A stretch of 59,463 bases of DNA, filler included. It is 6 parts of 6 records of this genome, joined end to end, with 100 filler letters (N's around TTAATTAATTAA, not from the genome) between each part and the next. Parts side by side here need not be neighbours in the genome. Positions count along the whole stretch, not along the records: positions 8,289 to 21,599 come from SRR31156797_20101; 5 more parts are not named here. One strand, 5' to 3'. The translations under genes and the position numbers were made by a program. This document shows, in pieces, positions 1 through 59,463 of this stretch; the stretch's first letter is position 1; each line of letters opens with the position of its first letter. The notes under the pieces are model-generated. The model did no database searches. It saw only the letters and a program-made list of their open reading frames with translations, and was not told the origin of the DNA.

Positions 1-36
1 ACGACCGGTCCCACAGGCCTGGGACCGGTGGGATGC

Positions 37-636
37 CTAGGTCAGGATAAAGGTCACCAGGATGGGCACCGCGATGGTGAGCACCACGCCGCTGAACAGG
101 GCGATGATGGAAAACTCCTTCCCGGAGTTGATGGTGATGATGGGAAGGGTGGTGTCCATGGCCGTAGCGCCTGCCGAGGCGATGGGGGCGGTTCGTCCGA
201 ACCAGGCCACCAGCAGGGGGGCTGCCAGCAGGGTGAATATCTCCCGTATGATGTTGGAGAGAAGCGCGATGGTGCCCAGCACCTCCCCGCGCATCTCGGT
301 GATGTAGATGGAGGAGAGGCTGTAGTAGCCCAGGCCCGACCCGATGGCCATGGCGTCCTTGACGGAGACGTCCGACAGAAACAGGGAGGCGCCGGCGGCC
401 CCGGCCAGGGAGCCCACGATGACGGCGGCGGGGATGAGGAAGATGCGCACGTTGCTCTTCTTCAATACGGAAAAGGTGGTGGTGTCTCCGCCGATGCCGA
501 TTCCCACAAAAAAGATGAGGGCGTAGAGCACCCAGAGGGTGAGGTCCGATTCGGTGGCAAAGGCCGGCAGCTCCACGAAAAGCCCGGTCATGACCCCGAC
601 AATAAAGCAGCAGAGGATGGTGAGGCTACCCTTCAT
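37..636 (-). CDS. LysO/DUF340-family lysine exporter-like membrane protein (large part)
   Basis: 199 aa, hydrophobic; motifs GSGLGYYSLSS, LLSNIIREI and GATAMDTTLP are typical of LysO/DUF340. Confidence 0.85.
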   Translation of the reverse strand: MKGSLTILCCFIVGVMTGLFVELPAFATESDLTLWVLYALIFFVGIGIGGDTTTFSVLKKSNVRIFLIPAAVIVGSLAGAAGASLFLSDVSVKDAMAIGSGLGYYSLSSIYITEMRGEVLGTIALLSNIIREIFTLLAAPLLVAWFGRTAPIASAGATAMDTTLPIITINSGKEFSIIALFSGVVLTIAVPILVTFILT

Positions 637-949
637 GGGGCACCTGCTTTCCCATCTCGTCCCGGATGGTGTTTTCCGTGTTGTCGGCGAAGAAGAGGCG
701 CCAGGCCAGCCCGCAGCACAGAACGCTTCCGGCCACGGCTCCTCCCGTGAGCACCACGGCCTTGACGCCGATGATGTGGATGCTTGCCACCACGGTTTCG
801 TTCAGGCCCACCGAGATGCCGAGGACAAAGAGAAGAAGAAAGATCACCGCCATGACGATGCGGTCGATGACGGCAAAGAGGGCCTTTTTTCCACTCAGCA
901 GGTATCCGATGAGCATACCCACCGCCATAATGACGAGAATTTCAATCAT
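626..949 (-). CDS. LysO-family small membrane protein (N-terminal half of a split LysO)
   Basis: Likely start ATG at 949 (MIEILVIMAVG) with GGAG at 956-959; three hydrophobic segments and LLLFVLGISVG motif; overlaps the next gene by 11 nt. Confidence 0.75.
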   Translation of the reverse strand: MIEILVIMAVGMLIGYLLSGKKALFAVIDRIVMAVIFLLLFVLGISVGLNETVVASIHIIGVKAVVLTGGAVAGSVLCCGLAWRLFFADNTENTIRDEMGKQVPHEG

Positions 950-959
950 ATCCCACTCC

Positions 960-982
960 AAAAAACTGGGGCCGTTGCCCCA
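960..982 (-). terminator. Terminator-like hairpin immediately upstream of the lysO-like RBS (possible attenuator)
   Basis: Minus strand reads TGGGGC-AACG-GCCCCA-G-TTTTTT directly followed by GGAG. Confidence 0.45.
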
Positions 983-1469
983 TCCGCTGTTAATTAAATT
1001 ACCAGGCAACGTTCCCCGGGCACCGTATGCCTGGGAAGGAAATCGTCTCAAATGCGCCTGAATGTGCGGATATATAGGAAGTCGGTGGGAATGTCAACAA
1101 CTTGCCGGATTTCCGGGGGATATCCAAATTGCTCCAGGATAATTAAATCTTTTTCAATTATGATTTCCCAAATGGCGTTAATTGTTGTATTCTTCTTGAA
1201 ATGGGCAAGCGCCCCGTCTTCTTTTCTTTTGATTCTTTACATTGTTGATGAAAAATAATGGTATACTCACCAAGCGGCAAGAATTCGGTTGTAATGCCTT
1301 TCCTGAAGAATGTATATTGGAATCAACTTGTCCAAAAGCCAGTCTCACTGCCTTTAAAAATATTTTTCGACCACTATTTGTTTTCCAGGATGCGGCCAAA
1401 GAGCGATAGACACCTGTAAAAACTGTGAAAGGTGTATCTGTCTCATAATTTTTTATAGAGAGGACGCAA

Positions 1470-2630
1470 ATGACGCAGATGCAGGAAAAAATTCTTTTCG
1501 TGGATGATGAATCGAACCTGCTGGTCGCCATCAAGCGCCAGTTACGGGGAGAATATACCATCGATACCGCCTTGGGGCCTAAAGAGGGGCTGTCTTTCAT
1601 CAAAACAAAAGGGCCCTTTGCGGTGGTGGTATCCGATCTTCGCATGCCCCATATGGATGGAATTGAGTTTCTTCAGCAGGTCCGGGAGATGGCTCCTGAT
1701 ACCGTACGCATGATGCTCTCCGGAAATGCCGACATGGACAGCGCCGTGAATGCCATCAACAGTGGATCCATTTTTCAATTTTTGCTCAAGCCCTGCAATA
1801 AGACCATGCTTATCAATGCCCTGGACCAGGGAATCCGGCAGTACCGGTTGCTTATCTCCGAAAAGGAGATTCTTGAAAAAACCCTCAAGGGCTGCATCAA
1901 GGTGCTCACAGAGGTTCTCGGGCTTGTTAACCCGGAGGCTTTTGGCCGGTCTTTTCGAATCCAGCGCCATGTCGTTGAACTTATGCAATATCTGAATATA
2001 AAAGATTCCTGGGAGATCGAGACCGCGGCCCTGCTTTCCCAGATCGGGTGTGTGACCATTCCCGGGACGGTGCTTAAAAAGGTCTATTTCGGAGAAAAGC
2101 TCGAAACGGAAGATCGGCGGCTTTACAACATGCATCCCATGGTGGGGCATGATTTCTTGAGCCATATTCCCAGAATGGAAAAAATTGCCGAGATCATTCA
2201 CTATCAGGAAAAGAATTTTGACGGGACCGGTATCCCCCTGGACTCTGTAAAGGGAAAAGACCTGCCCGTTGGTTCCAGGATATTGAAAGCCATTCTTGAT
2301 TACGATACCCTTGAGAGCCTGGGATTCACTTCCAAGGATGCCGTGGTGAATATGCGGAACAGTACCGGAAGATATGACCCGGATATCTTGAAAATACTGG
2401 ATAAAGTCTTCAGGATAAAGGAAAAATATACGGCCCGGACGGTCCCCTTCAAAGATCTCAAGATCGGCATGATACTCAGGGAGGACATCATATCAGAGGA
2501 TGGCGTATTGCTTATTTCAAGGGGAGGGACGATCAATAGCATGGTCCTGAAACGTCTGTTCGCCTATGCCCGGAATTCCAGGATCAAAGATACCGTTTCG
2601 GTGTTTATGCCGATTGAGGTGATGGTATAA
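1470..2630 (+). CDS. Response regulator with degenerate HD-GYP-like domain
   Basis: REC domain (FVDDE, VSDLRMP, KP); HD-GYP-like region has SQIG instead of HDIG and YQEKNFDGTGIP instead of HHExxDGxGYP. Confidence 0.85.
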   Translation: MTQMQEKILFVDDESNLLVAIKRQLRGEYTIDTALGPKEGLSFIKTKGPFAVVVSDLRMPHMDGIEFLQQVREMAPDTVRMMLSGNADMDSAVNAINSGSIFQFLLKPCNKTMLINALDQGIRQYRLLISEKEILEKTLKGCIKVLTEVLGLVNPEAFGRSFRIQRHVVELMQYLNIKDSWEIETAALLSQIGCVTIPGTVLKKVYFGEKLETEDRRLYNMHPMVGHDFLSHIPRMEKIAEIIHYQEKNFDGTGIPLDSVKGKDLPVGSRILKAILDYDTLESLGFTSKDAVVNMRNSTGRYDPDILKILDKVFRIKEKYTARTVPFKDLKIGMILREDIISEDGVLLISRGGTINSMVLKRLFAYARNSRIKDTVSVFMPIEVMV

Positions 2631-2690
2631 ACGTGAGTTCCCAAGCCCAATGAATTCTTTTTGACTGTGCATTACGGAGGGCTGTGACTT

Positions 2691-3797
2691 ATGTCCAGAA
2701 TCCTTTTTGTTGATGACGATCCAAATATTTTGAACGGATTGTCCCGTATGCTACGGTATCAGCGCAGAATATGGGAAATGCATTTTGTCCGGGGTGTGGA
2801 AGATGCCCTGGATCTTATTCAATCCATGGATATTGATCTGGTGATTTCTGATATCTCAATGCCCGGCAGAGATGGCTTTGACCTGCTTTCCACCATCAGA
2901 AATATGCAAAAGACACGGGATCTTCCTTTTCTTATGCTGACCGGTCTGAATGAACACGGCCTCAAACGCAAGGCCCTGGACCTGGGCGCCACCGATCTGC
3001 TTAACAAACCCACCAGCCATGAGGAACTCGTGGCCCGCATTAATAGCATGTTGCGTCTCAAAGCCTACCAGGATGAAATCAAGGCCCGTAATGCATTGCT
3101 GGATCAAAAAGTAAAAGAGCGAACCGCGGAACTCGAATTTGCACGGCTCGACCTGATCTGGCGGCTTGGCAGGGCGGGGGAGTATCGAGACACGGATACG
3201 GGGAACCATGTGGTTCGCGTGGGCTATTATTGTAAGGTACTGGCCGAGGGACTAGGCATGGACCCTAAATTTGTAGAAAGAATTTTCCTTACCAGTCCTT
3301 TGCACGACATCGGAAAGATCGGTATTCCCGACAGCATCCTGCTCAAGCAGGGGAAGCTGGATTCAGATGAATGGGAAATCATGAAACAACATTGCGAGAT
3401 CGGCGCGGATATTCTCCGTCAGGACAGCATAAAATGGGCTCCGGAGGTAATCTGTCACGATCTGTTCAGGCGACCCGATTGTGCAAAAAGCGATAACCCC
3501 TTTTTAAAAATGGCCGAAACGATTACGATGACCCACCATGAGCGTTGGGACGGCAATGGATATCCGTTTGGGCTGTCAGAACATGATATACCGATTGAAT
3601 CAAGAATTGTCGCCATTGCGGATGTTTATGATGCTCTTTCTTCGAAACGGCCGTATAAGCCCAGATTCAGCGATAGCAAAGTCATAAGAATCATGCGTGA
3701 AAACAACGGCACTCATTTTGATCCGGAGGTTTTTTCGCATTTTGAGAAATCCCTTGATCTCTTTCGTAATATCCATACCCAATTTATGGATGAATGA
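2691..3797 (+). CDS. RpfG-like response regulator / HD-GYP cyclic-di-GMP phosphodiesterase
   Basis: REC domain plus intact LHDIGK, HHERWDGNGYP and IADVYDALSSKRPYK motifs. Confidence 0.9.
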   Translation: MSRILFVDDDPNILNGLSRMLRYQRRIWEMHFVRGVEDALDLIQSMDIDLVISDISMPGRDGFDLLSTIRNMQKTRDLPFLMLTGLNEHGLKRKALDLGATDLLNKPTSHEELVARINSMLRLKAYQDEIKARNALLDQKVKERTAELEFARLDLIWRLGRAGEYRDTDTGNHVVRVGYYCKVLAEGLGMDPKFVERIFLTSPLHDIGKIGIPDSILLKQGKLDSDEWEIMKQHCEIGADILRQDSIKWAPEVICHDLFRRPDCAKSDNPFLKMAETITMTHHERWDGNGYPFGLSEHDIPIESRIVAIADVYDALSSKRPYKPRFSDSKVIRIMRENNGTHFDPEVFSHFEKSLDLFRNIHTQFMDE

Positions 3798-3801
3798 GCT
3801 C

Positions 3802-4302
3802 TTATTTATTTGAGGATGATGCAGACATCGGGTTGATCCTTTTTTTATGGGATCCCCGGTTAGGGCCTTGGCCGTTTGATCTTCCGGGGCCGGACGCCTG
3901 TTTTACTTTCAGCAGCTTGCTTTTCTCGCCGCGCATGATTTTCAACAACTCCCTTCGGATGGTTTCAGGGGGAAGGCCCGTTTTTGTCAACCGAGTCATC
4001 AGTTCGCCGAATTTTTCCCTTCGTTTGATGCCGGCCGGAGATAAGTTTCTTCTGTTGTTGAACTCGTCCATAAGCGTGGAGCCGCAGGGGCAGTTTCGAA
4101 ACAGTTCCAGGATAATTCCATTGTCATCATCCACCTCTTCCATGAAATCGCTGGATCTTTGCAACGATTCCGTCTGTGAAATGAATTCATCAACGGTTTC
4201 AAACCGCCGGCCGCAGGTTATGCATTGTTTTGGAAAAGATAAATCAGATAAGGGTTGAAGATCCTTGTAAAGGTTTAAATCAAAATCGCTTCTGCCATTC
4301 AT
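3802..4302 (-). CDS. Conserved hypothetical protein with CxxC and CxC putative metal-binding motifs
   Basis: FPKQCITCGRRF...ELFRNCPCGSTLM; AAAGGA upstream of ATG. Confidence 0.7.
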   Translation of the reverse strand: MNGRSDFDLNLYKDLQPLSDLSFPKQCITCGRRFETVDEFISQTESLQRSSDFMEEVDDDNGIILELFRNCPCGSTLMDEFNNRRNLSPAGIKRREKFGELMTRLTKTGLPPETIRRELLKIMRGEKSKLLKVKQASGPGRSNGQGPNRGSHKKRINPMSASSSNK

Positions 4303-4337
4303 GGTTTATCCTTTCGAAAAGGTGTTCGAATAAAGAT

Positions 4338-4619
4338 TCAAAAACGGATGTCAAACCCCGTAAAACCTGAAACCGTGTCAAGCCAGTCGGTTTCAACCTG
4401 ATCGACCGATGATGCGGGGGGACCTTGATAGCACCAGCGGATCATCCGGTCAAGAGCGTTTTTTTCTCCTTCAAAGGTCGCCTCGACACTGCCGTCGGGA
4501 CAGTTTTTGACCCATCCTGTTATGTTGAAATTTCGGGCGGTTTGCTGGGTTTCCATTCGAAAGCAGACCCCTTGGACCTTACCCCTGACGATGACATGGA
4601 CCTGTTTTATTTCCTTCAT
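4338..4619 (-). CDS. acyP: Acylphosphatase
   Basis: GKVQGVCFR and GWVKNCPDGSVE signatures; start moved to ATG 4619 after AGGAGG. Confidence 0.92.
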   Translation of the reverse strand: MKEIKQVHVIVRGKVQGVCFRMETQQTARNFNITGWVKNCPDGSVEATFEGEKNALDRMIRWCYQGPPASSVDQVETDWLDTVSGFTGFDIRF

Positions 4620-4629
4620 GATATCCTCC

Positions 4630-6294
4630 TTATATGGGCAGGCGAATAGTAAAGGTGGTTCCCTTGCCCGGCTCTGTTTCAAAGTTCAGTTTCCCATGGT
4701 GCTTATCCACAATAACGGAATGGGAGATGGCCAGCCCCTGCCCGGTTCCTTTGCCCACCTCCTTGGTGGTGAAGAACGGATCAAAAATTCTGGATTGGAT
4801 CTTTTCGGGTATGCCTGCTCCCGTATCACTGAATTGGATCTCCGCATAATTCCCTGCTTTACAGGTTTTGATCCTGATAAGCCCTTTTTCTCCGCCCCCA
4901 TCACCAACAACATCGCCAATGGCATGGGCTCCATTGATGATCATGTTCAGGAACACCTGGTTTATTTCTCCGGGCAGGCAGGGAACCAGGGGCAGGGTGG
5001 TATCCAGATCCGTTTCCATTTCCGCAACATATTTCCATTCGTTTCGTGAAATAACAACGGTACTTTCAATGGCTCTGTTGATATTAACGTCCGTTTTTTC
5101 ATTTACCCTTGGATGGGAAAACTCTTTCATGGAGCGAACAATTACGGCAACACGCTCTACACCTTCGAGGGTCTGCTCTATTGCGGCGGGGATCTCCTCT
5201 TTCAGGTAGTCCAGATCCGCTTCCTCAAGCGCGGCTTCCACGGCTTGAACCAGATCACTGGCCCCATTCCCGGATTTGACGGATTCAAGCAAAAGTTCGT
5301 ATTGTTTGAAAACCTGGTTGAGGTTGTCAAATGACTGTTTTAAAAAGCGGGTGTTGTCTCCCACATACTGGATGGGGGTATTGATTTCATGGGCGATTCC
5401 GGCTGCAAGTTGTCCGACCGCTTCCAGTTTCCTGGAATGGCCAAGCTGGGCTTCCAGTGACAGCCGTTCGGTGATGTCGGACATGGTCCCCTCAACTGCC
5501 CAGGGCGCTCCATTGTTATCAAAAAGAATATGACTGCCGATCAAAACAGAGATTGAGCTGCCGTCCTTCCGCTGGAGAATCGCTTCAAAACCGGATATGC
5601 TTCGTTCTTTTTCCAGTTCTTTCAGTAAAATATCTCGCAGGTGCGGATCCGCGTAAAATTTCTTCATACTGATACCTTTTATCTCGTCAAAAGAGGCATA
5701 CCCCAGCATTTTGATCGCGGCCGGATTTGCCATAATGAGGCGGCCCTCAATGTCCACGCGGAAATAGGCTTCCTGGATGTTTTCAAAAATCGAACGAAAT
5801 TTTTCTTCGCTTTTCTTGAGTTCCTTTTTGGCTTTTTTCAGCTCCCGGACATTTTTTTCGAGTTCCGCGGTTCGTTTTTGGACGAGGGCGTCCAAATTGT
5901 CAATATGCTTTTTTCTCTCTTTTTCAAGCTTACGTCGTTTGAGCGCATTGGCCACGGCAATCAGGACCGGGTTCTTTTTAAACGGTTTGATGATATAGCC
6001 GTAAACACCGATGCTCAGAGCTTCCTCTGCGATGATCGGACTGTTGATGCCTGTCACCAGGATAATGGCTGTATCCGGATATTCGGATGAACACCAACGG
6101 ACGAATTCAAGCCCTGATTCTCCCGGCATATCTATATCGCACAGGATCAGATGAATCATCCGGCTTTTCAGCAGGTGCTTGGCTTCGGACGCATCTGAAG
6201 CCTCTGAGCATTCATACATTTTTTTTTCAAGTATCGTTCGGATCTGCTTTCTGATTGACTCCTCATCATCAACGATCAATATGCTTTTCATCAT
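4630..6294 (-). CDS. Hybrid REC-PAS-histidine kinase (NtrB-like HisKA/HATPase)
   Basis: N-terminal REC, PAS, H-box AAGIAHEINTP, N box QVFLNMIING, G boxes DTGAGI and [15 protein letters not shown]. Confidence 0.92.
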   Translation of the reverse strand: MMKSILIVDDEESIRKQIRTILEKKMYECSEASDASEAKHLLKSRMIHLILCDIDMPGESGLEFVRWCSSEYPDTAIILVTGINSPIIAEEALSIGVYGYIIKPFKKNPVLIAVANALKRRKLEKERKKHIDNLDALVQKRTAELEKNVRELKKAKKELKKSEEKFRSIFENIQEAYFRVDIEGRLIMANPAAIKMLGYASFDEIKGISMKKFYADPHLRDILLKELEKERSISGFEAILQRKDGSSISVLIGSHILFDNNGAPWAVEGTMSDITERLSLEAQLGHSRKLEAVGQLAAGIAHEINTPIQYVGDNTRFLKQSFDNLNQVFKQYELLLESVKSGNGASDLVQAVEAALEEADLDYLKEEIPAAIEQTLEGVERVAVIVRSMKEFSHPRVNEKTDVNINRAIESTVVISRNEWKYVAEMETDLDTTLPLVPCLPGEINQVFLNMIINGAHAIGDVVGDGGGEKGLIRIKTCKAGNYAEIQFSDTGAGIPEKIQSRIFDPFFTTKEVGKGTGQGLAISHSVIVDKHHGKLNFETEPGKGTTFTIRLPI

Positions 6295-6341
6295 TCATTG
6301 CTCCCCTGATATTGGGTTCGCCGTTCGCAGAAGGCGTTTTT

Positions 6342-7574
6342 TTATTCATGGGCGGAAGCCTCTGATTCGATCTGTTGAGAGAGCTCTTTCCACACAGGTA
6401 TCTTTTCAGGAAGGTTTAACCTCTTCAGATAGTCCTGATCAAAATATTTCAGTATCTCTTCTCCTGGGGCTTCATGCCCGTAATGTTCTAAAATATTGGC
6501 AGCATGAACTGCCGTCAGTGGGGTGAAACGGCTGTTCGGAGAGTTTCCCGGATTGTGATGAAATGCAACTCCTTCCACAATGGCGTCCGGCAGGCCCCAC
6601 AGTCCTAAAAGATATGCCCCCACCTCTGCATGGGTGGCCCCGATTATTTCAACCTCTGCCCGGTGAAAGGGGATGTCCTCATGGCCTGCCAATTTCGAAA
6701 TCTTCTGGTAAGTATCCGGGAAATTGGCAATGAGTACAAGTTTACCAAGGTCATGGAGCATGCCCGCCATGAACGTATTGTCAACCATCTCCCTGTCCCC
6801 ATTTTCCGTTTCGGCTATTTTTCTGGCAAGCGCGCCTGTTTTGATACTGTGTCTGTAAATGCTTTCAATCTTGAGTGTGGAGATTGTGGCGCCATCAAAT
6901 TTTGAAAAGACCCCAATGCTGAGCACTAGTGCCCTTACCGTGTCAAGGCCTAACAGGTGAACTGCCTGGGTCGGATTTGACACATGGCTGGGGGTTCCAA
7001 AAAAGGCCGAATTGACAAGTTGGAGTATTTTTGCTGTCATGGCAAGGTCCTTTGCTATGATTTCTCCGACTTTTTTGATGGAACCATCCGGTGACTTGAG
7101 TTCATCCATTACCTGGCTATAAAGGGACGGTAGACTTGGGATAAATTCGGTCTGGGAGACAATCCGTTTCAGTGATTTATCGTTAAGAATGTCACGCAGG
7201 GCACAGGCCCTGCCAATGGTGGATTGCAGCAACTCTGGGTCGCAGGGTTTGGAAAGATACTGGTGGGCAGGGCGGACGGATTTCAGGATCATTTTATGAT
7301 CTGAATGGCCGGAAAGGACAACGCGAACGATCAGCGGATACTTTTCCTGGACCTGTGACAATAGCTGTGAACCGTCCATTCCCGGCATTCTCATGTCTGA
7401 CACAATTACATCGAATTTGCTTTTTTTAAGCATTTCCAGGGCCTTGGGACCACTGTCCGCAAACTCCATTATCCATTGATGGCGCATTTTCCGCAGCATC
7501 CTTTGCAGGCCCATGAGAATTCTGGGTTCATCATCCACAAAAAGAATGCGTCTCTTCAACTTTCCCTTATCCAT
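6342..7574 (-). CDS. Response regulator with HDOD domain
   Basis: REC (FVDDE, VSDMRMP) plus HDOD motifs LPSL, KILQLVNSAFFG, LHDLGK, THAEVGAYLLGLWGLP. Confidence 0.9.
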   Translation of the reverse strand: MDKGKLKRRILFVDDEPRILMGLQRMLRKMRHQWIMEFADSGPKALEMLKKSKFDVIVSDMRMPGMDGSQLLSQVQEKYPLIVRVVLSGHSDHKMILKSVRPAHQYLSKPCDPELLQSTIGRACALRDILNDKSLKRIVSQTEFIPSLPSLYSQVMDELKSPDGSIKKVGEIIAKDLAMTAKILQLVNSAFFGTPSHVSNPTQAVHLLGLDTVRALVLSIGVFSKFDGATISTLKIESIYRHSIKTGALARKIAETENGDREMVDNTFMAGMLHDLGKLVLIANFPDTYQKISKLAGHEDIPFHRAEVEIIGATHAEVGAYLLGLWGLPDAIVEGVAFHHNPGNSPNSRFTPLTAVHAANILEHYGHEAPGEEILKYFDQDYLKRLNLPEKIPVWKELSQQIESEASAHE

Positions 7575-7585
7575 GTATACTCTCC

Positions 7586-8188
7586 TTATGCTTTGGGCAG
7601 GCGAATCGTAAAGGTGGTGCCTTTTCCCGGAGCCGTTTCAAAGGTGATTTCTCCATGGTGTTTTTTTACAATGACCGAATGTGAAACGGCCAGGCCCTGA
7701 CCTGTGCCTTTTCCCACCTCCTTGGTCGTGAAAAACGGATCGAATATTTTGGGTCGGATCTCTTCGGGTATTCCCGGCCCAGTGTCTTTGATGTGGATTT
7801 CAACGTAATCGCCGTCATTACAGGTACTGATTCGTATGACGCCTTTTTTATCCAAGCCGTCCCCCACCACATCGCCGATGGCATGGGCCCCGTTGATGAT
7901 GATGTTTAGAAAAACCTGGTTCATCTCTCCGGGCAGACAGGGAATCAGGGGCAGGGAGCGGTCAAGGTCGGTTTCCATCTCAGCCACATATTTCCATTCG
8001 CTGCGTGACACCGTGATGGTATTTTCTAAGGCATGGTTGATATCCACGGCTGTTTTTTCAATGGTGCCCGGGTGGGAAAATTCCTTCATGGATCGAACGA
8101 TCCTGGCGACATGGTCAACCCCTTCAAGGGTTTGATTAATGGCTGTCGGGATTTCCTCTTCCAGGTACTCCATATCCGCCTCTTCATC
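7586..8188 (-). CDS. Histidine kinase, C-terminal HATPase part (5' end lost at contig edge)
   Basis: N and G boxes present; reading frame stays open to the linker. Confidence 0.88.
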
Positions 8189-8288
8189 NNNNNNNNNNNN
8201 NNNNNNNNNNNNNNNNNNNNNNNNNNNNNNNNTTAATTAATTAANNNNNNNNNNNNNNNNNNNNNNNNNNNNNNNNNNNNNNNNNNNN
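8189..8288. other. Artificial contig linker
   Basis: 100 nt: N-run + TTAATTAATTAA (stops in all six frames) + N-run; composition changes abruptly across it. Confidence 0.98.
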
Positions 8289-10748
8289 AATATGAAGTTC
8301 CCAGGATATATGCTTATTGTTTGGGATTTTGTTATCTATGGAAAAAAGCAGCGTATTCCTGTAGGTCCAGGAAGGGGTTCGGCAGCGGGAAGTTTAGTCG
8401 CGTATTGTCTTTTTATTACCGATATTGATCCTATGCCATATGGATTACTTTTTGAGAGGTTCTTAAATCCTGAGAGGGTATCGATGCCAGATATCGATAT
8501 GGACTTTTGTCAAAGTAGACGACAAGAGGTAATCGACTATGTTGTTGAAAAGTATGGACGAGCCAATGTGGCACAGATTATCACCTTTGGGAAACTTCTA
8601 GCAAAAGGGGTGATCCGTGATGTTGCTAGGGTACTTGATATGCCGTATGCCGAAGCAGATGCTATGGCTAAACTTATCCCTGATGAACTGGGAATCAATC
8701 TAAAAGACTCATGGGAGAAAGAGCCTAAAATAGAAGAGCTTTGCAATCGTGATAAAAAAGCAGCAAGGGTTTGGCAATATGCTTTAGCCCTTGAAGGGTT
8801 GAATAGAAATGCTGGTACTCACGCTGCTGGAGTTGTTATCTCCAATGAAGCTTTATGGAAAAAAACACCACTTTTTAAGCCCTCAGGACTAGATACTTTA
8901 GCGACACAATATAATGGAAAATATGTTGAAGATGTGGATCTGATTAAGTTTGACTTCCTTGGGTTGAAAACCCTTACAGTAATTGAAGGTGCAAATCAAC
9001 TTGTTGAAAAACGTCATGGAAAACGGATTGACTTTATCAAACAAGATGTAAATGATAAAAAAGTGTATGATCTAATCCAAACAGGTCATACGATTGGATT
9101 ATTTCAGATAGAATCTCAAGGGATGCAAGATTTGGCAAAAAGATTAAAGCCTTCAGGATTTGAAGACGTAATTGCGATGCTCGCACTTTATAGACCAGGT
9201 CCAATGGAGTCTGGGATGCTTGATGACTTTATCGATAGAAAGCATGGACGAGCTGAGATCAATTACTTTTTTGATGAGTTTGATGAACCTTTAAAGCCTA
9301 TTTTAGAAGCAACTTACGGGGTTATTGTATATCAAGAGCAGGTTATGCAGATCGTACAGACTATTGGTGGTTTTTCACTTGGTGGCGCGGACTTAGTTCG
9401 TCGTGCTATGGGGAAAAAGATCAAAGAGGAGATGGATAAACTAAAAGTTGAGTTTGCTGATGGTGGTGTAGAAAAAGGTTTTGATAGAGGGCATTGTGAG
9501 ATGCTATTCGATCTAATTGTAAAGTTTGCTGGATATGGATTTAATAAATCTCACTCAGCAGCCTATGCACTGGTGACTTTTTATACTTCTTATCTAAAAG
9601 CATACTACCCAACAGAGTTTATGGCATCACTTTTAACAAGTGAAAAAGATAATACTGATAAAGTTGTTAAGTATGTTGATGAGGTTAAAAGGTTAGGATT
9701 TGAGTTAGTTCCTCCTGATATTAATAGATCAGATCTTGTTTTTAGTGCTGATAAGATTGATGGTCAAGAGGTTGTTATGTTTGGTATGGGTGCTCTAAAA
9801 GGTGCTGGTGATGTGGCAATTAAATCGATCCTTAAAGCACGAGAAGAGGGTGATTTTAAAGATTTAAGTGATTTTGTAAGTCGAATCGATAGTTCAAAAG
9901 TAAACAAAAGGGTTTTAGAAACGTTAACTAAGTCTGGAGCATTTGATAGTTTTGGATATTCACGTCGGGCTTTACTAGAACAGATTGAGATTATCGTAGA
10001 AGCTGCAGGAAAAGCAGCTCAGGCTAAAAAGATGATGGTAGGATCACTTTTTGGAGATGATGAAGAGTTAGTGACAATTTCAGTAGAGATAGAAGATAGA
10101 CCTGAGTATGAAGATAAAGAGATCTTAGAGTTTGAAAAACAAAGTTTAGGGTTTTATGTATCTGGTCATCCACTTGATAAATATAGAGAGAGTATCAATG
10201 AGATCAAACATACACTAAGTTCTGAAATTGAGACTCTTGATGATGGGGCTGAAGCGATTATAGTTGGACAGATCGAAGAGGTCAATGAGCGAATCTCTAA
10301 AAAAGGGAATAAATTTGCCATAGCAAAGATCATGGATTTACATGGAAGTTTAGAGTTGATGCTTTTTGAAGATAGGATCAAAGAGCTTGAAGAAGATTTT
10401 GATACCTCTAAACCAATTGCTTTTAAAGTAAGAGCAAAAGTAAATGATTTTGGGACACAACTGAGTCTTATGAAATTAGAAACTTTAAAAGAAGCAAAAA
10501 GTGAAAAGCTAAAAAAAGGGAAAAAAGTGGAGAAAAAACTTGATCCACTTCATATAGCCATTGAGTTTGCTAATGATGATAGGATTATTTACGAGTTGTT
10601 TGATGTGATCTCTAAAAATCAAGGGAAGCGTGAAATTAGTATCACCATTAAATCAAAGCTTGGGGATATAAAAATAGATAGTAGTTATTATGTGAATAAT
10701 ACTGTTGAGGGATTATTGCAAAATATGGATGGAGTTTATGTGGCTTAA
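8289..10748 (+). CDS. dnaE: DNA polymerase III alpha subunit (5' partial)
   Basis: GPGRGSAAGS, FERFLNPERVSMPDIDMDF, KFDFLGL and YGFNKSHSAAY motifs; C-terminal OB fold. Confidence 0.97.
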   Translation, partial: NMKFPGYMLIVWDFVIYGKKQRIPVGPGRGSAAGSLVAYCLFITDIDPMPYGLLFERFLNPERVSMPDIDMDFCQSRRQEVIDYVVEKYGRANVAQIITFGKLLAKGVIRDVARVLDMPYAEADAMAKLIPDELGINLKDSWEKEPKIEELCNRDKKAARVWQYALALEGLNRNAGTHAAGVVISNEALWKKTPLFKPSGLDTLATQYNGKYVEDVDLIKFDFLGLKTLTVIEGANQLVEKRHGKRIDFIKQDVNDKKVYDLIQTGHTIGLFQIESQGMQDLAKRLKPSGFEDVIAMLALYRPGPMESGMLDDFIDRKHGRAEINYFFDEFDEPLKPILEATYGVIVYQEQVMQIVQTIGGFSLGGADLVRRAMGKKIKEEMDKLKVEFADGGVEKGFDRGHCEMLFDLIVKFAGYGFNKSHSAAYALVTFYTSYLKAYYPTEFMASLLTSEKDNTDKVVKYVDEVKRLGFELVPPDINRSDLVFSADKIDGQEVVMFGMGALKGAGDVAIKSILKAREEGDFKDLSDFVSRIDSSKVNKRVLETLTKSGAFDSFGYSRRALLEQIEIIVEAAGKAAQAKKMMVGSLFGDDEELVTISVEIEDRPEYEDKEILEFEKQSLGFYVSGHPLDKYRESINEIKHTLSSEIETLDDGAEAIIVGQIEEVNERISKKGNKFAIAKIMDLHGSLELMLFEDRIKELEEDFDTSKPIAFKVRAKVNDFGTQLSLMKLETLKEAKSEKLKKGKKVEKKLDPLHIAIEFANDDRIIYELFDVISKNQGKREISITIKSKLGDIKIDSSYYVNNTVEGLLQNMDGVYVA

Positions 10749-10789
10749 GGCTTTTATAAAAGCTATTTAGAGAGCTTAAAACATCAATG

Positions 10790-10798
10790 TGATATAAT
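10790..10798 (+). promoter_or_regulatory. Extended -10 promoter for metY-metX-xseB
   Basis: TGaTATAAT ending 27 nt before the ATG, followed by AAGAGG RBS. Confidence 0.6.
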
Positions 10799-10825
10799 TG
10801 TAAATTATTATTTAAAAGAGGAAAT

Positions 10826-12097
10826 ATGCAAAAAGAAACAATAGCATTACATGCAGGATATGAAAAAGATACTCAATGGACAATGGCAGTTCCTATTTAT
10901 ATGAGTACTGCATATGATTTTGGAAGTGCAGATTTTGCAGCAAGTAGTTTTAATCTTGAACAGGGTACGGATCATGTGTATACACGTGTAGGAAATCCAA
11001 CAAATGCCACTTTGGAAAGAAGATTTGCAGCTGTAGAAGGTGGAAGTGCCGCATTGGCAGTGGCAAGTGGAATGAGTGCTATATTTTATGCTATTTTAAA
11101 TATTGTAGAAGCAGGGGACAATATAATAGTATCCAATAAACTTTACGGTGGAACTATTACTCTTTTTACTCAAACACTTAAAAGACTTGGTATTGAATCT
11201 AGATTTTTTGATATTCATAATCCTGATGAAATAGAACAGTTAATTGATGAAAAATCGAGATGTATTTTTTTTGAAACTATTTCAAATCCTAGTATCGATG
11301 TTCCAAATTTTGATGAGATTATAAAAATTGCAAACTCTCAGAATATTTTGACAATTGTCGATAATACTGTAGCGACTCCTTTTTTGTGTCAACCTCTTCT
11401 TCTAGGGATAGATATTGTAGTTCATAGTACTAGTAAATATACTACGGGACAAGGATTATCAATAGGTGGATTGATTGTTGAAAGAGAAAATCTTGTAGAA
11501 AAAATAAAAGGAAATAGTAGATACAAATATTTTAATGAACCAGAACCAAGTTATCATGGTTTGATATTTGCAGATTGTCCAGCAAGTTTTATGCTCTTTA
11601 CTTTTAGAGCAAGAATGATACTTCAAAGAGATACAGGAGCAGTTGCAAGCCCATTTAATTCATGGTTGTTTATTCAAGGTTTAGAAACTTTATCATTAAG
11701 AATGAAGCAACATAGTACAACAGCTTTAAAAATTGCCCGATTCTTACAATCAATTCCTCAAGTCAAAAGTGTAAATTATCCATTATTAGAGAATAATAAA
11801 AATTTTATGAATGCTAATAAATATTTACAAAATGGAGCAAGTGGATTAGTTAGTTTTGAAGTTGAAAATTATGAAATGGCAAAAACTATTTTAGATAAAG
11901 TAGAGATTTTTTCTATTGTGGCAAATATTGGAGATAGTAAATCAATAATTAATCATTCTGCATCAACAACTCATCAACAGTTAACAAAAGAAGAGCTAAA
12001 AAATGCGGGAATAGGGGAAGGTCTTATTAGATTAAGTATCGGTTTAGAAAATAGCGATGATCTTATTGATGATCTTAAAAAGGCGTTGGAAGTATAA
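10826..12097 (+). CDS. metY: O-acetylhomoserine aminocarboxypropyltransferase (sulfhydrylase), Cys/Met PLP family
   Basis: YTRVGNPT, DNTVATP, HSTSKY (PLP lysine), NIGDSKS, STTHQQL; adjacent to metX. Confidence 0.88.
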   Translation: MQKETIALHAGYEKDTQWTMAVPIYMSTAYDFGSADFAASSFNLEQGTDHVYTRVGNPTNATLERRFAAVEGGSAALAVASGMSAIFYAILNIVEAGDNIIVSNKLYGGTITLFTQTLKRLGIESRFFDIHNPDEIEQLIDEKSRCIFFETISNPSIDVPNFDEIIKIANSQNILTIVDNTVATPFLCQPLLLGIDIVVHSTSKYTTGQGLSIGGLIVERENLVEKIKGNSRYKYFNEPEPSYHGLIFADCPASFMLFTFRARMILQRDTGAVASPFNSWLFIQGLETLSLRMKQHSTTALKIARFLQSIPQVKSVNYPLLENNKNFMNANKYLQNGASGLVSFEVENYEMAKTILDKVEIFSIVANIGDSKSIINHSASTTHQQLTKEELKNAGIGEGLIRLSIGLENSDDLIDDLKKALEV

Positions 12098-13207
12098 TTG
12101 AAAATATTCACAGATACTGTAAAATTTGATAAACCTTTATATCTTGAAAGTGGTAGGGTACTAGAACCATATGAGATAAAGTATGAAACATATGGTGAGA
12201 TGAACGAGGATAAGTCAAATATCATCGTGATCACCCATGCTTTAACAGGATCTCATCATGCTGCGGGATATTATGAGGGTGATAGAAAACCAGGATATTG
12301 GAATGGCTTTATCGGTGATGGAAAAGCGATCGATACCCAGAAATATTTTGTAATAGCAACCAATAATATTGGAAGTTGTTTTGGAAGTACTGGTCCTATG
12401 AGTCCTATGAAAAATGCAGAACCATACCGTTTTAAATTTCCAGTTCTTACTATTAGTGATATTGTAAAAGCACAGGTGACTCTTTTTAAACATCTAGGAA
12501 TAGAGAAAGTAAAAGCAGTGATTGGTGGAAGTATGGGAGGGATGCAAGCACTTTGTTATGCTATAGAGTATCCTGAATTTGCAGAGATTATTATCCCTAT
12601 GGCAACTACAGCCTATACACGACCATGGGCAATGGCATTTAATAAAATAGCAGTAGAAGCTATTAAAAATGATCCAGAATTTAAAGATGGATATTATGAC
12701 CCAAAGGATATCAAAGAAAAAGGACTCAATGGTCTTGCGATTGGACGAATGGCAGGGCATATAAGTTATCTCTCCCGTGATTCTATGATGAAAAAATTTG
12801 GGCGACACTATCTTGAACAAGATGGTTTGTATGAGCTTTTTGGAAGATTTCAAGTGGAGAGTTATTTAGAATATAATGGGTATAACTTTCCACACTATTT
12901 TGATCCATTGAGTTATCTTTATATTATAAAGACTATCAATATTTTTAATGCAGCACGTGGAAGTGATAAATTAGAAGATGTATTTGCAAAAGTAAAAGCA
13001 AAACTGCATCTGCTTTCATTTAGTGGAGATGTACTTTTTTATCCTGAAGAGATGGAAGAGATATATGAGATTATGCATAAAATCGGAAGTGGTCATCTTT
13101 GTACGTATGAAGAGATTAAAAGTGATTATGGGCATGATGCCTTTTTAGTAGAGATTGATAAATTTGCAGATAAAGTAGTTGCAATGTTGGAGGGAACATA
13201 TGAGTGA
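12098..13207 (+). CDS. metX: Homoserine O-acetyltransferase (alpha/beta hydrolase fold)
   Basis: HALTG, GGSMGGMQA and GHDAFL motifs; TTG start abuts the metY stop. Confidence 0.93.
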   Translation: MKIFTDTVKFDKPLYLESGRVLEPYEIKYETYGEMNEDKSNIIVITHALTGSHHAAGYYEGDRKPGYWNGFIGDGKAIDTQKYFVIATNNIGSCFGSTGPMSPMKNAEPYRFKFPVLTISDIVKAQVTLFKHLGIEKVKAVIGGSMGGMQALCYAIEYPEFAEIIIPMATTAYTRPWAMAFNKIAVEAIKNDPEFKDGYYDPKDIKEKGLNGLAIGRMAGHISYLSRDSMMKKFGRHYLEQDGLYELFGRFQVESYLEYNGYNFPHYFDPLSYLYIIKTINIFNAARGSDKLEDVFAKVKAKLHLLSFSGDVLFYPEEMEEIYEIMHKIGSGHLCTYEEIKSDYGHDAFLVEIDKFADKVVAMLEGTYE

Positions 13208-13406
13208 AGAGATAAATGAACACAAAGAGTCATTCGAAGTAAAATTGGATGAAGCAGGGAAGCTTTTAGAAAAGTTGATTGATCCAAATATCACTTTGAG
13301 TGATAGTGTAAAGGTTTATAAAGAGGGGATGGGAAAATTAGAATCTGCTCAAAAACTTTTAGATGAAGCAAAATTAGAGTTTCAAGAGCTAACAGCACAA
13401 AAGTAA
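13200..13406 (+). CDS. xseB: Exodeoxyribonuclease VII small subunit
   Basis: SFEVKLDEA...TLSDSVKVYKEG...AQKLLDEA pattern; ATG 13200 overlaps the end of metX. Confidence 0.85.
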   Translation: MSEEINEHKESFEVKLDEAGKLLEKLIDPNITLSDSVKVYKEGMGKLESAQKLLDEAKLEFQELTAQK

Positions 13407-13419
13407 AAAAGGAGTAGAG

Positions 13420-14151
13420 ATGCAAGGGAGAACAAGAAGTTTTTTTGAAGATGTGGTTGTTCTTTTAGTCATCGTACTTGTAATAGGAGCAGGATATTAT
13501 TTCTTTTTTTCAAATAATGAAGAGGAGATAAAACCTCCTGTAATAGAGCAAAAGGTAGAAATAACAGAAGAAAAAATAGATTCTATAGAAGAACAATCTT
13601 TAAATCAAGAAGTTCAAGAAGTTGAAGAGTCTACACAGACTAAAATAGTTGAACAAAACTCTCAAAAAACAGATGAATCTTTGAAAGAAGAGCTACAAAA
13701 AGAATCGAAGCAAATTCAAGATAGTCAAGATACTAAAGAAGATATAAAAACGCCTAAGATTCCACAAAAACAGATTCAAGAAGAGGTATTGAAGAAAAAT
13801 GATGAGCCAAAGGCTAAAAAAGTGGATCCAAAAAGAATTGCACATCTTGTAAAAAATGTTGATCTTAAAGCCTTACAACAATTTAAAAATGATGTAAAGC
13901 AAGCGATGAAAGACAAGATAGTTTTAAATAAAGAAAAAGACAAAAAAGTGCAAAGTTTCAGTATACGTGTAACTGTACTTAAAAATGGAGAATACGAACA
14001 GTTAATTCATACAGGTGGAGATAAAGAAACATATGAAAACAATAAGGAGAACTTACTTCAGGTATTCCCTTTAAATATTGAGGATAATATAAAACAAGAT
14101 TTCCCTAGATATTTAAGATATACCTTTAAGTTTAACAATAATGACAATTAA
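13420..14151 (+). CDS. Single-pass membrane protein with E/Q/K-rich linker and possible TonB/TolA-like C-terminal domain
   Basis: N-terminal TM helix, long charged spacer, C-terminal SIRVTVLKNG...TGGD...FPL...YTFKF; AAGGAG RBS. The ORF is solid, the domain call is tentative. Confidence 0.6.
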   Translation: MQGRTRSFFEDVVVLLVIVLVIGAGYYFFFSNNEEEIKPPVIEQKVEITEEKIDSIEEQSLNQEVQEVEESTQTKIVEQNSQKTDESLKEELQKESKQIQDSQDTKEDIKTPKIPQKQIQEEVLKKNDEPKAKKVDPKRIAHLVKNVDLKALQQFKNDVKQAMKDKIVLNKEKDKKVQSFSIRVTVLKNGEYEQLIHTGGDKETYENNKENLLQVFPLNIEDNIKQDFPRYLRYTFKFNNNDN

Positions 14152-14239
14152 GAATTATACAATTCTTAATTTTAGCTTTATAAAGATTTAAGTAAAGATA
14201 TGTGATACTTTTGCAATACTTAAGGAAGATAGTATCCAC

Positions 14240-15805
14240 ATGCAAAATAATTTATACGAACATATCATTTACGATTCTGGATTTGTTACAAAAACCAATT
14301 TACAGGGTGAAATAACTTTTATTAATGACAACTACTGTAAAATCAGCGGCTATGAATGTTCTGAGATCTTAGGACAAACTCATAAGATCTTTCATCATGA
14401 AAATAGAGATCATAGTGTAGATAAAGAGTTATGGGAAAGTATAAGATCTGGGAAAGTTTATAAAACCATATTTACAAACTCTACAAAAGATGGCAGACTT
14501 TTTTATATGGATACATCAATCTATCCAATTACAAATAATGATGGAAAAATTGAAGAGTTTGTTTCTTTTGGGACAAATCTTACGCACTACATAGATATTA
14601 TCACATATGACCGTTTAACAGGTCTTAAAAATAGAGATACTTTAAAAAATGATATTGTCCAAGGAAAAAACTATATGTGTATTGTTGCTAATATAGATAA
14701 TTTTTCTGATATTACAGAATTTTATGGGGGATCAGTTGGAGATAGGGTGATTCAAGAAACTGCAAGGCGATTAAAACATGTTTTTAAACAAAGTATGGTG
14801 TATCGTTTACAAGGGGATGAGTTTGCTATATTTAGGGCATTAGATGATACATATGATGCAACACTTTTAGAAAATGAAGCAAAATATAAGATACGATCAA
14901 TTTTTGAAAATACTTTTTTTAAAGATGATCTTGATATTTTACTCACCGCAACTTCTGGAATAAGTATAGGAAATGATAATTATTTGCGTAATGCAAATTT
15001 AGCTTTTAAAGATGCAAAAAATAAAAACCTTAGTTACTCTATTTATAATGATGACCTATTAGAACTTTTTGCAAATTTTACTATTAATAAAGAGGTAGCA
15101 TCAGATATAAAAAAAGCGATTAAAGAGGATCAGATTATCCCTTATTATCAACCGATTATTGATAATAAAACGGGGAAAATAGTAAAATATGAAGCTTTAG
15201 CTAGACTTATTAAAGAGGATGAGGTGGTAAGTCCAGGAGCCTTTATCGATGTGTCTAAAAAAATTAAATATTATCACAAGATCACCAGAGCTATTTTAAA
15301 AAAGAGTTTTGAACATTTTGGAGTGAATCGTGATATTGGAGTGAGTATAAATATTACAATTGAAGATATTGCAAATGTACGAATCTTTAATTTGATTATA
15401 GATCTTTTGAATAAAAATGAATATAATCAAAACATCACTTTTGAGATCGTTGAGAGCGAAAGGATAGAAGATGATCAACTTTTTAACCGATTTATCAACA
15501 CTATTAAGCAATATGGAGCTAAAATCTCAATAGATGATTTTGGTACAGGATATTCTAATTTTGTATATTTAGCAAAACTTGAACCAGATTATCTTAAAAT
15601 CGATGGAAGTTTAATAAAAAATATTCATAATACTAAAGAGTTTGATGTAGTCAAGACTATTATAGAGTTTACTAAAATGTATGAGATTAAAACAGTTGCT
15701 GAGTTTGTGGAAGATGAAGATCTTTATATACTAGTAAAAGAGTTGGGGATCGATTATTCACAGGGATATTTTTTTGGAAAGCCTTTGTCTATAGATGAGA
15801 TTTAA
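14240..15805 (+). CDS. PAS-GGDEF-EAL protein, probably a c-di-GMP phosphodiesterase
   Basis: PAS N-terminus; degenerate QGDEF; intact YEALARL, DDFGTGYS, KIDGS, AEFVE, QGY. Confidence 0.9.
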   Translation: MQNNLYEHIIYDSGFVTKTNLQGEITFINDNYCKISGYECSEILGQTHKIFHHENRDHSVDKELWESIRSGKVYKTIFTNSTKDGRLFYMDTSIYPITNNDGKIEEFVSFGTNLTHYIDIITYDRLTGLKNRDTLKNDIVQGKNYMCIVANIDNFSDITEFYGGSVGDRVIQETARRLKHVFKQSMVYRLQGDEFAIFRALDDTYDATLLENEAKYKIRSIFENTFFKDDLDILLTATSGISIGNDNYLRNANLAFKDAKNKNLSYSIYNDDLLELFANFTINKEVASDIKKAIKEDQIIPYYQPIIDNKTGKIVKYEALARLIKEDEVVSPGAFIDVSKKIKYYHKITRAILKKSFEHFGVNRDIGVSINITIEDIANVRIFNLIIDLLNKNEYNQNITFEIVESERIEDDQLFNRFINTIKQYGAKISIDDFGTGYSNFVYLAKLEPDYLKIDGSLIKNIHNTKEFDVVKTIIEFTKMYEIKTVAEFVEDEDLYILVKELGIDYSQGYFFGKPLSIDEI

Positions 15806-15821
15806 AAAGAGGTAATTTGAT

Positions 15822-16874
15822 ATGTTAGGGTATTTTAAAAAAGATAAAAACTCTAGTTCTGCCAATGAAGATTTAATCTATGAATATGTTTTAGAAGAGA
15901 TGGCACATGGATCTCCTAATAAAGGGATACTTACAAAAGCTGTTTTAGAATCAGGGGGTGATGATGAAAAGGCAAAATCCTTATATCTAAAATATCGTGT
16001 TGAAGCTATTGAAAACAAGATAAAATCACTAGAGATAGATGTACGAAAATACTCAAAAGAAGAGCTATACACTTATATAGAAAATGATTTTAAAACCTAT
16101 AAAAAAAATAGTTTTTTTAAAATTCTATTCTATTTGATCATTATTTTAATTATTATTGGAGTTTTAGCAATAGCATATACTTTTATTCCAAAACAGAATT
16201 TCAATAGCCAAAGTATTGTAAAATCTGTACAAAACAAGATCACCCCTTTTGTTAAAAGCGGTACCATTCATGATAGTTATGGAAATATTTATAAAGAGGT
16301 GGTTTCTCCTTATACAAAAAAAGTATGGTTAGATAGAAACTTAGGAGCTACGAGAGTATGTGAAAGCTTTGATGATGATAAATGTTATGGAAGTTATTTC
16401 CAGTGGGGAAGAGGTGCTGATGGGCATGAGAAACATACTGTTGAGATCACTACAGACCTAGCAAAGCAGAGTGATCCTGGGCATAGCGATTTTATTGTAG
16501 GATATGCTGAAAATAGATATGACTGGATCACAGTGCAAGATAATACTTTATGGAAAGGATTATATGCGACAAATAATCCTTGTCCAAATGGATTTAGAAT
16601 CCCATCAACGGGAGAGTTTAAAAAAGAGCTGATTGATAATGGTGGAAACAATTTACACAAAGGGTATATGTCATTTTTAAAGCTTCCTACTTCTGGGTAT
16701 AGAAACTATAGCGGAGTGATAGATTATCAAGGTTTTGAGGGGAGATATTGGACAAGTTCAGTTAAAGAGCAGTTTGCATTATCTTTTAATACAGTAAGTA
16801 ATAGTGGCAAACCATATATGTTCTTTTTTGAAAGGGCCAATGGATACTCAGTGAGATGTATCAAAGATCAATAA
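15822..16874 (+). CDS. Membrane-anchored protein with FISUMP/Fib_succ_major-like C-terminal domain
   Basis: Cytoplasmic N-domain, one TM helix, then WLDRNLGA, YFQWGR, NPCPNGFRIPS, YWTSS, GYSVRCIKD. Confidence 0.75.
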   Translation: MLGYFKKDKNSSSANEDLIYEYVLEEMAHGSPNKGILTKAVLESGGDDEKAKSLYLKYRVEAIENKIKSLEIDVRKYSKEELYTYIENDFKTYKKNSFFKILFYLIIILIIIGVLAIAYTFIPKQNFNSQSIVKSVQNKITPFVKSGTIHDSYGNIYKEVVSPYTKKVWLDRNLGATRVCESFDDDKCYGSYFQWGRGADGHEKHTVEITTDLAKQSDPGHSDFIVGYAENRYDWITVQDNTLWKGLYATNNPCPNGFRIPSTGEFKKELIDNGGNNLHKGYMSFLKLPTSGYRNYSGVIDYQGFEGRYWTSSVKEQFALSFNTVSNSGKPYMFFFERANGYSVRCIKDQ

Positions 16875-16877
16875 TAA

Positions 16878-18038
16878 TCAATGGGAATATATCTCAATTT
16901 TATTTCGTCCATTTGCTTTAGCAGAATAAAGAGCTGTATCTGCTAATTTAAAGGCATCTTTAAAACTTCTTGATTCATTTGGATGTAGATTGATTCCTAT
17001 AGAGATAGTTACTTTAAGTTTTTCACCTTTTGGTGTGAGAAACTCTTTTTCTTGAATATTTTTAAAAATCCGTTCAACTATTTTGAGGGAATATTCTCTA
17101 CTATGTTTTTGTTTTTTGACTAGAATAACAAACTCTTCCCCACCATATCGTATTAAAATATCTTCATGGGATCTCATTGATTGAAGCATGGTTTTTGCCA
17201 CTTCTTGTAAAATAATATCTCCCACATCATGACCATATTGATCATTGATCTTTTTAAAATGATCAATATCTACAGCACTTAAAATATATTCTTGGAGATT
17301 GATCGTATCTTCGATACTTTGTAAATAGTTTCTATTATAAGTATTGGTAAGTTTATCAGTATACGCTGTTTTTTTCACTCTAAAATATTTGAAGGTTTGG
17401 ATTAATAAAATAGTAGTAAAAATAAGAACAATAAAAATAATAGAGATAAGAATGTTTTTTACAAAAGTGATGATCTTATTGATATCTTCTTGTTGATCAA
17501 TAGAAAAATCTATAGCTAGTATCATCTTTACTTCATTATTTCTGATCAAAGGAACTAAATACGTGATAGATAATTGGTGAAGTAGAGGCTGTTTGATAAA
17601 AACAGGTTTTTTTGTTTCAAAGATCTGATGCCATTTTGAGCTTTGAATATCAAGTTTTTGATTTATAAATGCTTTTTCATCATTTTTTGCTCCATCAGCT
17701 AAAAATCGATAAGTTCCTTTTGTATCTTTATATAAAAGATATGCATATTTGATATTTTTTGTAACAAGAATGGAAAGTTTTGTATCAATCTTTCGCTGGA
17801 TTTGGGTAGATTCAAGAATCGATTGAATACAGTTTTTGGAATTTGAAAGATTATTTTGAATAGATCTTGCAGTGTTTTTTGTAATTGCTAAAATATCTTT
17901 TGTAGCTATCTCTATCATATTCTCTTCAAATTGAGTTTCTAGTTTATTAATCCCATAAAGTAGGATTAATAGAGCAAAAGAGATAATAATGGAGAGAACT
18001 ATAAGGGAAAAACGATTATTAAGGATATTTTTTTTCAT
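16878..18038 (-). CDS. Membrane-bound diguanylate cyclase with periplasmic sensor domain
   Basis: Two TM helices flanking a periplasmic domain; TDKLT, DIDHFKKINDQYGHDVGD, RYGGEEF, ADTALYSAKANGRN. Confidence 0.92.
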   Translation of the reverse strand: MKKNILNNRFSLIVLSIIISFALLILLYGINKLETQFEENMIEIATKDILAITKNTARSIQNNLSNSKNCIQSILESTQIQRKIDTKLSILVTKNIKYAYLLYKDTKGTYRFLADGAKNDEKAFINQKLDIQSSKWHQIFETKKPVFIKQPLLHQLSITYLVPLIRNNEVKMILAIDFSIDQQEDINKIITFVKNILISIIFIVLIFTTILLIQTFKYFRVKKTAYTDKLTNTYNRNYLQSIEDTINLQEYILSAVDIDHFKKINDQYGHDVGDIILQEVAKTMLQSMRSHEDILIRYGGEEFVILVKKQKHSREYSLKIVERIFKNIQEKEFLTPKGEKLKVTISIGINLHPNESRSFKDAFKLADTALYSAKANGRNKIEIYSH

Positions 18039-18496
18039 TATAAGTCTTCTATAAACTGCTCATACTCTTTTGATAGTTGAATATTATTTTTTCTCAATCT
18101 ATTTTTAATAAAAACAATATTTGGCCGACTTTTACTCCAGAAAAATGCACCTAAATAGTTTGGATCAGACATTAATTTTCTATAGTTATTTGTAAGAAGA
18201 TATTGATCGTCTCTTTTTTTAGAACAAGATTCTTTTTCTCCATATTTTACAAAGATGAAGTTTGCTTCTTCACATGACTCTACAAGGGTAGTATTTGTAG
18301 AATAGATTTTTTTATCTAAACTTTTTTGATTTGGGATAAAAAGTTTAATTTGTCTATTTGCGAGGATCTCTTTAGCAATCTTTGTAACGATCTTTGCTTC
18401 AAGTTCAGTCTCTTTTGAATACTCATCGATTAAATAAGTATAACTTTTTGCAAAGAGTAATGATGGTAATAAAAAAAGGAAAAAAAGCTTTTTCAA
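18038..18496 (-). CDS. Exported small protein, tentatively a remote YfiR/DUF4154-like periplasmic regulator
   Basis: TTG at 18496 overlaps the receptor stop (TTGA) with AGGTGG upstream; signal peptide MKKLFFLFLLPSLLFA; two Cys; stop overlaps the cyclase start (TAATG). Confidence 0.65.
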   Translation of the reverse strand: MKKLFFLFLLPSLLFAKSYTYLIDEYSKETELEAKIVTKIAKEILANRQIKLFIPNQKSLDKKIYSTNTTLVESCEEANFIFVKYGEKESCSKKRDDQYLLTNNYRKLMSDPNYLGAFFWSKSRPNIVFIKNRLRKNNIQLSKEYEQFIEDL

Positions 18497-20412
18497 AACA
18501 ACCACCTAACTTCAAAAGTAGCACTTCTATCATAATCAGGGAAGGCATTATTTATCGTATTATTAAAATTACTTTTATCAATAGCTAGAGACTTTGTTGG
18601 TTTATCTAAGAGGTTTGTTCCTTTTAAACTAAAAGTAATGTTTTTTGTATAGTGATAAATAAATCCAAGATTTAAATTAAAACTATTTGGAACATCAAGG
18701 TCTAAATAAGAATATCCTCCTTTATAGATCAATGAGGTAAAATAGTCAAACTTTTCATATTTCCCCATATATTTAAAATAGCCACCTTTAGAGGTGTTAT
18801 TTGCTGTATGGTTGAGATGGGTAACATAATAGTTAAGTTTTACAATATCACGATTGGGTAAAGTATATTCATAATTTGCTATAACTCCATCTATTTTTAC
18901 AGCACTATCTACATTGATAAATCCTATTGGAGAGTAATAGATAAAGTCTTTAATTTGTACATTATAATAATCAAGATTGATCTTTGAATTCTCAAAAGTA
19001 TAGACACTATCTAAAATAAAATAATTATAATGTTGTGTTTTTAGGGTATCTGTTGTTTGTGCTTTAAAATCCATATTATAAAAAGAAGGAGTCATATGGC
19101 TTTTGGTATAAAATGCTTTAAAACCTAGGTTTTGTGTTGGAAGATAGATAGCTCCAACTTTATACAAATATTCTGTCTCATTTTTTAAAAGCTCACTTGA
19201 TCTATCATAATGATCGATTTTAACATTTGAGATAAGATGAAGGTTATCTTGAATTTTATAATCATCTTGTAATAAAATTGAATAGACATTTTCATTTTTA
19301 AAGTCATGAAAATGACCTTGGTCTGTAGTTGTATTTAAAAAGTTCGTACTGTATCTATTTTTTACATCATAGTTTTTATTTTGAAAGTTTATTGCACCAA
19401 AAAGTGTATGTGAATCTATTTTATACTCTTTTGATAAATAGGCGTTTAGTTTCATAAAACGAAGATCTTGATAGTATTGTTTTGGTATGGTTGTTCCCAT
19501 GTTTGTAAGATCAAAAACAGGAACTATAAAAAGCCCTTGGTCATTATATTCTGAATACTCTAGATCATTTATATCAAATGAGATAGATGATTTTAAAGAT
19601 TTGTCTCTATCCCAATAGGTACTCATATTGATAAAAAGATCTTGTGCTAATAACTCTCCATCATTTGGAGTAAGATCAGATGAATATCCCATATATTTAT
19701 CTTTTTTGATATCTGTATATCCAAGATCAATATTATTATTTTCATTATTCATATTTAAAAAGAGATATTGTTGATTGGTATTATTATTGAGCTTGATATT
19801 ATTATAATAGTTGTGTTTAAAACTATTTTGGTTTGATCCATGAACTAGATAAGACCAGCCATTTGATAAAATTGATGAATGGGTAAGCTCTTGTGAATTT
19901 GAATGGTTATTCGAACCACTGAGTGCTAGCTCTGTTCCATTCTCTTTTTTTGCATTTTTTGTATAAACACGTATAAATTGTAGTCCAGTTTCATTTCCTA
20001 AAGTAAGTGAAGCTTCTCCATAATATATCTCAATATGATCAATTAAACTAATTGGCATATCTATCCAACCAAGAGCAGGGGACTGGATATAGATGGAACT
20101 TACTTCATGGTCATTGATAAAGAGTCTAAAAAAACCATTTGCTTCTGTTTTACTTCCTGAAAATGAGATGGTATTTATCCCCATTCTATTGGTATTTATA
20201 TTATTGATAGGAATTTCTCTTAGGAGATCTGAGAGGGTTTGAAACTGCATATGTTGTAGTTCTTCTTGAGTATAGACTATAACATATCCCATTTTTTCAT
20301 CAAGGGTTTTTAAAGAGTTTTTTGAAGAGCTTTCATACTCTTTTAAAAGGGATTCTAAACTTGATGCAAAAAGAAAAGTACTAGTAAATATTATGAAAAA
20401 AATTAATCGCAT
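18493..20412 (-). CDS. TonB-dependent receptor-like outer-membrane beta-barrel
   Basis: Signal peptide; plug motifs (IVYTQEEL, TLSDLL, IDHIEIYYG); aromatic beta-strand pattern; ends GTNLLDK...FEVRWLF with terminal Phe. Confidence 0.88.
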   Translation of the reverse strand: MRLIFFIIFTSTFLFASSLESLLKEYESSSKNSLKTLDEKMGYVIVYTQEELQHMQFQTLSDLLREIPINNINTNRMGINTISFSGSKTEANGFFRLFINDHEVSSIYIQSPALGWIDMPISLIDHIEIYYGEASLTLGNETGLQFIRVYTKNAKKENGTELALSGSNNHSNSQELTHSSILSNGWSYLVHGSNQNSFKHNYYNNIKLNNNTNQQYLFLNMNNENNNIDLGYTDIKKDKYMGYSSDLTPNDGELLAQDLFINMSTYWDRDKSLKSSISFDINDLEYSEYNDQGLFIVPVFDLTNMGTTIPKQYYQDLRFMKLNAYLSKEYKIDSHTLFGAINFQNKNYDVKNRYSTNFLNTTTDQGHFHDFKNENVYSILLQDDYKIQDNLHLISNVKIDHYDRSSELLKNETEYLYKVGAIYLPTQNLGFKAFYTKSHMTPSFYNMDFKAQTTDTLKTQHYNYFILDSVYTFENSKINLDYYNVQIKDFIYYSPIGFINVDSAVKIDGVIANYEYTLPNRDIVKLNYYVTHLNHTANNTSKGGYFKYMGKYEKFDYFTSLIYKGGYSYLDLDVPNSFNLNLGFIYHYTKNITFSLKGTNLLDKPTKSLAIDKSNFNNTINNAFPDYDRSATFEVRWLF

Positions 20413-20499
20413 TAAATAACCCAAAATTTGAATTTTATATTATATATTTTTACCCATTAAAATAAAGAGTGAAGAAGTGATTTTTCTTTATTTTAAATA

Positions 20500-20508
20500 T
20501 GATACAAT
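20500..20508 (+). promoter_or_regulatory. Extended -10 promoter implying a leaderless mRNA for 20515..20916
   Basis: TGaTACAAT ends 6 nt before the ATG; no SD sequence between them. Confidence 0.55.
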
Positions 20509-20514
20509 TCAAAT

Positions 20515-20916
20515 ATGGAAAGTAATGAATTAATAACCTTAGAACAGGCAAAAGAGTTTGAACAAAATATTGTACAAAAACATTTTGATGAAACAGACAA
20601 AAAGCTCCTTAAATTAGTTTTATCCCAAATAAAAGGGGATAATGATATCTATCTATTTGATTTTTCACAGCTTGAAGATCTTGGGTTTGATGTGGTCAAT
20701 AATGAAAAAGAGCTTTTTGATAGTTTAAAAAAGATCGCTAATTTTTATGTGAATATTCAAAATGGAAGTGGAGACTATTATCAAATGGGTTTGATCCATA
20801 ATAAGTTTACGATAGATCAAGAAACAAAAATACTCTCTATAAAAATTCATAAAGAGCTTGTTCCTTTTTTAGGAAATTTAAAACACCAGTACGATCATAA
20901 ACAACTTAACTTATAG
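20515..20916 (+). CDS. Stand-alone Rep_3/RepB-initiator-like N-terminal winged-helix (WH1) protein
   Basis: DKKLLKLVLSQIK...ELFDSLKKIA...LSIKIHKELVPFLGNLK resembles WH1 of Rep_3 initiators by eye; the ORF stops where WH2 would begin. Confidence 0.6.
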   Translation: MESNELITLEQAKEFEQNIVQKHFDETDKKLLKLVLSQIKGDNDIYLFDFSQLEDLGFDVVNNEKELFDSLKKIANFYVNIQNGSGDYYQMGLIHNKFTIDQETKILSIKIHKELVPFLGNLKHQYDHKQLNL

Positions 20917-21599
20917 GATTAAGAGGGATTATTATGGTGAATTTTGCTCCTCTATGCTCTTTTTCATTAAAAGTATACGATACATTTTCTACTTTGATAG
21001 AACCTTTCATACTATTTGTAATAAGTGTATATGCCATATGTAAGCCTAATCCAGTTCCTTGAGATTGGTGTTTTGTTGTAAAATATGGCTCATAAATCTT
21101 TTCTATAATATCTTCGGGTATACCACCTGCATTATCTTTAAATACAATGATCACATGCTGATCTTTTACCTCTTGTGAAATAAAAATAAAACGATTATCT
21201 TCTGCATTATTTGCAAGGAGTGCATCTTTTGCATTATTAAAAATGTTGATAAAACATTGGATCAATTCATGGGGATACCCTTTTACTGTTATATCTTCAT
21301 GAAGATTTAAAATAACATGTAAATGGTATTGTTTGATAGTCCCATCAACTAGTTTTATAAAACTATCTGTGTCATTTTTAAGATCAAATCTTATAGGTTT
21401 TGAATCCCCTTTAATATATTTTTTAAACTCTTCTATCGTATGGGAGAGAAATTGTGCATTTTCATTAATGATTTCGCAAGAGTGATTGATGTCATTTTGT
21501 TCTAACAATCCATAATCATTTTTTGCTTTAAGACCTGTAGCAGCAGTAGAAATAACTGAAAGAGGTTGTCTCCATTGATGAGCAATGTTTCCTATCATT
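20906..21599 (-). CDS. Sensor histidine kinase, C-terminal part (5' end lost at contig edge)
   Basis: MIGNIAHQWRQPL H-box, INIFNNAKDA, DNAGGI, YFTTKHQSQGTGLGL. Confidence 0.92.
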
Positions 21600-21699
21600 N
21601 NNNNNNNNNNNNNNNNNNNNNNNNNNNNNNNNNNNNNNNNNNNTTAATTAATTAANNNNNNNNNNNNNNNNNNNNNNNNNNNNNNNNNNNNNNNNNNNN
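21600..21699. other. Artificial contig linker
   Basis: N-run + TTAATTAATTAA + N-run. Confidence 0.98.
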
Positions 21700-22274
21700 T
21701 TTTTATGAAAGGAAAGACCGATGGACGGACCGACGCTCTCGTAGAGGTGGGCCTGATGGCTCTTCATGATCTCGGTCAGGATATTGCTGATCCGTATGAT
21801 AAAGACATTTCTCGTCCCTTCGGCGATAAGATGATGGAAACGGAAGTCGGCCATGTAGAAGGCCTCGGGATTGTCGATATTGTTGATCATCACATCATAG
21901 GTCTCCTTAAGAGCCATGATGTCCGCTTCGTTGGCGTTATCGATGAAAAAGGAGACATTGGAAGACTCAAAGGACTGTCTAAATTCAAGCAGCATAAGGA
22001 GTTCTTCCTTCTCCACAAGGATAAGGGGTATCAGGGAATCAATGGCCGAAGAGGCCTTGAGTTTGGCCACATAGGTTCCCGAGCCGTGCTTCTTCACCAG
22101 CAGCCCCACCGCCGAAAGCTGATCGAGGGCCTGACGGACCGAAACCCTGCTGATATCCAGGGTGGAACAGAGCTCCATCTCGGACATGATCTTCTGTCCG
22201 GGCGTCCAGTTCTTCACCCGGATCTGCTCAACGATATAGTCATAAGCCTTCTGGCTCGGTCCAACCTGATTCAT
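21700..22274 (-). CDS. GntR/FadR-family transcriptional regulator (3' end lost at contig edge)
   Basis: HTH region SEMEL...SRVSVRQAL...GSGTYV; FCD motif DFRFHHLIAEGTRN. Confidence 0.9.
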
Positions 22275-22290
22275 TCAGAACCCCTCAAAG

Positions 22291-22335
22291 ATGTATTACA
22301 ACTTCGAGAATAGCATGTATTCTGTATTCAAACAA
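22291..22335 (-). promoter_or_regulatory. Sigma70-type promoter and putative FadR operator for the regulator gene
   Basis: Minus strand: TTGTTT-17 nt-TATTCT with TG extension, then TTGTAATACAT resembling the FadR-subfamily tNGTaNtACNa pattern. Confidence 0.55.
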
Positions 22336-22432
22336 GGGATTTTGAAAGATTGGGAATCCATGAGAAAGGGCACGGCCGGGGTTATCGTGGGTGCGACAGG
22401 CCATGCCCTTGGAAGAAGGCAGAATCAAATGT

Positions 22433-23449
22433 CTACCAGGAGAGCTTCACAACCTTGCCGGTCTCCAGAGACTCTTTGGCGGCCAGGGCGATCAGCACGG
22501 GAGCCAGCCCGTCATCGCCGCCCACCAGGGGCTCCTCACCCTTCTGAACCGCGTCGATAAAGGCCTGCATCTCGGATGTGAAGGCCTGCTGATAGCGCTC
22601 CAGGAAGAAGTGAAAGGGCTTTTCCGTATGGACGCCCGCGTCGTCGCTGATGACAGCGGTGCTCGGACAGTCGTTGGCGCTGAAGGCGGAGCCCCTGGAA
22701 CCGAAGACCTCGGCCCGCTGGTCGTAGCCGTAGGCCGCCCTCCGGGAGTTGTCGATAAGCGCCAGGGCTCCGTTGGAGAGCTTCATGGTTACGATGGCCG
22801 TATCCACATCTCCGGCCCTGCCGATCTCCTGATCAACCAGAACGGCCGCCGTGGCGCTCAGCTCTGTCACCTCGGCGCCCGAGAGGAAGCGGACCATATC
22901 GAAGTCATGGATCATCATATCCATAAAGAGTCCCCCCGATACCTTTACATATTCGATGGGAGGTGGAGAGGGATCCCGGGAGATGACGCGGATCATCTCC
23001 AGCTTCCCCAGCCTCCCCTCCAGGGCCGCGTCCTTAAGGGCCCGGAAGTTGTGGTCGAAGCGGCGGTTGAATCCCACCTGCAGCTTCACATCAGCCTCTT
23101 TGACGACGCGCAGGGTCTCTCGGATCTCTTCGGGATCCAGATCTATGGGTTTTTCACAGAACACATGCTTTCCGGCCTTCGCCGCCTCACGGGTCATTGC
23201 CGCGTGGGTGTCGGTGGACGAACAGACCAGCACCGCATCGATCTCGGGATCGGCCAGCAGGGCCTTGTGATCGTCCAGAACCTTGCTGATTCCCATTTCG
23301 GCAATCCACTCGCGGGACTGATCGCTCATGAAGGGATCGCAGATGGCAGCCACCTCGGCCCCGGGAATAAAGTAACTCAGGCTGCGGGCGTGCACATGAG
23401 CGATCCGCCCCGCGCCGATTATTCCAATCTTCATCTTCTTCATTGTCAT
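22433..23449 (-). CDS. iolG: Myo-inositol 2-dehydrogenase (Gfo/Idh/MocA family)
   Basis: IGAGRIA, CEKP, GFNRRFD, SRDP, DMMIHDFD and YGYDQRAE motifs. Confidence 0.92.
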   Translation of the reverse strand: MTMKKMKIGIIGAGRIAHVHARSLSYFIPGAEVAAICDPFMSDQSREWIAEMGISKVLDDHKALLADPEIDAVLVCSSTDTHAAMTREAAKAGKHVFCEKPIDLDPEEIRETLRVVKEADVKLQVGFNRRFDHNFRALKDAALEGRLGKLEMIRVISRDPSPPPIEYVKVSGGLFMDMMIHDFDMVRFLSGAEVTELSATAAVLVDQEIGRAGDVDTAIVTMKLSNGALALIDNSRRAAYGYDQRAEVFGSRGSAFSANDCPSTAVISDDAGVHTEKPFHFFLERYQQAFTSEMQAFIDAVQKGEEPLVGGDDGLAPVLIALAAKESLETGKVVKLSW

Positions 23450-23492
23450 TCCTTTTTCCCCTCCCGGAAGAGGGATTTTTCTTATCTGTTTT

Positions 23493-24515
23493 TTACTTCT
23501 TCTTACCGGTCCGGTAGACGTCCATCACAACCGCCCCGACGATGATCATTCCCTTGATGATCTCCTGGATGTAGGCGTTTACCCTCAGGAAGGTGAAACC
23601 GCTCTTGACCATACCCAGGATCAGAGAGCCGATGATGGTGCCGGGGATGGTCCCGATACCTCCGGAGAGGCTGGTTCCGCCGATCACGGCGGAGGCGATG
23701 GCGTCCAGCTCGAACTGCACTCCCATACTGGCTTGCCCGCTGTTTACTCTGGCGGCCAGCACGATCCCCGCCAGACCGGAAAGGAATCCGGCGAAGGTGT
23801 AGATCAGGATCTTGTACCTGGTAACATCGATGCCGGAAACCGTGGCCGCCGATTCATTCCCTCCGATGGCGTATACGTACTTTCCATAGCAGGTCTGGGT
23901 CAGAAGGACATAGACCACGACAGCCATGATGAGGTAGATCAGGACAGGCATAAATCCCGCGCCGATGGATGTAAAGGATTCGGATAGCATGCTTACGGGC
24001 TTGCCGGAGGTATAGAACTGGGCCATACCGCGGGCGGAGACCATCATCCCCAGGGTCGCGATAAAGGGGGGAATCCTGGTCTTCGCAATCAGCCAGCCGT
24101 TGAAGAACCCGCAGAGGGAGCCGAGGGCCAGCCCCGTTATCACGGGAATGGCAGCCGGCAGGCCCAGGAGGTTCTCATAAACCGGACGGGTGGCGTTTTC
24201 AGCCTGGGCCAGGCTGGCGGTAACGACGGCCACCAGGGCCACCACAGAGCCTGAGGAAAGGTCGATTCCTCCGGTCAGGATGATCTGGGTTACGCCGATG
24301 GCTATCAGACCGATCACCGACACCTGAAGGATCATCAGAAACAGCCGCTGGGGGCTGGCCAGGAAGGACCTGCCCACGGTAAACCATCCGATGATCTCGA
24401 AAAGGAGACCGATGGCCAGCAGGATAAACAATATCCCCAACTGCTTGGGTAGCTTTTTTTTCTTATCGCTCTTTTGGGACAGAACGTTTTCAGACATAGA
24501 TATACTCCTGTTCAT
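23493..24515 (-). CDS. Sugar ABC transporter permease (RbsC/IatP-like)
   Basis: GGIDLSSGS, IPPFIATLG, AIGGNESAA and ELDAIASAVIGGTSLSGG; start may instead be 24497. Confidence 0.93.
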   Translation of the reverse strand: MNRSISMSENVLSQKSDKKKKLPKQLGILFILLAIGLLFEIIGWFTVGRSFLASPQRLFLMILQVSVIGLIAIGVTQIILTGGIDLSSGSVVALVAVVTASLAQAENATRPVYENLLGLPAAIPVITGLALGSLCGFFNGWLIAKTRIPPFIATLGMMVSARGMAQFYTSGKPVSMLSESFTSIGAGFMPVLIYLIMAVVVYVLLTQTCYGKYVYAIGGNESAATVSGIDVTRYKILIYTFAGFLSGLAGIVLAARVNSGQASMGVQFELDAIASAVIGGTSLSGGIGTIPGTIIGSLILGMVKSGFTFLRVNAYIQEIIKGMIIVGAVVMDVYRTGKKK

Positions 24516-24574
24516 CCACCAAGGCTCCAGCGGAGCTCTGGTGATTATCTGGGATAGGGCCTGAGACCCTCAAC

Positions 24575-26065
24575 TTATAGTTTTTCACCTGAGGCCAGGG
24601 CCAGGACCTTCTCCTGATCGGCTTCCCCACGACAGAGGATCCCCGCCTGCTCTCCCTCGTGCATCACCAGGATCCGATCGCTCATGCCCAGGATCTCGGG
24701 CATCTCCGAGGAGATCATGATGACGGCCTTGCCCTCGGCGGCAAGGGAGTTCATAAGTCTGTGAATCTCAGACTTGGCACCCACGTCGATACCGCGGGTG
24801 GGCTCGTCCAGGATAAGGATCTCAGGCTGAGTCAGCAGCCAGCGTGAGATAAGGGCTTTCTGCTGATTGCCTCCGCTCAGGTTTCCGATGGCCTGATTCA
24901 GGGAGGGGGTTTTGATGCTGAGCTTGCCCACCTGGTCCTCGCAGTCGTGGTTGATGGTCTTATGGTTCAGAAACACGCCCTTCCTGTAGCCCCTGATATT
25001 GGCAATCTCGATATTCTCCTTGACCGAGAGCATCATAAAGAGGCCTGTCATCTTGCGGTCTTCCGTCAGCAGGGCCATCCCCTGCGCCAGGGCCTGGCTG
25101 GGATGGTCGATCTCGACCTCTTCCCCCTTAACCGAAACCACTCCGCCGCTCTTCTCCCGAACTCCGAAGATGGTCTCCACCACCTCGGTTCTTCCGGCTC
25201 CCATAAGCCCGGCGATCCCCAGGATCTCTCCGGCGTGGACCTCGAAATTCACGTCGCTGAACACCCCGTCCAGGGCCAGATCCTGAACGCTCAGAAGCAC
25301 GTCCCCCCTGGGCTTTTCTGTCCAGGGAAAGATCTGATTCAAATCCCGCCCCACCATCTTTGAGATCAGCTTGGCCTTATCCATCTCGGCTGCCGGAAAG
25401 GTTCCGATATACTGCCCGTCTCTGAGGACAGTGATATCGTCGGCCAGCTCGAACACCTCGTCCATCTTATGGGTGATATAGATCATAGAGACCTGACTTT
25501 CCCTAAGGTCGCCGATGATCCGAAACAGGTGGGCCACCTCTTTCTCGGTGATGGCGGATGTGGGTTCATCCATGATGATCAGTTCCGCATCATAGGAGAT
25601 GGCCTTGGCAATCTCCACCATCTGCTGATTCGCCACACTCAGATCTTCCATCCTTGTGTCGGGATTCAGATTTATATCCAGCCGCTGCAGCAGGGCCTTT
25701 GTTTTCTCCTTCATAAGGCCGTGGTCGATCAGACCGAAGCCCCTTTTAGGTTCCCGCCCCAGCCAGATGTTTTCGGCAATAGTCATATAGGGTACGGGAT
25801 TGAGTTCCTGATGGATCATAGAGATGCCGAGATTCAGGGCTGCATGGGGTCCGTTGATATCGACACTCTCCCCGTGGAAAAGCATCTGTCCCTGATCGGG
25901 TGTGTAGATACCCATTATAGATTTCATCAGTGTGGATTTACCGGCTCCGTTCTCACCCATCAGGGCGTGAACGGTACCCTTGCGAACTCCCAGGTTGACA
26001 CCGTCAAGGGCCAGAACCCCCGGGAACTCCTTGCGGATGCCCTTCATTTCCAAAACGTAATTCAT
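24575..26065 (-). CDS. Sugar ABC transporter ATP-binding protein with two NBDs (RbsA/IatA-like)
   Basis: [31 protein letters not shown]. Confidence 0.95.
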
Positions 26066-26082
26066 GTTTTTCTCCAGTAACA

Positions 26083-26113
26083 GCCGCCCGCCCTTCTTAT
26101 CCGGACGGACGGC
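26083..26113 (-). other. Intergenic stem-loop after the binding-protein gene (probable mRNA-stabilising hairpin)
   Basis: Minus strand GCCGTCCGTCC...GGGCGGGCGGC, 11 bp including G-U pairs, no U tract. Confidence 0.55.
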
Positions 26114-26130
26114 GGGGTCACATGAAACTA

Positions 26131-27087
26131 TTATTCAAGTCCCAGTTTCTGTCTGTACTCCATATAGTTATCCTGGGTCACGGACTCGAAGGGTATCCAG
26201 ACGATAGGCTCTACGGCCTCGCCTCTGGCCATCTGATAGGCAGCCTTGATAGCCCCTTCGCCCTGTCCCCTGGCATTCTGAAATACCGTGACGGTCAGCT
26301 CACCGCTCTTCATGGAGTCCAGGGCGTCGGGGGTGGCGTCCACACCGCCCACATAGATATCCCTGTTGGGAACGAGACCGGTGTTCTTCATGGCCAGGAT
26401 TGCACCAAGGGCCATCTCATCGTTGTTGGCGCATACCGCGTCGATCTTCATTCCTGCTGAGAGCCAGTTGCTCATCAGGTCCAGGGCGTTGGCTCTCTGG
26501 AAAAGAGCGGTCTGCTCATCCAGGACCTTGATATCGGGATAATCAGCCAGTATTTCTTTCACACCCTCTGTCCTGCCGCGTGTACCGGAGTGAGCCAGTT
26601 CTCCCAGCATAATAACCACATTTCCCTTGCCGCCCATCTTTTCAGCCAGAACCTTGGCCTGCTCACGACCGGCGACCTTCTCATCCGAACCGACGAATAC
26701 CACGCCTGAGGGGAGTTCTTCGTCGGGTTTCCTGTTTACATAGATAAGAGGAATTCCGGCGTCCTGGCACTTCTGGGTAATCTGGGCAGTGGCCTCGGTA
26801 TCGGCGGGATTGACGATGATGGCGTCATAGCCCTGGACAATAAAGTTCTCTACCTGGGCAAGCTGCAGCCCCACGTCGTTCTTGGCATCTTCAGCAAAAA
26901 CCTCGAGGTCCTCCACACCCTCGGCGTAATCCTCCATCGCCTCCCTCAGGTAGGTCAGAAAGTTGTCTGCAAACAGGGCCATCGAAACGCCGACGCGTAC
27001 AGTGCTGTCGCCCTGCCCTTCTGCAAAGACGGCGGTGGGCATCAGCAGCGCCGCCAGAACCAGTACCAGACCAAATCTCTTCTTCAT
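26131..27087 (-). CDS. Sugar ABC transporter substrate-binding protein (inositol/rhizopine-binding-like)
   Basis: Start ATG 27087 after AGGAG; spirochaete-style signal ...[34 protein letters not shown]. Confidence 0.9.
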
Positions 27088-27141
27088 AAAAAATCTCCTT
27101 CTCAATATCTTTATTCCGTCTCTTGACCAGGCCTCTGCGAT

Positions 27142-27336
27142 TCAAGAGAACAGAAATGTATTGCTCGCTTCTATCTCCTTTTCCAGTACAGACGCTTCCA
27201 GGACCTGAACCGCAGGGGAAAAGGCCTCATAGGAGACAGGCCCTTCATACCCGGATTCCAGCAAAGCCTTCAGCTGTCCCTTATTATCCATACGGTCATT
27301 CTCACCTATCAGTATGCGGTGATCGTCGGTGATCTT
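27142..27336 (-). CDS. C-terminus of a TIM-barrel sugar isomerase/epimerase (IolI-like); not in the ORF track
   Basis: Manual translation: KITDDHRILIGENDRMDNKGQLKALLESGYEGPVSYEAFS...NTFLFS*; GYxGPxSxExF is typical of the xylose-isomerase-like family; inositol context. Confidence 0.7.
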   Translation of the reverse strand, partial: KITDDHRILIGENDRMDNKGQLKALLESGYEGPVSYEAFSPAVQVLEASVLEKEIEASNTFLFS

Positions 27337-27337
27337 C

Positions 27338-27437
27338 NNNNNNNNNNNNNNNNNNNNNNNNNNNNNNNNNNNNNNNNNNNNTTAATTAATTAANNNNNNN
27401 NNNNNNNNNNNNNNNNNNNNNNNNNNNNNNNNNNNNN
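27338..27437. other. Artificial contig linker
   Basis: N-run + TTAATTAATTAA + N-run. Confidence 0.98.
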
Positions 27438-27456
27438 CCAACTGCTCCACCCCGCA
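27438..27456 (-). tRNA. 5' fragment of initiator tRNA-Met, cut by the contig end
   Basis: Minus strand TGCGGGGTGGAGCAGTTGG matches the acceptor/D-arm start of bacterial tRNA-fMet; anticodon not visible. Confidence 0.7.
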
Positions 27457-27496
27457 ATATATTTTTAACTTTAAGTAGTTTCCTTTTTTGCGGTTG

Positions 27497-27528
27497 CAAA
27501 TATAGAGTGTTTATTTTTCTTAGCCAAA
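27497..27528 (-). promoter_or_regulatory. Bacteroidota housekeeping promoter for the tRNA
   Basis: TTTG (-33) at 27525-27528 and TATATTTG (-7, TAnnTTTG) at 27497-27504. Confidence 0.65.
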
Positions 27529-27659
27529 TAAAAATCAATAAAAGAATAGCTTTAAAATGTATGTATCAGAGCAAGAGTGTGCTAGCTTATATTAATTAGA
27601 GCGATACCTTGATGGATTTAACTTTATGCAGTATAAATTCGCCAAGACATATTATTTTT

Positions 27660-27667
27660 TAACTTTG
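27660..27667 (+). promoter_or_regulatory. Bacteroidota -7 element for M23-dxr
   Basis: TAACTTTG; matching TAnnTTTG elements also precede rseP (29778), tatA (31148), tetR (35351), gcvH (37026), the sigma54 activator (39680) and PiT (45249). Confidence 0.6.
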
Positions 27668-27698
27668 CTTCATCAATTCACGATCATTAAAATAATCG

Positions 27699-28577
27699 AT
27701 GAGTACACCCGAAACAAAAAAGAATCTTTTTCAGAAATTACGTAATAAGTATAGGCTGGCCATCTTTAATGAACAAACTTACGAAGAGGTCTGGCGTATT
27801 CGTTTATCCAGACTAAATGTATTTACAGTATTTGGTTCATCTGCCATTATTTTGGTGTTGCTGGTCATTCTCCTGATTGCCTATACTGGTTTACGAGAGT
27901 ATATTCCTGGTTACCCCAATGGAAACGAAAGACTGATGATGGTTAGAAATATTAGCCGTGTGGATTCTCTTATTTACGAAATCAATAAGCGCGATCAATA
28001 CTTAAAGTCTATTCAGGCAGTGGTAAGTGGCGAAGTACCTGAATCAGCCGAAGAGGAAGAGATGTCGGATTCTGCGACAGGCAATGCACAACAAGTTTCT
28101 TTTGAAAAGAGTGATGCAGATAAGGCTTTTAGAGAACATATTGAAGAAGAAGAAAAGTATAATTTGTCTGTTTTAGATAATGGTAAGAAAATCCCGGAAC
28201 TGAATCAGGTATATTTTTATGCACCATTAAAAGGTATTGTTGTTAAAGAATATAAGGATAGTGAAAGACATTTTGGTGTGGATATAGTTTCAAAGCCTGG
28301 TGAAACAGTTCTGTCTATTTTAAGCGGAACAGTAATTTTCTCTGGGTGGACAGTTGAAACAGGTTACACCATGATGATTCAGCATAACAGTGATTTAATT
28401 TCTGCTTACAAGCACAACTCAAGCCTGCTTAAAAAAGCCGGAGATAAAGTTGAAGCCGGTGAGGCCATTGCAAATGTGGGTAACTCAGGAGAACTGACTA
28501 CCGGTCCGCATTTACACTTTGAACTTTGGTATCAGGGTAATTCTGTAAACCCTACCGAATATATAATTTTTGAATAA
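27699..28577 (+). CDS. M23-family metallopeptidase, membrane anchored
   Basis: HFGVD (HxxxD), YKH and TTGPHLHFE (HxH); N-terminal TM helix. Confidence 0.92.
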   Translation: MSTPETKKNLFQKLRNKYRLAIFNEQTYEEVWRIRLSRLNVFTVFGSSAIILVLLVILLIAYTGLREYIPGYPNGNERLMMVRNISRVDSLIYEINKRDQYLKSIQAVVSGEVPESAEEEEMSDSATGNAQQVSFEKSDADKAFREHIEEEEKYNLSVLDNGKKIPELNQVYFYAPLKGIVVKEYKDSERHFGVDIVSKPGETVLSILSGTVIFSGWTVETGYTMMIQHNSDLISAYKHNSSLLKKAGDKVEAGEAIANVGNSGELTTGPHLHFELWYQGNSVNPTEYIIFE

Positions 28578-28596
28578 ACAGACTAGCCGCGAAGAT

Positions 28597-29751
28597 ATGA
28601 AGAAAAGGATTGCGGTGTTGGGTTCAACCGGATCAATAGGAACTCAGACTTTAGACGTAATATCCAAACATCCAGATAAATTTGAAGTTGAAGTTTTAAC
28701 TGCCAACAACAGGGTTGGTAAACTCATTGAACAATGTAGAGCTTTCCATCCCAATACGGTTGTTATTGGAAATAAAGATAAGTACCAGCAATTGCAGGAT
28801 GCCTTGGAAGATTTGCCTATTAAGGTTTATGCCGGGGAGGAAGCTATTGATCAGGTAGTTGAAATGGGGACAGTGGATGTGGTACTTACAGCCATGGTTG
28901 GGTTTTCAGGTTTAAAGCCAACGATTAATGCCATACAGGCAGGAAAGCCCATTGCATTGGCAAATAAAGAAACACTGGTAGTAGCCGGGGATATAATAAC
29001 CGCATTAGCGGCTCAAAAGAAAGTGCCAATTCTACCCGTCGACTCTGAACATTCAGCTATATTTCAGTGTTTGATAGGTGAGTTTCAAAATCAGATTGAA
29101 AAGATTTATCTAACCGCTTCAGGAGGACCATTTAGAGGAAAAAAGAAAGACTTTTTGGCCAAAGTTTCTCCTGAGCAGGCATTGAATCACCCTAATTGGG
29201 AAATGGGAAATAAAATCACCATTGATTCCGCTAGTATGATGAATAAAGGTTTGGAGGTGATTGAAGCGCGTTGGTTATTTGGTTTGGAACCAGATCAGAT
29301 TGATGTAATTGTGCATCCGCAGAGCATTATTCATAGTATTGTTCAATTTACGGATGGATCCATGAAAGCTCAGATGGGGCTTCCGGATATGCGATTACCT
29401 ATTCAGTATGCATTAACGTATCCGGAAAGGTTTGCTGTAGATTTTCCGAGGTTTAATTTTTTAGATTATCCGAGTTTGACTTTTGAAAAGCCTGATATGG
29501 AATCATTTAAAAATCTCGCTATAGCTTATGAGGCAATGAGAAAAGGAGGGAATATGCCTTGTATTATTAATGCGGCCAACGAAATTGTGGTGCAAGGATT
29601 CTTAGAGAATAAGATTGGCTTTTTAGAAATGTCTGAGGTAATTGAAAAAACAATGCATAAAGCCTCATTTATCCCAAAGCCAAGTATAGATGATTATTTT
29701 GAAACGGATATGGAAGCCAGAAAAATAGCACAGTCCTTAATAGGGATATAA
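28597..29751 (+). CDS. dxr: 1-deoxy-D-xylulose-5-phosphate reductoisomerase
   Basis: LGSTGSIGTQ, LANKE, PVDSEHSA, TASGGPF, HPNWEMG, NKGLE. Confidence 0.97.
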   Translation: MKKRIAVLGSTGSIGTQTLDVISKHPDKFEVEVLTANNRVGKLIEQCRAFHPNTVVIGNKDKYQQLQDALEDLPIKVYAGEEAIDQVVEMGTVDVVLTAMVGFSGLKPTINAIQAGKPIALANKETLVVAGDIITALAAQKKVPILPVDSEHSAIFQCLIGEFQNQIEKIYLTASGGPFRGKKKDFLAKVSPEQALNHPNWEMGNKITIDSASMMNKGLEVIEARWLFGLEPDQIDVIVHPQSIIHSIVQFTDGSMKAQMGLPDMRLPIQYALTYPERFAVDFPRFNFLDYPSLTFEKPDMESFKNLAIAYEAMRKGGNMPCIINAANEIVVQGFLENKIGFLEMSEVIEKTMHKASFIPKPSIDDYFETDMEARKIAQSLIGI

Positions 29752-29812
29752 TCAGATTGTAAATAGCAAAAAAGGAATATATTTGTAGCTTAAATTTTTG
29801 AAAATAATATAA

Positions 29813-31132
29813 ATGGATATAGTAATTAAAGCAGGTCAGCTGCTATTAAGTCTTTCAATATTAGTAATATTACACGAATTTGGTCATTTCTTTTTTGCCA
29901 AATTATTTAAAACAAGAGTAGAGAAGTTTTATCTGTTTTTTGATCCTTGGTTTTCTTTGTTTAAAGTAAAGAAAGGTGATACTGAATACGGAGTAGGTTG
30001 GCTTCCATTAGGAGGATATGTAAAAATATCCGGAATGATTGATGAATCGATGGATAAAGAAGCCATGCAGGAAGAACCTAAGCCATATGAGTTCAGATCA
30101 AAACCGGCATACCAACGTCTATTAATTATGATTGGAGGAGTGTTGGTTAACTTTCTTTTGGCCTTCTTTATTTTTTGGATGGTTTTATTTAAATGGGGAG
30201 AAGCTTATATTGATGTTCAAGATGCTAAGTTTGGACTGGCATTTCATCCATTAGCGCAGGAAATTGGTTTGCAGGATGGAGATATTGTAACTAAGGTTGA
30301 TACATTTAAAGTACAGTCAGCTTCAGATATTGCATCCTATATTTTACTTGAAGAAGCAAAAGAACTAACTGTATTGCGAGGTGATTCAAGTTTTATTCTG
30401 CCTATTCCTGAAGGTTTTGGTAAGAATGTACTGGATAAGGAAGTTAAAAGTTTGGCAGAGATTAGAATTCCTTTTGTTGTGGATTCGGTACTCCATAATA
30501 GCAATGCCGAGAAAGCCAGGTTACAAGTGGGCGATAGTGTTGTAGCTGTAAATGGCGAATCTGCAAGTTATATTTTTGAAGTAACTTCTGCATTAGCCGC
30601 AAATACCAATAAGAGAGTAACCATTGATGTAATCAGAGATGGCGAAAAAGAGCAGTTACGTTGTTTGGTTGATAAAAAAGGGAAAATTGGAGTTGGATAT
30701 AAAGGTCCTTCAAGATATTTATCCTATACAAAAGTAAGCTATGGATTTTGGGAAGCTTTACCTGCAGGAGTTTCAAAAGGTGTGAATACTTTGGTAGGCT
30801 ATGTGAAACAATTAAAATTAGTTTTCTCAAAAGAGGGTGTTAAGCAAATTGGTGGATTTGGAGCTATTGGAGGATTGTTTCCTCCTGTTTGGGACTGGTC
30901 TGCATTTTGGGGATTAACGGCATTCTTATCTATCATACTCGCTTTTATGAATATTTTACCTATCCCGGCTTTGGATGGAGGTCATGTACTATTCCTATTG
31001 TATGAGATTATTTCAGGAAGAAAACCAAGCGATAAATTTCTGGAGTATGCACAAATCGTTGGCATGGTATTGCTGTTAAGTCTGTTGGTTTTTGCCAACG
31101 GAAATGATATATTTAGGTGGATAAGCAAATAA
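29813..31132 (+). CDS. rseP: RIP metalloprotease RseP
   Basis: HEFGH, two PDZ-like regions, NILPIPALDGG; follows dxr. Confidence 0.95.
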   Translation: MDIVIKAGQLLLSLSILVILHEFGHFFFAKLFKTRVEKFYLFFDPWFSLFKVKKGDTEYGVGWLPLGGYVKISGMIDESMDKEAMQEEPKPYEFRSKPAYQRLLIMIGGVLVNFLLAFFIFWMVLFKWGEAYIDVQDAKFGLAFHPLAQEIGLQDGDIVTKVDTFKVQSASDIASYILLEEAKELTVLRGDSSFILPIPEGFGKNVLDKEVKSLAEIRIPFVVDSVLHNSNAEKARLQVGDSVVAVNGESASYIFEVTSALAANTNKRVTIDVIRDGEKEQLRCLVDKKGKIGVGYKGPSRYLSYTKVSYGFWEALPAGVSKGVNTLVGYVKQLKLVFSKEGVKQIGGFGAIGGLFPPVWDWSAFWGLTAFLSIILAFMNILPIPALDGGHVLFLLYEIISGRKPSDKFLEYAQIVGMVLLLSLLVFANGNDIFRWISK

Positions 31133-31168
31133 GTGGTTTTTATTTGCTAAATTTGATAAAAAATAAAC

Positions 31169-31363
31169 ATGATGATAGTTAACTCAATTTATTTTGGTGC
31201 TTTTTCAATGTGGCCTGAAGGGGTTGTAATAATTGTTGCGGTATTACTTTTATTTGGAGGTAAAAAAATACCGGAATTAATGAAAGGTCTTGGGCAAGGC
31301 ATGAAAGAGTTTAAAAACGCAAGAAACGAAGAGGCTGATAAATCATCAGATAAAAAAGAATAA
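31169..31363 (+). CDS. tatA: Twin-arginine translocase TatA/TatE subunit
   Basis: [24 protein letters not shown]. Confidence 0.92.
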
Positions 31364-31384
31364 AGAGAATAGATGTAAACATTT

Positions 31385-31420
31385 AAGGGCTGTTTCCCGT
31401 TATAGGGAGCAGCCCTTTTT
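31385..31420 (+). terminator. Rho-independent terminator after tatA
   Basis: AAGGGCTGTTTCCC...GGGAGCAGCCCTT followed by a T-run. Confidence 0.85.
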
Positions 31421-31495
31421 TTGTTGATTTTTGAGTGTAAATTGGTTAACTTATAGAATGTAGTTTATTAGATAGATTATATAAATAGTAAACAT

Positions 31496-31948
31496 ATGAA
31501 GAACTTATTATTAGCCATAGACTTTAAAGAAGGCACTCAAAAATTAGTGAATTTTGCCACTGAATATGCGCAATGTGTCAAGGCAAAATTATGGGTGCTT
31601 CATGTTGCAGCTCCCGAACCTGATTTTGTTGGTTACGAAGTAGGTCCTCAGTATATAAGAGATATGAGAGCTACAGAGCTTAAGGAAGAACACCGGGAAC
31701 TAAAGAAGATATCAGATGGGATTAATTTTAAAGGGATTCAGGCAGAAGGCTTGTTAATTAATGGAGGAACTGTTGAAATGATTGCTGCTGAAATAGAGAA
31801 ATTACATATTGATGCGGTCATTGTTGGGCATCATAAACATGGATTCTGGCATAAGTCATTTTTTGGATGTACAGACACTTCTATTATTGATAAATCAAAA
31901 GTTCCTGTAATTGTAGTGCCCATTGTTAAAAAAGTAGCTATTCTTTAA
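31496..31948 (+). CDS. Universal stress protein
   Basis: MKNLLLAIDF, VLHV, IVGHHKHG...FFG, VPVIVVP. Confidence 0.9.
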   Translation: MKNLLLAIDFKEGTQKLVNFATEYAQCVKAKLWVLHVAAPEPDFVGYEVGPQYIRDMRATELKEEHRELKKISDGINFKGIQAEGLLINGGTVEMIAAEIEKLHIDAVIVGHHKHGFWHKSFFGCTDTSIIDKSKVPVIVVPIVKKVAIL

Positions 31949-32744
31949 TGTTACTTTCCTGAACACCTACAATTTCGCCTTGTTTGTAAGAGGTGGTTTT
32001 AGTTAAATCACCATTCTCATTATAGCTATATTTTTCGCCATCAAACAATTTTCCTTTTACGAAAAATCCTTTCTCTTCTGTCTGACCAGATAGATTAACA
32101 ATTGAGTGATAACCTGTTCCTATAAACTTAGCTGTTGTATTTATACTTTTGTTTTGATCGATATTCTCAACTTTGGCAATTCTTCCATCATTAAAGGTCT
32201 TTTCCTGAATTAAATATCCACCTTCATCATACACCTTAAGGGTTCCTTCTGTCTTCCCTTCTTTCCAAAGCCCTTCGTACATTTTTTTGCCGTTGGCATG
32301 ATAATATATCTGTTCACCTTCACGTTTTCCTTTGTTGTTATAAAACCAATCGTAGGATAATTGTCCGGATTCAAGATAGTACTTGTAACTTCCTTCCCAA
32401 TGATCTATTTGCCAGTTTCCTTCTTCTCTGAGTTTACCAGATTTATAATAAAATTTAGCCAAACCTTTAGCTTCGCCTGCCAGATAGGTAATTTCACTTT
32501 TAATTACTTCGTCCTCAAAATAGCTTGTCCAAACACCTTCCTTAAGATCATTTAGGTAATTACCCTTTTCAATCATTTGATTATCCTTGTAAACAATCCA
32601 CAACCCTTGTTTTAAACCACTGTCGTCTGTATGATTAACGGCAAGTTTGGCATTGTCATCCATCTGATAATTTCCGTATAATGGAATAAATCCGATGCTA
32701 AAAATAATGAGGTAGAATAATATTTTACGAATGTGTGTTGTCAT
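31938..32744 (-). CDS. Exported MORN-variant repeat protein (YwqK-like repeat family)
   Basis: Signal peptide followed by repeated GxWxxYY...G units. Confidence 0.8.
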   Translation of the reverse strand: MTTHIRKILFYLIIFSIGFIPLYGNYQMDDNAKLAVNHTDDSGLKQGLWIVYKDNQMIEKGNYLNDLKEGVWTSYFEDEVIKSEITYLAGEAKGLAKFYYKSGKLREEGNWQIDHWEGSYKYYLESGQLSYDWFYNNKGKREGEQIYYHANGKKMYEGLWKEGKTEGTLKVYDEGGYLIQEKTFNDGRIAKVENIDQNKSINTTAKFIGTGYHSIVNLSGQTEEKGFFVKGKLFDGEKYSYNENGDLTKTTSYKQGEIVGVQESNIKE

Positions 32745-33004
32745 GAAATATGGGTTCCCTAAAATAAAAATAGTGTATGCTTTTATACCTAATTTTGCTC
32801 ATAAGGTTATAATAGAACGGATTATTTTTTTATAGATTTATGGCTTAATAGTGATTTAAAATTGCAACTTTGCATTGAATTTGAAAACACTACCTAAGAA
32901 TCATAAACCTTCACTTTAAAAGAGAGCTGTAATTTATAGTAACCTTTATTCAAATCAGCGAGAATTAAGAACAACCATTCTTACTTATTAAAATACAAAT
33001 ACCT

Positions 33005-35167
33005 ATGGGAGGTAATAAAAAGAAAAAGAAAAGAAGCCGAGGGCTTAAAAAGAATGAAATATTTGGGTTGGTACAAGGTATTTTTACCAATAACCCGAAA
33101 CGAACATATAACTACAAGCAAATTTCTGATATTCTGGGATTAAAAAAAATGACACTAAAGCATACTGTTGTGGAGGTGTTGTACGAATTATTGGAAAATG
33201 GATTTTTAACGGAAGTGGCTAAAGGTAAATTTAAGTTGCTTTCGAGAGGTGCAGTAGTTGTTGGAACAGTAGATTCAACTGCATCAGGAGCGGCATATAT
33301 TGTCCCTAAAGATGGTGATGGAGACGATATTTTTGTGAGTCAGCAAAATCTAAAAAATGCATTAAATGGAGATTTGGTCAAGGTTCAGGTTTTTGCCAAG
33401 AAAAGAAGAAGATCCATTGAAGGTGAAGTGATTGAAGTTTTAGAGAGAAAGCGGGAGACGTTTGTAGGAAGAGTCGAAATTTCCAAAAGTTTTGCCTTTT
33501 TAGTGACGGATAAAAAAGTCATGGTTAAAGATTTGTTTATTCCTCTAACTAAATTAAATGGTGCAAAAAACGGACAATTGGCAGTGGGTAGAATCACTGA
33601 TTGGGATGATTACACGAAAAACCCTTTCGGTGAGATTGTTGATGTTCTTGGTGATGCAGGAGAGCATAATGCAGAGATTCATGCGATTTTAGCTGAGTTT
33701 GACTTACCCTATGAGTACCCGCAAAAAGTAATTGAAGCAGCAGAAAAAATTCCGGAGCAAATTCCTCAGGAGGAAATTAATAAGCGAAGAGATTTTAGGT
33801 CTGTAACCACATTTACTATTGACCCGAAAGATGCAAAGGATTTTGATGATGCTTTATCCATTCAAAAACTGGAGGATGGTTCCTGGGAAGTTGGGGTGCA
33901 TATTGCCGATGTAACACATTATGTGCAGCCTAAAACCGTTATTGATAATGAAGGTTTCGATAGAGCTACTTCAGTTTATTTGGTAGACAGAGTAGTGCCC
34001 ATGTTACCGGAAAGGCTTAGTAATGGAATATGTTCTTTACGTCCGCAAGAGGAAAAATTATGTTTCTCTGTTGTATTTAAATTAGATGATGCAGGTGATT
34101 TGTTAGATACCTGGTTTGGTAAAACTATCATTTATAGTGATAGAAGATTTACTTACGAAGAAGCGCAGGAAATTATAGAGACAGGAGAAGGTGATTTTAA
34201 GGAAGAAGTACTTCAGTTAGATATATTAGCGAAAAAGCTTCGTCAAAGAAGGTTTGCACAAGGTGCTATTTCGTTTGAGAGAATTGAAGTGAAATTCGAA
34301 ATTGATGAAAAGGGTAAACCACTTTCTGTACTATTTAAAGAATCGAAAGATGCCAATAAGCTGATTGAGGAATTTATGTTATTGGCCAATAAAAGGGTGG
34401 CCGAGTTTATCGGAAAAAAGGAAGTAAGTGGAGGAAAAGGAAATAAACCAAAGACTTTTGTCTACAGGGTTCATGATAATCCAGATCCTGATAAGTTTGA
34501 AAATTTTGCGCGTTTTGTCCGTAAGTTTGGATATGAAGCCATGCCTGTTGGTGAGGAAAAAATAAGTTCTTCGATTAACAGATTACTGCAGCAGGTGGAA
34601 GGGAAAAAAGAGCAGAATATCATTGAAACATTGGCTATCAGAACAATGGCTAAAGCATCTTATTCTACAAATAATGTAGGTCACTATGGTTTAGCATTCA
34701 GACATTATACGCATTTTACTTCACCAATTCGTCGATACCCGGATATGATGGTACATCGCTTGTTGGAATCATACTTGGACGGAGGAAGGTCAGTAAATCC
34801 TGAGAAAACGGAAGATCAGTGTAAGCATTGTTCTAAAATGGAGCTGACAGCTGCCGAAGCAGAAAGAGCTTCTATAAAATACAAGCAGGTGGAGTTTATG
34901 AAAGAACATCTTGGGACAACATTCTCTGGTGTTATCTCAGGTGTTACAGAGTGGGGTTTTTATGTGGAATTAGATGAAAACAAATGTGAAGGAATGGTAT
35001 CTATCCGAAATCTGGAGGATGACTATTATCGATTTGACGAGGATAATTACTGCATTGTAGGAAGACGATACAAAAAGAAGTATCAACTGGGTGATCCCGT
35101 TAATGTTTTAGTGGCGAATGCAAACCTCGTAAAAAAGCAACTTGATTTTGAATTGGTCAGTGAATAA
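33005..35167 (+). CDS. rnr: Ribonuclease R
   Basis: TIDPKDAKDFDDA, HFTSPIRRYPD, C-terminal S1 domain. Confidence 0.96.
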   Translation: MGGNKKKKKRSRGLKKNEIFGLVQGIFTNNPKRTYNYKQISDILGLKKMTLKHTVVEVLYELLENGFLTEVAKGKFKLLSRGAVVVGTVDSTASGAAYIVPKDGDGDDIFVSQQNLKNALNGDLVKVQVFAKKRRRSIEGEVIEVLERKRETFVGRVEISKSFAFLVTDKKVMVKDLFIPLTKLNGAKNGQLAVGRITDWDDYTKNPFGEIVDVLGDAGEHNAEIHAILAEFDLPYEYPQKVIEAAEKIPEQIPQEEINKRRDFRSVTTFTIDPKDAKDFDDALSIQKLEDGSWEVGVHIADVTHYVQPKTVIDNEGFDRATSVYLVDRVVPMLPERLSNGICSLRPQEEKLCFSVVFKLDDAGDLLDTWFGKTIIYSDRRFTYEEAQEIIETGEGDFKEEVLQLDILAKKLRQRRFAQGAISFERIEVKFEIDEKGKPLSVLFKESKDANKLIEEFMLLANKRVAEFIGKKEVSGGKGNKPKTFVYRVHDNPDPDKFENFARFVRKFGYEAMPVGEEKISSSINRLLQQVEGKKEQNIIETLAIRTMAKASYSTNNVGHYGLAFRHYTHFTSPIRRYPDMMVHRLLESYLDGGRSVNPEKTEDQCKHCSKMELTAAEAERASIKYKQVEFMKEHLGTTFSGVISGVTEWGFYVELDENKCEGMVSIRNLEDDYYRFDEDNYCIVGRRYKKKYQLGDPVNVLVANANLVKKQLDFELVSE

Positions 35168-35386
35168 ACAATTTAAAAGAATAGCGAATTTTACTGCTAG
35201 TATATCAATGTCGTATGCCTGACCAATCGACTTTAATTTTCATTGCCTTGCGAAGCGTTATTATAGCTGAAAATTTTTTCGACTCAACATTATTTATTAA
35301 CTTGTAACAAGTATTAACATATAATAAAACTTTTAGTGAAAGGCTATTTTTACATTTGCAAATTATTATAATCCCATTATTACCTT

Positions 35387-35986
35387 ATGACAACAGATAA
35401 TTTGAATTACAATGAATCTGTAAGGATTTCTATTTTAGAAGCTGCGCAGAATTTGTTTGCCAAATTTGGCTACAAAAAGACTACCATGGAAGATATTGCA
35501 ATGGAACTCCATAAAGGAAAAAGTTCATTGTACTATTATTTTAAAAATAAGGAAGAAATCTTTCAGGCAGTTATAGATAAAGAGCAAGGCGTTTTGATAT
35601 CAAAACTGGAGGAAATCGTAAAATCAGAGCAGGCACCTAAAGAAAAGCTTAATGAGTATGTTTTGGTTAGAATGAAAACCATTAGTGAGCAGGATAATTA
35701 TTTTAAGGCTTTAACAGATGATCGTTTTGGAGGTATAGAGTTTGTAAAAGCAGTAAAGGATAGCACCGAAAAAACAGAGGTGCAAATGTTAGAAAGTATT
35801 ATAACTGAAGGTGTAGAGGCAGGTGTATTTCAAATGAAAAATATACACATGGGAGCTGTGGCAATTGCTTTAGCTTTAAAAGGCCTTGAAATACCTATGT
35901 TTCAGTCAGCTAATAGCTATGGAGATACAGTAGAACAAGTACAAAATGTTTTAGACATCTTGTTTTATGGTTTAATAAAGCGGTAA
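35387..35986 (+). CDS. TetR/AcrR-family transcriptional regulator
   Basis: ILEAAQNLF...TTMEDIA...KSSLYYYFKNKEEI. Confidence 0.92.
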   Translation: MTTDNLNYNESVRISILEAAQNLFAKFGYKKTTMEDIAMELHKGKSSLYYYFKNKEEIFQAVIDKEQGVLISKLEEIVKSEQAPKEKLNEYVLVRMKTISEQDNYFKALTDDRFGGIEFVKAVKDSTEKTEVQMLESIITEGVEAGVFQMKNIHMGAVAIALALKGLEIPMFQSANSYGDTVEQVQNVLDILFYGLIKR

Positions 35987-36009
35987 AAAGTCATTGTAAA
36001 TTATATTTT

Positions 36010-36031
36010 AAGGCCGTATTTTACGGCCTTT
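36010..36031 (+). terminator. Hairpin/terminator after tetR
   Basis: AAGGCCGTA-TTT-TACGGCCTT followed by T-rich sequence. Confidence 0.7.
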
Positions 36032-36053
36032 GTTGTTTATTAATTTGTAACAT

Positions 36054-36971
36054 ATGCCTATAAAAATACCAGATAAATTACCGGCGCGTAATGTATTGGA
36101 GAGTGAGAATGTGTTTGTGATGGATGAGTCACGTGCTAATCATCAGGATATCCGACCTTTAAAAATTGTAGTTTTTAATTTGATGCCTTTAAAAATTACA
36201 ACTGAAGCACAAATCATGCGTGTGTTATCCAATACACCTCTGCAGGTCGAGGTTGACCTACTAATGACCCGATCTCATGCCCCTAAAACAACTCCAAAAG
36301 AGCATTTAACCACATTTTATAAAACATTTGATGAGGTTAAAACGCAAAAGTATGATGGTATGATTATTACCGGAGCACCTGTTGAGCATCTTGATTTTGA
36401 TGAAGTGACTTATTGGGAAGAGTTAAAAGAAATCATGGAGTGGGGTAGGCGTAATGTTACCAGTACATTACATATATGCTGGGGAGCTCAGGCTGGTTTG
36501 TATTATCATTATGGTATTCCAAAATATCATTTACAAGAGAAGCTGTTTGGTGTTTTCAATCATACTGTGGTAGATAAAAAAGAACCATTAATGCGTGGAT
36601 TTGATGATGAGTTTTATGCGCCGCATTCAAGGTTTACTGGAGTAAGAAGAAAGGATATTGATAAAGTTTCTGAGTTAAAGATATTGGCAGAATCCGATGA
36701 TGCAGGTGTACATATTGTAATATCCCCGGATAAAAGGTTGATTTTTGTAACCGGTCATGCTGAGTATGATCCTTTAACATTAAGAGATGAATACTTCAGA
36801 GATTTAGAAAAAGGAGATGATATTGCCATTCCTAAAAATTATTTTCCTGAAGATGATACTGCCAATGATCCGGTGGTGAAATGGAGAAGTCACGCCAGTT
36901 TAATGTTTACCAACTGGTTAAATTACTATGTATATCAGGAAACACCATATAATTTTGATGAGATCCATTAA
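36054..36971 (+). CDS. metA: MetA-family homoserine O-acyltransferase, probably acetyl-CoA specific
   Basis: [41 protein letters not shown]. Confidence 0.95.
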
Positions 36972-37059
36972 TCATTTTTTATATAAATATGACATTTTAC
37001 CATGGATAATCATATATTAATGTTTTAAATTTGAACATCATAATTTTAAAAAACTAACA

Positions 37060-37437
37060 ATGAATATTCCTGAAAATTTAAAGTATACAAAAGATCACGA
37101 ATGGGTACTTGTTGATGGAGATAAGGCCACCGTTGGAATTACTGATTTTGCTCAAGGAGAATTGGGTGACATCGTTTTTGTAGAAATTGAAACTGAAGGT
37201 GAAGAATTAGAAAAAGAAGAGGTGTTTGGTACGATTGAGGCCGTTAAAACAGTTTCGGATTTGTATATGCCTGTTGAAGGTACTGTATTGGAAGTGAATG
37301 CAGGTTTGGAAGATGAGCCGGAATTGGTAAATAAGGATCCTTATGAAGGTGGTTGGATGGTTAAAATCCAGGCAAAAGATGCAGCGCAATTTGACGATTT
37401 ATTAAGTGCCGAAGAATATAAAGCCTTGATAAGTTAA
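37060..37437 (+). CDS. gcvH: Glycine cleavage system H protein
   Basis: [15 protein letters not shown], lipoyl site [17 protein letters not shown]. Confidence 0.97.
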
Positions 37438-37457
37438 GCTAAAGATAAAATAAAAGT

Positions 37458-37500
37458 AAGGCCTGACTTTGTAAAATTAGTCAGGCCTTTTTTTTTTTTT
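37458..37500. terminator. Terminator between convergent gcvH and glgB
   Basis: AAGGCCTGACT...AGTCAGGCCTT with a long T-run and A-rich upstream flank. Confidence 0.88.
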
Positions 37501-37515
37501 GTGATTTTCAGATCT

Positions 37516-39528
37516 TTAATAAACGCTCTTAGGAGGTATTCTTTCCATTACAAATGCTGTTCGTGCTGGTAAATAAAGTTTAAGTTGATACTGATCTTTA
37601 TTATAAGGCATTCTGTGAGAATAGTAATGAACTGATTCATCTATATTACCATAGCCACCAAACTCAGGGCTATCAGAGCTTAAAACTATTCTATATTTAC
37701 CCGCTTCGGTAAAAAAGCCATAATCTGCGTAGGATTGACTCGGGGAAAAATTGAAAAATACATAGTAATTTCCCCTTTTGAAACACATAATCTGATCAGC
37801 TTCGTTGATGCAAACACCATAGGTAGGTTCGTTATGAGCCAATATTTTTTTACCAACTTCTATCATTTTACGATCAAAAGCCGCTAAAAACTTAAATTTT
37901 AAATCGGGATGATCCATTAAACTCCATTGACGGCGTGCATATTTATAAGACCATCCGTTTCCTTCTCTTGGGAAGTCAATCCATTCAGGGTGACCAAATT
38001 CATTACCCATAAAATTTAAATAACCACCATATGACGTTGAAAGCGTAGCCAGTCGTATCATTTTATGTAGTGCAATACCTCGATCAATAATTAAACTTTC
38101 AGATTTGAGATCCATCCTATCATACATCTCTTTATCTACGAGGCGGAACATAATGGTTTTATCTCCCACTAAAGCCTGATCGTGTGATTCTGCATAGGCA
38201 ATGGTTTTTTCTCCGTACCGATGTTGACTTAACTCATGAAATATTTGCGCTACATTCCAGTTTTCATCGCTTTTTTCTTTGATGATTTTAATCCAGAAAT
38301 CTGGCACACCCATGGATAGACGGAAATCGAAACCAATACCTCCATTTTCAATCACGTCAGCTAAACCTGGCAAACCACTCATGTCCTCAGCTACAGTGAT
38401 GGTATGTGGATTAATGTGGTGAATAAGCTGGTTCGCTAAAGTAAGATAGGTCAGAGCATCATAGTCTTCGGTTCCGTTAAAATAATCGGCATAAGACGAA
38501 AATGCATATTCCAGTCCGTGGTGTACATAAAGCATGCTGGTGACACCATCAAACCTAAAGCCATCAAAATGAAATTCTTCAATCCAGTATCTGCAGTTGG
38601 AAAGCAAAAACTGCAGCACCTCATTTTTACCATAATTAAAGCATTTACTGTCCCAGGCAGGATGTTCCCCTTTTCCACCGTCATGAAAATATTGATAAAC
38701 AGTACCGTCAAACCTACCTAATCCTTCTACCTCATTTTTTACTGCATGAGAGTGTACAATATCCATGATAACTGCAATGCCGTTTTTGTGGGCTTCGTTA
38801 ATGAGCGATTTTAAATCTTCAGGTGTTCCAAAACGAGAGGATACTGCAAAAAAGTTAGATACATGATAACCAAAACTACCATAGTAAGGGTGTTCCTGAA
38901 TGGCCATTAACTGAATGGTAGTATATCCTGCTTTAATTATTTTAGGAAGAATTTGCTCCTTAAATTCATTAAAAGAATTAACCTTTCCTTCTTCAGAAGA
39001 CATGCCTACGTGTCCTTCGTATATGAGCAAAGGATCTGTTTTAGGTTTAAAATCTTTATCTTCCCAAGTAAACTCCTCCTGAGGTTTCCATACCTGGGCA
39101 CTAAATATTTTAGTTTCTTCGTCCTGAACAACCCTGTTTATATACGAAGGCAAACGCATACCATCACCGCCATTCCAAAACACATGAAGTTTGAATATAT
39201 CCTGATGTTTTAAATAATCTTTAGAAATAAAAACCTCCCAGTTGCCGTGATCTCTTTTTTCGAATGAAAATCTATCTTCACATTTCCACTGGCTAAAATC
39301 ACCAATCAGAAAAATTTGTGTAGCATTAGGAGCCCACTCTCTGATGCAATAAGCATCTCCAACATCATGAATTCCATAATAATGGTGTCCTCCGGCCATA
39401 TTGTATAAATCGCCAAAAATATCGTTTAACGCTTGTAGTTTATTCTGATAATGCGCAATTCTATTTTTAATAGATTCTTCAAAAGGCTGAAGCCAGGGAT
39501 CGTTTTTTATTAAAGCAGGTGTCTCCAT
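37516..39528 (-). CDS. glgB: 1,4-alpha-glucan branching enzyme (GH13)
   Basis: EWAPNA, YYGSFGYHV, DIVHSH, GFRFDGVTSM, AEDMSG, YAESHDQALVGDK, FMGNEFGHPEWIDFPR. Confidence 0.92.
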   Translation of the reverse strand: METPALIKNDPWLQPFEESIKNRIAHYQNKLQALNDIFGDLYNMAGGHHYYGIHDVGDAYCIREWAPNATQIFLIGDFSQWKCEDRFSFEKRDHGNWEVFISKDYLKHQDIFKLHVFWNGGDGMRLPSYINRVVQDEETKIFSAQVWKPQEEFTWEDKDFKPKTDPLLIYEGHVGMSSEEGKVNSFNEFKEQILPKIIKAGYTTIQLMAIQEHPYYGSFGYHVSNFFAVSSRFGTPEDLKSLINEAHKNGIAVIMDIVHSHAVKNEVEGLGRFDGTVYQYFHDGGKGEHPAWDSKCFNYGKNEVLQFLLSNCRYWIEEFHFDGFRFDGVTSMLYVHHGLEYAFSSYADYFNGTEDYDALTYLTLANQLIHHINPHTITVAEDMSGLPGLADVIENGGIGFDFRLSMGVPDFWIKIIKEKSDENWNVAQIFHELSQHRYGEKTIAYAESHDQALVGDKTIMFRLVDKEMYDRMDLKSESLIIDRGIALHKMIRLATLSTSYGGYLNFMGNEFGHPEWIDFPREGNGWSYKYARRQWSLMDHPDLKFKFLAAFDRKMIEVGKKILAHNEPTYGVCINEADQIMCFKRGNYYVFFNFSPSQSYADYGFFTEAGKYRIVLSSDSPEFGGYGNIDESVHYYSHRMPYNKDQYQLKLYLPARTAFVMERIPPKSVY

Positions 39529-39786
39529 ATTGATATGCGGATATTAAAGTTTAGGTTATCTATTGCGTGTTGCCCGGGTAAGTTTGTTTCCCTCTAATAT
39601 AACAACTGTATTTTGTTATACTCCTATAAATTTAGAAAAATTGAAATATAATAGAACTTCATTTTTTCCTTTAGAATTGTAACTTTGTCAGTGTTAACTG
39701 AAAAAATTTCATACTCCAATGTAATTGCTTATTCTATAAGTTGTTATTCAGGGAGTTGAAAGTATTTAAAGTAAACGGAAAGTTAT

Positions 39787-41037
39787 ATGGATATACAGCA
39801 AATAAAACAGCGGTTTGGAATAATTGGAAACTCATTTGGTTTAAACAGGGCCATTGATATTGCGGTACAAGTTGCACCTACCGATTTGTCTGTGTTGATT
39901 ACCGGAGAAAGTGGAACTGGAAAAGAAGTCTTTCCTAAAATTATTCATCAGTTTAGTTCCAGAAAACACGGTCCGTATATAGCAGTCAATTGTGGTGCTA
40001 TTCCCGAAGGAACTATTGATTCTGAACTTTTTGGCCATGAAAAAGGTGCTTTTACCGGAGCGTTATCCGACAGGAAAGGGTATTTTGAAGAAGCCAATGA
40101 AGGAACCATATTTTTAGATGAGATAGGAGAATTACCGCTAGCCACTCAGGTTCGTTTATTAAGAGTCTTAGAAGCGGGTGAATTTATGAAAGTAGGCTCA
40201 TCGAAGGTACTGAAAACGAACGTTAGAGTAGTAGCAGCTACCAATGTAAAAATGGAGAAAGCTACCCAGGAAGGTAAATTCAGGGAAGATTTATTTTACC
40301 GTTTGAGTAGTGTACCTATTACAATACCGCCTTTAAGAGAAAGAGCCGACGATATTTATCTTTTGTTCCGTAAGTTTGCCAACGATTTTGCAGATCGTTA
40401 TCGCATGCCGGCGATTAAATTGCAACCTGAAGCCAGAAATATTTTAAATAGTTACAGATGGCCGGGAAATATTCGCCAATTAAAAAATATTACAGAGCAG
40501 GTTTCCGTTATTGAAGAAAATCGCGAGATTTCAGGTGAAAAAATGCAGCAGTATATTCCATTTCATACAGGAAATAATTTACCTGCAATTATGGATAACA
40601 CTTCTTCCGGAGAGGCTTCTTTTGCCAATGAACGGGAGATTCTTTACAAAGTTCTTTTTGACATGAAAAAGGATATGGGTGATTTAAAGAAGCTGGTGTT
40701 AGATATGATTCAGCATGAAGGATCGGTGAATGTTCAAGGTGAGCATGCGCATATCATTCAAAAATTGTATGATCAGGAAGGAAGCGAAATTATTGGTAAA
40801 AATGAGCAAACAGGAGCTCCTGTTATTATTAAAAACTCAAATGCCAATATGCATGATTCGATTGAAGATACAGAGGAATTTGTAGAAGAATCTTTGTCGT
40901 TGGAGGATAAAGAAATTGAGTTAATTAAGAAAGCTTTAGATAAATATAATGGTAAACGTAAATATGCGGCACAAGAATTGGGAATATCTGAGCGCACATT
41001 ATACCGAAAAATAAAAGAATATAATATTACCAATTAA
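39787..41037 (+). CDS. Sigma54-dependent enhancer-binding protein lacking an N-terminal sensor domain
   Basis: AAA+ domain starts at about residue 10; GESGTGKE, GAFTGA, FLDEIG, WPGNIRQL; C-terminal Fis-type HTH. Confidence 0.92.
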   Translation: MDIQQIKQRFGIIGNSFGLNRAIDIAVQVAPTDLSVLITGESGTGKEVFPKIIHQFSSRKHGPYIAVNCGAIPEGTIDSELFGHEKGAFTGALSDRKGYFEEANEGTIFLDEIGELPLATQVRLLRVLEAGEFMKVGSSKVLKTNVRVVAATNVKMEKATQEGKFREDLFYRLSSVPITIPPLRERADDIYLLFRKFANDFADRYRMPAIKLQPEARNILNSYRWPGNIRQLKNITEQVSVIEENREISGEKMQQYIPFHTGNNLPAIMDNTSSGEASFANEREILYKVLFDMKKDMGDLKKLVLDMIQHEGSVNVQGEHAHIIQKLYDQEGSEIIGKNEQTGAPVIIKNSNANMHDSIEDTEEFVEESLSLEDKEIELIKKALDKYNGKRKYAAQELGISERTLYRKIKEYNITN

Positions 41038-41038
41038 T

Positions 41039-41539
41039 ATGATGAGATTATTAACAGGATTATTAATGGTTTTTACCATTGTGAGTTGCTCAGTAAGGTT
41101 TACTTTAAATGGAGCCTCGGTGCCGGATAATTTAAAAACATTTACTGTACAGTATTTTGAAAACAGAGCACCCTTAATTAATCCAACGCTAAGTCAGACA
41201 TTTACAGAATCTTTAAAAGACAGGATTACCAATGAGTCTCGTTTGATTTTGGAAGAACGGGATGCAGATATTGACTTTTCAGGAGAAATAACCGGTTATA
41301 GTATTCGTCCAATGGCCATACAGGCTGATGCGGTTTCGGCAGAAACTCGTTTAACAGTATCAGTTAAGGTTAGATATCGTAATTTTAAAGATCCTAAAAC
41401 TAACTGGGAGTCATCGTTTAGTGCTTATGAGGATTATCCAAGTGAGCAGAATATTAACGATGTGGAAGATGAGCTGATTACGCTCATTCTCGAAAAAATT
41501 ACTCAGGACATTTTTAATAAAGCATTTTCAGATTGGTAG
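41039..41539 (+). CDS. LptE-like lipoprotein (Bacteroidota type)
   Basis: Lipobox IVSC; FENRAP, GEITGY, RLTVSVKV, QDIFNKA. Confidence 0.75.
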   Translation: MMRLLTGLLMVFTIVSCSVRFTLNGASVPDNLKTFTVQYFENRAPLINPTLSQTFTESLKDRITNESRLILEERDADIDFSGEITGYSIRPMAIQADAVSAETRLTVSVKVRYRNFKDPKTNWESSFSAYEDYPSEQNINDVEDELITLILEKITQDIFNKAFSDW

Positions 41540-41552
41540 AAGCGAGGCGTAA

Positions 41553-42458
41553 ATGAATAAGTTGCAGTTTGTAGAATTATTAGATCATCCGGAGCGGGTT
41601 AATGAAAACACCTTGAGTGAATTAAAGGAGATTATAGAAGAATATCCTTTTTTTCAGGCTGGGCGTATGTTGTTAATTAAGAATCTTCATAAAATTGATC
41701 ATATTAAATACAACAGCGAGTTACGTAATTCTGCCGCTTACATTGCCGATAGATCCAAACTGTTTCATTTAATTCATACCATTCAGGAAGAACCAGAGCC
41801 TGTTGTAGAAGAAGTTGAAGAAACAATAGTTGAAAAGTCGGAACCGGTTATTGAACAACAGGAGGAGAAAGCAGAAAAAGATCAAGCTATATCGGTAACT
41901 GCAACAGAAAATTATTTAAATGCATCGGATGAATTTGAGGATGCGAATGGAAGCCTGGTTAATTTTAATTTGGCAGAAAAGGAGATTGATGAGGAAGAAG
42001 TAGAGCTGCAGAACCTGGTTTTACCGGCTGCTGATTTATTGGATTACGATGTAACCACCACATCCAATTATTCTTTGCCATCTATAGATGAGATTGAAAA
42101 AGTAAGTCAGGATGAAAATCGATCGTTTTCAGACTGGCTTCATATTATGCATTATACCGAAGCTCCTAAAAATAAAGAGAAGGAGAAACCCCGAAGTAAG
42201 GGTATGGATTTAATTGATAGCTTCTTAAATTCAAAACCAAAAATTGAGGCAGGGGGTCAAAAGAAAACCAAAGACGGAGATCTTTCTGCAAAAAGTGCGA
42301 GTACTCCGGAGGATATTTTGTCGGAAACATTAGCCGAAATTCATATTAAGCAAGGCAATAAATCTAAGGCTATTTCGATTTTTGAGAAATTACGTTTGAA
42401 ATATCCTGAAAAAAATGTTTACTTTGCACGGCGAATTAGCGAGTTAAAAGAAAATTAA
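41553..42458 (+). CDS. Conserved Bacteroidota hypothetical protein with TPR-like C-terminus
   Basis: EYPFFQ N-domain, acidic linker, SETLAEIHIKQG...LRLKYPEK..YFA. Confidence 0.8.
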   Translation: MNKLQFVELLDHPERVNENTLSELKEIIEEYPFFQAGRMLLIKNLHKIDHIKYNSELRNSAAYIADRSKLFHLIHTIQEEPEPVVEEVEETIVEKSEPVIEQQEEKAEKDQAISVTATENYLNASDEFEDANGSLVNFNLAEKEIDEEEVELQNLVLPAADLLDYDVTTTSNYSLPSIDEIEKVSQDENRSFSDWLHIMHYTEAPKNKEKEKPRSKGMDLIDSFLNSKPKIEAGGQKKTKDGDLSAKSASTPEDILSETLAEIHIKQGNKSKAISIFEKLRLKYPEKNVYFARRISELKEN

Positions 42459-42478
42459 TTTTTTAAATTATAAAGAAG

Positions 42479-42844
42479 ATGTATACAGTTGTATCTGTAC
42501 TAGTAATAGTTGTAAGTATTTTATTAATACTTATTGTTTTGGTTCAGGATTCAAAAGGTGGAGGTTTAGCTTCTAACTTTTCTGCATCAAACCAAATAAT
42601 GGGAGTTAGAAAGACTACTGATTTTTTAGGTAAAGCAACATGGTATTTAGCAGCCGGTTTGTTAGTGTTATCTTTAGTAGCAGTTGTGGTAATACCAAAA
42701 GCAGGTTCAGTAGAAAATTCAGCATTAGATGAAAAGCTAAATGAAATTTCTCAACCGCAAACTACATTACCTAGTTTCCCAACAGAAGCAGGAGCTGGAA
42801 GCGCAACTTCAGCAGATGAAAATGCAACAACTACTGATAAATAA
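42479..42844 (+). CDS. secG: Preprotein translocase subunit SecG
   Basis: LVQDSKGGGL motif; two TM helices; TDFLGKATW. Confidence 0.93.
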   Translation: MYTVVSVLVIVVSILLILIVLVQDSKGGGLASNFSASNQIMGVRKTTDFLGKATWYLAAGLLVLSLVAVVVIPKAGSVENSALDEKLNEISQPQTTLPSFPTEAGAGSATSADENATTTDK

Positions 42845-42867
42845 ATTTCTACCGAACTAAAATATAG

Positions 42868-42899
42868 AAACCGACATGAATTTCATGTCGGTTTTTTTT
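42868..42899 (+). terminator. Rho-independent terminator after secG
   Basis: AAACCGACATGAA-T-TTCATGTCGGTTT followed by a T-run. Confidence 0.88.
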
Positions 42900-42997
42900 G
42901 TCTTAAAATGGCAGTATTCCAAACAGGTGAAGTGAGAGATATGACAGAACTATGAAATAATGTCATGTTATAAGTGTCAAATGACCTTTTTTTTGAA

Positions 42998-43016
42998 TTG
43001 GCACAATTTGTGACAA
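42998..43016 (+). promoter_or_regulatory. Putative sigma54-type (-24/-12) promoter or operator upstream of groES
   Basis: TTGGCACAATTTGTGA: GG-N10-GA, with a non-canonical -12; also an imperfect palindrome. Confidence 0.45.
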
Positions 43017-43059
43017 AAGACCGCCGAATAAATTGTTTAACTTTTAAATATTATAAGAT

Positions 43060-43338
43060 ATGTCAGAAGTAAAAGGAAAGATCCTTGCCGGAAAAATTTT
43101 GGTTAAGCCTCAGGAGGCAGAAACAAAAACTGCAAGTGGAATCATTATTCCTGATTCAGCTAAAGAAAAGCCTCTTCAGGGAGAAGTTGTTTTAGTAGGT
43201 GCTGAAAAACAAGATGAGAAAATGGAAGTTGCTGTTGGTGATGTGGTACTTTACGGAAAATATGCCGGTACTGAACTAAACATTGAAGGGGTAGATTATC
43301 TATTGATTTCTCAATCAGACGTATTATTTATTAAATAA
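43060..43338 (+). CDS. groES: Co-chaperonin GroES
   Basis: KTASGIIIPDSAKEKP, VGDVVLYGKYAGTE. Confidence 0.97.
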   Translation: MSEVKGKILAGKILVKPQEAETKTASGIIIPDSAKEKPLQGEVVLVGAEKQDEKMEVAVGDVVLYGKYAGTELNIEGVDYLLISQSDVLFIK

Positions 43339-43367
43339 GTTATTAACTAGTTAAAGCTTAAAACAAA

Positions 43368-43397
43368 ATGGCTAAAGAAATTAAATTCGATATTGAA
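43368..43397 (+). CDS. groEL: Chaperonin GroEL, first 10 codons (cut by contig end)
   Basis: MAKEIKFDIE directly after groES. Confidence 0.85.
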
Positions 43398-43497
43398 NNN
43401 NNNNNNNNNNNNNNNNNNNNNNNNNNNNNNNNNNNNNNNNNTTAATTAATTAANNNNNNNNNNNNNNNNNNNNNNNNNNNNNNNNNNNNNNNNNNNN
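43398..43497. other. Artificial contig linker
   Basis: N-run + TTAATTAATTAA + N-run. Confidence 0.98.
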
Positions 43498-43794
43498 AAA
43501 ACCTGCAATTTGAGAGTAATCTTCACCTCGAGCCGTTAAAAAAGCAACAATTGTATTTTTTAAACTTGGTATGCGTTTAATTTCTTCACAAGTTTCAATA
43601 CCATCCATTTCTGGCATCATTACATCTAATATAATGAGTTGAGGTAGCTCTTTTTTGGCAATGTTAATGGCATCCATTCCATTTTGCGAAGTAATAACGT
43701 TAAATCCTTCTTTTTTTAAATTGTAACTGACGAACTCTAAAATATCCGGTTCATCGTCTACCAATAAAATTTTATAATTATCAGCTTCTATCAT
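43498..43794 (-). CDS. OmpR/PhoB-like response regulator, REC part (3' end lost)
   Basis: LVDDEPD, ILDVMMP, FLTARGEDY; next to a PhoR-like kinase and PiT. Confidence 0.85.
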
Positions 43795-43856
43795 TTTTAA
43801 AGCGTTTGATTTTGGGGTGAAAGTTACATTAATTGATTAAAATTATGGCTCACCAT

Positions 43857-43884
43857 TGTTAACCAAATGTAATTAAATTGTTAT
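43857..43884 (-). promoter_or_regulatory. Pho-box-like 11-bp-period direct repeats upstream of the response regulator
   Basis: Minus strand ATAACA-n5-ATTACA-n5-TTAACA. Confidence 0.6.
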
Positions 43885-43896
43885 AATATCCTTTCT

Positions 43897-44952
43897 TTAA
43901 TTGATGTGTTTCGCAGTTTTGGCTTTTGCCAAAGTAATAGTAAAGCTAGTTCCGCTTCCAAATGTACTCGTAACATTAATGGTTTGCTTGTGTGCTTCAA
44001 TAATGTGTTTTACAATGGCTAGTCCTAAACCTGTACCTCCTTGTTCGCGCGACCTGCTTTTGTCAGCACGATAAAATCGTTCGAATATTCTTGGTAAATC
44101 TGTATCTTTAATTCCAATTCCATTGTCCTTAACCTCAATTAAATAACGGTTGTCCATATCGTAAAAATTCACCGAGGTTTTTCCTCCTTGTCTACCGTAG
44201 TTTATAGAGTTTACAACAAGATTACTGAAAACCTGAAACAGCCTTTGTTTATCACCATATACCATTAGTTGTTTTTCTCCGGCTTTATTGAGTTTAAGTT
44301 CAATGTTCTTATTTTCAGCTCTTATCTCTTGTAAATCAAAAATGTCTTCAATGAGTTGGAATAGATTAAATGATTCCTGATTAATCTCTAATTCACCTGC
44401 TTCTAATTTCGAAATGGCTTCTAAATCCTCAATAATACTAATCATACGATCAATACTTTTTTCGGTACGATTAAGATATAATTGATTGATATTCTTATCA
44501 TCAAGCCCACCGTCCAGTAGGGTTAAAATGTAACCTTGTATATTAAATATGGGTGTTTTTAGCTCATGAGATACATTACCTAGAAATTCCTTTCGGTACC
44601 TTTCCATTTGTTTTAATTGCTGAATTTCTTTGGTTTTGCCCTGCATCCAATTGGCGACCTGTTTATTAACTTCGGTAAAAGGATCTTTATCTTTATTTAT
44701 TTCTATACCGTTACCAGTTGATGGTTTAAAATGGTGTATGGTTTTATAAATCGGTTTTACTTTTGATTTGATATACTGATTTATAAAGTAACCTGCATAC
44801 AGGCCATAAATGATAACCAATACAGGTATGGATATTAATAAGGATATGAGGATATTAGGAGAGAAGTAGTTTGCTAAAAAAAACAGAATCGTCAGGAAAA
44901 AATAAATGACTGTTGATAATATGGTTATTTTCTTTGATGTAATGTTTTTCAT
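43897..44952 (-). CDS. PhoR-like sensor histidine kinase
   Basis: Two N-terminal TM helices; EFLGNVSHELKTPI, NLVVNSINY, FERFYRADKSRSREQGGTGLGL. Confidence 0.9.
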   Translation of the reverse strand: MKNITSKKITILSTVIYFFLTILFFLANYFSPNILISLLISIPVLVIIYGLYAGYFINQYIKSKVKPIYKTIHHFKPSTGNGIEINKDKDPFTEVNKQVANWMQGKTKEIQQLKQMERYRKEFLGNVSHELKTPIFNIQGYILTLLDGGLDDKNINQLYLNRTEKSIDRMISIIEDLEAISKLEAGELEINQESFNLFQLIEDIFDLQEIRAENKNIELKLNKAGEKQLMVYGDKQRLFQVFSNLVVNSINYGRQGGKTSVNFYDMDNRYLIEVKDNGIGIKDTDLPRIFERFYRADKSRSREQGGTGLGLAIVKHIIEAHKQTINVTSTFGSGTSFTITLAKAKTAKHIN

Positions 44953-45273
44953 CTGTTTAAAATTAGCAAAACTTTGATAATCAGAACAAATTTTAATTGT
45001 ACTCCTATGTGGCCTAATTATTTACTCCGGCCATGCCGGTTTCATGTGATGAATAATCTTAATATGCACTTATAAATTTAAAGGCATAATAGTTAAATGC
45101 CATTTTTAAAGATAAGGTAATATAGCATTAGGGGCAAATGTACTATGATTTGTATAGATTGCAGAGAGATTAAAGTGAATTTTATATGAAATGTGTCAAT
45201 TGAAAGTGCATGCATAGTCAGTTCATTTTAGTTTATATGATATCAAATTATATTTGCGCTTTATTTTGGATTT

Positions 45274-47547
45274 ATGGAATATCTATATGTGCTTGTTGTT
45301 TTATTATTGTTGTTGGGGATTGCTGATCTGGTTGTAGGAATTTCCAATGATGCTGTAAACTTTCTTTATTCAGCCATAGGTTCCAGAGTTGCCAAATTTA
45401 AAGCTATCTATTTAATTGCCGGTGCCGGTCTCATCATTGGAACCATTTTTTCAGGTGGCATGATGGAAGTAGCACGTAAAAGTATTTTTTATCCAGAAAA
45501 CTTGTATTTAAGTCAGTTGCTAATTCTCTTTTTAGCAGTTATGATCACTGATATCATACTGGTTGATCTTTTCAATACTTTCGGATTTCCAACTTCTACT
45601 ACCATAGCTATTGTTTTTGAATTATTAGGCGGTGCACTTGCGCTTGGCTTAATTATTATAGGAGGTGATAATCCGGATAATTTAAATATTAGCCATTTAA
45701 TAAATACGCAAAGGGTATTTTTAATATTAACCGGTATTGTAATATCTATTGTTCTGGCTTTTATATCAGGTAGTATTATCCAGTTTTTAGCACGATTGGT
45801 TTTTACATTTCGATATAAAGAAAGGTTTAGGTTTTTATTTTCCCTGGCAGGTGCTATATCGTTAACCTCTATTTTATTTTTATTGCTTAAAAAGGATATT
45901 TGGTTGGCAGATTTTATATATAAATTATTACATATAAGTGCCGATTTTAATTTAGTCATTATCCTGGCTTTATTTTTTGCTATTACTTTCTCGCTATTTA
46001 TTGTGTTGGCTTTAATTTTCAAAGTTGACATTCCTAAAATTGTAGTTTTATGTGGAACGTTTGCATTGGCCTTATCATTTGCTGCAAACGATTTAGTGAA
46101 TTTTATAGGCGTTCCTTTAGCTGCTCTTGAAGGTTTTGTTTCTTTTAAGCAGTCTGGAGTGTCTGATCCTTCTCATTTTTTGATGAATATATGGGAAGGG
46201 GGAGTATTAAATACTAAGCTTTTTGCTGCAGACTGGTATAACTGCATTTATATTTTTGCCGGAATCATAATGGTTGTAACCATGTTTTATTCAAAAAAAG
46301 CACGAACTGTTATGAATACCGAATTATATCTCGGCAGACAAGATGCAGGTTATGAAAATTTTGAACCTTCTGCCATGTCCCGGTTAATCGTTAGAGCTTT
46401 TTTGCTGGCATATAAAGGGATAATTTCAAAAGCACCTAAAAAAATGGTAGCCAGGTTTTCGAATCGTTATAAACGATACGATGATAATACGATCAACGAA
46501 AATGAAGAAATAATTTATTTTGATACGGTGCGTGGGAGTGTAAACCTTGTGGTTTCAAGTATACTGATTACAATTGGTACTTATTTTAAATTTCCATTAT
46601 CCACAACTTTCGTGGTTTTTATGGTCGCAATGGGAACTTCATTGTCTGATCAGGCATGGGGTAGAGATAGTGCTGTGTATAGAATTTCAGGTGTGCTATC
46701 TGTATTAGGCGGTTGGTTTATTACGGCTAGTGTTGGGTTTGTTGGAGCATTTATTATTACGGTTTTTATATGGTGGGCAGAAATCTATGCTATTATATTA
46801 TTAGTAATGATGCTATGTTTGATTATATATCAAACCAATAAAATACATAAAAAGGCAAGGCTTCAGAGAAAGGCTATTAAGGCTGCCTACAAACGACAAG
46901 TAAATAATGATATTGAAAATCTGGTTGATTCAGGAAGTGAAAGAATCAGAAAGCATATTATAGAAACACTGAAAATATATATACTCGCTATTCAGGGTTT
47001 TGTAGATGAAAACACAAGGCAGTTGAAAGAAACCTGTGAAAAAGCCAAATACCTCGAAAAAGTATCTAGATCTATTAAAGAAGAATTATTCGAAAGTTTT
47101 ACAGGTTCCAAAAACAGTACTTTTGATTCCGGACATTATTTTATACAAGCTATTGACTATTTAGGCGAATTATCTCAAACCTTACGCCGCATTGCCGATC
47201 CTGTATTTACTCATGTAGAAAATCAGCATAAAGGATTATCACCTTCTCAAAAAGAAGATGCTTTGTTTCTATTGGAAGAGGTAGCCGGTTTCTTTAATTA
47301 TTTAATTCATATAGAAAAGGAGCAGCGGTTTAATGCTGTACCGGAGATGATTGAGAAGCAAGAGGTATTATTAGATATAATTGAGGACCTTAGACGGAAA
47401 CAATTAAAACGGATTATGGCAGGTGTTGGAAAAACAAAATCGAGCATGTTGTTGCTGGAGTGTTATGCTGAATCTAAGAATCTTGTATTATATACGATTA
47501 ACCTGTTAAAGTCGCATAGGGATTTTTACCAGGAAAGTGCTAAATAA
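45274..47547 (+). CDS. PiT-family inorganic phosphate transporter with C-terminal PhoU-like helical domain
   Basis: Signatures GISNDAVNF, PTSTT, AANDLVNF, PLSTT; soluble helical C-terminus. Confidence 0.88.
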   Translation: MEYLYVLVVLLLLLGIADLVVGISNDAVNFLYSAIGSRVAKFKAIYLIAGAGLIIGTIFSGGMMEVARKSIFYPENLYLSQLLILFLAVMITDIILVDLFNTFGFPTSTTIAIVFELLGGALALGLIIIGGDNPDNLNISHLINTQRVFLILTGIVISIVLAFISGSIIQFLARLVFTFRYKERFRFLFSLAGAISLTSILFLLLKKDIWLADFIYKLLHISADFNLVIILALFFAITFSLFIVLALIFKVDIPKIVVLCGTFALALSFAANDLVNFIGVPLAALEGFVSFKQSGVSDPSHFLMNIWEGGVLNTKLFAADWYNCIYIFAGIIMVVTMFYSKKARTVMNTELYLGRQDAGYENFEPSAMSRLIVRAFLLAYKGIISKAPKKMVARFSNRYKRYDDNTINENEEIIYFDTVRGSVNLVVSSILITIGTYFKFPLSTTFVVFMVAMGTSLSDQAWGRDSAVYRISGVLSVLGGWFITASVGFVGAFIITVFIWWAEIYAIILLVMMLCLIIYQTNKIHKKARLQRKAIKAAYKRQVNNDIENLVDSGSERIRKHIIETLKIYILAIQGFVDENTRQLKETCEKAKYLEKVSRSIKEELFESFTGSKNSTFDSGHYFIQAIDYLGELSQTLRRIADPVFTHVENQHKGLSPSQKEDALFLLEEVAGFFNYLIHIEKEQRFNAVPEMIEKQEVLLDIIEDLRRKQLKRIMAGVGKTKSSMLLLECYAESKNLVLYTINLLKSHRDFYQESAK

Positions 47548-47612
47548 TATAAGCAAAATATTTCATTTTACTTACCTGATTTGTCCTGCATTTGCAGGCA
47601 CAATAAATCAAT

Positions 47613-47759
47613 GTTATTGCAGTGTTAAACAATCGTTAACTGGTCTATTTTTAACATTGGATTTACTGGTTGAATAAGATGTAAAGCTGCAGTTAATCAA
47701 GTATATAAAGTTTAATTTACATTAACCTATACTTCATATACCCTTAAAGTTTACTTATC
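47613..47759. promoter_or_regulatory. Pho-box-like repeat arrays upstream of the TonB-dependent receptor
   Basis: GTTA(A/T) at 47613, 47624, 47635; TTAAC/TTTAC at 47651, 47662; TTAAC, TTCAT, TTAAA, TTATC at 47722, 47733, 47744, 47755 (11-bp spacing); -7 element TATTTTTG at 47781. Confidence 0.55.
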
Positions 47760-47896
47760 GAATAGCCCATTTTCACAACATATTTTTGCTTCAGAATTTT
47801 TAGGAAAGAAAAGAAGTAAAATCACATTAAAGTCCTAAACACACACAGGCAGGAAAATTTAATGTGGTCATGTTTAAATAAATATTTAGGGATTAA

Positions 47897-50647
47897 ATGA
47901 GACAAAAGTTAATTGTTGTGGTGATGTTTCTAATGGTTGGATTGGGAACAGCATGGGCTCAGCAAGGGTTTTTAAAAGGAAAAATTACCGACAAGAATAC
48001 GGGAGAAGAATTAGTTGGTGCAGCAGTGGTTGTAGATGGAACCACCTTAGGAACTATTACTGATTTTATGGGAGAGTATATGATGCCTCCTTTGGAACCA
48101 GGGACTTATACTATTAGAATACAATACATTTCTTACGATCCACTTTTGTTTAATGATGTGGTAATTAAAACAGGAGAAGAAACGGTTTTAAATGCGCAAC
48201 TTTCTCAAGCTACAATGGATATTGAAGAAGTAGCAGTGGTAGCCAAAGCTAATCGAGAGTCTGAAACTATCTTATTGATGGATCAGAAGAAAGCTTCTAT
48301 AATTAAAGAAAGTATTGGAGCAAAGCAGTTAACTACTATGGGCGTTTCTGATGCTGCAACAGCAACTTCAAAAATATCAGGGGTTACTAAAAATGAGGGT
48401 TCCGGGGATATTTATATCAGGGGTTTAGGAGATAGATATCTATCGACAACAATGAATGGTCTTCCAATTCCTTCAGATGACGTTGAGAAAAAGAATATTG
48501 ATTTGAATTTATTATCAACAGGTGTTATTAAAAATATTGCCATTAGTAAAACCTATGATGTTACCAATTATGCTGATCAAACTTCAGGTACAGTGGATAT
48601 CGGTTCAAAAACAAGCAGTAATAGGCTTACAGTAGGTTTATCTGCAAAAAGTAATACTAATGTTTTAAGTGATGGCATCTTTGGAAATTTTAGAGCGACT
48701 CAAAATTATAATGATCAATCATTTGGGTTCTATAATCAACCATATGCGACACTGGATGCAATAACTGATCAAAGCTGGAATACAACGAAAAGAAGTTTTC
48801 CTTTGGGATTAGGTTTTTCCATTTTAGGAGGTAAAAAGATCAAGCTATTTGAAAAGGATTTATCTGTTTTTGCAACATTAGGGCATACTAGCGAAAGTGA
48901 GTATCGCAAGGGATCATTTAAAAGATTCAGATCTAATATTTTAGATAATAGTTTTTCTGATGTTGAAAATTACCTGACTACTTATAATACCACCGGACTT
49001 GTAAACTTAACCTATGATTTAAATGTCAATCATAACTTGTCTTTTAATAGTTTAGCCCTATTAAAAACAAAAGATGGTCTCTACGAGTCGGGTAGGAATA
49101 GTTTAGGTTATGTATTTGATCAGGATCCTCAGGAAGAAGGGGCTTTTGTTAGAGATCAAAACCTGAAAGAAACCAGATTGATTATTAATCAATTATTAGG
49201 TAAGCATCAGTTCGGAGAAAATCAACTAGTAAAATGGGGAGTTGCTTATAACTATGTGAAAGCAGATGAGCCTAATCGTATCAGAAATGAAGTTAATATT
49301 TTAGATGCAACTACAGTTCAGTTTGCACACGTAGGTGATTTCCAACAAAGAAAATCATCTCAAAGAATTGAAGACTCAGAAATTAATGGTTATATCAATG
49401 ATCAGATAAAATTAATTGATGAGGAAAGTAAGAAGTTAGACTTAAATATCGGAGGTAACTTTCGAGTGAAAGAAAGGGGTTTCAGCTCATTATTTATCGG
49501 AGTAAGAGCTAAAGGAGTTCAGTTTTCTTCTATTGATAATTTTGACGAGGCGCTGCTTAATTCAAGCCTTTATAATTCAGATGATCTTATAATACGCGAA
49601 AGAAATCCTGACTTATATAATGCAAAATTGGGTGTTTATTCAGGGTATGCTAAGCTAGGTGCAGAATTCAATAAAGTGTCCGGTAGTCTGGGTATTCGTT
49701 ATGAACTGGATCAAATGGATGTAGAATGGGATGTAGCAAATTATGTTGGTAGAACTGGAGACTTATCCAATGAGTACAACAATATCTTACCTTCTTTAAA
49801 TCTAAAATATCAGTTATCTGAGAATAGTGCATTGCGCTTAGCGATAAGCAAAACGATAACCTTGCCAGAATTTAAGGAGGTAGCTCCGTTTGAATATGTA
49901 TCCCAAACAGGAAGGGTAATGGCAGGTAATCCGGATCTTAAAAATTCTGAGAATTATAATGTGGATTTAAAATGGGAAATGTTTCCAAGTGCTAAGGATT
50001 TAGTTTCGGTATCTGCATTTTATAAACAAATTAATGATCCTATTAATTTAGCTCAGACGCGTGGCTCTTCAGGTAATTTTAAATATGAGAATACTGGAGA
50101 GCAGGCTAATGTGTACGGTTTAGAATTTGAAACTCGCTTTAGTGTAATAAAAGCACCTGAAGCAGATATGCCTGGTCTTGATTTGGTTCTTAATGCCACT
50201 AAAATGTGGTTTAATCAGGATCTGTTAGATGAGTTTAAATACAACAATAAAACAGAAACGGATTTACAAGGTGCTTCTGGTTTTATTACAAATGGTGCTT
50301 TTGTATTCTCCAACAACAAAGAGAAGGAGTTTAATGCTACAATTAGCGCGAACTATTCATCGGATAAGATTTTTGCATTGGGTGCGCCTGAAGATTATGT
50401 AAATAGTGCGACTCTTTATAATAGTGAAATTATTGAGAAGGGATTCTTCACCCTAGATCTTGTTTTAAGTAAGAAAATATCAAATCGAATTTCATTAAGA
50501 TTTACTGGTAAAAACTTGTTGAATCCAAGTATCGAACAAACCCAAGAAGTTACACCACTATCTACCGGTATCAAAACAACAGAAATTGTCGAATCCTATA
50601 AAAAAGGAATCTCATTAAAGTTCGGAGTTAATATTAATCTGAACTAA
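47897..50647 (+). CDS. TonB-dependent receptor with N-terminal carboxypeptidase-regulatory-like domain
   Basis: Signal peptide, GKITDKNTGEELVGA, plug IYIRGLGDRY, GNPDLK, NLLNP, beta-barrel C-terminus. Confidence 0.92.
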   Translation: MRQKLIVVVMFLMVGLGTAWAQQGFLKGKITDKNTGEELVGAAVVVDGTTLGTITDFMGEYMMPPLEPGTYTIRIQYISYDPLLFNDVVIKTGEETVLNAQLSQATMDIEEVAVVAKANRESETILLMDQKKASIIKESIGAKQLTTMGVSDAATATSKISGVTKNEGSGDIYIRGLGDRYLSTTMNGLPIPSDDVEKKNIDLNLLSTGVIKNIAISKTYDVTNYADQTSGTVDIGSKTSSNRLTVGLSAKSNTNVLSDGIFGNFRATQNYNDQSFGFYNQPYATLDAITDQSWNTTKRSFPLGLGFSILGGKKIKLFEKDLSVFATLGHTSESEYRKGSFKRFRSNILDNSFSDVENYLTTYNTTGLVNLTYDLNVNHNLSFNSLALLKTKDGLYESGRNSLGYVFDQDPQEEGAFVRDQNLKETRLIINQLLGKHQFGENQLVKWGVAYNYVKADEPNRIRNEVNILDATTVQFAHVGDFQQRKSSQRIEDSEINGYINDQIKLIDEESKKLDLNIGGNFRVKERGFSSLFIGVRAKGVQFSSIDNFDEALLNSSLYNSDDLIIRERNPDLYNAKLGVYSGYAKLGAEFNKVSGSLGIRYELDQMDVEWDVANYVGRTGDLSNEYNNILPSLNLKYQLSENSALRLAISKTITLPEFKEVAPFEYVSQTGRVMAGNPDLKNSENYNVDLKWEMFPSAKDLVSVSAFYKQINDPINLAQTRGSSGNFKYENTGEQANVYGLEFETRFSVIKAPEADMPGLDLVLNATKMWFNQDLLDEFKYNNKTETDLQGASGFITNGAFVFSNNKEKEFNATISANYSSDKIFALGAPEDYVNSATLYNSEIIEKGFFTLDLVLSKKISNRISLRFTGKNLLNPSIEQTQEVTPLSTGIKTTEIVESYKKGISLKFGVNINLN

Positions 50648-50686
50648 TAAAACTGAAATAAATAAAATACCAAAATTAACAACAAA

Positions 50687-52018
50687 ATGAAAAAATTTGT
50701 ATTCAATGTTTTAGGACTTGCTTTATTAGCAATTTCATTTTTAACTACAAGTTGTAGTGATGATGATCCAAAACCAGTAAGTGAAACTGTAAAAAGTTTA
50801 AAAGATGGTGTAATGAGCGGAAAGATTTCCGAAAACTTTACACTTAATGCTGGTACTCAGTATAAACTAGAGGGATCTTTCATCGTTGAAGATGGAGCTA
50901 AATTAACAATCCCGGCCGGAACTCAAATTGTAGCTGATGCCAAAGGTACTGATGTGTATATTGCTGTATTAAAGGGTGGTATGATTGATATTCAAGGTAC
51001 TGCAACTGATCCTGTTGTAATGTCATCAGAAGATGGAAATCCTGGAGATTGGGGTGGTTTAACTATTTGCGGTAAAGCAACTACTTCAGCAGGAGAAGAT
51101 GCTGAAGCTGAAGTTGGAGGTTTCCTATACGGGGGTACTGAAGACGATGATAACTCAGGATCTATCACTTACTTGGTGATTAAAGGTACAGGTGCTCAAA
51201 TTAATCCGGAATCTCAATATAATGGAGTTTCTTTCTATTCTGTAGGTTCAGCAACGACAGTTGAGAATGTAGCTGTTATTAATGGAGCTGATGATGGTGT
51301 TGAATTCTTCGGTGGAACTGTTTCTGTAAAGAATCTTTTCCTTGAAAATAATGAAGATGATGCTATTGACTGGACTGAGGGTTGGAGCGGATCTGTTGAA
51401 AATGCTTATGTTTCACACACTATAGCTGATTTTTCTACTGTTGTAGAAGGAGATAAAGCTAACAATAATCCAAAGTTGATTAACTTAACTGCTGTTTCAA
51501 CTACAGGTGGTACAGCTTTACAATTTAAAAAAGAATCTGGTGCTACAATCACAGGTCTTAATTTAATTGGATATGATGTAGAGCTTGATATGAAAGATGC
51601 CGGTGCATTATCAAATGTACAAATTGCAGGTGCTGATGCTGATGCTACTTTATTAGACGGCGAGACTAGTAAATATTCATTAAACTCAGGAAAAGATGCT
51701 GCTCAAGTTGATATTTCAGGGTGGACATGGGCTAATACAGGTTTAAGTACAAACTTAAACGGTAACGTTATTGGTGAAGTGACTTTAGATGCTACAGTAG
51801 CCTACACACTTTCCGGATCATATATTGTTCAGGACGGTGGTAAATTAACAATCCCAGCAGGTACAAAAATTACAGCTGCAGCAGGTGGTACTTCTGTTTA
51901 TATTGCTGTGTTAAAAGGAGGAATGATTGACATTCAAGGAACTGCTGATGCGCCAGTTGTTATTTCTTCAGTAGATGCTATACCTGGAGATTGGGGTGGT
52001 TTAACCATTTGTGGTAAA
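50687..52018 (+). CDS. Surface lipoprotein with tandemly repeated putative beta-helix module (3' end lost)
   Basis: Lipobox TTSC followed by SDDD; PGDWGGLTICGK occurs twice; DDGVEFFGG and DDAIDW motifs. Confidence 0.85.
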
Positions 52019-52118
52019 NNNNNNNNNNNNNNNNNNNNNNNNNNNNNNNNNNNNNNNNNNNNTTAATTAATTAANNNNNNNNNNNNNNNNNNNNNNNNNN
52101 NNNNNNNNNNNNNNNNNN
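52019..52118. other. Artificial contig linker
   Basis: N-run + TTAATTAATTAA + N-run. Confidence 0.98.
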
Positions 52119-52150
52119 AAAGGGTTTAAGCCGCCGGAGGCATTCTTCTC

Positions 52151-53419
52151 TTATTTCAAAGTAACTAAGCCGTAGTTCTTTTTACCCTTGCGGATAAGCA
52201 TGCATTCTCCGCCGATAAAATCTTCATCACCGGGAACATAGTCGAAATCAGCAACGCGTTCATTATTGATGTACAGACCGCCGCCCTTGATGTCCTTGCG
52301 AGCCTGACCTTTGGATTTCACCATACCCAGATCAAGCAAGATCTGGGGCAGATCGGGCAGATCACCCTTGACGTATTCAACACCGGGAGCAGCTTCCATG
52401 GCACCACGCAGGGTTGCGGCATCAACAGACTTGATATCGCCTTTGCCGAACAGTGCTGCGGTTGCAGCCTGAACTTTCTCCAGCTCTTCCTTGCCATGGA
52501 TCATGATAGTGGTCTCTTCGGCAAGACGTTTGTGAGCTGCACGCAGGTGCGGTGCTTCCTCGTGCTCTTTTGCGATCTCAGCAATATCTTCCTCGGTAAG
52601 GAAAGTGAAATACTTGAGAAAACTGATTACGTCACGGTCATCAGTGTTGATCCAGAACTGGTAGAAAGTGTACGGGGAAGTCAGTTCAGGATTCAGGAAA
52701 ACAGCGTTACCTTCACTCTTACCGAACTTCTGGCCGGATGCGGTGGTGATCAACGGAAAGGTTACTGCGAAGCCTTCGCCCTGTGCCTTACGGCGAATCA
52801 GTTCACAACCTGCTGTGATGTTACCCCACTGGTCTCCGCCGCCAATCTGGAGTTGGCAGCCTTTTTCCGTAAAAAGATGGTAGTAATCGTAACCCTGCAG
52901 AAGCATGTAGCTGAATTCGGTATAGGAAATACCCACATCATCACGACCGAAACGCCCCTTAACAGATTCCTTGGCCATCATCCAGTTGATGGTGAAATGT
53001 TTACCCACATCGCGCAGCATATCAAGAAAGGAAATCTCTTTCATCCAGTCATAGTTATTCACAACTTCGGCTTTCTCACCGGTGTTGCGCTCGACAAATG
53101 CTTCAATCTGGGCTTTGATATTTGCTGCCTGAGATTCAACCTTATCGATAGAAGTGAACTCCCGTTCCTTGTCCTTACCACTGGGGTCACCAATACGTCC
53201 GGTTGCACCGCCGAGCAGAAACAGCGGATTGTGACCTGCACGCTTCATACGCACAAGGCTGAGCAAAGGAACAAGGTTACCGATATGCAGGCTGTCGGCA
53301 GTGGGGTCGAAGCCGCAATACATGTACTGACCGGGAGTATCCAGATACTCGCGTACCTTCTCTTCGTCAGAAACCTGATTGATCAGCCCTCGCCACTTTA
53401 GTTCGTCGTAAATGTTCAT
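52151..53419 (-). CDS. tyrS: Tyrosine--tRNA ligase
   Basis: GFDPTADSLHIGN (HIGH), QIGGGDQWGN, KFGKS (KMSKS), S4 domain; start ATG 53419 after AGAGG. Confidence 0.97.
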   Translation of the reverse strand: MNIYDELKWRGLINQVSDEEKVREYLDTPGQYMYCGFDPTADSLHIGNLVPLLSLVRMKRAGHNPLFLLGGATGRIGDPSGKDKEREFTSIDKVESQAANIKAQIEAFVERNTGEKAEVVNNYDWMKEISFLDMLRDVGKHFTINWMMAKESVKGRFGRDDVGISYTEFSYMLLQGYDYYHLFTEKGCQLQIGGGDQWGNITAGCELIRRKAQGEGFAVTFPLITTASGQKFGKSEGNAVFLNPELTSPYTFYQFWINTDDRDVISFLKYFTFLTEEDIAEIAKEHEEAPHLRAAHKRLAEETTIMIHGKEELEKVQAATAALFGKGDIKSVDAATLRGAMEAAPGVEYVKGDLPDLPQILLDLGMVKSKGQARKDIKGGGLYINNERVADFDYVPGDEDFIGGECMLIRKGKKNYGLVTLK

Positions 53420-53546
53420 TTGGTTAAACCTCTTTAGAATGAATTTATTTGCCTGCATTAGGCTTATTGCCTGCCGGCGGACTCTTCAAAAACTTTTATA
53501 AGCTTCGCGGAGTCTGCTTTGGGCAGTTATTTTTTATGAAATTTTA

Positions 53547-54335
53547 TTATACGGTCATACGGCCCGAATTATATGTCTCAATTGAGACAGTCCGGCCTGT
53601 TTCTTCATCTATTTCGAGCAACACGCCCTGTAATTCGATAGGACCACCTGCCACTTTCCACTTCTGAGGCAGTCCGGTCACGAATCTTTTGATTACCGGA
53701 TTAGGACTTAAGCCAAGGCATGATTCTACAGGTCCGCACATTCCTGCATCGGTAATGTATCCGGTTCCGTTTTCGAAAATGTGAGCATCATTAGTCTGCA
53801 CGTGGGTGTGGGTACCAAGCATTGCGCTGACACGCCCATCCAGATAGCGCCCAAGGCTCTGCTTCTCCGAAGTGGCCTCGGCATGGAAATCAACCAGAAT
53901 AATTTTAATCTCCGAATCGAGTTCCTCTAAAATTTTGTCTGCATACTTAAACGGGCATTCCACCGGGTCCATAAAAACACGGCCTTGCAAATTGATAACC
54001 GCAACGGGCACTTCATCACGGACTTTAAAAGATGTCCAGCCCCTTCCACGGGTTCCTTCCGGCAGGTTTGCCGGACGCACAATCCGATCACTTGTCTTCA
54101 AAAAAGAATAAATATTACTGAATTTCCAGATATGATTACCGGAAGTGAGAAGATCAATCCCATAATCAAGGAGCTGCTGGGCGTTTTTGATTGAAAGCCC
54201 GATTCCCTGCGAAGCGTTCTCCCCGTTAGCAATAATCAGATCAAGGTCCAACTCTTCACGAAGCACCTTAACCTTAGCGGCAATCCCCTTCCGTCCGGGT
54301 CTGCCGAAGATGTCACCTAAAAACAATATACGCAT
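53547..54335 (-). CDS. ymdB: YmdB/TIGR00282-family metallophosphoesterase
   Basis: LGDIFGRPG, NGEN, SGNH, DFHAEATSEK, GTHTHV; follows rny. Confidence 0.92.
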   Translation of the reverse strand: MRILFLGDIFGRPGRKGIAAKVKVLREELDLDLIIANGENASQGIGLSIKNAQQLLDYGIDLLTSGNHIWKFSNIYSFLKTSDRIVRPANLPEGTRGRGWTSFKVRDEVPVAVINLQGRVFMDPVECPFKYADKILEELDSEIKIILVDFHAEATSEKQSLGRYLDGRVSAMLGTHTHVQTNDAHIFENGTGYITDAGMCGPVESCLGLSPNPVIKRFVTGLPQKWKVAGGPIELQGVLLEIDEETGRTVSIETYNSGRMTV

Positions 54336-54389
54336 GGGATTCTTTTTTGATTTTGCTGAATAAAAACCAGACTTAAACTAATAAGGAGT

Positions 54390-54450
54390 GCAGAGGGGCT
54401 TAGCCCTTCTGCCCGCCGGAGGCGAAATCTATTAAAAGCGCGCGAAGCGC
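54390..54450. repeat. Short REP-like palindromic element
   Basis: Hairpin GCAGAGGGGC-TTA-GCCCTTCTGC, then CCGCCGGAGGC (also at 52131-52141), then GCGC-GAA-GCGC. Confidence 0.45.
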
Positions 54451-54471
54451 ATCAAATCAACTATTAAAGAA

Positions 54472-54494
54472 AAGGCCCGGTGAACCGGGCCTTT
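54472..54494 (-). terminator. Terminator after rny
   Basis: AAAGGCCCGGT-GA-ACCGGGCCTTT; T-rich tail on the minus strand. Confidence 0.8.
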
Positions 54495-54505
54495 CGGGAA
54501 GTTAT

Positions 54506-56062
54506 TTACTTAGCATAGCCCACCGAGCGCCGTTCGCGGATAACGGTCACGCGAATCTGGCCTGGATAGGTCATGTTGTTTTCAATCTTGGTAGCAATGT
54601 CTTTACAGAGCATGTGAGTGTTATCGTCAGAGACTTTCTCTGCATCAACCATAACCCTAATCTCACGGCCGGCCTGAATGGCATAGGCTTTGGATACTCC
54701 GTCAAAACAGGTAGCCACGTTTTCAAGCTCTTCAAGGCGCTTAACGTAGTTTTCCAGCAGTTCCTTACGCGCACCGGGACGGGCACCAGACAAGGAGTCA
54801 GCAGCCTGAACGAGGGTAGCTAGTACGGATTTAGGCGGGATATCTTCGTGGTGGGCCTGAATAGCATGGATGATCTCTTTGGATTCACCATGCTTCTTGG
54901 CCAGATCAGCACCGATAACAGCGTGGGGACCTTCGATTTCGTGGTCCACAGCCTTACCGATATCATGCAGGAGACCTGCGCGCTTGGCGATCTTTTCGTC
55001 CATGCCCAATTCAGCAGCCATGATTCCACAGAGGAATGCCACCTCAAGGGAGTGCTGAAGCACATTCTGAGAGAAACTGGTGCGGTACTGCAGCTGACCG
55101 ATAAGCTTGACGATTTCGGGATGAATACCGTGTACGCCAACATCAAAGGTTGCCTGCTCGCCGATTTCACGAAGCTTGACGTCCATTTCCTGCTCAACTT
55201 TGTTGACGATATCTTCAATGCGAGCGGGGTGGATACGTCCATCGTGGATCAGACGCTCAAGAGCCTGCTTGGCCACTTCGCGGCGCAACGGGCTGTAGGC
55301 GGACAGAACAACTGTTTCCGGAGTATCATCAATGATCAGGTCAACACCTGTAGCAGCTTCAAGAGCACGGATGTTACGGCCTTCACGTCCGATGATGCGG
55401 CCCTTCATGTCTTCGGAAGGAAGGGTCACAGCTGTGACGGTCTGTTCGTTGACGTAATCGCCTGAGTAACGCTGGATAGCGAGGGCGAGAATTTTGCGAG
55501 CCTTGCGGGTTCCCTCTTCCTTGGCTTCCATTTCAATGGCGCGAACCATTTTGGCTGCCTCGTGGCGGGTCCTGCTTTCAATTTCAGTCATGAGCTTTTC
55601 ACGCGCTTCCTCCACAGTCAGCCCGGAAACTTCCTGCAATTTGCGTTCATGCTCATCTTTTCTTTTCTCAAGATCTTCGCGAAGACCTTCAAGCTTCTTT
55701 TCCTGCTTGATCATGCGCTTTTCAAGAGTAACAACTTCGGACTCTTTACTGGCTACTTTCTCAAGCTTATTCTCAAGACGCTCTTCTTTTTCCTGGAGGC
55801 GCTCCTCCTGCCTTTTCAGGCCGCGCTCCATTTCTTTGTACTCATTTTCCTGCTCTTTTTTCAGAGCATAAACCTCGTCCTGACCCTGAAGCTTGATTTC
55901 CTTTTTCATGGCTTCAGCTTCTTTACGGGCTTCCTGGACGATACGGTCAGCCAGTCCTTGCGAATCGGCCAGACGTTTGGAATTCACGTACCTATGCAGA
56001 GCGTAACCGCCTGCGGCACCTAGGGCGATTCCAAATAAAATCAGAAAAAAATCCCCAAACAT
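54506..56062 (-). CDS. rny: Ribonuclease Y
   Basis: TM anchor, coiled coil, KH domain KGRIIGREGRNIR, HD domain LHDIGKA, RPGAR. Confidence 0.97.
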   Translation of the reverse strand: MFGDFFLILFGIALGAAGGYALHRYVNSKRLADSQGLADRIVQEARKEAEAMKKEIKLQGQDEVYALKKEQENEYKEMERGLKRQEERLQEKEERLENKLEKVASKESEVVTLEKRMIKQEKKLEGLREDLEKRKDEHERKLQEVSGLTVEEAREKLMTEIESRTRHEAAKMVRAIEMEAKEEGTRKARKILALAIQRYSGDYVNEQTVTAVTLPSEDMKGRIIGREGRNIRALEAATGVDLIIDDTPETVVLSAYSPLRREVAKQALERLIHDGRIHPARIEDIVNKVEQEMDVKLREIGEQATFDVGVHGIHPEIVKLIGQLQYRTSFSQNVLQHSLEVAFLCGIMAAELGMDEKIAKRAGLLHDIGKAVDHEIEGPHAVIGADLAKKHGESKEIIHAIQAHHEDIPPKSVLATLVQAADSLSGARPGARKELLENYVKRLEELENVATCFDGVSKAYAIQAGREIRVMVDAEKVSDDNTHMLCKDIATKIENNMTYPGQIRVTVIRERRSVGYAK

Positions 56063-56260
56063 GCCTTTCTCCTTTGTATGTTGACAGGCCTCAAGGGACC
56101 TGATTCGTCATTACCGATTAGTACAATCGGAAAGATTATAACAATCTGCAATGGAAAGAAGAGAATTAAAGGCTGAATGAGGTGTATTTTAAGTGGACCG
56201 GTAGAAAAATTTAATAAATTAAACCTGTAAATTCATACCAAGGTCGAAATTCCCAAAGAA

Positions 56261-56442
56261 GGGACCCCGGAGATGCCGTGTTGCCGTATACGTTAGAACC
56301 TAGTCTAACAGGTGGGCGCTGCCCCCGGAATTTCAGGCTTCCCGGTCGAACCGGGCCTGCACACCACTCCGGTGATGCTTGCTCCCTTACTTTTTATATT
56401 GGTTCAAAAGCCATAGGGCAATCACGCACTCCCCAGGGAAAT
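56261..56442 (-). ncRNA. ssrS: 6S RNA
   Basis: About 180 nt between zapA and rny (known synteny); 5' CCCTGGGGAGTGCGTGATTGCC pairs with 3' GGCAACACGGCATCTCCGGGG; GAACC/GGTTC flank an A-rich central bubble. Ends are approximate. Confidence 0.85.
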
Positions 56443-56480
56443 TTCTTTATATCTTAAAAAGCAGTGCTATGCACAGCTTA

Positions 56481-56729
56481 TCACTTCTCTAACAGCGCGT
56501 TTATTTTCTCTTCCATTGTTTCGAGCTTGCGGCTGTGTTCAAGGTAATCATCGGCCAGACTAAGAGCCAGACAGGTAAGCAACTTCTCCCTACTGACATC
56601 TTTTCCGCCCCGGGTAAGCTCGCCAAATCTCTCTTCGAGCACATCTTTTGCGGCTATTATTCTTTCTTTGTCCGCATCGGTCTTGAATGAAATCTCAAGT
56701 CCGAGAACGGGAATAGTATAACGGGGCAT
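56481..56729 (-). CDS. zapA: Cell division protein ZapA
   Basis: 82 aa; VLGLEISF...LALSLADDYL plus coiled tail; upstream of 6S RNA. Confidence 0.85.
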   Translation of the reverse strand: MPRYTIPVLGLEISFKTDADKERIIAAKDVLEERFGELTRGGKDVSREKLLTCLALSLADDYLEHSRKLETMEEKINALLEK

Positions 56730-56808
56730 ATTTATCCGGTGACAGTCTTCCTGTAGAATTTATATAAATCCGGCCCTTACTTTTGCAGGGGAACGGATCT
56801 GAAAACCC

Positions 56809-56985
56809 TTATTCGATGGTACCTTCAACTTTGTTCAGGAGAACCTCAATGCGACTGTGGACTTCGTCCTTACGCTGTTTCTCCTGCTCAAGTTCCTCAA
56901 GAAGAAAAGCATTTTCTTCTTCGAGTTGCTTAATCTTTTGCAGCATCTTATCGAAACGTTCTTCCAAATGAGCGATTATTTCCAT
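56809..56985 (-). CDS. ZapB-like small coiled-coil protein (58 aa; not in the ORF track)
   Basis: Manual translation: MEIIAHLEERFDKMLQKIKQLEEENAFLLEELEQEKQRKDEVHSRIEVLLNKVEGTIE*; AGGA RBS; upstream of zapA. Confidence 0.8.
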   Translation of the reverse strand: MEIIAHLEERFDKMLQKIKQLEEENAFLLEELEQEKQRKDEVHSRIEVLLNKVEGTIE

Positions 56986-57016
56986 AGTCCTAACCTAATA
57001 CCTTATCTTTACAAAA

Positions 57017-58405
57017 TCAAGACTTCTTAGAAGTCCGGGAAATGTTGACCTGCTTGCCTCTCGCGACACCGAGGTCACCATCTTTTACATTCTTAGTTAT
57101 TGTGGAACCGGCTCCGATCAAAGCACCTTTGCCGATAGTTACCGGAGCCACCAATGCAGTGTTGCTGCCGATGAACGCACCTTCGCCGATAATGGTTTTA
57201 TGCTTGTTCACCCCATCGTAATTGCAGGTGATGGTGCCTGCGCCAATGTTGGTGCCTGCACCGATTTCGCTGTCACCGAGATAGGTCAGATGGCTGGCTT
57301 TGGCACCTTTGCCGAGCACGGCCTTTTTCACTTCAACGAAGTTACCAACCTTTGCTTCTTCTTCAAGAACCGCACCGGGACGCAGGCGTCCGTAAGGACC
57401 GACCATACATCCGTGACCGACCTGAGCTTCCTCAAGATGGCTGTATGCCTTGATCGTCGCACCGGATTCAACAACGCTGTCCACAATACGCACGTGGGAC
57501 TGGAGCACCGCTCCACGACCAATCTTTGAAGATCCGTAAATCTCGCAAGGACCGGTAATTTCAGCACCTGGCTCAACTTCAACACCGGGGCCGACCACAA
57601 CAGTTTCCCAATTGTGCAAAGTAACCCCGCTTTTGAGCAGCTTTTCAGCGGTCCGCAAACGCAGGGCGGACTCAGCCTGAGCAAGCTCCAAAGGACTGTT
57701 GATCCCCATGAGATCAATGGAGTTTCCAGCATTCACTGCGGTGACGTTCATGCCACATTCCACAGCAAGGTCAACAAGATCAGTAATATAATATTCCCCA
57801 CTCTTATTATTGTTGGTCAACTTACTAAGCAAGCTGTCCACAGCAGAGATTTTGAGGCAATAGATCCCGGCATTGACTTCGCCGCTCACCGGACCATGTA
57901 CAGCCTCATCATAATCCTTGGCTTCAACAATGGCGGTAACCTGACCGTCTTCATCGCGGGTGACCCGGCCGAATGCAGCAGGATCATCAGGGGTGATGCT
58001 CATAAATGAAAGCGCAGAACCATCATTTTTAACGGCTCCAAGAAAATCGGCCACAACCTGTTCCTGAATCAACGGAGTATCACCATTAATTACCAGACAG
58101 TATTCAACTCCGGCTCCCTTGATACGGTCCCAGCCCATCTGCAAGGCATGTCCGGTTCCAAGCTGTTCCGCCTGAAGCACGAAACGGTCTTTCATGTCCG
58201 GAAACGCTTCTTCCACCTGTCCGGCTTCAAAACCGACAATGGTAAAAATTTCATTTCCAAGCGCGGGTTTCAGTGCTTTATATACATAGTAGAGCATGGA
58301 CTCACCGAGCAAGGTTTTAAGAACCTTGGGGCTGTCCGAATGCATGCGGGTGCCCTTTCCTCCAGCGAGAACCAGGGCGCAGGCAAATGAATTATCCATA
58401 ATCAA
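57017..58405 (-). CDS. glmU: Bifunctional UDP-GlcNAc pyrophosphorylase / glucosamine-1-phosphate acetyltransferase
   Basis: LAGGKGTRM, QLGTGHA, GEYYITD, GNFVEVK, HLTYLGD, CNYDG; start may be 58399. Confidence 0.97.
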   Translation of the reverse strand: MIMDNSFACALVLAGGKGTRMHSDSPKVLKTLLGESMLYYVYKALKPALGNEIFTIVGFEAGQVEEAFPDMKDRFVLQAEQLGTGHALQMGWDRIKGAGVEYCLVINGDTPLIQEQVVADFLGAVKNDGSALSFMSITPDDPAAFGRVTRDEDGQVTAIVEAKDYDEAVHGPVSGEVNAGIYCLKISAVDSLLSKLTNNNKSGEYYITDLVDLAVECGMNVTAVNAGNSIDLMGINSPLELAQAESALRLRTAEKLLKSGVTLHNWETVVVGPGVEVEPGAEITGPCEIYGSSKIGRGAVLQSHVRIVDSVVESGATIKAYSHLEEAQVGHGCMVGPYGRLRPGAVLEEEAKVGNFVEVKKAVLGKGAKASHLTYLGDSEIGAGTNIGAGTITCNYDGVNKHKTIIGEGAFIGSNTALVAPVTIGKGALIGAGSTITKNVKDGDLGVARGKQVNISRTSKKS

Positions 58406-58529
58406 TTACTCTCCAATATTATTTGCTCGCCACTTGTTAACAGGTTGCCCGACTTGCGTAAATACGTAATAAAATTTTGCTGAATTTAATTTTTTCCCAA
58501 ATTTCAATAAGATAACTAAATAATCAAAT

Positions 58530-58566
58530 AAAAAAAAGGAGCAGACTGTTTAAACAGTCTGCTCCC
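58530..58566 (-). terminator. Terminator after the atp operon
   Basis: GGAGCAGACTGTT-TA-AACAGTCTGCTCC followed by a T-run on the minus strand. Confidence 0.9.
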
Positions 58567-58602
58567 TGATAGCCATGGGGCTTTTGAGGCTGAAACTAAG
58601 CT

Positions 58603-59031
58603 CTAGTGAGTGGTAGTCCCGGCCTTCTGAGCCGCATCTTTGCAGCTGAGTCGTGCAAGTGCTCTCTGGAGAGCGGCCTGCGCGCGAGCGGATTCGATAC
58701 GATCCTGTGCTTTAGCCAAACGAGCCTTCGCTTTATCCTGAGCTTTTTGAGCCCGAGCGATGTCGATCTCAACGGCCTTTTCAGCAACTTCAGCGAGAAT
58801 GGTCACTTTATTGCTTCCGACTTCAGCAAAGCCGCCGGAAACAAAAATGTAGTGAGTGCGGTTACCTTCTTTAAAGTAGAGGTTACCTACGCCGAGAGCC
58901 GAAAGAAAGGGTATGTGATTGGCCATAATACCAAACTCACCCTCAATTCCCGGTGCGCCGACATAGTCGACTTCCTGGGAAAGGACCTTGCGATCAGGAG
59001 TAACGATTTCCAAAAGGAGCTTACTAGCCAT
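58603..59031 (-). CDS. atpC: F0F1 ATP synthase epsilon subunit
   Basis: [25 protein letters not shown]-terminal helices. Confidence 0.96.
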
Positions 59032-59045
59032 AATCGCGTCCTATG

Positions 59046-59463
<418 letters not shown>

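Follow-up and report, generated by a model that had tools for sequence, protein, structure and literature searches.

A three-gene cassette of free-living Campylobacterota that probably carries a signal across the cell envelope

The YfiBNR system (TpbB; P. aeruginosa, E. coli), beside which HmsCDE of Yersinia is named, has a three-compartment layout that leads into a membrane GGDEF cyclase. NspS, which adjoins the enzyme MbaA in Vibrio cholerae, is a full two-domain polyamine-binding protein. According to the accessible portions of the corresponding papers, both YfiR/YfiN (PMC4887326) and NspS/MbaA (PMC5646818, PMC8967002) consist of a periplasmic protein, encoded upstream, that controls a membrane c-di-GMP enzyme, and a pterin-binding periplasmic protein controls a c-di-GMP enzyme in Agrobacterium (PMC11194511).

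The locus described here shares with YfiBNR the layout over three compartments as well as a gene for a small exported single-domain alpha/beta protein placed directly upstream of the cyclase gene and overlapping it, as in E. coli. Its outer-membrane protein, on the other hand, is a plugged barrel of ~640 aa from the TonB-dependent-receptor family that is encoded first, whereas YfiB is an OmpA-like lipoprotein that is encoded last. With NspS-MbaA, as far as the available text of those papers describes it, the common element is a gene for a binding-protein-like periplasmic sensor that adjoins a membrane GGDEF-EAL enzyme and acts on its periplasmic domain. NspS-MbaA, however, includes no outer-membrane component; here the small protein has a single domain of ~130 residues rather than two and belongs to an unrelated family, and the enzyme of the window lacks EAL. 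In the open-access PMC and bioRxiv literature, so far as its text was accessible, we found no description of an operon of receptor, YfiR-like protein and cyclase, Arcobacter included, and found no DUF4154 protein associated with TonB-dependent proteins.

Gene anatomy and domain identities

The window (the whole stretch of DNA analysed, 59,463 nucleotides) consists of six unrelated blocks joined by runs of N, so that the genomic context of the operon was taken from positions 8289-21599 only. In this block the receptor, middle and cyclase genes follow one another on the minus strand with both junctions overlapping, and inspection recovered the two overlaps described in the sequence-only reading. 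At the first (TTGA, 18493..18496, minus strand), the receptor gene ends ...GTT AGG TGG TTG TTT TGA, and an in-frame TTG at 18496-18494, 8 nt past AGGTGG, shares TTGA with the receptor TGA and opens a frame of 152 aa; ORF calling offers GTG at 18505 as an alternative start, giving 155 aa. At the second (TAATG, 18036..18040, minus strand), the TAA stop of the middle gene overlaps the ATG of the cyclase gene. A scan of 16600-20800 for promoter-like and terminator-like sites was uninformative (21 sites vs 27.9 expected from shuffled sequence). The neighbours of the operon in the block are, by Pfam, a Fib_succ_major protein, a PAS-GGDEF-EAL protein, a Rep3_N-like ORF and a kinase fragment; Pfam found no ABC, ExbBD or FecIR genes in the 13-kb block, and no TonB system is visible within it.

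The first gene (18493..20412, minus strand) encodes a product of 639 aa from the ATG at 20412, a start already proposed from the letters alone and in agreement with the start positions of orthologues, or of 643 aa from the first TTG at 20424. Its signal peptide ends ...LFA and its C-terminus reads ...VRWLF. Both Pfam models that mark a TonB-dependent receptor, the Plug and the 22-strand barrel domain, score above their gathering cut-offs: Plug PF07715 over residues 46-144 (1.6e-7, 32.2 bits, cut-off 23.9) and TonB_dep_Rec_b-barrel PF00593 over residues 205-605 (1.3e-11, 45.5 bits, cut-off 27). No NCBIfam subfamily was reached (TOL_0244, 29 bits vs a cut-off of 645), and the sole match among PDB sequences was the colicin I receptor CirA (7e-4), over the plug and early barrel. 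Since this alignment begins at receptor residue 41, which is residue 20 of the CirA chain, the N-terminal stretch of the receptor corresponds to CirA's TonB-box region. An alignment of 49 full-length receptors showed a conserved mature N-terminus there (20287..20364, minus strand; S21-G46 of the 643-aa ORF), with the consensus LDxLLxEY......SLxTVDEKxGH directly before the first plug strand. LDxLLxEY fills the position expected of a TonB box and its hydrophobic residues are helix-like in spacing; it does not read like a classical TonB box, in line with the earlier remark that no obvious one is present.

As in the TonB-dependent transducers (FecA-FecR-FecI, FpvA), a barrel of this family is proposed to signal to a partner exposed to the periplasm, passing on information besides, or instead of, a nutrient. 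Unlike them, the receptor has no Pfam match to the STN signalling domain, only ~25 residues preceding the plug, and neither anti-sigma nor ECF sigma genes lie in its neighbourhood; the output here would be c-di-GMP and not transcription.

The third gene (16878..18038, minus strand) encodes an inner-membrane protein of 386 aa with the order TM1, periplasmic domain, TM2 and GGDEF, modelled by AF2 with a pLDDT of 86.5. Its GGDEF domain (residues 225-380; 16899..17366, minus strand) was recognised by Pfam (PF00990, 5e-39) and NCBIfam (TIGR00254, 7.9e-44), and RYGGEEF is invariant in 46/46 sequences; the GG(D/E)EF motif is intact, as in a predicted diguanylate cyclase. The region of ~160 aa between the two long hydrophobic helices holds the sensor domain (~residues 30-193; 17460..17951, minus strand), which in the model consists of a long helix and, after it, a sheet of five strands, and is predicted to be Cache/PDC-like. 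Among 46 orthologues, dCache_1 gave weak matches in 4 (best E 0.0029) and DUF7720 weak matches in 4, and the invariant polar residues of the domain are Y100, D105, R111, D115, Q127, K128 and D130. In Foldseek searches with the full model the best matches were diguanylate cyclases, a result dominated by the GGDEF domain and uninformative on the periplasmic one. TM2 runs into GGDEF as one continuous modelled helix without HAMP, and Pfam, including a scan of the orthologues, found neither CHASE8 nor HAMP. The DgcN/YfiN model NF007423 aligned with residues 222-374 only (105 bits vs a cut-off of 325); by these sequence comparisons, the cyclase is not YfiN-like beyond its GGDEF domain.

Predicted fold class and family of the small protein

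The middle gene (18038..18496, minus strand) encodes a 152-aa exported protein whose sequence reads as starting with a Sec-type signal peptide and which contains exactly two cysteines, C75 and C91, both invariant in 44/44 aligned homologues. Pfam and the ORF check thus confirmed the proposed set of barrel, 152-aa exported two-Cys protein and two-TM GGEEF cyclase. The small protein matches no Pfam or NCBIfam family. At E<=1e-3 it has 238 homologues, and its family comprises at least 273 clusters at 50% identity. Among the 120 homologues listed, all named organisms are Campylobacterota, and the named homologues are annotated as 'hypothetical' except for one JGI label, 'DNA-binding Lrp family transcriptional regulator'. 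Distant relatives exist, for example in Persephonella, and there are look-alike clusters in Acidobacteriota. A tblastn search of 72,556 plasmid records gave no match. The sole long match among the best 150 representatives of the family, P0161 (299 aa), was rejected as a fused form, since it results from a frameshift through which the small gene reads on into that of the enzyme.

In the AF2 model (pLDDT 88.1) the protein is a single alpha/beta domain of ~130 residues, predicted to have the fold of a type-I periplasmic-binding-protein half-domain, as in YfiR. Foldseek ranked the single-domain substrate-binding protein 6k1y/5z6v first (E 2.4e-3, TM 0.45, 11% identity), with a TM of 0.55 for the ligand-binding 3lkv/3lft and of 0.49-0.53 for YfiR, all E-values being >1e-3. 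The best match, RmSBP of Rhodothermus marinus, is similar in size to the small protein but has no detectable sequence relationship to it (the 11% refers to the structural alignment). Its genes are reported, in the accessible text of PMC10805632, to lie near a signalling gene, which is an MCP and not a c-di-GMP enzyme; that text makes no mention of a receptor, and the word 'TonB' is absent from the whole paper.

The signature of the family is the motif GAFFWSKSRPNI (residues 116-127; 18116..18151, minus strand), which lies on a beta-hairpin rich in K, R, W and aromatic residues and is invariant in 44/44 close homologues. In a broader alignment of 105 sequences, R124 was kept in 105, K122 in 102, G116 in 101 and W120 in 99. 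This hairpin is a candidate binding surface or pocket.

A likeness to YfiR/DUF4154 had been seen by eye, and it survived in one respect only: in structure the predicted fold is a neighbour of YfiR, while sequence and profile tests were all negative. The motifs on which the likeness was based are the family's own conserved motifs. DUF4154 (PF13689) gave no Pfam match to the protein at E<=10 and none among 149 representative relatives at E<=0.01; none of the 120 homologues listed carries a precomputed Pfam domain, in contrast to E. coli YfiR, whose 120 listed homologues all carry PF13689. With YfiR alignments drawn from Gamma- and Betaproteobacteria only, hhalign returned probabilities of 1.4% (family alignment A3) and 0.2% (A1) against 18 enteric YfiR, and of 0.5% (A3) against 12 YfiR, some of them from Acinetobacter, Burkholderia and Pantoea. 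When databases of 750 and 899 sequences were searched with HMMs, the best YfiR (E 0.85) ranked among decoys, and the family profile met only chance-level matches among PDB sequences (best E 0.41), YfiR being absent from them. The YfiR alignment has four invariant cysteines, compared with two in the small protein; neither of the conserved pairs of YfiR, given as Cys71-Cys110 and Cys145-Cys152 for P. aeruginosa in the accessible part of PMC4655355, is present here.

These results bear directly on the YfiBNR-type model of the sequence-only reading, with the barrel in place of YfiB. In such a mechanism the small protein would be a constitutive repressor of the cyclase, and a ligand or envelope stress would cause the N-terminal peptide of the barrel to capture it and free the cyclase, no ligand having to enter. 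The layout is that of YfiBNR, and the predicted fold class resembles the one that the available text of PMC4655355 gives for YfiR. The lack of sequence or profile similarity to YfiR, the missing cysteine pairs, a Cache-like cyclase without CHASE8 or HAMP that matches the YfiN model in its GGDEF domain alone, and a barrel unrelated to the lipoprotein YfiB all argue against this mechanism. Moreover, most orthologues of the enzyme add EAL, and a bifunctional GGDEF-EAL protein suits a switch better than simple de-repression. We regard this mechanism as doubtful.

Strict co-occurrence and translational coupling of the three genes

A scan of genome contigs for the close small-protein family gave 57 related loci, all from Campylobacterota save two MAG records with generic labels only. 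A full-length orthologue of the enzyme that shares its N-terminal module of ~220 aa lies directly downstream of the small gene in 57/57, and a receptor orthologue (34-54% identity) directly upstream in 55/57; one of the two exceptions, L005, is cut by the contig start, so the count is 55 of 56 informative loci. In the other, L027, small gene and enzyme gene are both present, but no receptor gene adjoins them. Only three families are common to the loci (57, 54 and 52 loci), the next occurring in 10. The conservation of the triad, which the sequence-only reading had left to a neighbourhood survey, is thus more than chance. Its statement that no uptake genes are adjacent also holds, in the block of the window and across the 57 loci, where the 16 recurrent neighbour families are housekeeping genes and include no TonB, ExbBD or ABC transporter.

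The junctions are conserved as well. Wherever the middle ORF is intact (54 loci), the gap between small gene and enzyme gene never exceeds 5 nt, with an overlap of 1 nt in 22/54, a longer overlap in 29/54 and a gap of 1-5 nt in 3/54. In 50/51 loci with both genes, the receptor stop is overlapped by 1 nt of an ATG or GTG (TAATG, TGATG, TAGTG); L004 has the TTGA overlap of the window. In Arcobacteraceae, Sulfurospirillaceae and Sulfurimonadaceae alike, the three genes keep their order, adjacency and start-stop overlaps, while all surrounding genes differ. The cassette of three genes is kept together in free-living Campylobacterota, and not by chance; the proposal of one protein per envelope compartment is supported by a triad that forms a conserved, translationally coupled unit.

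Two other explanations were considered in the light of this conservation. In the first, the genes would have nothing in common but their transcript: the receptor would be an ordinary one for a nutrient, and the periplasmic protein and the cyclase would each act on their own. This is very improbable given the adjacency, order and overlaps kept across three families amid changing surroundings, and given that, in the loci examined, the small-protein family and the sensor domain of the cyclase were found only together. Alternatively, the small protein might serve the receptor instead of the cyclase, as a substrate shuttle or acceptor or as an assembly or gating factor, leaving the Cache-like domain to sense the imported compound. 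Cache-type domains are established sensors of small molecules, the predicted fold is of the substrate-binding-protein type, and the receptor and small genes are translationally coupled in 51/51 loci that have both. But the small gene is coupled equally to the enzyme gene, accompanies the enzyme gene rather than a receptor gene in L027, and has no conserved inner-membrane transporter nearby that would take a shuttled substrate, which makes this second alternative unlikely.

The output of the cassette is uniform in kind. GGDEF or GGDEF-EAL enzymes are encoded in 57/57 loci, GGDEF-EAL in 36/57, and 83/87 proteins with the sensor domain are of these two types, the other 4 being fragments. The idea that the third gene might swap among GGDEF, kinase and MCP outputs found no backing, as neither a kinase nor an MCP output occurs in the 57 loci or the 87 sensor-domain proteins. 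By parsimony, the tree requires no fewer than 5 changes to account for the difference between GGDEF and GGDEF-EAL, 2 of them forced by well-supported branches.

A possible signalling route and its meaning

Judged from genome comparison, the three-gene cassette probably carries a signal across the cell envelope, and it is apparently an undescribed, conserved envelope-spanning c-di-GMP module with a new small-protein family. Mechanistically, it could work by YfiR-type sequestration or by ligand sensing of the NspS/MbaA type; in either case every contact between the proteins, the ligand, the direction of regulation and any need for TonB are inferred. Our best explanation, to which we give a probability of about 40%, is a single sensory module in free-living Campylobacterota that runs from the barrel through the small protein to the c-di-GMP enzyme. 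The barrel would admit one specific extracellular compound to the periplasm, or report its binding; the small periplasmic protein would be the coupling factor, docking on the enzyme's Cache-like periplasmic domain and adjusting the enzyme's activity to what the barrel passes on. The output would be the cellular level of c-di-GMP, since the enzyme is a GGEEF cyclase in the window and a GGDEF-EAL protein in most relatives. The favoured variant adds a gate of its own in the outer membrane to a logic like that of NspS/MbaA: a ligand would come in through the barrel, be sensed by the small protein, with or without the Cache-like domain, and switch the enzyme.

Such a sensory module is supported by the enzyme and receptor adjacency in 57/57 and 55/57 loci, by the kept overlaps with only three widespread families, by a receptor that passes both Pfam models of its family and by a sensor domain confined to c-di-GMP enzymes. 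Further points in its favour are the binding-protein-like matches of the small protein's model, its invariant hairpin motif, the GGDEF-EAL architecture of 36/57 orthologues, like that of MbaA, and the precedents of YfiR/YfiN and NspS/MbaA. On the other side, a protein of one domain is unable to close on a ligand in the manner of two-domain binding proteins, and the Cache-like domain could sense the ligand alone, in which case no sensing would fall to the small protein. The apparent lack of a classical TonB box and of a visible TonB system in the 13-kb block, the locus L027 without an adjoining receptor gene and the Foldseek E-values, all >1e-3, also count against our best explanation. A complex prediction for residues 20-152 of the small protein and periplasmic residues 30-195 of the enzyme, run without alignments, scored 0.01 vs a mark of 0.34 and speaks neither for nor against binding.

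More tentatively, the N-terminal peptide of the receptor, at the TonB-box site, may engage the YfiR-fold small protein, which would gate the Cache-like GGDEF or GGDEF-EAL enzyme and make the barrel a c-di-GMP input. If so, this would be a second kind of trans-envelope signalling by TonB-dependent receptors beside the FecA/anti-sigma route, and an independent evolutionary solution to the problem that YfiBNR solves.

To our knowledge, inputs have been assigned to a minority of c-di-GMP enzymes, and very few routes are described by which signals from beyond the outer membrane reach them. The cassette offers a directly testable case, because the enzyme is partnered only by a barrel of the receptor family and a small protein that lacks annotation. 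It also allows a natural comparison between outputs that are cyclase alone and outputs that combine cyclase and phosphodiesterase behind one sensor. Should the barrel act on the enzyme, proteins of the TonB-dependent-receptor family would gain a signalling output besides ECF sigma factors, and a family of 273 or more clusters (50% identity), named 'hypothetical' wherever it is named save for the one JGI label, would gain a role.

Anatomy of the cassette and its block

The window contains five pairs of 44-N runs (12 bases between the members of each pair; junctions at 8189-8288, 21600-21699, 27338-27437, 43398-43497 and 52019-52118), which divide it into six blocks with GC contents from 0.27 to 0.57, the cassette lying in the low-GC block 8289-21599. 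Since the window joins unrelated contigs end to end, genes outside this block are not neighbours of the cassette, and only block 8289-21599 was used as valid genomic context.

Within this block, 16878-20424 on the minus strand is occupied by three ORFs. The receptor frame ends in GTT AGG TGG TTG TTT TGA, and its stop is overlapped as TTGA (18493-18496) by the in-frame TTG of the middle ORF, 8 nt past AGGTGG, which encodes 152 amino acids. In turn, the TAA of the middle ORF is shared with the ATG of the cyclase gene as TAATG (18036-18040). Pfam identified Plug (1.6e-7) and TonB-dependent receptor (TBDR) barrel (1.3e-11) domains in the first protein, each above gathering, and GGDEF (5e-39) in the third, while the middle protein, with a Sec-type signal peptide and two cysteines, had no Pfam match; NCBIfam was concordant. 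The cyclase is laid out as TM1, a periplasmic region of ~160 residues, TM2 and a RYGGEEF motif. The sequence-only reading had described three minus-strand genes of this domain content, joined by these two overlaps, and is confirmed; its receptor start, ATG 20412, matches the orthologue starts, and the absence of uptake genes that it reported holds by Pfam throughout block 8289-21599.

About 1 kb from the cyclase gene, on the opposite strand, lies a gene for a cytoplasmic PAS-GGDEF-EAL protein (14240-15805, plus strand; EAL 4e-60). It is followed by a gene whose membrane-anchored product has a Fibrobacter succinogenes major domain (Fib_succ_major, 7.7e-8, just below gathering; 15822-16874, plus strand), convergent with the cyclase gene, the stop codons being 3 nt apart with no terminator-like hairpin between them. 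On the other side, divergent from the receptor gene, a 133-aa ORF (20515-20916, plus strand) resembles Rep3_N, the WH1 domain of plasmid replication initiators (4e-7), and overlaps the end of a histidine-kinase fragment (HisKA/HATPase_c; 20906-21598, minus strand) cut by the block end.

Conservation across the Campylobacterota

A search with the middle protein found 238 homologues at E<=1e-3. The organism names among the 120 homologues listed are all Campylobacterota (Halarcobacter, Arcobacter, Sulfurimonas, Sulfurospirillum and others); none of these 120 carries a precomputed Pfam domain, and where a protein name is given it is 'hypothetical', with one JGI exception ('DNA-binding Lrp family transcriptional regulator'). 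A genome scan with one genome per species yielded 57 related loci, Campylobacterota by record title or tree origin except for two generically labelled MAG records, L047 ('Proteobacteria bacterium') and L027 ('bacterium').

In all 57 loci a GGDEF protein is encoded directly downstream of the small gene, with the domain at the same position (~residues 226-381), and these enzymes align with the window cyclase over its full length, periplasmic part included. An EAL domain is present on 36 of them and absent from 21, the latter including one cut at a contig end (L035) and one truncated (L054). The window's own cassette enzyme has no EAL domain; its PAS-GGDEF-EAL neighbour carries one. Immediately upstream of the small gene, 55/57 loci carry a receptor orthologue (34-54% identity); L005 is uninformative, its contig beginning 59 nt ahead of the small gene, and L027 has a divergent lipoprotein gene where the receptor is expected, with both the small and enzyme genes present. 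L010, L023 and L054 carry a broken small ORF, and L048 and L054 a split receptor; these cases and L027 reflect either decay or MAG assembly errors.

Clustering of all locus ORFs placed the three cassette families in 57, 54 and 52 loci, the next commonest family reaching 10. Recurrent neighbours, sixteen in all, have housekeeping functions (ArgRS, Gmk, HemD, AHAS, LpxD, a Fur-family regulator and others), with no TonB, ExbBD or ABC transporter among them. The receptor stop overlaps the small-gene ATG or GTG in 50 of 51 loci, L004 having TTGA as in the window, and the enzyme ORF overlaps the small-gene stop in 51 of 54, the two being 1-5 nt apart in the remaining three. The cassette is a self-contained, translationally coupled unit.

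In nine Sulfurospirillum-type loci the Fur-family regulator gene (PF01475, 1e-20; e.g. L057:3534-3947) lies just upstream of the receptor gene on the same strand, near a gene for a di-haem cytochrome c peroxidase. These neighbours could point to regulation by metals or peroxide in this lineage.

The middle protein and YfiR

The sequence-only reading had called the middle protein YfiR-like. By sequence this did not stand. Pfam DUF4154 (PF13689) gave no match to the window protein at E<=10, nor to any of 149 wider-family representatives at E<=0.01, and the small-family profile did not find YfiR among PDB sequences. Profile comparison (hhalign) against YfiR alignments, built from E. coli yfiR (K-12 record) and homologues and widened with Acinetobacter, Burkholderia and Pantoea genes, hence covering Gamma- and Betaproteobacteria, gave probabilities of 1.4%, 0.2% and 0.5%, and in unfiltered HMM searches of databases of 750 and 899 sequences YfiR and the small family ranked among decoys in both directions. 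Moreover, YfiR has four conserved cysteines, as seen in the alignment and described in PMC4655355, whereas the middle protein has only two, with no correspondence.

The predicted structure leaves room for a relationship by fold. AF2 predicts the structure with confidence (pLDDT 88.1, pTM 0.77); the model's best PDB matches are entries 6k1y and 5z6v of the Rhodothermus marinus single-domain 'substrate-binding protein' (E 2e-3 to 6e-3, TM 0.45), followed by 3lkv and 3lft (TM 0.55), and eight YfiR entries match with TM 0.49-0.53, E 0.02-0.11 and probability 0.90-0.99, no PDB match reaching E<=1e-3. A language-model search, serving as a lead only, returned 14 unnamed Campylobacterota clusters first; the nearest labelled hits were Acidobacteriota proteins of ~137 aa, and in one of these clusters (score 0.86) 19% of the members carry DUF4154. 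We conclude that the protein represents a new family, probably with the half-domain fold of YfiR and type-I binding proteins. By fold a relationship to YfiR is plausible, and membership of DUF4154 is not demonstrable from its sequence.

The wider family comprises at least 273 clusters at 50% identity (E<=1e-3), exceeding the cassette sample and including one distant member from Persephonella. Its hallmark is the hairpin motif G-A-F-[FY]-W-x-K-[GS]-R-P-N, and R124 is found in 105/105 sequences. A 299-aa homologue representative (P0161), considered as a fusion of the small protein to the enzyme N-terminus, was rejected, since it reads through a frameshift in a metagenomic fragment, with ~30 out-of-frame residues between its halves.

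Putative sensor and gate, and a possible signalling route

The enzyme model (pLDDT 86.5) shows TM1 extending into a long helix followed by five strands (residues 96-180), and TM2 as a single helix that leads to the GGDEF domain without an intervening HAMP. Weak dCache_1 matches in 4 of 46 orthologues, together with several invariant polar residues in the periplasmic region, fit a Cache/PDC-like sensor. Residues 289-293 (window 17160-17174, minus strand) read R-S-H-E-D, that is R-x-x-x-D, with R289 and D293 invariant in 46/46 orthologues; this is the position of the inhibitory site, whose canonical spacing is RxxD. Given this spacing, inhibition by the product may be missing or changed.

A survey of the sensor domain among proteins of 212-676 aa found 87: 65 with GGDEF plus EAL, 18 with GGDEF only and four fragments without a Pfam domain. 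None carried a kinase or MCP domain; the exchange of the third gene among GGDEF, kinase and MCP outputs that had been envisaged was not seen in this sample. On a tree of the shared enzyme part (395 columns, omitting the truncated rows L035 and L054), EAL presence requires at least five gains or losses by parsimony, two of them forced by well-supported branches, and the window clusters with two GGDEF-only loci (SH-aLRT 100). The consensus EAL domain retains the EAL and DDFG(S/T)GYS motifs.

The receptor is a small TBDR-family barrel without an STN signalling domain, its sole PDB sequence relative being CirA (7e-4). Immediately ahead of the first plug strand, the mature N-terminus of 49 aligned receptors reads LDxLLxEY......SLxTVDEKxGH, where the TonB-box region of CirA aligns; it does not read like the classical TonB-box consensus. 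The motif may represent a TonB box that has diverged, or else a peptide used for docking. Sequestration of the YfiBNR type, the scheme of the sequence-only reading (compare PMC4887326), would have this conserved N-terminus capture a repressor; we regard it as unlikely, although it is the main rival of the route favoured below.

We favour, at a probability of about 0.4, a route in which a specific compound would enter through the barrel as the input and the small protein would regulate the enzyme through its Cache-like domain, a logic resembling that of NspS/MbaA (PMC5646818, PMC8967002) plus a dedicated gate. The retention of both small and enzyme genes in L027, which lacks the receptor, suggests that their products form the tighter pair. 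That the small protein serves the receptor only is improbable; that the three proteins act independently, in a cassette so regularly coupled, is very improbable.

The comparison of loci shows that predicted outer-membrane, periplasmic and inner-membrane proteins are co-inherited and co-translated, with c-di-GMP turnover as their only predicted enzymatic output. Full-text searches of open-access papers and bioRxiv turned up no description of the cassette and no link between DUF4154 and TBDRs. Its parts are of known kinds; what seems to be new is the way they are combined, together with the family of the small protein.
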